Virus record (IMG/VR): IMGVR_UViG_3300049173_000141
Coordinates: 1-30,518 of that record
Direction: 5' to 3' (one strand)
Source of the DNA: a virus
Lineage: Duplodnaviria > Caudoviricetes
DNA: 30,518 nucleotides
The notes beneath the pieces are model-generated. The model was given only the letters and a program-made list of their open reading frames with translations, ran no database searches and had not been told where the DNA came from. A program made the translations under genes and the position numbers. This document shows positions 1-30,518 of this stretch, in pieces. Each line of letters starts with the position of its first letter. Position 1 is the first letter of the stretch.

Positions 1-39
1 CACCTGATCAACACACGTACCACAGAGGAGAAATGCAAG

Positions 40-1092
40 ATGCATATCAATGACGAACTGACCGGCTCCGAATACGAGAAGCAATTCACCGACGCGGATC
101 CCGACGACGGCGACACGCCCGGCGCGAACCAGCCCGGCAGCGACGAGGATGACGCCGGCGACGGCGCACCAGCGGCTGCTCCCGCACCTGCAGCAGCGCC
201 TGCACCAGCCGCAGCACCCGCATCCGCCGACGGTGCTGATCCCGAAGATGCGCCCGCGCCGCCTGCCCCCAGCCCGGCTGCTGCGCCGGCCGTCGAAGCG
301 CCTGCAGCTGCACCGGCCGCCGATGCGCCCGCGCCTGCTGCTGCACCTGCGCCGGAACCCTACGTGCCCGAGGCCCGCGCTCCGCGTTTCGAGGCGCCGG
401 CCGACGCCCAAGCGCAGATCGATGCCGCTCGCACACAGCGCGACGAAGCCTTCGCCAAGTTCGAGGAGGGCGAGCTCACCCGCGAACAGTACAAGGCCAT
501 CGAGAAGGAGACGTTCGCCACCGAGCAGAAGCTGCAGAGCGCCATCACACGCGACGATGCGGTGCGCGCCGTGCTGCAGACGCAGGCCGAGACGCTCTAC
601 GACGAGAAGCGTGCCGACGCGATCAATGCGCTGGTGGCCGCCGGCATCCCGGCCACGAAGGAGAACCTCGAGGAGTTCGACACGCTGACGGCCAGTTACG
701 GCGAACTAGCGGGGCGCCGCGGCATGATCGATGGGCCGAAGCTCGTGGCCTCGCAATGGGCGCTCGACAGCGCCGTTAAGGCCTTCAAGGCAGCCAATGG
801 TGTGACCAGTGCACCGCCTGCTGCACCGGCCCAGGCGCCCGCGGCGACACCGGCAGCCAGCGCGCCTGCAGCTGCGCCCGCAGCGCCCAAGCCCACCAAG
901 GCCGAGGCCGAGGCGGCGCGGAAGCCGGACCTTTCGCAGCTGCCTCCGACGCTTGCGAACACGCCCGCGGCCGCGGATGCCAACGTGGCGGGCAACAAGT
1001 TTGCACACGTCGACAACATGAGCCGCATGGACCAGGAGAAGGCGGTCGCCGCCATGACCGACGCGGAACTCAACGAGTACCTCAGCAGATGA
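40..1092 (+). CDS. Putative capsid scaffolding protein
   Basis: SD GAGGAG at 25-30. Acidic N-terminus, Ala/Pro-rich linkers, central coiled coil and a short C-terminal helix pair (KFAHVDNMSRMDQEKAVAAMTDAELNEYL). Lies two genes upstream of the MCP. Confidence 0.7.
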   Translation: MHINDELTGSEYEKQFTDADPDDGDTPGANQPGSDEDDAGDGAPAAAPAPAAAPAPAAAPASADGADPEDAPAPPAPSPAAAPAVEAPAAAPAADAPAPAAAPAPEPYVPEARAPRFEAPADAQAQIDAARTQRDEAFAKFEEGELTREQYKAIEKETFATEQKLQSAITRDDAVRAVLQTQAETLYDEKRADAINALVAAGIPATKENLEEFDTLTASYGELAGRRGMIDGPKLVASQWALDSAVKAFKAANGVTSAPPAAPAQAPAATPAASAPAAAPAAPKPTKAEAEAARKPDLSQLPPTLANTPAAADANVAGNKFAHVDNMSRMDQEKAVAAMTDAELNEYLSR

Positions 1093-1307
1093 GCAATTCG
1101 CGCACCCGTCTCAAACGCGTCCTCCGGGTGGGGGAGCGCATCACTTTGGACAACGGCCGCATCGTGATCGAGCTCGAGCGGCGCCAAGGGCAGGCCGCTG
1201 GCCTGTTCTTCGACCTGTCGGCCGATGTCGTGGTCAACAAACCCGCGGCGGAAGAGGGCGAGCGGGTGCGCATAGCGGACGTTCAGGCCTCCCGAAATAG
1301 CTCTTAA
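1089..1307 (+). CDS. Small CsrA/RsmA-fold protein (divergent)
   Basis: ATGA overlap with the scaffold. LKRVLRVGERITLDNGRIVIELERRQGQAAGLFFDLSADVVVNK aligns by eye with the CsrA pattern [43 protein letters not shown]. Confidence 0.6.
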   Translation: MSNSRTRLKRVLRVGERITLDNGRIVIELERRQGQAAGLFFDLSADVVVNKPAAEEGERVRIADVQASRNSS

Positions 1308-1309
1308 TG

Positions 1310-1345
1310 CAATCCCCTTGTTATTGAGGGTGGCCGAGATAGATT
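1310..1345 (+). promoter_or_regulatory. Putative late promoter 1 (CAATCCCCTTGTT ... TAGATT)
   Basis: 13-bp motif repeated at 12823 and 26509. -10-like TAGATT at 1340-1345. Upstream of the MCP. Confidence 0.6.
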
Positions 1346-1353
1346 CCCTGCAC

Positions 1354-1448
1354 TTGCTTCGCAGACACGGCGTGCCGTAGGGAGCGAAGCAACCCGACCG
1401 GGCGGACCCCCGGATGTTTGCGCAAGAGGCGCTTGTTCCACAGGAATA
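1354..1448 (+). promoter_or_regulatory. Structured 5' leader of the MCP (four consecutive hairpins)
   Basis: TTGCTTCGC/GCGAAGCAA (1354-1392); CCGGG-CGGACC-CCCGG (1398-1413); GCGC-AAGAG-GCGC (1420-1432); TGTTCC-ACA-GGAATA (1434-1448) abutting SD AGGAG. Confidence 0.55.
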
Positions 1449-1458
1449 GGAGCCTCTA

Positions 1459-2583
1459 ATGCGCACTCTCATCGGCGTAAACGACCCCCAAGCGGTCAAG
1501 CGCTGGGCAGCGGCCACGGCCGTGGCCGTCAACAAGAACAGCTACTTCGGTAAGCGGATGGTCGGCGAGGGCCGCGATTCGCGCCTCCCGATCCAGCGCA
1601 TCGACGACCTCGAACAGGGCGCCGGTGACGAAGTCACCATCGACCTGCTCATGCCGTCGAATCAGGAGCCCGTCGTCAAGGACCAGACCCTGGACGGCAA
1701 GGAACAGGCGCTGAAGTACTACACCGACCGCATGCGCATCGACCAAGTGCGCGGCGGCTTCGACCTCGGCAGCCGCATGACGAAGAAGCGCACCCTGCGC
1801 AACATTCGTCAAGACGCCAAGCGCGTGGGCACCGACTGGTGGAAGCGGCTCATGGACGAGCTGTATTTCATCTACCTGAGCGGTTCGCGCGGCACCGGTA
1901 CCGGCTACATCTGGTCGGCCGACAACGACTTCTTCACCGTCAACAGCATCACGGCACCCGACGCGATGCACCAGCTCTACGGCGGTGCGGCGACCTCGAA
2001 GGCCTCGATGGTGGTGGGCGACACCTTCAAGCTGCGCCTGATCGACAAGGCCGTGGCCAAGGCCGAGACCATGGGCGGCGACGGTACCGACGAACTGTCG
2101 ATGATCCCCATCGACATCGAGGGTGAAGACCACTACGTGGCGCTGATGCACACGTGGCAGTTCGACTCGCTGAAGAGCGATACGAGCACCGGCCAGTGGC
2201 TGGACATCCAGAAGGCCGCTGCTGCTGCCGAAGGCCGCAACAACCCGATCTTCAAGGGTGGCCAGGGCATGTACGCCAACGTGGTTCTGCACAAGCACCG
2301 CAACGTGATCCGCTTCAACGACTACGGCGCCGGCGCGAACCTCGCTGCCGCACGTGCGCTGTTCCTGGGCTCGCAGGCCGCGTTCGTCGCCTACGGCGAC
2401 AACGAGACCGGCACGAAGTTCAAGTGGACCGAAGTCGAGCGCGATCACGAAAACTCGGTGGCGATCGGCCTCTCGTCCATCTTCGGCGTGAAGAAGGCGA
2501 CCTACAAGTCGAAGGACAACACCGTCCAGCGCGACTTCGGCGTGATCGCCATGGACACGTCTTGCGTGGACCCGAACGCCTGA
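1459..2583 (+). CDS. Major capsid protein, N4-gp56 family
   Basis: Family-like motifs: TLIGVNDPQAVKRW, GDEVTIDL, LDGKEQALKYYTDRMRIDQVRG, GQWLDIQKAAAAAEGRNNPIFKG, ARALFLGSQA, DFGVIAMD. Strong SD and strongly G/C-biased codons. Confidence 0.92.
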   Translation: MRTLIGVNDPQAVKRWAAATAVAVNKNSYFGKRMVGEGRDSRLPIQRIDDLEQGAGDEVTIDLLMPSNQEPVVKDQTLDGKEQALKYYTDRMRIDQVRGGFDLGSRMTKKRTLRNIRQDAKRVGTDWWKRLMDELYFIYLSGSRGTGTGYIWSADNDFFTVNSITAPDAMHQLYGGAATSKASMVVGDTFKLRLIDKAVAKAETMGGDGTDELSMIPIDIEGEDHYVALMHTWQFDSLKSDTSTGQWLDIQKAAAAAEGRNNPIFKGGQGMYANVVLHKHRNVIRFNDYGAGANLAAARALFLGSQAAFVAYGDNETGTKFKWTEVERDHENSVAIGLSSIFGVKKATYKSKDNTVQRDFGVIAMDTSCVDPNA

Positions 2584-2591
2584 TGTCGTCT

Positions 2592-2611
2592 GCCCCGGCT
2601 TCGGCCGGGGC
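2592..2611 (+). promoter_or_regulatory. cUUCGg tetraloop hairpin after the MCP stop
   Basis: GCCCCGGC-TTCG-GCCGGGGC, perfect 8-bp stem, no U-tract. Confidence 0.65.
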
Positions 2612-2645
2612 GCGCACCTCAACCCGATTCCCTTAGGAGCACGAA

Positions 2646-3095
2646 ATGCCCAAGTATCAAACCGATGTTTTCACGGGCCGCAAGTCGGCCCCGCAGCCCG
2701 ACGATTCCTTCATCAAGAAGGTGCCGATCGAGGTTGTCTTTCCCGCCGCCGCTCTGGTGGCCAACGACCTGATCGAACTGTGCCGCCTGGCACCGGGCGT
2801 GCAGGTGGTCGATTTCGACGTGATCGCCCCGCAGTTGGACAGCAACGGCGCCCCGACCCTGGCCTTCAGCCTTGGCTCGGAGAACGCCGGCGGCACCGAC
2901 CTGGGCGTGGTCTACGAAGCCGGCCTCATCCCCGGCCGCGGCGCCACCGGCTCGATCGTGCGCGCCACGACCGCTGCCGCCTTGGCTGCCGATGCCACCG
3001 CCGAGCGAGTGATCGCCCTGAAGGTGACCACCGCGGCCGCCACCAGCGCGACGGCCGGCAAGAAAGCCCTCGTCGTACTGCACCTCAAAGCCTGA
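2646..3095 (+). CDS. Putative capsid decoration/cement protein
   Basis: 149-aa beta-rich protein directly after the MCP (NDLIELCRLAPGVQVVD...LDSNGAPTLAFSLG). SD AGGAG. Confidence 0.65.
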   Translation: MPKYQTDVFTGRKSAPQPDDSFIKKVPIEVVFPAAALVANDLIELCRLAPGVQVVDFDVIAPQLDSNGAPTLAFSLGSENAGGTDLGVVYEAGLIPGRGATGSIVRATTAAALAADATAERVIALKVTTAAATSATAGKKALVVLHLKA

Positions 3096-3118
3096 TCGCT
3101 GGCCCGGTGTGTGTGGAG

Positions 3119-3151
3119 GCGGGCCGTGTGGTGCGGCCCGCTTTTTCGTTT
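3119..3151 (+). terminator. Intrinsic terminator after the capsid genes
   Basis: GCGGGCCG-tgtggtg-CGGCCCGC followed by TTTTTCGTTT. Confidence 0.85.
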
Positions 3152-3177
3152 CGATTCAACCCCCTGAAGGAAGCAAG

Positions 3178-3915
3178 ATGCTGATTCAAGCCTACCGGCG
3201 CCAAGAACCCATCGAGGTTTCGCTCACGACGCGCCTCATCAAGTTTTATCTGAACGACCAGAAGCACGTCGTGGCCGAGGTCGACGGCGAGGAGCGCGAT
3301 TTGCTGGTCAAAGGCGTGCCGGAGGCCTACCGTGACTACGGCGACGCCGCGGCCGCACAGCGCGATGCCGCGGACAGCGCCCGCGCCGAGGCCGCCGCCA
3401 AGTCGAAGAAGGAATCCGACGAACGGGCCGAGGCGGATCGCCTTGCCGCCGAGAAGCGCGCTCGCGAGAGCGAAACCCTGCTCGGATCGAGCGTGCTCGA
3501 GAGCGTCATCGACCTCACTGGCAACAAGACAGTGGCGCTGGGCGAAGTCGTCGCCCGCGCGCATCAGCGCAGCGGTCTGTCCGTTGCGGCCTGGAACGAG
3601 CTCGAGCCGGCGGAACGCGAAGCGAAGCTCGCCACCGAGGTCGAAATCCTCACCGAGGAAGCAGAAACCGAAGAAGCCGAGGCCGCCGATGCGCTGCGCG
3701 TCCAGGCCGAGAAGGATGCGGCCGCCAAGAAGTTCGTGCTGGTGGCGGGCGACCAGACCTTCGACCTGAAGACCTACGATGACAAGACGCTGCGTGAATT
3801 CGCGAAGCAGTACAAGGTGTCGCTCGCGAGCGGGCTGAAGGGCGACACCCTCCGCCAGGCGATCGTGGAAGCGCTGGTGCCGCCTCCTGACGCCAACCCC
3901 AACGCGGGCGCGTAA
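3178..3915 (+). CDS. Hypothetical protein with C-terminal HeH/Rho-N-like helical module
   Basis: ATG 3178 preferred (SD AAGGA, downstream of the terminator). C-terminal DLKTYDDKTLREFAKQYKV...KGDTLRQAIVEAL. Confidence 0.6.
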   Translation: MLIQAYRRQEPIEVSLTTRLIKFYLNDQKHVVAEVDGEERDLLVKGVPEAYRDYGDAAAAQRDAADSARAEAAAKSKKESDERAEADRLAAEKRARESETLLGSSVLESVIDLTGNKTVALGEVVARAHQRSGLSVAAWNELEPAEREAKLATEVEILTEEAETEEAEAADALRVQAEKDAAAKKFVLVAGDQTFDLKTYDDKTLREFAKQYKVSLASGLKGDTLRQAIVEALVPPPDANPNAGA

Positions 3916-4550
3916 TGAAGGCAGGGGTGGTCCTCGATGCCGTCCGCCGGCTGCTGTCCGACAAGGCCAGCACGCGGTGGAGCGATCCGAATCTGCTGAC
4001 GTGGCTCAACATGGGCCAGCGCTCCATCGCGAGCGTCATCGCGTCGGCGGCCTCGAAGCGCGCCACCATCAGCGCCGTGGCCGGCATTGAACAGGCCATC
4101 CCCGCCGACGGCGTGCGCCTGCTGTCGGTACTGCACAACATCAATCCCGACGGTACGCCCGGCCGCGTTGTGACGCCAGTCAGTCGCTCGGAACTGAATG
4201 ACATCCGTGTGGCCTGGCCGGGCGCCGGCGCCGCAGCCGCGGCGCGGCACATCCTGTTCGACGACGACCAGCCGAAGATCTTTGAGGTCTGGCCTCCGCT
4301 GATCGCCGGCGCGAAGCTGCGCATCGTCTACGCGGCGCTGCCGGTGGACTGTGCGGACCGCGAGGCGGAGCTCGGCATCGATGCCATCTACGACGGTGCG
4401 CTCACGGATTACGTGTGCTTCCGCTGCTACATGGAAGACAGCGAAGACCCGGCAGATGGCCAGAAGGCGGCGAACCATCTTGCAGCTTACCAACAAGCCC
4501 TCGGCGTCAAGGCCGAAACCGACCAGACGGCCGTGCCGAAGCGCAAATGA
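3915..4550 (+). CDS. Head-tail adaptor protein
   Basis: TAATG coupling. RWSDPNLLTWLNMGQR, FEVWPP and IYDGALTDYVCFRCY fit podoviral adaptors. Confidence 0.7.
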   Translation: MKAGVVLDAVRRLLSDKASTRWSDPNLLTWLNMGQRSIASVIASAASKRATISAVAGIEQAIPADGVRLLSVLHNINPDGTPGRVVTPVSRSELNDIRVAWPGAGAAAAARHILFDDDQPKIFEVWPPLIAGAKLRIVYAALPVDCADREAELGIDAIYDGALTDYVCFRCYMEDSEDPADGQKAANHLAAYQQALGVKAETDQTAVPKRK

Positions 4551-5140
4551 AGACCTTCGACCAGTTCTACCCAGACCTCTTGCCCCAAGTTCCCGGATGC
4601 CCGGAACCGGTCGCCGACCAGGCGCTCAAGCGGGCGGCACAGCGCTTCTGCGAGTTGACCTTTGCATGGCGGGCGAAGCTCGACGAGCTGCAGACCTCGC
4701 CAGGAACGGACGAGTACGACCTGCCGCTCGACCGGAACACCGAACTCGTTCGCATCGAGTCTGCGAAGCTGGACGGACAGGACATTGCCGTGGCCACACA
4801 AAACGACGTGAGCCGGCACCGCCCGTACGTGGGCTGCTACGACGGCAAGACGCTCATCGTGAATCCGGTGCCCACCGCCGAGAACACGATCGTCTTGCTG
4901 TGCAGCCTCAAGCCGGGCAACGGGGCGCTCGGCGTCGAGGACTTCCTCTACGACCGCCATTGCGCGCTGATCGCCAACGGGGCGGCCGCGCTTCTAAAGC
5001 GGCTCCCGATGAAGACGTACAGCAGCGCTGATGGCCCCATGCAGTGGGTCGATTTCGAGTCGCGCTGCGCATCCATCAAGCTGCAGCTCTGGCGGGGCAA
5101 CGCGCGGAACACGCCGCGTGCCGAGCCGAGCTGGTTCTAA
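4547..5140 (+). CDS. Second adaptor / tail-tubular-A-like protein
   Basis: ATGA overlap. FYPDLLPQVPGCPEPVADQALKRAAQRFCELTFAWR. Confidence 0.65.
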   Translation: MKTFDQFYPDLLPQVPGCPEPVADQALKRAAQRFCELTFAWRAKLDELQTSPGTDEYDLPLDRNTELVRIESAKLDGQDIAVATQNDVSRHRPYVGCYDGKTLIVNPVPTAENTIVLLCSLKPGNGALGVEDFLYDRHCALIANGAAALLKRLPMKTYSSADGPMQWVDFESRCASIKLQLWRGNARNTPRAEPSWF

Positions 5141-5149
5141 GGGAGCACC

Positions 5150-6670
5150 ATGGCCGCAATTCCTACCTGCGCAGTCCGGGCCATCATCAACGATTCGGTG
5201 GAAGGCGTCCCCATTGAGGGCGCCACCGTCGAGGCGACGCTCTCCAGCTACGAGGTCTATGAAGGCATCGTGGTGCCCCGCCTGGTGAGTGGCAAGACAG
5301 ACGCGGCTGGCATCTGCATCCTGGACCTTTGGCCGAACCAGCTGGGTGCGGTCGAATCGAATTACGCCATCAAGGTGTCCGTGCCGGGGCGGAAGACGCT
5401 GAAGACCTTCGCGGTCATTCCAAACGACACCACGGTCGACCTGCACACCGTCATGGAGCTGCCGCCCTACGACGGCCTGAATGATGGATCGTTCATCATC
5501 GGAGAGGTTCTTGCCGCGCGCGATGCAGCCATCGCGGCCCGGGACGTTGCGATCACCAAGGCCACAGAGGCTGGCGCATCGGCTGGCGCAGCTGCTGCCA
5601 GTGCGACGAATGCGGGCATCAGCGAAACAAACGCCGCCACGAGCGCAATTAACGCGGAGGGCTCCAAGAACCTCGCGCAGGCCTGGGCGATCCAGCTCGG
5701 CACGCCAGTTGAGGGTGGCGAATACAGCGCGAAGTACCACGCGCTTGCCGCTGCGGCATCGGCCGCCAGCATCGCAGATGGCCCGGTTTACTCGTGGGTC
5801 GGCTTGTTCGGGACAATCACGCTCGCGCAGGCACGCACAGCGTTGTCGATTACGAATGTCGCGAATCTTGCACCGGCCGATTACCCGGTTAGCACGGCGC
5901 AGCTCGCCGCACTCAATCTGAAGGTCAACAGCAGCACCTACACAGCGGACATGGCGCTGAAGGCTGACCTTGTTGACGGCGTGGTGCCATCGTCTCAATT
6001 GCCCGGCTACGTCGATGACGTGCTTGAGTTTGCAAACCTCGCCGCATTTCCTGCCACGGGCGTGGTCGGCAAGATGTACGTCGCGCTCGATACGAACCTT
6101 GTCTACCGATGGACGGGTACAACTTACATCGAGATCAGCCCGTCGCCAGGCAGCACCGATGCCGTTCCCGAGGGGGCGGTCAACAAGTATTTCACCGAGG
6201 CCCGCGTGCGCGCCACCGTGCTCACCGGCCTTAGTCTGGTGACGGGCACCGCCATTGCTGCCGCCGATAGCGTGCTGATTGCTTTCGGCAAGCTGCAGAA
6301 GCAAATCACCGACCTCATCGCCGCGGTGGCCGGCAAGTCGGACACCACCACCACGGTCACCAAAGACAACGCCACGGGCGCGGCGAATTTACCCACCGGC
6401 ACAACAGCACAGCGGCCGGCCAACGGTGCCGGCAAGTTCCGATTCAACAGCACGCTCGGTCGGTTCGAGGGCAACAACGGCACCACCTGGGGTTCTGTCG
6501 GCGGCGCGACGGGCGGCGGCCCTGATGCGGTGTTCTACGAAAGCGATTCGACCGTGACCACCAGCTACGCCATCACCGCTGGCCGCAATGCCATGGTGGC
6601 CGGTCCCATCACCATTTCGCCCGGCGCCGTGATAGACGTGCCGGCCGGCTCGACCCTGACCATTGTTTAA
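5150..6670 (+). CDS. Tail fibre protein
   Basis: N-terminal beta anchor, Ala-rich coil, mosaic fibre modules (VPSSQLPGYVDDVLEF; LPTGTTAQRP...FRFNSTLGRFEG), C-terminal AITAGRNAMVAGPITISPGAVIDVPAGSTLTIV. Confidence 0.85.
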   Translation: MAAIPTCAVRAIINDSVEGVPIEGATVEATLSSYEVYEGIVVPRLVSGKTDAAGICILDLWPNQLGAVESNYAIKVSVPGRKTLKTFAVIPNDTTVDLHTVMELPPYDGLNDGSFIIGEVLAARDAAIAARDVAITKATEAGASAGAAAASATNAGISETNAATSAINAEGSKNLAQAWAIQLGTPVEGGEYSAKYHALAAAASAASIADGPVYSWVGLFGTITLAQARTALSITNVANLAPADYPVSTAQLAALNLKVNSSTYTADMALKADLVDGVVPSSQLPGYVDDVLEFANLAAFPATGVVGKMYVALDTNLVYRWTGTTYIEISPSPGSTDAVPEGAVNKYFTEARVRATVLTGLSLVTGTAIAAADSVLIAFGKLQKQITDLIAAVAGKSDTTTTVTKDNATGAANLPTGTTAQRPANGAGKFRFNSTLGRFEGNNGTTWGSVGGATGGGPDAVFYESDSTVTTSYAITAGRNAMVAGPITISPGAVIDVPAGSTLTIV

Positions 6671-6678
6671 GGAAGACC

Positions 6679-7299
6679 ATGACCATAAAAATCGACGGCA
6701 ACGGCAAGATCACAGGCGACGAAAACGGTTTTCAGACCGGTGACTTCATGTTCAAGCAGCGTGCATCCGCCCCTCCTGGATGGATCGTGGGCAACGGCTC
6801 AACAATTGGCAATGTCGGTAGCGGCGCGACGCGCGCCAACGTCGATACCCTCGACCTGTTCACGCTGTGGTGGACCGACTATACCGACGCGCAGCTCCCG
6901 ATTCTCACGAGCACGGGCGCGGCCAGCACGCGCGGCGCGAGCGCTGCGGCCGACTGGGCAGCCCTCAAGCGCTTGACAGTGTTCGATGTGCAAGGGCGGT
7001 TCGTGCGAGCTGCAGGCACCATCAACGGCGTTGCCAACGTGAACGGCACCAAGCAGTCCGATGCGTTTCAGTCGCACGGTCACATTGTGGGCATCGACAA
7101 CGTGGGCGCAGGTTCGAACGACTACAACGTGTCGAGTGTCGTCTCCGCGTATTCAACGGGAAACACGGTGCGCAATTCGATCATCGGCACGACAAGCATG
7201 ACAGCCAGTAGCGAAATAACCACGACAGGGGGCGCCCCGCGAACGGCAGCAGAAACGCGCCCCGCCAACATCGCCATGCTCGCCTGCTACAAGCTCTGA
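6679..7299 (+). CDS. Tail-collar-like / fibre tip protein
   Basis: APPGWIVGNGSTI, VFDVQGRFVR, GTKQSDAFQSHGH and ETRPANIAMLACYKL are collar/tip motifs. Confidence 0.8.
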   Translation: MTIKIDGNGKITGDENGFQTGDFMFKQRASAPPGWIVGNGSTIGNVGSGATRANVDTLDLFTLWWTDYTDAQLPILTSTGAASTRGASAAADWAALKRLTVFDVQGRFVRAAGTINGVANVNGTKQSDAFQSHGHIVGIDNVGAGSNDYNVSSVVSAYSTGNTVRNSIIGTTSMTASSEITTTGGAPRTAAETRPANIAMLACYKL

Positions 7300-7309
7300 A
7301 AGGACCGTC

Positions 7310-7885
7310 ATGACTCTCTCAGTTCGGTCCGACACCAACGGCGGCGCCATCCTCATGGAAGGCGGCGTGGAGGTTCTGCGCGTCGGCGCCAACGGCAACG
7401 TCACCACGCCGGCCGGCGTGGTGAAGACCAGCTCGACCAAGAAGACCATCTGCGCCGCGCACTTGGCTGCTACGACCCAGCCCATCGCCCTCAACACTTA
7501 CACGAAGATCATCTTCGACACCGCAACGCTCAACCCAGGCACAGGCTACAACGTAGCGAACGGCCGCTTCACGCCGGACGTTGCGGGCTGGTACGAAGTG
7601 ACGGCGACTGTCAGTGTGGAGGGCACTCAGAACACGGACAACTTCCAGATCAACGTCTATAAGAATGGCGCCTCGGCTCGCCGTCTCGCCGTGCTTAGCA
7701 CCAGCGTCACGACCAATCTCGCCACTCTTCATCTCTCCGGTTCCGGGCTCGTCTACTTGAACGGATCGACCGACTATGTGGAGATTTTTACGTATCGGGG
7801 ACAAGTCTCTGGTACGGCGGCTGTTTCTGGTGCCGCAGCGGGCAACCTCTCGCATTTCTCGGCCAAGCTCGTCTATCCCGATTAA
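7310..7885 (+). CDS. C1q/TNF-like jelly-roll receptor-binding protein
   Basis: TKIIFDT...GYNVANGRFTPDVAGWYEVTATV...VYKNG...LVYLNGSTDYVEIF. Confidence 0.75.
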   Translation: MTLSVRSDTNGGAILMEGGVEVLRVGANGNVTTPAGVVKTSSTKKTICAAHLAATTQPIALNTYTKIIFDTATLNPGTGYNVANGRFTPDVAGWYEVTATVSVEGTQNTDNFQINVYKNGASARRLAVLSTSVTTNLATLHLSGSGLVYLNGSTDYVEIFTYRGQVSGTAAVSGAAAGNLSHFSAKLVYPD

Positions 7886-7893
7886 GGAGCGCC

Positions 7894-8484
7894 ATGACTC
7901 TCAAGACCGACCTTTATCAGGTGGGCGTCAGCCTCTCGGCCACCAACAATTTCACGTTTTCGACAGACGGCGCGGGCGGGATGAAACTCGCGCGCGGAAA
8001 TCCCGGCGCGACGACGCAGGATATTTTCGCGGTGGATTCGGCCGGCTATGTGCTGTCCGAGCAAACGCAAGCCCTCACCGACAGCTCCAAAAAAGTTGTG
8101 AACACCGCTTGGGCGCAGAGCCTGCTTGCGACTGGCCCTCGCACGCTGGTAAATGGGCTCCCTGTAAGTACAGCCAGTGGCGCCCTTGCCGATGCATCCG
8201 CCAATGCGTACTTCCGTAGGGTCGGCCGGTTCGTGCAATTCGATCTGCAGGCGATCATCGTCAACAACGGGACAGGATCGAGTGCGTTTCGCGTGGTGAT
8301 GCCCTGGCTATCGGCGCGTGTAAGCATTTCCTGTGGCCGGGAAAACGCAGTTCAGGGCTTCATGCTTCAAGGGATCATTGGAACGAACACCGACCTCATG
8401 ACGATCTTTAAATACGATGGATCGTACCCGGGCGGCAACGGCCACGTCTTGCACCTCAGCGGCTGGTATGAGGCAACGACCTGA
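7894..8484 (+). CDS. Small tail-fibre-tip-like protein
   Basis: SD AAGGAG. DSSKKVVNTAWAQ linker; C-terminal AYFRRVGRFVQF...VVMPW...LHLSGWYE beta domain. Confidence 0.65.
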   Translation: MTLKTDLYQVGVSLSATNNFTFSTDGAGGMKLARGNPGATTQDIFAVDSAGYVLSEQTQALTDSSKKVVNTAWAQSLLATGPRTLVNGLPVSTASGALADASANAYFRRVGRFVQFDLQAIIVNNGTGSSAFRVVMPWLSARVSISCGRENAVQGFMLQGIIGTNTDLMTIFKYDGSYPGGNGHVLHLSGWYEATT

Positions 8485-8520
8485 TCGTCAGTTTCGAACC
8501 AGCCCGAACCTCTTCCCACG

Positions 8521-10212
8521 ATGAGCAAGATCGCTCTCGCCACCTTCGCCGGCGCTGTCAAAGCGCTCGAGCCGAAGCTTCTAGCCGACACCATCGGTAC
8601 CGAGTCTTTCAATCAGCGGCCGGGCAGGGGTGACCTGCGCCCGTGGCGCACGCCGCTCCCGGTGTACACCGCGCCGTTCGGCACCAAGACCATCTACCGC
8701 ATGGGCCGTGCGACGCCTAGCGACGTGAACTACTGGCTCACCTGGCCCACCCAGGTCTATGCCATCCACGGATTCGTGAGCGGCGACACTACCGAGCGCA
8801 CCTACTTCACGGGCGACGGGCCGCCGAAGCAGATCAACAACACCATCGCGCTCGCCGCGCCGCCGTATCCCAGCGCCTATACGCTGCTCGGCGTGCCGGC
8901 GCCCGCGCAGGCGCTGCTCGTGACGCCGCTGGACACGGGCGTGGCGACGGACATGGAGATCCGCTACTACACCTACACCTACGTGACGGCCCAAGGTGAT
9001 GAGAGCGCCCCCGCACCGGTGTCCAACCAGGTCGAGTGCAAGACCGACGACACGCTGAGCATCGCGAATATTGCTGCGCCGCCGTCCGGCTCGTATGGCA
9101 TTGACCGGATCCGCTTCTATCGAACGCAATCGGGCGCCGAGGGAGCAACCGAGTTCTACTTTCTGCGCGAAGAGCTCGCGACCGTCACAGCCACAACGGA
9201 TGACGGCCGCACGCTGGGGGAAATCCTGGCCACGGACGCATGGCTGCCGCCCCCAGCCACGCTCACCAACTTGACCGCCATGTGGAACGGCATGGCGGCG
9301 GGCATCGTGGCCGCGGAGGGCAGCGTGCGCTACTGCATCGCGTACAAGCCGTACGCCTGGCCGATCGCGTACGAGACGCTCACGCCGAATGCGAAGGCAG
9401 TGGCGCTGGTGGTCTATGGGCAGCGCCTGCTGATCCTGACCAACGGGAAGCCGGTGCTGGTGGCCGGCTCCGGCCCGGATGCGCTCGATGAGCAACCCCT
9501 GGAGTTTTCCCAAGCGTGCGCCTCGGCGCGAAGCGCGGTCGGTGTCGGTCACGGCGCCATCTGGGCCTCGCCTGACGGGCTTGCCTACTTCGGCGACGGC
9601 GGAGCCAAGCTGCTGACGGCCGGCATACTGACCGAGGACCAGTGGCAGGCGATGAACCCCGCCAGCATGACCGGGGCAGCCTACAAGGGCGCCTATTTCG
9701 GCAGCTATCTCGATGCGGGCGGTGTGCGTCGCGGCTTCTTCATCGACTCCGTCTCGCCCACCGGCCTGTTCTACATGGAGCAGGGCTTCGAGACGATGTT
9801 CTTCGACGAGTCGCAGGGCATCCTCTACGTGCTCGATGGCACCAGCCTCAAGAAGTGGGATTTCGGCGCTGCCCTGATGACCGCCAAGTTCCGCAGCAAG
9901 GTTTTCACCGGCACGCCGGTGAACTACTCGGCCATGCGTGTCGAAAGCGAGGGCTATCCCGTCACCGTCATCGTCGACGCGCTGAATCTCGAGCCGCTGA
10001 TCGTCACGACCATGATCGCCGAGCGTCCCGACGTCTACACGAGCCCTGCAGCAGGAGTACTTCGGCAGACGCACGTGGTGAACGATTCCAAGGCCTTCCG
10101 CCTCGGCGGCGGCTTTCTCGCGCGCGCATGGCAGCTCGAGGTGCAGTCACAGGCTGCCGTGCAGTGGGTGCAGGCTGCCACCAGCATCCGAGAACTGAAC
10201 GAGGCGGGCTGA
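8521..10212 (+). CDS. Tail nozzle / tubular-B-like (stabilisation) protein
   Basis: 563-aa beta-rich. RYYTYTYVTAQGDESAP, KPYAWP, IWASPDGL, AKFRSKVF. Position fits podoviral tails. Confidence 0.75.
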   Translation: MSKIALATFAGAVKALEPKLLADTIGTESFNQRPGRGDLRPWRTPLPVYTAPFGTKTIYRMGRATPSDVNYWLTWPTQVYAIHGFVSGDTTERTYFTGDGPPKQINNTIALAAPPYPSAYTLLGVPAPAQALLVTPLDTGVATDMEIRYYTYTYVTAQGDESAPAPVSNQVECKTDDTLSIANIAAPPSGSYGIDRIRFYRTQSGAEGATEFYFLREELATVTATTDDGRTLGEILATDAWLPPPATLTNLTAMWNGMAAGIVAAEGSVRYCIAYKPYAWPIAYETLTPNAKAVALVVYGQRLLILTNGKPVLVAGSGPDALDEQPLEFSQACASARSAVGVGHGAIWASPDGLAYFGDGGAKLLTAGILTEDQWQAMNPASMTGAAYKGAYFGSYLDAGGVRRGFFIDSVSPTGLFYMEQGFETMFFDESQGILYVLDGTSLKKWDFGAALMTAKFRSKVFTGTPVNYSAMRVESEGYPVTVIVDALNLEPLIVTTMIAERPDVYTSPAAGVLRQTHVVNDSKAFRLGGGFLARAWQLEVQSQAAVQWVQAATSIRELNEAG

Positions 10213-11444
10213 TGGCCGACAAGCGCAAAGATCTGCCATCGCCGGGAACGGCAAACTTCGATCAGCGGCTGCGCGAGGCTGTCATGACCTACCTGGGGCG
10301 CCAGGGGGACAAGCTGGATCGCGGGCTGACCGTGCGCGACCTGGTTGACGCTGGCGTGATTTCGCTGCGGCCGGGATGGAATGGCGGTGCCGAGCCGCCG
10401 GTGCTCGGGCCGGGAGGAGGGGGCGGAGGTAGCTCGGCGCCCCCGCCGATTCCTACTGGATTCGCACTGGATGCCGGCATCTCCAACATCTTCATCAGCC
10501 ACGACACGCCGAACTACACGCAGGGCGGCGGGCACCGGCGCACGCTTGTCTTCGGCGTGGCGGTCGAGCCAGGCGATCCGCTGCCGACCTTTTCAGATGC
10601 AGTGCCGCTGACCGAGTTCTCGGGCACCGTCTTCAGCTACCCGAGCGCACCCGCGACCACATGGCGCGTCTGGATCAAGTGGCAGAGCAACGCCGGCAAG
10701 GTCGGCGGCGCGGCCGGCGGCGCAAACGGCCTCGAAGTTCGCACGGGCGAAGACGTGCGGAAGCTGCTGGACGCCCTGACGCAGGCCGCGGAGGACCCGG
10801 CGTCCCCCTATTCGAGGTTCTCGATCAGGGCCGATCTCTTCTACATCAACAGCGAAACCGGGCCGACCGACGCCGGCCTGTTCAGCGTGGTCACGACGCC
10901 CATCACCAACAACGGGGTGACCGTGCCCGTGGGCGTGTACATGGCGAATGCCTTCATCATGAACGGCACCATCACCAACGCCAAGATCGGCAACGCAGCG
11001 ATCGACAACGCGAAAATCGCGAACGTGAGCGCGACAAAGCTAACGGCCGGCACCATTGCCGTGGGCGAGTTCATCCAGAGCACGGGCTTTGTCAGCGGCA
11101 CCACGACGGGCGTGGGCTGGCGCATCGATGGCCTGGGCAACATCGAGGCTTCGAATGCCATCCTGCGCGGCACCGTCTATGCCAACGCCGGCAGCATGGG
11201 CGGCATCATCATCGAGGCGAACCGCATCCGCTCGAGCAATTACAACGGCGTGGGAGGCTTCGCGCTGAACGCGAACGGCACGCTCGATCTCCCAAACGGC
11301 TCCATCACCTCTTCGAAGCTCAACATCGCTTCCCTCTCGTCGCTGACGACGAATGCCGGCATCATCGTGAACGGCAAGCTGCAATCCGCCGATGGGCGGT
11401 TTGTCATCGACCTCGACAACAAGTTCATTTCGATCACGGTGTAG
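10212..11444 (+). CDS. Tail-tip protein (DUF1983-like, gpJ C-terminal-like repeats)
   Basis: TGATG coupling gives start 10212. GVYMANAFIMNGTITNAKIGNAAIDNAKIANVSATKLTAGTI and GWRIDGLGNIE. Confidence 0.75.
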   Translation: MADKRKDLPSPGTANFDQRLREAVMTYLGRQGDKLDRGLTVRDLVDAGVISLRPGWNGGAEPPVLGPGGGGGGSSAPPPIPTGFALDAGISNIFISHDTPNYTQGGGHRRTLVFGVAVEPGDPLPTFSDAVPLTEFSGTVFSYPSAPATTWRVWIKWQSNAGKVGGAAGGANGLEVRTGEDVRKLLDALTQAAEDPASPYSRFSIRADLFYINSETGPTDAGLFSVVTTPITNNGVTVPVGVYMANAFIMNGTITNAKIGNAAIDNAKIANVSATKLTAGTIAVGEFIQSTGFVSGTTTGVGWRIDGLGNIEASNAILRGTVYANAGSMGGIIIEANRIRSSNYNGVGGFALNANGTLDLPNGSITSSKLNIASLSSLTTNAGIIVNGKLQSADGRFVIDLDNKFISITV

Positions 11445-11446
11445 CC

Positions 11447-11902
11447 ATGGCCAAGACGCTGCTCGCCCGCGGATCCGATGGGCTCGTGTCGATTCACGAG
11501 ATCGGGGCCGACTACAACAACCCCCTGAGCAACCTGGGCAACATCTACTTCAGTTCCGCGCTGTCGTACCTGTACATCGTCCAGCAGATTGTGGGATCGC
11601 GGACGCTCCCGACGCGCGTGGTCTCGCCGGGCAGCGGCTTCGGTTCGCTCCACTTTCTCGCGAATCACGGACTGGGTTACGCGCCAATGTTGATGGGCAC
11701 TCTGTACGTGGAAGGCGTTGGCGGCAGCATTTGCGGGACCATGCTCGTCAACGCCGAGAGCGGCGACGGTTTCCAAAGCCTGACGCTGTGCGCGGATTCG
11801 AGTGCGGTCTACCTGTTCGAGTCCGGGTTTTCGCCGAGCGGCTCCTATCCCGCCCGCGGCATCTCCTACAACATCAACGTCTTCGGGAACCCTGCCGCAT
11901 GA
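11447..11902 (+). CDS. Tail-associated beta-rich protein
   Basis: ATG 2 nt after the previous stop. MAKTLLARG...NHGLGYAPM...YNINVF. Confidence 0.65.
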   Translation: MAKTLLARGSDGLVSIHEIGADYNNPLSNLGNIYFSSALSYLYIVQQIVGSRTLPTRVVSPGSGFGSLHFLANHGLGYAPMLMGTLYVEGVGGSICGTMLVNAESGDGFQSLTLCADSSAVYLFESGFSPSGSYPARGISYNINVFGNPAA

Positions 11903-12141
11903 CCACCGCTCTCCTCATCCAGCCCGATCGCTTCATTGCATCCGCTGGCAAGCTCGATTCCAGCTGGCGCTACGTCTTCTTCAATCCAGGCTCGGACATG
12001 GGTTTCGTTAACGGTCGCACCGCCTACACGGCGAATGGAGAAGGCGGCACGACGTACCCCGGCCTGAACATCAACAGCGCGGAAGTCACCGAGTTCGCCG
12101 TGGGCGGGGTCGGCTACTCCCTGACGCCCCTCGCAATATGA
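11899..12141 (+). CDS. Small tail-associated protein
   Basis: ATGA overlaps at both ends; 80 aa starting MTTALLIQPDRF. Confidence 0.6.
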   Translation: MTTALLIQPDRFIASAGKLDSSWRYVFFNPGSDMGFVNGRTAYTANGEGGTTYPGLNINSAEVTEFAVGGVGYSLTPLAI

Positions 12142-12605
12142 GCTTTCTCGCGCAGAGCGACCTCATCCGCATTACGAACAACTCGGGTGGGGTGGTGTTC
12201 GACACCACTCGGAAGATGCCGATCCTCACGAGCATCATCAACGGGTCTCTGTCGATGCCGGCGCGGGGCCCGAACGCCTCGGGCACCGCGGTCTACGACC
12301 TGGGCGGCACCATCATGAACCCGGTGTTCATCTTCCCCACCCTGACCGTGTTCCAGGGCAGCGTGGGCGGCGGAGTCGTCGGCACCCCCAACGGCGTGCC
12401 GTTCTGCGCGAACGGCTCGGCTGTGACGTTCGCAAAGTGGACTTTCACGGATGTGGGGTGGAGGCTCACCGGCGCGCGCGTGCTGACATGCGTGCTTTCG
12501 GGCGGGCGCGTTTACCTGTGGGAAGACTGGTCCGAATACGAGGGCGCCAACCTGGTGCCGTCGGCTTCGGTGGCATATCGCATTTACGTAGGGCAGTTCG
12601 CATGA
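12138..12605 (+). CDS. Tail-associated beta-rich protein
   Basis: ATGA overlap. IRITNNSGGVVFDT motif. Confidence 0.65.
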   Translation: MSFLAQSDLIRITNNSGGVVFDTTRKMPILTSIINGSLSMPARGPNASGTAVYDLGGTIMNPVFIFPTLTVFQGSVGGGVVGTPNGVPFCANGSAVTFAKWTFTDVGWRLTGARVLTCVLSGGRVYLWEDWSEYEGANLVPSASVAYRIYVGQFA

Positions 12606-12814
12606 AGACTTTTCAAATTGATCAGTGGTCCACTCGGACCGACCAGCCGGACGTGACGGCCGTCAAGGTGCGCGTGCTCGAGGAGGTGGCGCCTGGCATT
12701 GTTCGCGCCGAGAGCTTCGAGTTCGATGTGCAGGGAAAGCACGATGGCCCCGGCAGTATTCCGGCATTGGACGCCGCGGTCGACACGGTCTTGCGAGGCG
12801 CCGGGCTGATCTAG
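12602..12814 (+). CDS. Small hypothetical protein (end of tail operon)
   Basis: ATGA overlap; 70 aa starting MKTFQIDQW. Confidence 0.6.
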   Translation: MKTFQIDQWSTRTDQPDVTAVKVRVLEEVAPGIVRAESFEFDVQGKHDGPGSIPALDAAVDTVLRGAGLI

Positions 12815-12822
12815 GCGGGTTG

Positions 12823-12859
12823 CAACCCCCTTGTTCCTGGGGGGTGAGGCCGGTACGCT
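12823..12859 (+). promoter_or_regulatory. Putative late promoter 2 (CAACCCCCTTGTT ... TACGCT)
   Basis: Motif copy. TTGTTC-17 bp-TACGCT, upstream of the GNAT/ejection operon. Confidence 0.55.
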
Positions 12860-12883
12860 TTCCCGCCACCGACCTCGCCCACC

Positions 12884-13549
12884 ATGACGCGCCTGCATCT
12901 TGCCCTCGCCCTTGCCCGCTGCGCGGGCCGCGTGGTCACGAAAGAGCTTGCGGCGCAGATCCTCGCCGAGGTGTGCCCCCACGAGGACCGGTCCTATCCC
13001 ATTCACACGCTCCCGCCGGGCGCGTGGCAGGACTACAGCTTTCGGGCTGAGCGCATTGCGGGCCAGGAGGCAGAGCTGCTTCCGTTGCACCAGGTGTACC
13101 AGCGTGACACGCGCGGAACGGTGACCGGCGATGCGAACTACGAATTCGCACGGCTGCGCGAAGACGAGCGCGGCGGCAAGGTGGTTCTGTTCGCGGCGCG
13201 CCGCGCTGGAGAACTGGCGGCGCTGCTGCGCACCCGGCTGTGGCGGGATCTCGAATCGCAGCGGCTGATGGCATGTGACGACATGCTGGTCGTGAAGCCC
13301 GAGCACAGAGGCTCGATGCTGCCGATTCGCCTCTGCGGCTACGTCGAACGCACGCTGTTCGATGCGGGGGTGCAGGAGATCACTGTCGACACCCTCAGCA
13401 TCAACGGCGCCGAGCGCATCGCACACTTCTTCGGCTACACCCCCGTAGCCACCAAATTCCACAAGGTTGCGCAAGAGGCTTGCAACTTTTCCCAGGCGTC
13501 CAAGCGGCGCCGAAAAGGGGTAGAGCATGAGCCGCTGGCACCGCACTGA
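12884..13549 (+). CDS. GNAT-fold acyltransferase-like virion assembly protein
   Basis: DDMLVVKPEHRG...IRLCGYVERTLFDAGVQEI...AHFFGY match GNAT motifs A/B. Same position as P22 gp14 / T7 gp13. Confidence 0.75.
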   Translation: MTRLHLALALARCAGRVVTKELAAQILAEVCPHEDRSYPIHTLPPGAWQDYSFRAERIAGQEAELLPLHQVYQRDTRGTVTGDANYEFARLREDERGGKVVLFAARRAGELAALLRTRLWRDLESQRLMACDDMLVVKPEHRGSMLPIRLCGYVERTLFDAGVQEITVDTLSINGAERIAHFFGYTPVATKFHKVAQEACNFSQASKRRRKGVEHEPLAPH

Positions 13550-14411
13550 ATTCGATTTCCTGCCCGAACGGGCCTTCCAGCCACGCCCGGGCGGCGGCAT
13601 GACCGCTGAGGGCGGCGGGGGCGGCGGCGGCAACTCCGCAGCACAGAATGCCGCGACCATGCTGCAGGTGCAGGCGAATCAGGAGCAGCTGGCCTGGGCG
13701 AAGCAGGTGTACGGCGAAGAGGCGCCGACGCGCGCGGCGGCGCAAGAGGTCGGGCTGCAGGTCTCGCAGGCGCAGCTCCAGCAGATGCGCCAGCAGACCC
13801 AAATGGCCCGCCAGGCGCAGGATGACTACAACACCATCTACCGGCCGATCGAGCAGGGGCTCGCGGCCGAGGCGCAGGCCTATGACACGCCGGAGCGCCG
13901 AGCAGCAGCGTCCGCCGCTGCCGTGGCCGATGTCGAGCGCAATCTCGCGTCGCAGCGCGGCGCCACGACCCGCGAAATGGAGCGATCGGGCGTAGACCCG
14001 TCGAGCGGCAAGATGGCCGACATGCAGGCTTCGCTCGACCTGAATGCTGCGAAGCTGAAGGCGGGCGCTGGCAACGCCGCATCGAAGGCGGTGGAGACCA
14101 TCGGCTACGGGCGCCGCATGGACGCTGCCAGCCTCGGCCGCGGCATCGCGTCCAGCCAGGGCACCAGTGCCGCCCTTGCTTCGCAGTTCGGCAGCGCTGC
14201 CATGGGCACGCAGGGGCAGGTACTCGCGGCTGGCCAAGCCGGCAACGCTGGCATGCAGGCCGCTTACGGGACTGCCGTCCAGGGATACGGTGCAGCTGCG
14301 AATGGCTTCGGCAATTTGGCGGCTGGTTCCCGCGCGGATTCGGCTGCTCGTTCCTCGAACGCGGCGGCGGGAGTTGGGGCGGTGGCAACTGTCGCGGCGG
14401 CGGTGATTTGA
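13527..14411 (+). CDS. Small ejection (internal virion) protein, gp7-like, with N-terminal leader
   Basis: Leader ending MTAE-GGGGGGG, Ala/Gln/Gly-rich helical body, hydrophobic C-terminus. Confidence 0.7.
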   Translation: MSRWHRTEFDFLPERAFQPRPGGGMTAEGGGGGGGNSAAQNAATMLQVQANQEQLAWAKQVYGEEAPTRAAAQEVGLQVSQAQLQQMRQQTQMARQAQDDYNTIYRPIEQGLAAEAQAYDTPERRAAASAAAVADVERNLASQRGATTREMERSGVDPSSGKMADMQASLDLNAAKLKAGAGNAASKAVETIGYGRRMDAASLGRGIASSQGTSAALASQFGSAAMGTQGQVLAAGQAGNAGMQAAYGTAVQGYGAAANGFGNLAAGSRADSAARSSNAAAGVGAVATVAAAVI

Positions 14412-15835
14412 TGAGCCTCATGAACATGGCTGCTGTGGAAGCGGCGATGCCCACAGTTATCGCCCAGGGCATCCGCGTCTTCAACGGTGCACTATTCGGG
14501 CGCGATGAAGCCGAGCACATCGACGTTCTGCTGCATCTTTTGGACCCGGTCGAGGACGCGCTTGTGATCGACGCCGGGTGCGGCGTGGGTGAGATGGCGC
14601 GGCTCATGAAAGAGCGGCGACCGGATCTGAGCTTTCTGCTGGTGAACACGAGCGAGCTCCAACTCGCCCTTTGCCCGCCCGAATTCGACCGACTGCGCGC
14701 AGACTACGAGCGCCTCGAGGGCGTTCCCGATCACTGTGCCGATGCGATCGTCTTCAGCTACTCACTTTGCCACGCGGAGACATGGCAAGCAGCTCTGAAA
14801 GAGGCGCGCCGTGTTCTGAAGCCGGGCGGCACGCTGCTGATCAACGACATGGCAGCTCTCTGGAGCGAATCCATGGAAGACCTGGAGCGCGTGCTCGGCG
14901 CCCGCGCGTGGGCGCCCGAGGTGGTGGAACGCTGGTTCCGCGACTCTGGACTCAAGATGGAGTCGGCCTTGGCGCCGGATGTCGGGGTGGATCGGCTTCG
15001 CGGATTGCTCGAGCTCGACGGTGTGGACACCGCCCTCCTTGACGGCATCGTTGCGACCGTTTGGCGGCTCACCGCCTTGGACGATGACGCTGCCCTGTGG
15101 CACCGGCATGAGGGCGCGATCGCATTTCAGTTTTCGGGCGGCCGAGACAGCACTGCTGCTCTCTACCTGCTGCGCGACCGATGGCCGCTCATGCGGGTTT
15201 ACCACGTCGACACGGGCGACCAGTTCCCGGAAACGCGCGCCGTGGTTGAGCGTGTGGAGGCTGACCTTCTGGCGGCCGGAGTGGTGATGGAGCGCATCGT
15301 GACCAATGTGCAAGCCCAGCGAGAGCGCGACGGCGTGCCCACAGACTTGATTCCCGTCGACAACAACGGCCTCGGCCTGTACGTGTCTGCCGGGGCACCT
15401 GCCTTGGTTGGCCGTTACGACTGTTGTGCCCGGGCCTTGATGAACCCACTTCACGAAACCATGCGGAGAGACGGAATTTCGCTCATCGTGCGTGGCCAGC
15501 GCGACGACGAGTACCAGCGCCCCCCGCTGAGGGATGGGGACGCCATGGATGGGTTCTCTTTTCACTACCCGATTCAAGCCTGGACTTCGGCAGACGTACA
15601 GCAGTACCTGGAAGACAACCAGCTCCCGGTGGCTCCTTTCTATCGCGCCGGGATGCGTCGGGCGCCTGAGTGTCTCCATTGCACGGCTTGGTGGGATGAG
15701 GGGCGATCGCGCTACATGCGCGAGCACCACCCGAAAGAGCATGCCGTCGTGATGCGCAGCATGTCGGAGATTCGAAGTGCCATCAATCGCCAGTACGCCT
15801 GGCTTGTCGAAGAAATGGAGGCCGGAAATGGCTGA
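14411..15835 (+). CDS. SAM methyltransferase fused to a PAPS/APS-reductase-like (PP-loop) domain
   Basis: TGATG coupling. VIDAGCGVG and EARRVLKPGG (class I MTase); FSGGRDS, VDTGDQFPET, DCC, RGQRDDE, YPIQAWT, CLHC (PAPS reductase family). Confidence 0.85.
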   Translation: MSLMNMAAVEAAMPTVIAQGIRVFNGALFGRDEAEHIDVLLHLLDPVEDALVIDAGCGVGEMARLMKERRPDLSFLLVNTSELQLALCPPEFDRLRADYERLEGVPDHCADAIVFSYSLCHAETWQAALKEARRVLKPGGTLLINDMAALWSESMEDLERVLGARAWAPEVVERWFRDSGLKMESALAPDVGVDRLRGLLELDGVDTALLDGIVATVWRLTALDDDAALWHRHEGAIAFQFSGGRDSTAALYLLRDRWPLMRVYHVDTGDQFPETRAVVERVEADLLAAGVVMERIVTNVQAQRERDGVPTDLIPVDNNGLGLYVSAGAPALVGRYDCCARALMNPLHETMRRDGISLIVRGQRDDEYQRPPLRDGDAMDGFSFHYPIQAWTSADVQQYLEDNQLPVAPFYRAGMRRAPECLHCTAWWDEGRSRYMREHHPKEHAVVMRSMSEIRSAINRQYAWLVEEMEAGNG

Positions 15836-17108
15836 AGGTTGGGGACACGTACTCGCAGCCGGCGTGAACGGGTACTTTCGCGGCGTGGGCCTCGCTCGCG
15901 AGCAAAAGGACGCTGAAGAAGAACAAGCCTACAGGTCTGAGGTACGCGCGGCCCAGCGCGCGAAGATCGCGGAGGAGCGCTCGCTAAGACAGGACCTCAC
16001 TGCAGCAGCTCAGCCGGTTGCGGTGGTCGAAGGCTCCAACGGTGCAGTCATGCCGGCCACGATGGATGCTCGCGACATCGGGCAGCCGGGAGAGCCACCG
16101 CTCGATCCCGCGTCTGGCTCCTTTCGCGTGGGAGCTCAGACCTATGTCGATCGCTCGGCGGCCGAAGCAGCCGCCGCACAGCAGAACAATCCAATGAACA
16201 TCGCGGCCAGGCAGGCTGCGATCTACAACCAGCGCGGCATGCCCACCGAGGCAGCGGTCCTGGAGAACAAGCAGGCGGCGCTGGCAAAGCAGGCCGCCGA
16301 GATGAAAGAGAAGGGGCTGATGACCGGAATGGCGCGTTTCCGCGCTGGCGACAGGGCCGGTACCGTGAAGGCGCTCAAGGACTCGGGCTTGTTCCAGATC
16401 GCCGACGAAAACGTGACGATGACCCCAAGGAAGATGGAAATCCCTGGGCTGGGAGAGATCCAGACTTACGACCTCACTTTCAACGCGAGGAACCCGGACG
16501 GTACGACGGAGCCGGTTACTGTCAACTCACATCAAGCGTCGATGGCGCTGATGCCGTACGAGAAAGCGCTCGAGTTGCAGCGAAAAGGGGTCAAAGACGA
16601 ATCGGCGATGGAAGTTCAGGCACAGAAGCTGAATCTGGCCCAGCAGCGCCTTGAAATGCAGGGCACGCTCAATGAGGCGCGCATCGCTCGCATCCAGGCA
16701 GGGGGAGGTGGCCGAAACGGGGCAGGGGGCAAGGAAGACCGGGAGTACCGCCTGCAGCTCCAGAACATGACCAGTCAGCTCAACCGCGAGATTCGCGAGG
16801 CCGATGCCGCAATCAAGACGCTGAAAGACGATGTCACCGTCAGGCCCAACGATCCTCGCTTGGTCGAGCTGGCGAGCCAGCGCAGCCAGCTCGCCCAGCG
16901 CCGTTCCGCGCTCAACGACGAGTTCGTGAGCTTGGCCGAGGCGAAGCGGCCCGGCAACGAGAACCTCGCACAGCAGCGAAAGCCGAAAGCCTCCGCCGGT
17001 GCCGGCGGTGGCAAGCCTCCCGTGATCAAGAGCAAAGCCGAGTACGACCAATTGCCCAGCGGCGCGCTGTATGTCGCCCCGAACGGCGAAACCATGCGGA
17101 AGAAGTAG
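15828..17108 (+). CDS. Ejection (internal virion) protein
   Basis: ATG 15828 with SD GGAGG. Amphipathic N-terminus, coiled coils, C-terminal AEYDQLPSGALYVAPNG motif. Confidence 0.7.
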   Translation: MAEGWGHVLAAGVNGYFRGVGLAREQKDAEEEQAYRSEVRAAQRAKIAEERSLRQDLTAAAQPVAVVEGSNGAVMPATMDARDIGQPGEPPLDPASGSFRVGAQTYVDRSAAEAAAAQQNNPMNIAARQAAIYNQRGMPTEAAVLENKQAALAKQAAEMKEKGLMTGMARFRAGDRAGTVKALKDSGLFQIADENVTMTPRKMEIPGLGEIQTYDLTFNARNPDGTTEPVTVNSHQASMALMPYEKALELQRKGVKDESAMEVQAQKLNLAQQRLEMQGTLNEARIARIQAGGGGRNGAGGKEDREYRLQLQNMTSQLNREIREADAAIKTLKDDVTVRPNDPRLVELASQRSQLAQRRSALNDEFVSLAEAKRPGNENLAQQRKPKASAGAGGGKPPVIKSKAEYDQLPSGALYVAPNGETMRKK

Positions 17109-17111
17109 GCA

Positions 17112-20100
17112 ATGGCGAAAGAATTCTGGGAAGCGGACGAGAAGGTTTCGTCGTCGGACGGTGGCGAGTTCTGGAAGGGCGACGAGCCGGCGGCCAAGCA
17201 GGCGCTGCCGGCGGACGTGAAGCCATCCGAAGCGGGCGGCGGCCGCGGCTCGGTGAACCCTCCCATCCTTGCGGCGCGCCGTGCCGCGCCTGCCGATGGC
17301 GATGTCGATCTGTCCCGGCCGGCCGGCGTGCTCGCCCGGGACATCAAGCGCGGACCCGCACCGGACAAGCGATCACTGCTCGAGCGGAGTGTTGAAGGCG
17401 CAACCGAAGGGGAGCGCGACCGCCTCATCAGGCAGGAGCGTCGCGCGAACTGGGAGCAAGACCAAATCGAGGCCGGCAGACCCATCGCCACAGGCACCAC
17501 GCGCAAGCGGGAAGACACCGACGCCAACCGTGGCGCGGAGTACGCCACCGGCCCGATCGGCTCCACCGCAGCCGGCCGTGTGCTTGGCAAGGTGGCCACC
17601 GGGGTCGGCGAGGGTCTGGGCGGCATCGTGGAGGCCGTTGGCGACGTTTCGGGGATTGAGCCCTTGGCTCGCGCCGGGAAGGCCACGGCTGAGGGGGCGC
17701 AGGCGTTCAGCAAGGGCATGGGCAAGATCGGCGACATCGCCGGCTTCGGCCCGCGCAGCCCTGTGCCTTATCTCGCGGCACAGGCCGAAGGTGCCGCGTC
17801 TTCGCTCGGGCAGAGCGCCGTGCTTGCTGCTGGTGTCGGCGCGCGCAGCGTCATTGCCACGCAGGCGGCGCTTCAGGCCGGCCAGTCGTATAACGAAGCG
17901 CGGCAAGCCGGCATGAGCCCGGCCGCGGCGTTGGCCCGCGCTGTGCCGCAGGGAGCGTTCGAAGCCATTGGCGAGAAATTCAGCGGCCTTGACCGCGTGG
18001 CCGGCGCCATGGGTACGCTGCTCAAAAAGGGGGCCGGCGACGCCGCGAAGCGCACGGCCGCCGACGTGCTGGTGCGCGCCGGCATCAAGGAAATCCCGGG
18101 CGAAGTGCTCACCTATCTGGGGCAGACCGGAACGGACCTTGTACCCGGCATCGGCTTGAACCCGGACCTGACGATGGAGCAATTCCTCGACGGGCTGCGC
18201 GACACCGTGGTGCAGGCCGGGATGATGGGCAGCGCGGTGGGCGGCGGGGGCATGATCGCGCGCCGCAACGCACCGGCAGCTGCCGGCCTTCCGCCTGCAC
18301 AGCCCGCCCAGGCGCCCGCGACGCCTGAGGCTTCGCCGGCGCCAGAGCATGCGGTGGTTCCGGCGCCAGCCGTGGCGCCGGAAGCAGTTGTTCCGCTGGC
18401 GCCAGTCGCACCCGAGCCGCCGCCGGGCCCGCTGGCGCGGGCCGCCGCTACGGCATCCATCCTGAGCGATGGCGTGGTCACTGGCGAACGAGATCCATCC
18501 GCTCGGCCGAAGTCGCTGGGCGAGCAGAACGCCGCCATGGCCGAGATTGCCCGTATCGAGGCCGAGCAGGACGCCGAAGGCGAACTCACGGCCGCCATGC
18601 TGGCCGACGAGCCGGCGCCGGACGGCCAGGCCGCCACCACCCCGAAGGAGCCCAGCAATGAAACTTCGAAGCCTGAAGCGCAAGAAGATGTCAGCCCTGC
18701 AGCAGGGCGGAGCACGGATCGAGCGGACGGATCGGATGCTCGCAGCGGCGATGCACTCCAACGAGAGCCTGCGCAATCGGTGGCGACCAGCGTGCCTGGA
18801 TCTGCGGAGGCCGTCGCGCCTGACGCGGCTGGTGCAGATGGTGTAGCCGATGGCGAGGTCGCAACCCCTGGCCAGGCTGATAGCGCTGGAAAACCTGCGC
18901 CAGCGCCGCGCCCAGCGGCGCCAGCAGGCGCAAGCAAAGCCGCAGCCGCTACCACGACCTACAAGAGCGTAGAGGAAGCGGCCGACTTCGTGCGCCAGCA
19001 GCGCGCGCGTGGCACCAACATCACTGCCGTGCCGTACACGAACGAGGCCGGGGCGATCGTCCTCGCCCTAAAGGGCACGCCGGAGTACGAGCGCGGGCTC
19101 GGCCAGCGCCAGCAGCGCGTGCAGTTGAAGGCCCGCGAGGCCGCGGGCATTCGCGACGGCGACATCCTGACGAAGTCGGGCGGCGCCTTCAAGGCGAAGG
19201 TCGCGGCGATCAACGCGCAGAAGGCGGCCGGCGCGGGCCATGCCGTGGTGCCCGTCAAGGGCGGGTTTGTGGTGCGGAAGGAGGCAACCGATGTCAGCGC
19301 AAACAACGATGTTTCCGGAGTGGCTGCAACAGCCCCTCGAGGTAGGAGTGATAACGCCGGTGGAGGCGTGGCAGTTGAATTGGGAGGAGCAGGTGCACCC
19401 GGACGAGCCGCAGTACCCGCCGCACCTGTGGCTGCTGGCGAGCAAGGTGCAGTTCTTTCACCTGCCAACCGACCCGACGCTCCACTGAGCCCGCGCGACG
19501 ATAAGCTGGCTGTCAGGATCGACGTTGCCGCCAACGAAGCCGCCACCAGTCCGCTCAACGACAAGCCCGAGCCGACTGATGCCCAGAAAAAGGCCGGCAA
19601 CTACGCCATGGGCCACTTGTCGGGCAAGGACACGCAGGGTATCGACATCACCATCGAGAACCCGAAGGGCAGCGAGCGGCGCGGCACCTCGCCGGACGGC
19701 ACTGCGTGGGCGAACAAGATGGATGCGCACTACGGTTATGCGAAGCGCAGCCAGGCCGCCGATGGTGACCACGTCGACATGTTCGTCGGTCCGGCCGCCG
19801 ATCGCGCACCGACCGTGTGGGTCATCGACCAAGTCAACGCCGATGGCACCTACGACGAAGCGAAGGCCATGTTCGGTTTCATGAACAAGGCGGCCGCGCT
19901 CAAGGCCTACAAGAACAGTTACTCGAAGGATTGGAAGGTCGGGCCGGTAACCGCCATGACCGTTGCCGAGTTCAAGGCTGGACTCGAAAGCGGCCGCTTT
20001 ATGGCGCCGCTGGATGCGAGCTTGGCCACGCCCGCCGCTCCAGCGCCAGCGGGCACGCCTAAGCGCGACCTGAAGGCTGAAGGCCAAGAAGCCCTCCCGT

Positions 20101-23100
20101 TCAGTCGCAGCGCGGCTGAAGAGGGCGACACCGTCGCCAAAACACAGGCGACGGTCGACGCGATCCTGTCGAAGTGGTCGAATGCGCCGAGCGTGGTGGT
20201 CGCGCGCAACATGAACGATCCGGCGGTGCCGGCCGCGGTGCGCCAGCACAACGAGGGCCAACGGGCCCAAGGCGCCGAGGGCGAGCCCGAAGGCTTTTTC
20301 TACGCGGGCAAGGTCTACCTGCTGGCGGACCAGCTCGGCTCGCCGCACGATGTGGTGCGGGTGCTGTTCCATGAAGCGCTGGGGCATTACGGGCTCCGCG
20401 GCGCGTTCGGCGCCGAACTCAGGCCGATCCTGAAGCAGTTGGCAGGCCTGCGCCGCGCGGAGGTCGAGGCTAAGGCTCGCGCCTATGGCCTCGACGTGGC
20501 CAACGAGCAGCAGCGCCTCATGGCTGCAGAAGAAGTGTTGGCCGAGATGGCAGAGAAGACGCCGAGCATCGGGTTCGTGCGACGCGCGATCGCTGCCATC
20601 CGTTCGTGGCTGCGAGCGAACGTCCCGGGCTTCGAGAAGCTTGACCTTTCGGATGCCGAGATTGTGCGCAACTATCTGCAGCCCGCGCGTGGATGGGTCG
20701 AGCGCGGCCGCCACCAGGTGGAAGTCCCCGCCTCGGCGCAACAGCCCGCATTCAGCTTGGGCGAGAGCACGCTCCGCGAATTGAGCAAGGCCGATGACCT
20801 GTTCGCTCTGCCGAAGTCGGAGAAGACCACGGTCGAGGGAATCGCACAGGACAACGACCCCGCGATCAATGTTCGAGCGCTCAAGCCCTACGGTGGGCGT
20901 TCGGACTATTTGCTGACGCTGCCCGACGGGAACACCGCGCGGATCATGGTGCGCGAGCCAAACCCCTACGGGCCCAGCCTCTATGGCTACGACCTGACCG
21001 ACGGCGCCATGGGTGGCGAGGTCACGGAGCGGCCGGGCGAGAACCCCGAGGATGTGCCGCCGACCGGTGACGTCTGGATCGACGTTTCGCTTCTGGATCG
21101 CGGCGGCAAGGGCTACGGAGCGATGGTCTACAACATCGCCGCGACTTACGCACACAACACGGGACGAATCTTCATTGGTGATCCGGCGGGGCTGAGCAAC
21201 CACGCGCTGCGCCGCCGGCTCGAGCAGATGATCTCCAGTGCGCTGAAGTTCGGCACCACCGCTCACCTCGCGCCGCACCCGGACCAGGTGCGCGGCGGCG
21301 GTGGCGTGCCCGGGTTGCGTTGGGTTTATGGCGATCACGTCGACAACGTGGAACGCATGATTGCTGCTTCGCTCGATGCGTTGGATAATGCGTTCCCCCA
21401 GTCCAAAGTCGTTGCTTTCGACCCCGCCAATGGCACTTTCTTCAGAACCGACACAGGCGCAACCCTGTCCCGAACCCAGCTTGTTCTGGGTCTTGGACGG
21501 TCCCTCGCCGCGGCAAGAAAGGTTCCTGGAAGCCTTCCAGGAAAAGGCGAGGCTGGTTGGCGGACTGTTTCGCGAGCGGCTGTCTTCCGAGCCCTTTCAC
21601 GCGGAGAAGGCGAAGGCCGAAGCGCTTCGAACGGGCGATCCGCTGGCCTATTGGACCGCGATGGGCGAGCAATACTTCGCACCGGTGCCGAGCAGCCTGG
21701 CGAGCGCATCTTCTACAGCCGCACTGCAACGCATCCGGGTCCTGGAAGCCGAGATGACGCGACTGGCCCAGCCCGAGATAGAGCCCGTGGCGGCCTAACT
21801 GGCGCGCCGGCGGCAAAAGCCAGCCCTGCACTTGCGAGCGCCGTCTTTGGCGGCGCTCTCGAATGGACCCGCGACCAGAACGGCAAGCCCGTGAAGGTTT
21901 CGGAGCAGGCCGACAAGTACAAGGCGATCGGCACCGACGAGCGGGGCCAGATGCTCCTGCGCAAGGCTTACATCACGGCCGACCAGCTGAAACGCTGGAA
22001 AGAGTCCAAGCTCGACATATACGAGGGAGCGATCAACAACCGCTTCCGCAAACACTTCGAGTCCCCGGGCATCGTCTGGAAGGATTCTGAGCTCCGGGAA
22101 GTCTTCAAGCTCGACGACGCAGCCGTTGCCGCGTACCGCGAACTGCGGGCTACCGCTGACACCAGCATCGCCCGCCACGCGGTGGCTGACATGCTTCGCT
22201 TGGCAGCCGAAGACGGCCATGCGGTGCGAGACCAGGTGATGGGCGAGCCGCTGGAGGTGGCTTCCGAAACCCTGCGCGACCATTTGCTCGCATTGGCTGC
22301 TGCGAACCCGGAGCGCAACAAGGTGCTCACCGATCGCGCCAACGGTGTGATCGACATTGCCGATAAAGCCAATGAGCACATGGCGGCGGGTTATGTGCCC
22401 GACGACATGAAGGCCGATGCGCGGCCCAGCGAATGGGAGAGTTCGGTTCCTGGATTGGCCGACCGGCTGATCTACGAGTTCCAGGACGGCAAGGTCGATC
22501 TGAAACGCACGCAAGAAGCGATCACCCGTGCCGGCAACGCCATCGATGAGCGCTTCGACGCGCGGCTCGCCGAGACCCTGTATTCGGGTCGGGTGGCCAA
22601 GCGCAGCCAGTCCTTCTTGGAGGTGGAGGCAGCGCCGCTGTTGCGCATGATGGCGCGCATGGGCATTGGCCAGGACGAACTGGGTGACTACCTGCACGCC
22701 CGCGGCGCGCCGGAGCGAAACGCGCAGATTGCCAAGGTGAACCCGGACATGCCCGACGGCGGCGCTGGCTCGAACTCGAAGGGGCTGCTGCTGACCACTG
22801 CTGCGGCGCGGCAGTACATCGCGGATCTGCCGGCGGCGCGGCGCGCCCAGCTTGAGCAGCTGGCCGAGAAGGTCGACGCGATCATCAGCGGCACGCGGCA
22901 GTTGTTGGTGGCCGAAGGCCTCGAGAAGGCCGACACGATCGCGGCGTGGGAGGCGGCATACAAGCACTATGTGCCGATGTTCCGCGAGGATGTGGAGTTC
23001 AGCCGCCTGACGGTCCACAAGCGCGCAACGGGCTCGGAGAAGAAGGCCGTCAACATCCTCTCGCACGTCCTGATGCAGCGGGAGGCCGCAATCACGCGGG

Positions 23101-25181
23101 CCGAGAAGAACCGCGTCAACGTGGCGCTCTACGGTCTCGCGCTCACCAACCCGAACCCGGACTTCTGGGTGACTATCCGGCCGAACTCCGAAGCTGCGAC
23201 GATCCAGCAGGACCTGCAGCGCATGGGCGTTGATCCGCTCGTGGCCGAGGCCGGCATGCAGGGGGTGCCCACGATCCGCACCGTCGACCCGGAGACGGAT
23301 CGCGTGGTGGAGAGGCTGAACCCGATGTACCGCCAGTTACCGGGAGCGATCAGCGTCAAGATCAACGGCGAGCACCGCGTGCTGCTGTTGAATGAAGGCG
23401 ATCCGCGCGCAATGCGCCTGGCTGCGGCCATGAAGGGACAGGATCAGCTGACAGAGATGGACATCTCGGGTTCCATCGTAGGGCGCACCACGCGTTGGCT
23501 CGCCGCGGTCAACACCCAATACAACCCGGTGTTCGGCGTGGTGAACTTCATGCGCGACACCATGGGTGGTGTGGTCAACCTGGGGAGCACTGAACTCCGC
23601 AATGAAAAGACGCGCGTGCTCGCAGGCCTGCCAGGCGCGCTGCGTGGCATTGGCGCCCATATGGCCGGCCGGCCCGATGGCAGCCGTTGGGCGCAACTGT
23701 TTGAGCAATTCCAGATGGACGGCGGGCAAACTGGATTCAGAGAGCTTTTCCGCGATGGCGGTGAGCGAGCTCGCAACATCGAGCAGCAACTCGCGAAGAT
23801 GTCGAAGGCCGGCCGCCTGAACCCGCTGGTGGTGCCGCGCATGATGCTGTCGTTGCTGGACGGCTTCAACACCATCACCGAGAACGCTGTGCGCCTTTCG
23901 GCGTATGCTGCGGCGCTCGACAAGGGCATGAGCCGGCCCGCGGCCGCGCGCCTCGCTCGCGAGCTCACGGTCGACTTCAACCGCAAGGGCAGGGCGACGC
24001 GCGAAGTCGGACCACTTTACGCGTTCTTCAATGCCGCAGTGCAAGGCAACGAGCGCACGCTGCGCGTGCTCCGCGGTCCAACGGGCGCGAAGATCATCGC
24101 TGGCGGCCTCGCACTTGGAGTGATCCAGGCGCTTATGCTGGCCGCTGCCGGTTATGAAGATGACGAGATCCCCGAGTTCGCAAAGGCCCGCGCGTTCATC
24201 ATTCCGCTGTTCGGGCGGGAAAAGAAATACATCAGCATTCCGCTGCCACTCGGCCTGCACGTGCTTCCGAACACCGGTCGTGTGGTGACCGAAATGGTGA
24301 TCGGTGACCACAAGGGGATGGGCAAGAAGGCGTTCGACGCGCTTGGAGAGATCCTGGGCGCATTCAATCCGCTGGGCGGAGGCAATGTCACCACGCTGGA
24401 CGGGTTGCTGCGAACCGCTGCCCCTACCGTAGTTGATCCGTTCATCGAACTCGGCTTCAACAAGAATTTCGTCGGCAACCAGATCGAGCGCGATGCGCGC
24501 GGGGAATCCGACACGCGGCCGGCAGCTGCGCGGGCGCGCGAGAGCACGCAGCGTCAGTTCACCGGGCAGGCCTACATCGGCATCAGCAAGGCAATCAACC
24601 AGCTCACCGGCGGCAGCGACTTCGAGGCTGGGGCGGTCAGCCCGACTCCCGAGCGCCTGCGCTACATCGCCCAGGTGGCCGGTGGCGGCGTCGTGCGAGA
24701 GTTGGAGAAGGTTATCAACTCTTCGGTGGCAGCCAGCCGCGGTGAGAAGGTGCCGGCGAGTTCAGTGCCTGTGGCCGGCCGGTTCTATGGAGAGGTCGAC
24801 GGCGACCTGGTGGCACGTAGCCGCTACTACGAGGGCAGCAAGCGCATCGAAGCCCTTGAGGGCAGCCTGCGGGCAGCGAAGAAGGCCGGCGACGGCGCGA
24901 CTGTGGAGCGGCTGCAGCGCACGCGACCCGAGGTCGGTCTCATCAATGCGAACAACCGCGCTCAACAGGCGATTCAGAAGCTGAACAAGCAGGCGGCGCA
25001 GGTGATCGGCGACCGCGAGACGCTGCGGGAAATTGACCAGCGGCGCTTCGAAACCATGCGCGCGCTCAGCGAGGCCATCCGCGACATGGAGCGAGCCCAA
25101 CGCTCGCCAACGCTGGCCGAGCGCCTACGCACGTCAGAACAAGCGACCGCCGGGGGAAGTGTCAATGTGCGCACGCGGTGA
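17112..25181 (+). CDS. Giant polyvalent ejection protein (inorganic-pyrophosphatase-like, MPTase zincin, GNAT-like, LPD38-like)
   Basis: iPPase-like KKAGNY...IENPKGSERRG...YGY...DGDHVDMFVG...YDEAK (~19520-19990). HEALGH at 20370-20387. WIDVS...GKGYGAMVY (~20760-21600). C-terminal ARELTVDFNRKG...LYAFFNA...IPLP (LPD38-like). Confidence 0.85.
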   Translation: MAKEFWEADEKVSSSDGGEFWKGDEPAAKQALPADVKPSEAGGGRGSVNPPILAARRAAPADGDVDLSRPAGVLARDIKRGPAPDKRSLLERSVEGATEGERDRLIRQERRANWEQDQIEAGRPIATGTTRKREDTDANRGAEYATGPIGSTAAGRVLGKVATGVGEGLGGIVEAVGDVSGIEPLARAGKATAEGAQAFSKGMGKIGDIAGFGPRSPVPYLAAQAEGAASSLGQSAVLAAGVGARSVIATQAALQAGQSYNEARQAGMSPAAALARAVPQGAFEAIGEKFSGLDRVAGAMGTLLKKGAGDAAKRTAADVLVRAGIKEIPGEVLTYLGQTGTDLVPGIGLNPDLTMEQFLDGLRDTVVQAGMMGSAVGGGGMIARRNAPAAAGLPPAQPAQAPATPEASPAPEHAVVPAPAVAPEAVVPLAPVAPEPPPGPLARAAATASILSDGVVTGERDPSARPKSLGEQNAAMAEIARIEAEQDAEGELTAAMLADEPAPDGQAATTPKEPSNETSKPEAQEDVSPAAGRSTDRADGSDARSGDALQREPAQSVATSVPGSAEAVAPDAAGADGVADGEVATPGQADSAGKPAPAPRPAAPAGASKAAAATTTYKSVEEAADFVRQQRARGTNITAVPYTNEAGAIVLALKGTPEYERGLGQRQQRVQLKAREAAGIRDGDILTKSGGAFKAKVAAINAQKAAGAGHAVVPVKGGFVVRKEATDVSANNDVSGVAATAPRGRSDNAGGGVAVELGGAGAPGRAAVPAAPVAAGEQGAVLSPANRPDAPLSPRDDKLAVRIDVAANEAATSPLNDKPEPTDAQKKAGNYAMGHLSGKDTQGIDITIENPKGSERRGTSPDGTAWANKMDAHYGYAKRSQAADGDHVDMFVGPAADRAPTVWVIDQVNADGTYDEAKAMFGFMNKAAALKAYKNSYSKDWKVGPVTAMTVAEFKAGLESGRFMAPLDASLATPAAPAPAGTPKRDLKAEGQEALPFSRSAAEEGDTVAKTQATVDAILSKWSNAPSVVVARNMNDPAVPAAVRQHNEGQRAQGAEGEPEGFFYAGKVYLLADQLGSPHDVVRVLFHEALGHYGLRGAFGAELRPILKQLAGLRRAEVEAKARAYGLDVANEQQRLMAAEEVLAEMAEKTPSIGFVRRAIAAIRSWLRANVPGFEKLDLSDAEIVRNYLQPARGWVERGRHQVEVPASAQQPAFSLGESTLRELSKADDLFALPKSEKTTVEGIAQDNDPAINVRALKPYGGRSDYLLTLPDGNTARIMVREPNPYGPSLYGYDLTDGAMGGEVTERPGENPEDVPPTGDVWIDVSLLDRGGKGYGAMVYNIAATYAHNTGRIFIGDPAGLSNHALRRRLEQMISSALKFGTTAHLAPHPDQVRGGGGVPGLRWVYGDHVDNVERMIAASLDALDNAFPQSKVVAFDPANGTFFRTDTGATLSRTQLVLGLGRSLAAARKVPGSLPGKGEAGWRTVSRAAVFRALSRGEGEGRSASNGRSAGLLDRDGRAILRTGAEQPGERIFYSRTATHPGPGSRDDATGPARDRARGGLTGAPAAKASPALASAVFGGALEWTRDQNGKPVKVSEQADKYKAIGTDERGQMLLRKAYITADQLKRWKESKLDIYEGAINNRFRKHFESPGIVWKDSELREVFKLDDAAVAAYRELRATADTSIARHAVADMLRLAAEDGHAVRDQVMGEPLEVASETLRDHLLALAAANPERNKVLTDRANGVIDIADKANEHMAAGYVPDDMKADARPSEWESSVPGLADRLIYEFQDGKVDLKRTQEAITRAGNAIDERFDARLAETLYSGRVAKRSQSFLEVEAAPLLRMMARMGIGQDELGDYLHARGAPERNAQIAKVNPDMPDGGAGSNSKGLLLTTAAARQYIADLPAARRAQLEQLAEKVDAIISGTRQLLVAEGLEKADTIAAWEAAYKHYVPMFREDVEFSRLTVHKRATGSEKKAVNILSHVLMQREAAITRAEKNRVNVALYGLALTNPNPDFWVTIRPNSEAATIQQDLQRMGVDPLVAEAGMQGVPTIRTVDPETDRVVERLNPMYRQLPGAISVKINGEHRVLLLNEGDPRAMRLAAAMKGQDQLTEMDISGSIVGRTTRWLAAVNTQYNPVFGVVNFMRDTMGGVVNLGSTELRNEKTRVLAGLPGALRGIGAHMAGRPDGSRWAQLFEQFQMDGGQTGFRELFRDGGERARNIEQQLAKMSKAGRLNPLVVPRMMLSLLDGFNTITENAVRLSAYAAALDKGMSRPAAARLARELTVDFNRKGRATREVGPLYAFFNAAVQGNERTLRVLRGPTGAKIIAGGLALGVIQALMLAAAGYEDDEIPEFAKARAFIIPLFGREKKYISIPLPLGLHVLPNTGRVVTEMVIGDHKGMGKKAFDALGEILGAFNPLGGGNVTTLDGLLRTAAPTVVDPFIELGFNKNFVGNQIERDARGESDTRPAAARARESTQRQFTGQAYIGISKAINQLTGGSDFEAGAVSPTPERLRYIAQVAGGGVVRELEKVINSSVAASRGEKVPASSVPVAGRFYGEVDGDLVARSRYYEGSKRIEALEGSLRAAKKAGDGATVERLQRTRPEVGLINANNRAQQAIQKLNKQAAQVIGDRETLREIDQRRFETMRALSEAIRDMERAQRSPTLAERLRTSEQATAGGSVNVRTR
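18658..18846 (+). CDS. Candidate overprinted ORF A (+1 frame in the giant gene), 62 aa, basic
   Basis: AAGGAG at 18645-18650, 7 nt before ATG. Host frame here is a low-complexity linker with many A/T-ending codons. Confidence 0.45.
   Translation: MKLRSLKRKKMSALQQGGARIERTDRMLAAAMHSNESLRNRWRPACLDLRRPSRLTRLVQMV
19291..19488 (+). CDS. Candidate overprinted ORF B (+1 frame), 65 aa, Trp-rich
   Basis: AAGGAGG at 19278-19284, 6 nt before ATG. Globular-looking product MSAQTTMFPEWLQQPLEVGVITPVEAWQL; host frame is a Gly/Ala linker. Confidence 0.6.
   Translation: MSAQTTMFPEWLQQPLEVGVITPVEAWQLNWEEQVHPDEPQYPPHLWLLASKVQFFHLPTDPTLH
21361..21389 (+). promoter_or_regulatory. Candidate internal sigma70 promoter
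   Basis: TTGCTG (21361-66), 17 bp, GATAAT (21384-89), just upstream of overprinted ORF C. Confidence 0.45.
21430..21798 (+). CDS. Candidate overprinted ORF C (+1 frame), about 122 aa, helical
   Basis: Protein-like SPRQERFLEAFQEKARLVGGLF...DPLAYWTAMGEQYF...LQRIRVLEAEM. Host-frame codon bias weakens here. Start uncertain (frame open from 21361; no SD). Confidence 0.55.
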   Translation: MALSSEPTQAQPCPEPSLFWVLDGPSPRQERFLEAFQEKARLVGGLFRERLSSEPFHAEKAKAEALRTGDPLAYWTAMGEQYFAPVPSSLASASSTAALQRIRVLEAEMTRLAQPEIEPVAA

Positions 25182-25449
25182 GCTTCCGGTCGCAATAGTC
25201 CCGAAGCATCCGCAGCCATTCGGTCGTGACTTGCATCGTGTCCAGGTGCTTGCAAAGATCACGTTCGATGTTCAGCACCGATTGGTCGTGCGCAACGGGC
25301 TTTGCCAAGAGAGGGCCTTCGTCACCGTCGAGGTTGATGATTGGGTGATAGACCAGCATGGCGCGTGCGCCCTCTGCGATGGCGATGCCCGTAATGGCCG
25401 GCGTCGAAGGTGCCTGTTCCAGCGAATGGATCGATGAGTTACTATTCAT
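25162..25449 (-). CDS. Hypothetical protein downstream of the Arc-like gene
   Basis: Fills the gap and has normal composition. Start at 25449 or 25485. Overlaps the giant gene's 3' end by 20 nt. Confidence 0.5.
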   Translation of the reverse strand: MNSNSSIHSLEQAPSTPAITGIAIAEGARAMLVYHPIINLDGDEGPLLAKPVAHDQSVLNIERDLCKHLDTMQVTTEWLRMLRDYCDRKLTACAH

Positions 25450-25580
25450 AGTGAAAGTTCTGCTCTGACGGGGTGGGGTTTTCATCGAAGCCTCAACAGG
25501 GTCCAAGCTGTTGGGGCTTCATTCTTTGCGAGAAGCTTACGCAATCGGCTTCACATCGCGCTAGGTCAGTGAGCACTTTT

Positions 25581-25832
25581 TTAATTGGCCGGCGAGGCGG
25601 GTTGCGCCACACTGATTTCACTGCCCGGTGGCGGCACCAACGCCCCATCCCTCTTTTCGCGCGCGAGTCGCACTTCTCTCGCGATCTGCCGAACCCGGGA
25701 TTCTTCGAGCCGCCGCACAATTTCGCGGTTGAGGTTGCCGTTCTCGTGCTCCACCGATTCATGCATGAGCCACTTCTTGAGATCGGGCGGGAGCCGCACT
25801 GGTGTGGGCATTGGTTGAGGTGTTTTCTTCAT
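25581..25832 (-). CDS. Arc/Mnt-family ribbon-helix-helix protein
   Basis: TPVRLPPDLKKWL...NLNREIVRRLEES. Confidence 0.8.
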   Translation of the reverse strand: MKKTPQPMPTPVRLPPDLKKWLMHESVEHENGNLNREIVRRLEESRVRQIAREVRLAREKRDGALVPPPGSEISVAQPASPAN

Positions 25833-25839
25833 GCAAACG

Positions 25840-25908
25840 ACTGTAGATTCAAAAAGAGTCAGAGTCAACTAGACTCTTTTGTAAAGAGTCGGAAAGAGTC
25901 CATGATTC
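25840..25908. promoter_or_regulatory. Divergent promoters and repeated AGAGTC/GACTCT operator
   Basis: Minus strand: TTGACT-17-TACAGT (25868-25840). Plus strand: TTGTAA-16-CATGAT (25879-25906). AGAGTC at 25855, 25861, 25885, 25895; inverted copy at 25872. Confidence 0.75.
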
Positions 25909-25912
25909 AGGC

Positions 25913-26488
25913 ATGGAACCAAAGCAACAAGTGCCGTACCCGCTGCGCATGCCAGCGGAGTTGCGGGAGCGCCTGGAAAAAGCGGCGAAAAAAAGCGATC
26001 GGTCGATGAATAGCGAGGTCGTCGCGCGGCTGCAGCTGACGTTCGACCCGAGCGCTCAGGCTGACAACGAAGCGCTACTACGCAAGATTTCGCACCTTGA
26101 AGGGCAAATTGCTGGTGCCCAGGCTGCTTTCGAGTTTTTGGTGACGAGCACAACCAACAGAATTTCAGATGGGGCAAAGCTTCTAGAAGCCGCAGTTAGC
26201 CTTGCGTCGTATTACGCTTCTGCCGCCGATGACTTGCTCCACGTGGTTGACGAGTTGTATGACGGCAACGTGCTTGACCGCAAGAGCATCGACTGGAGCA
26301 TCAAGGCGTTCAAGACTTTCCACCACGACTCTGCAACGACCTTGGCAAAACTGAAGGCAGCAGACGAAGAGTTCATGGCGACGCCGCTGCCATCGCAGCT
26401 GTACTCTCGAGATGTCACCGCGGCAACAGCTTCAAAGCCGCCGGCGAAAAGGCGTCCGGCGGTCAAGCAGAAGCGCACGCCAAGTTAA
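25913..26488 (+). CDS. Arc-family DNA-binding protein with C-terminal helical extension
   Basis: PYPLRMPAELRERLEKAAKKSDRSMNSEVVARLQLTF. Confidence 0.88.
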   Translation: MEPKQQVPYPLRMPAELRERLEKAAKKSDRSMNSEVVARLQLTFDPSAQADNEALLRKISHLEGQIAGAQAAFEFLVTSTTNRISDGAKLLEAAVSLASYYASAADDLLHVVDELYDGNVLDRKSIDWSIKAFKTFHHDSATTLAKLKAADEEFMATPLPSQLYSRDVTAATASKPPAKRRPAVKQKRTPS

Positions 26489-26508
26489 ATCGTTGACGCT
26501 GTTGCGGT

Positions 26509-26546
26509 CAATCCCCTTGTTGGAGTGCGTGGCAGGCGCTCAGAAT
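26509..26546 (+). promoter_or_regulatory. Putative late promoter 3 (CAATCCCCTTGTT ... CAGAAT)
   Basis: 13-mer identical to that at 1310. Upstream of the lysis cassette. Confidence 0.6.
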
Positions 26547-26592
26547 CTCCCCACCACACACCACCGGGCTTGCGGTTCCACCAAGGAACCCC

Positions 26593-26907
26593 ATGCCTAC
26601 CAATCCTACGGTGCCGGCCGAATCCGGCAATTCCTCCAGCCCTGAAATCGCTGCGATTCACGCGCGGCTCGATGAGGGGGAGGAACGCATGGCGCGCATT
26701 GAGCGCAACCTGGCGGCCAACACCGCAGCGACAGCGCGCGTTGAAACCAACACGACCGATCTGATCGGATTGTTCGAGACCTTCAAAGGGGGCTTCAAGG
26801 CACTCGAAGGACTGGGCAAGATCGCCAAGCCGGTTGGGGCGATCGTCGGGCTCGGTGCCGCGCTCGTGAGCCTCTGGGCGGCGTTCAAGGGCGTGTTCGG
26901 CAAATGA
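26593..26907 (+). CDS. Putative holin (coiled coil plus C-terminal TM helix)
   Basis: PVGAIVGLGAALVSLWAAF hydrophobic segment. Immediately upstream of, and coupled to, the endolysin. Confidence 0.6.
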   Translation: MPTNPTVPAESGNSSSPEIAAIHARLDEGEERMARIERNLAANTAATARVETNTTDLIGLFETFKGGFKALEGLGKIAKPVGAIVGLGAALVSLWAAFKGVFGK

Positions 26908-27464
26908 CCGCCAAAACGAAGCTGGTCGGCACCATCATCGTCGCCGGCGCCACTCTCGTTGCCGGCAGTCCATTCCTGATGGACTTCCTGCAGAAGTGGG
27001 AGAGCGGCAAAAGCCGCGTGCTGGTGGTCTACCCCGACAAGCTCGCCGGCGGGCTGCCCACCGTCTGCAATGGCTTGACCAAGCACGTCACTTCGACGCC
27101 CATCGTCGTGGGTGAACGCTGGAGCGAGGCGAAGTGCGAGACCGAGGAGCGGGCAGCTGTGACCCGGATGCAGCAGCACCTGGCGCCGTGCTTCAAGCGC
27201 GCGCCGAACCAGATGGTCTGGGACATGGCCAGCAGCCACGCATGGAATCTCGGGCCGGCCGCGACTTGCGGCAGCGGCGCGATGGCAGCGTGGAACCGCG
27301 GGCAGTGGGCCCTGGGCTGCCAGCGCATCGCACGCGGCGATGACGGCACGCTCGTGTGGTCGTACACCTGCAAGACGGTGGCTGGCCAGCGACAGTGCAC
27401 ATTCGTTCAGGGCTTGGCCAACCGCCGTGCCGATGAAGCTGCGACGTGCGGCGGGGCGCTGTGA
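26904..27464 (+). CDS. SAR endolysin, GH24 lysozyme
   Basis: N-terminal Gly/Ala-rich hydrophobic SAR segment; WESG...YPDKLAGGLPTVCNG catalytic E-D-T; FVQGLANRR. Confidence 0.88.
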   Translation: MTAKTKLVGTIIVAGATLVAGSPFLMDFLQKWESGKSRVLVVYPDKLAGGLPTVCNGLTKHVTSTPIVVGERWSEAKCETEERAAVTRMQQHLAPCFKRAPNQMVWDMASSHAWNLGPAATCGSGAMAAWNRGQWALGCQRIARGDDGTLVWSYTCKTVAGQRQCTFVQGLANRRADEAATCGGAL

Positions 27465-28009
27465 TGTTGCCCGATCTCAAGACCCCATTGCTTTGGGTCC
27501 TCGGGCTTGCGCTCGTGGGCGCGCTGGCCACGGCCGGCATCGAGCGCACGCGGGCAGCTGGTGCTCGTGCCGATGCCGCGACCGCGCGCAAGGATCTCGC
27601 CGACTACCGTGCTTCACAGGCCGAATCCGGCCGTATGGCCGAGCGTGCCGCGCGTACCCAAGAACAGATCTGGCGCGCTCGCGTCGATGGAGTGATTCAA
27701 GATGGTCAACAGAAAATTGCCCAGTACCGCGCTGATGCTGATCGCGCTGGTGCTGCTGAACGCCGGATGCGCGCACGACTCAACGCCTTCCGTGCCGCCG
27801 TCCGTGCAGCCAGCGCAGCGCCCAGCACTCCCAGCGGAAGCCCGCCAGCCGAAGCCGCCCTCGATCTGCTCACCGAGCTGCTCGGCGGGAGTGGAGCGGC
27901 TCTTCGGGAATTGGGGCGATTCGCTGACGCTGCCCACGGCGCCGGCACAGTCTGTGAGCGGGCCTGGGACGCCGGCGCACAAGCAGCGAACGGCGAGCCG
28001 GGGCGATGA
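27464..28009 (+). CDS. Rz-like inner-membrane spanin
   Basis: TGATG coupling. N-terminal TM helix, coiled coil, C-terminal FADAAHGAGTVCERAWD. Confidence 0.8.
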   Translation: MLPDLKTPLLWVLGLALVGALATAGIERTRAAGARADAATARKDLADYRASQAESGRMAERAARTQEQIWRARVDGVIQDGQQKIAQYRADADRAGAAERRMRARLNAFRAAVRAASAAPSTPSGSPPAEAALDLLTELLGGSGAALRELGRFADAAHGAGTVCERAWDAGAQAANGEPGR

Positions 28010-28022
28010 ATATGTGAAATAG
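27702..28022 (+). CDS. Rz1-like outer-membrane lipoprotein spanin (overlapping Rz)
   Basis: SD GGAG at 27689-92. Signal peptide with lipobox-like LNAG-C; Pro-rich; +1 frame of Rz. Confidence 0.8.
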   Translation: MVNRKLPSTALMLIALVLLNAGCAHDSTPSVPPSVQPAQRPALPAEARQPKPPSICSPSCSAGVERLFGNWGDSLTLPTAPAQSVSGPGTPAHKQRTASRGDEYVK

Positions 28023-28157
28023 TCACATTTCCTACCCGGCTCTGAATCTTCATCCGACAGGACTTTTCAAAGTGCGGCATATCTTCGAGTTCCCCCCGCG
28101 GGGGCGATGCGGGAAGGCAATGGCCTAGAAGAGAACGCATCGAACGAGATAAGAAAC

Positions 28158-28451
28158 ATGCCTTTGCTCTACTTGCTTTACCTCCAGACCGTTGTGCTGC
28201 CTAAGGTGGTGACCAGGCCGGAAGACGTTCAGTATGGGAGCGTATTGAAGGCGACCGGGCTCGTCGACGCGGACATAGCACCTGCGGCAGATGGCGGTGG
28301 CAAGTACTCCGTGGCGCGAACAGCCACTGTCACGCGTATCACTGAAGACGGCATGGCGGAAATCGCTAAGCTGCTCCTCACGCCGCGGCGCACGCCAAGG
28401 ACACAGCAGATGACGCGGGACAGGATGCGGAGCATTCCCTCATCGGCCTGA
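28158..28451 (+). CDS. Hypothetical protein
   Basis: MPLLYLLYLQTVVLP...VTRITEDGMAEI. Start uncertain (28107 possible). Confidence 0.6.
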   Translation: MPLLYLLYLQTVVLPKVVTRPEDVQYGSVLKATGLVDADIAPAADGGGKYSVARTATVTRITEDGMAEIAKLLLTPRRTPRTQQMTRDRMRSIPSSA

Positions 28452-28489
28452 TCGCCCCCGCACGCCTCGCCGCTTGTAGCTACGAGGGT

Positions 28490-28837
28490 TCAATGCGGTT
28501 CATGGTTGCTCGCGGCGGCAGCTTGCAGCAGCTCGAGAGACAAGGTGGCCGGCAGATTGTGCACCTCGCAGTACCAGACCTGATAACACCATCGGCCATT
28601 CACCTGCTCAGTGCCGGCAAAGCTGATGGTGTCGAGCGCGCAGGCAACAATCTCGGGGCGCCATAGGATGCCCAGTGGTGGTGGCAGAGTGTCCGGGCGG
28701 GCCTCCCACAGTCCGAGTTGCTGCCTGCCTTCCACGGGCCGCAGGGTCAGCATTCCGCACAGCCATGGCTGGTCGACGAACTCCCGCTTGCTCAATCGCG
28801 TGCCACCGCGGTACCTGGGCTTCATCTTCACTCGCAT
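28490..28837 (-). CDS. Hypothetical protein, apparent paralog of 29094-29414
   Basis: MRVKMKPRYRGG...ISFAGTEQVNGRWCYQVWYCEV. Confidence 0.7.
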   Translation of the reverse strand: MRVKMKPRYRGGTRLSKREFVDQPWLCGMLTLRPVEGRQQLGLWEARPDTLPPPLGILWRPEIVACALDTISFAGTEQVNGRWCYQVWYCEVHNLPATLSLELLQAAAASNHEPH

Positions 28838-29097
28838 GACTCGTCCCTCGCAGCATTCGGCAGCAATGTCGGGATCTCGTGTATGACCGCCCGGATGTGG
28901 TCGCCTGCGTTGCGGTCCCAGTCCCCATACAGATCGCCGATGCGCGCGCACCGGCCGGCGACGTGGTCGGCAAACTCTCGAAGGGAAGCGCGCATGGGTT
29001 CGCCCGCGCCGATCTCGCCCGCCCGCCGAGCCATCTCCAGCAGCTCATCCTCTATGGTGACAGCGGCGGCGCTTACCTTTGATGCATCGCCGCTCAC
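28828..29097 (-). CDS. Hypothetical protein
   Basis: GTG start in a GTGA overlap with the upstream stop; SD GGAG; helical product. Confidence 0.6.
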   Translation of the reverse strand: MSGDASKVSAAAVTIEDELLEMARRAGEIGAGEPMRASLREFADHVAGRCARIGDLYGDWDRNAGDHIRAVIHEIPTLLPNAARDESCE

Positions 29098-29414
29098 GGT
29101 GATCTCCGGTAGACATCCAACACGGTGCAATCCCATTCCTGAACGCACCAACTCAGCTCGGGCGTGATCTCCCAGCCCATGAACCGGATCACTTCGCCCG
29201 AGACCTCGGTCACCTTGGCCTCGAAAAGCTCGGGGCCTGGCATGCGAAGCCCCGGATAGCCTTGCCGAGGCTCCAAATGAATCGTCAGGTACGGCACTTG
29301 GCGGTCCCACACCATCTTGCGCATTGTCACCAGGTCGCCTGTGAACCCTTCCGTCTTGCGGAAGCGGGCGATGAAACGGCCTGCCTCTCGACGCAGCTCA
29401 ACTCGGACTCTCAT
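29094..29414 (-). CDS. Probably LexA-controlled hypothetical protein
   Basis: ATG 1 nt from the LexA box. MRVRVELRREAG...IRFMGWE...VQEWDCTV. Confidence 0.7.
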   Translation of the reverse strand: MRVRVELRREAGRFIARFRKTEGFTGDLVTMRKMVWDRQVPYLTIHLEPRQGYPGLRMPGPELFEAKVTEVSGEVIRFMGWEITPELSWCVQEWDCTVLDVYRRSP

Positions 29415-29415
29415 G

Positions 29416-29431
29416 CTGTATAAATATACAG
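29416..29431. promoter_or_regulatory. LexA (SOS) box
   Basis: CTGTATAAATATACAG is the canonical CTGT-N8-ACAG with an AT-only spacer. Confidence 0.92.
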
Positions 29432-29488
29432 TATTTTGAGCTACAGGGCGACATGGACAGCGGCGGATCGACGCGGCCAAAATGCCCC

Positions 29489-30223
29489 ATGTGCTCCCAC
29501 TACCAAGCCGAGAAACGCCGCCGTCAGCTGGAAAAAATGGGCATCAAGCTGCCGCCCCATTGGGAGCCGCCGCCCGGTGGCATGCACATCTATCCGACGC
29601 AGATGGCGCCGTTCATCCGCCGGCCGCCGGAGCGCGATTCAGGGGACGAGTCGGTGCCGGACATGGAGCTGGTGGAGGGGCACTTTGGCCTGCTGCCTGG
29701 ATTCGCGAAGGAAGTGAAATACGGCCTGCGGACATACAACGCGCGCACCGAGACCGTCGCGCAGCTCGCCAGCTTCAAGAACGCCTGGGCGAAGCCGCGG
29801 CACTGCATCATTCCGTGCGAGGCGATCTACGAGCCGGATTGGCGCACGGGCAAGGCCATCCCGACTCGTTTCACCGCCGCCAACGATGAGACCCTCGGCG
29901 TGGCCGGGCTCTGGTCTCCCTGGAAGAACCCGGCGACGGGCGAGTGGGAGTTGAGCTTCACGATGCTCACGATCAACGCCGACGACCATCCGCTGTTCAT
30001 GCACATGCACCGGCCGGACCCGAAGCGGCCGCCTCACATGCAGGACAAGCGCCTGGTCGTGATCCTGCCGCCGGCGCAATACGAACCCTGGCTCGATGCA
30101 ACGCCGCAGGAATCGTTCGAGTTCATGCGCCAGTACCCGGCCGAGCGCCTGGCCATGACGCCGGAGCCTCTACCAGCCAAGAAGGCCGCAGTTGAACCTC
30201 CAGAAGATCCGTTGTTACTGTGA
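29489..30223 (+). CDS. SOS response-associated peptidase (SRAP/HMCES/YedK family)
   Basis: Start MCSHY places the catalytic Cys at the N-terminus. TYNARTET, HCIIPCEAIYEP, VAGLW, SFTMLTINA, KRLVVIL. Confidence 0.93.
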   Translation: MCSHYQAEKRRRQLEKMGIKLPPHWEPPPGGMHIYPTQMAPFIRRPPERDSGDESVPDMELVEGHFGLLPGFAKEVKYGLRTYNARTETVAQLASFKNAWAKPRHCIIPCEAIYEPDWRTGKAIPTRFTAANDETLGVAGLWSPWKNPATGEWELSFTMLTINADDHPLFMHMHRPDPKRPPHMQDKRLVVILPPAQYEPWLDATPQESFEFMRQYPAERLAMTPEPLPAKKAAVEPPEDPLLL

Positions 30224-30236
30224 ACAGCCAGCTTGA

Positions 30237-30518
30237 TCAGTGCAAGCCGGGCTTGGGGTCCGGTGCCGGCCCTTCGGATGGCTCCGCTTCCATCTCTGGA
30301 TGCTCGTAGCTCAGCGTCGCGAACGCCACGAGGGCTGACTCGCGCGGCGGGCGATCACGATTCAACGGGTAGAGGGTCGCGGCAAAGCCTGCGAGCCATT
30401 CATGGTCGACCATCCCTTCGCACAGCTCGTGGAACTCTCTCGAGAATTCGAGCCACCACGCTTCTTGATCTGTCAGGACGACGCCAGCGATAACGATGGG
30501 TTTGGCCGGCTTCCACAT
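30237..30518 (-). CDS. Hypothetical protein (ATG at the window edge)
   Basis: 93 aa, normal composition, convergent with SRAP. May extend beyond the window. Confidence 0.55.
   Translation of the reverse strand: MWKPAKPIVIAGVVLTDQEAWWLEFSREFHELCEGMVDHEWLAGFAATLYPLNRDRPPRESALVAFATLSYEHPEMEAEPSEGPAPDPKPGLH

Follow-up and report, generated by a model that had tools for sequence, protein, structure and literature searches.

ORF B, a 65-amino-acid ORF with four Trp residues, is almost certainly a real protein-coding gene, to judge from its codon-position and conservation patterns, and it lies wholly inside a giant phage gene (positions 17112 to 25181, plus strand). The window, that is, the whole stretch of 30,518 nucleotides analysed, is a provirus record with a podovirus-like structural module. 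ORF B occupies 19291 to 19488 on the plus strand in the +1 frame of the giant gene, begins with an ATG at 19291 and ends with a TGA at 19486 to 19488; it is thus a complete ORF within a longer ORF of the same strand and another frame, as embedded genes are. Its Shine-Dalgarno sequence (SD), AAGGAGG at 19278 to 19284 (plus strand), precedes the ATG by 6 nt (CAACCG) and overlies the giant gene's codons for Lys-Glu-Ala. A sequence-only reading had pointed to this SD, the 6-nt spacer, the ATG, the 65 residues with four Trp and two segments that it quoted, all of which are present in the sequence. It had called the SD perfect; that holds for the window, but the closest relative has AAGGA, and the SD is not strictly conserved. 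Among the first 21 family members found, 19 have an SD match of at least 5 nt. No sigma-70 promoter was found at 16800 to 20500, and no sigma-54-like site upstream of ORF B stood above background.

The giant gene encodes a phage polyvalent protein of 2,689 amino acids with InPase, LPD37 and LPD38 domains (Pfam; PHROGs). The InPase domain covers 19578 to 19979 on the plus strand (residues 823 to 956; PF18823, E 3e-44) and served as the normal-frame control, while LPD37 is at residues 1318 to 1497 and LPD38 at residues 2350 to 2554 (by Pfam, PF18853 / PF18857). The gene is very large, combines InPase with LPD domains and stands within a phage structural module, as phage polyvalent genes do. As assigned by Pfam and PHROGs, the module runs from major head, adaptor, tail fibre and internal virion genes to the giant gene, its final large gene, and then to the lysis cassette; the giant gene product is likely to be an internal virion or ejection protein. 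Over ORF B the giant frame had been described as a featureless linker, and it is indeed rich in Gly, Ala, Pro and Val and has no Pfam match there. Two further features of the neighbourhood were observed. A methyltransferase is fused to a PAPS-reductase domain within the virion gene module (14408 to 15835, plus strand), and an Rz-like spanin gene (27446 to 28022, plus strand) is overlapped by a lipoprotein-like ORF (27702 to 28022), which is the known Rz/Rz1 arrangement.

An SD followed by an ATG in the +1 frame is by itself weak evidence for a gene, because shuffled codons yield many such ORFs. Across 213 giant genes, 190 SD-ATG ORFs of at least 40 amino acids were observed in the +1 frame and 3 in the +2 frame, and 30 codon shuffles of the same genes gave 133 ± 10 in the +1 frame (maximum 151). 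Other long ORFs from the same loci held 24 SD-ATG ORFs versus 19 ± 4 in shuffles. What raises ORF B above chance is the shift in codon-position signal together with a conserved family.

L164, the closest relative for which DNA was available, was the sole relative used in the codon-position test of ORF B. The two sequences differ at 20 bases, distributed 2/2/16 over nested codon positions 1/2/3, and only 2 of the 20 fall at the third codon position of the giant frame. In the InPase control the differences from L164 were 8/6/42 by position in the giant frame, 42 of 56 at the third; the reversal between ORF B and InPase is significant (Fisher p 4e-7). Counted by changed codons, the nested frame has 12 synonymous and 5 non-synonymous changes, and the giant frame 3 and 16. 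The regions of the giant gene flanking ORF B behave normally in the same comparison (upstream 7/6/28, downstream 10/9/46). Third positions in ORF B are 83% GC when counted in its own frame and 37% when counted in the giant frame; for the giant gene as a whole the figure is 78%. In a 12-member Aeromonas-type set, whose rows are not independent, variable columns were 32/25/44, a weaker shift in the same direction, and amino-acid identity was 74% in the nested versus 60% in the giant frame. Over 33 distinct sequences, 19 of 65 residues are invariant in the nested frame versus 3 of 64 in the giant frame. These comparisons bear out the earlier proposal that the information resides in the nested frame; purifying selection appears from them to act on the frame of ORF B, and the linker of the giant protein behaves as the passenger frame. 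De novo birth from the giant frame and insertion into the linker with read-through fit the data equally.

ORF B had no family match in Pfam, PHROGs, NCBIfam or PADLOC, and a protein database search with it returned one protein (85% identity). Its best match in a PDB sequence search had E 0.14, tblastn against annotated phages gave only E 8, and neither ORF B nor a free-standing member had a usable match in the ESM Atlas. A +1 ORF 42% identical to ORF B, with its own SD, was carried by locus L001. Loci were fetched through the InPase domain (best 80 of 402 in genomes, best 80 of at least 565 in viral contigs and best 80 of at least 174 in metagenomes), and members were found by an iterated profile over all six frames of the 227 distinct InPase loci. 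All 21 members so found are in the +1 frame inside the giant ORF, start with ATG, end with His and a stop, and sit 24 to 942 nt upstream of InPase. With one nested protein as query, 44 viral loci were obtained, 44 of 44 intact, SD-led (GAGG or GGAG), starting with ATG and ending in His; 43 of them lie in a giant-frame ORF of at least 1,000 codons. A profile search of the protein database gave 121 proteins, and 115 of the 120 among the matches listed end in His; most of the named homologs are Aeromonas hypothetical proteins. The cultured phage phiARM81mr has an unannotated family member inside p69. By sequence similarity, then, the family spans phages of beta- and gamma-proteobacterial hosts as well as bacterial chromosomes. 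Screening of 27 members against PADLOC and PHROG gave no convincing match (best E 0.02 and 0.01), and a class-wide sample gave one match in 401 genomes at E 0.001, a partial one. Two candidates were left out of the family: a match in Halomonas QHHSV-1, antisense to an annotated gene and at E 2, and the final ORF of the window (30237 to 30518, minus strand; 93 amino acids), which resembles the family's second helix in one motif and ends in Leu-His but scored only 4.9 bits with the profile.

The sequence-only reading had placed ORF B immediately before the pyrophosphatase-like domain. In the window this is right, since the InPase match starts about 90 nt past the ORF B stop, but the position is not obligatory. 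The first 21 members were sampled through InPase, so that for them the link with InPase is circular. Family membership extends to BA3_0004 of Thalassomonas phage BA3 (HMM E 1e-16), which lies in the +1 frame within BA3_0002, a gene with LPD38 and a methylase domain and without InPase. The giant gene at L268 likewise carries a family gene without InPase. Within the gene for a giant protein of 3,234 amino acids (RadC, ART-PolyVal, LPD38; no InPase), the nested member is 41% identical to ORF B and also ends TDPTLH. Among the 44 viral loci, 11 have no InPase in the fetched downstream giant frame, and the flanking domains of the giant proteins vary between members. We consider it probable that the family is independent of InPase. 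BA3 has a second annotated nested CDS, BA3_0003 (L245:5036-5380, minus strand), also +1 and with a TTG start; it does not belong to the ORF B family and may be a shadow ORF.

A search for stand-alone homologs, as had been suggested, found 23 free-standing copies. In whole-genome searches, matches occurred in 4 of 401 genomes of a family sample, 9 of 401 of an order sample and 28 of 46 genomes from the genus to which G458 belongs, which we infer from named homologs to be Aeromonas. The first 14 loci inspected comprised 8 nested +1 copies (in frames of at least 750 codons), 1 in a 200-codon remnant and 5 free-standing copies; a further 20, fetched from 42 matches in the genus and picked for shorter length or weak score, comprised 18 free-standing and 2 nested copies. 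Twenty of the 23 free-standing copies are orthologs that share a single site on the chromosome, next to a divergent ycfJ-like gene (visible in 19, the remaining contig stopping short), two others lie upstream of thrS and one is in G402. No giant gene is near the conserved free-standing copies. They have the same length and start as the nested copies, 22 of 23 end in His, and their variation by codon position is 23/16/51, a normal third-position pattern. On a tree of 29 sequences the label nested or free-standing needs two changes, the free-standing copies fall within nested diversity, and the chromosomal clade is sister to nested phage copies of the same genus (96/86); this topology, drawn from short proteins with a midpoint root only, suggests that the chromosomal copies were captured from phage. 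With a free-standing member as query, nothing was found in plasmids or viral contigs, and no LexA box was found before five free-standing copies.

Some further observations concern the chromosomal loci. L257 (G540:C5, about 1403700-1403940) is the intact member in the 200-codon remnant and lies near transposase-like ORFs; the remnant looks like what is left of a decayed giant gene, and the locus is possibly an intermediate of capture by the bacterial host. A GG-N10-GC motif resembling a sigma-54 promoter stands 105 to 212 nt upstream of the free-standing gene (L259-L261, L263, L271-L286). It occurs in 20 of 20 orthologs despite variable spacing, with a background of 55 in 1,000, though the pattern was set after four had been seen and the rows are related. 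Similar DNA encodes a Gly-Lys-Pro-Phe-Ala motif of the giant protein upstream of several nested copies, and blastn gave no wider similarity.

Three helices were predicted for ORF B (residues 10 to 18, 23 to 35 and 44 to 57; AlphaFold pLDDT 81.6), and three also for a free-standing member (pLDDT 83.6). The features conserved in the family are a hydrophobic core, Ala26, Pro43 and the tail. Both models had the same top BFVD match, A8HNW3 (110 amino acids; versus ORF B, TMq 0.76, rmsd 1.9, E 0.008), which from its length and from tblastn is probably BA3_0004. Foldseek against the PDB had no match at E 0.001, and VIA-align none at Z of at least 5, the best being 4.1 (rmsd 3.0, 51 aligned) and 4.9 (rmsd 4.3, 60 aligned). 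These searches with predicted models show neither a known nor a new fold. The GVIT helical hairpin calls SHOCT or MshEN motifs to mind, a likeness that Pfam did not support.

ORF B ends in Thr-Leu-His followed by the stop (19477 to 19488, plus strand), and the family consensus T-x-His is a putative Lon-type degron. After dereplication at below 60% identity, His is the last residue in 15 of 17 members versus a 2.8% baseline, and Thr is at position −3 in 11 of 17. Likely members without a terminal His are P0230, L252, L253 and L290. Among nested ORFs generally, 21 His endings were observed versus 2.7 expected; this excess is uninformative on other nested families because it stems wholly from the ORF B family and two borderline members. 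Apart from the terminal His, the family conserves no potential metal ligand. Terminal His has been reported as the main determinant of one class of Lon degron, with the two preceding residues contributing, and one tested substrate ends RVTLH (PMC11986505). None of the 17 members matches the strict consensus x-[LI]-[LIV]-H; the penultimate residue is hydrophobic in 8 of 17 and Arg, Lys or Gln in many. Substrates ending TLH and TVH in PMC11986505 also depart from the strict consensus. The pocket for such tails is described for LarA, a small substrate and activator of Lon in which a helix and a short His-ending tail bind the Lon N-domain (PMC10665427, PMC11882793), and PMC11882793 predicts undiscovered LarA-like proteins outside alpha-proteobacteria. 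The pocket Arg appears conserved in 14 Lon sequences of a family guessed, from the nearest named InPase relatives, to include the bacterial host. By this analogy, recognition of the ORF B tail by host Lon is evenly balanced between yes and no.

Other nested ORFs were observed in the window and elsewhere. ORF A (18658 to 18846, plus strand) encodes 62 residues, is basic, lies in the +1 frame with AAGGAG before its ATG and is unrelated to ORF B in sequence; a third, basic +1 ORF of 40 residues (18850 to 18972, plus strand) starts 3 nt past the ORF A stop and is possibly coupled to it. Both are intact in L164, with no other homolog among the fetched loci, and both show shifted substitutions versus L164 by position in the giant frame (ORF A, 12/9/6; 40-residue ORF, 8/3/6). 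Where LPD37 ends, the +1 frame is open at about 21480 to 21798 (plus strand) and its translation looks like a folded helical protein, but no SD-ATG leads it and the loci searched hold no homolog. Giant polyvalent genes also contain further families of conserved +1 ORFs led by an SD; they form 19 clusters with at least two members each, and some look like shadows. Examples are L119:7556-7858, L134:7712-8023 and L046:8498-8728; L008:4580-4945 and L129:8393-8767; L006:6845-7123; L028:7334-7537; L061:5645-5848; L025:4676-4822; and L153:5630-5776. None of the other nested families tested matched a Pfam family at the cut-off, and a likeness of one of them to TnpV was unconfirmed by Pfam. L075 (4985-5572) and L188 contain a 195-residue +1 ORF inside the giant ORF, just before InPase, that by eye resembles an HNH homing endonuclease; the sole Pfam match was a weak one to HTH.

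Could ORF B be a by-product of the giant frame, or a part of its product? Codon usage in the giant gene can turn Lys-Glu into AAGGAG, and Asp or Asn followed by G into ATG, in the +1 frame, and the shuffles confirm that SD-ATG ORFs are common by chance. A shadow ORF arising in this way is nevertheless contradicted by the reversed codon-position signal (p 4e-7), by the way the nested frame is conserved across phages of beta- and gamma-proteobacterial hosts as the giant frame diverges, by the His endings and by the normal codon pattern of the free-standing orthologs, and we regard it as scarcely credible. Frameshifting stimulated by an SD exists in prfB and dnaX, and in the window no stop interrupts the +1 frame over the 40 codons before the ATG, as would suit a shortened giant protein that gained ORF B as its tail by +1 frameshifting with the SD as stimulator. 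This is very improbable. A stop closes the nested frame no more than 7 codons before the ATG in 13 of 21 members, L164 included, which favours independent initiation; moreover, not one of the 21 or of the 44 members has lost the ATG, and the free-standing copies share length and start.

The remaining alternatives accept an independent protein and differ on its role. If the protein served the giant protein or its InPase domain as a dedicated chaperone, packaging aid or inhibitor, co-encoded for timing and stoichiometry, this would account for nesting in giant virion genes at every phage-type locus examined, for the position upstream of InPase in all 21 first-found members and for an IVP-D-like protein as the product of the enclosing gene in BA3. 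The InPase link is circular, however; 206 of 227 InPase loci gave no member at E <0.02, 11 of 44 loci have no InPase downstream, and the gene occurs in giant genes lacking InPase, among differing flanking domains and, conserved, in chromosomal copies away from giant genes. We think such a role unlikely. An accessory protein whose T-x-His tail has a use other than Lon recognition (fitting a partner's pocket, binding a metal, being read by a different protease), acting for instance in counter-defence or superinfection exclusion, has better prospects but is still a minority reading. The gene-level evidence applies to it equally, the middle residue of T-x-His is variable and often basic, unlike the published Lon consensus, and polyvalent proteins are themselves proposed for phage-host conflict (PMC5512222). 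It has to contend with the lack of any other conserved metal ligand, with the PADLOC and PHROG screens of the 27 members, and with the kind of signal that Lon reads, a free C-terminal His that follows an unstructured tail.

Our preferred reading, offered tentatively and at a little short of an even chance, is that ORF B is a short-lived, Lon-recognised accessory regulator with a host-side target. ORF B would be translated by internal initiation at its own SD on the late structural transcript, and the giant protein would read through the same bases as a tolerant Gly/Ala/Pro spacer, so that the linker would work as cargo space for an accessory gene. The predicted three-helix protein would then be handed to host Lon through its T-x-His tail and, as a short-lived regulator, would act on a host target rather than on the adjoining pyrophosphatase domain. 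A bolder version, in our view speculative and rather unlikely, is that linkers of giant ejection-protein genes form a hidden cargo hold for small genes that act on the host. ORF B would then found a family of Lon modulators carried by phages, working as LarA-like activators or as decoys that dock on the Lon N-domain by their terminal His; bacteria would have taken such genes into the chromosome at least twice, in one case under what may be a sigma-54 promoter.

Because gene callers drop small ORFs that lie within giant ones, the family has gone largely unseen, and neither Pfam nor PHROG nor NCBIfam has a model for it. A knockout or knockdown of a giant virion gene may disrupt nested genes as well; thanks to the free-standing chromosomal copies, function can be tested with the giant gene left intact. 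If Lon does recognise the His tail, the family would be one timed by, or acting on, the main protease of the host.

Among known Lon clients, ORF B resembles the substrates SulA, Smg, Y2287 and Y2853, as well as LarA, in its small size, its hydrophobic last helix and the short unstructured tail that closes with a nearly invariant His, and it ends TLH as Y2287 does. A point of difference is that T-x-H, the tail of the family, does not fit the strict x-[LI]-[LIV]-H consensus. LarA (DUF1150) has a beta-sheet core and no relation to ORF B in sequence or fold, and DUF1150 gave no Pfam match for 15 members at E up to 1. By analogy, ORF B may work like LarA and the Lon substrates without being a LarA homolog; only a likeness in working is claimed, because there is no LarA homology and the strict degron test failed. 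The giant gene, with InPase, LPD37 and LPD38, encodes a protein of the kind described as polyvalent, and proposed to act in phage-host conflict, by Iyer et al. (2017, PMC5512222), and resembles the extended T7 IVP-D family of Hardies et al. (PMC4819975), in which BA3_0002 is classed as a T7 IVP-D homolog. In a literature search mainly of openly available papers, and in term searches of the main texts of PMC5512222, PMC4819975 and PMC11879866, we came across no account of genes nested within polyvalent or IVP-D genes. The nearest annotated counterpart is BA3_0004 (ABV74289.1), recorded as a hypothetical CDS with no function or family, which shares with ORF B the family, the +1 nesting in a giant LPD38 gene and the terminal His; it differs in being annotated from an upstream start (110 amino acids, of which the last 64 are family-like) and in lying in a gene without InPase. 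Embedded genes are familiar in phages, as with lambda Rz1 in Rz and phiX174 B in A and E in D, and ORF B is like these in forming a whole gene on the same strand, in another frame and behind a ribosome-binding site of its own. Each of those pairs is fixed, and Rz and Rz1 are binding partners, whereas the ORF B family is found among unrelated flanking domains, with or without InPase, and also free-standing. What sets the family apart from such precedents is this movement between domain contexts, together with the chromosomal copies.
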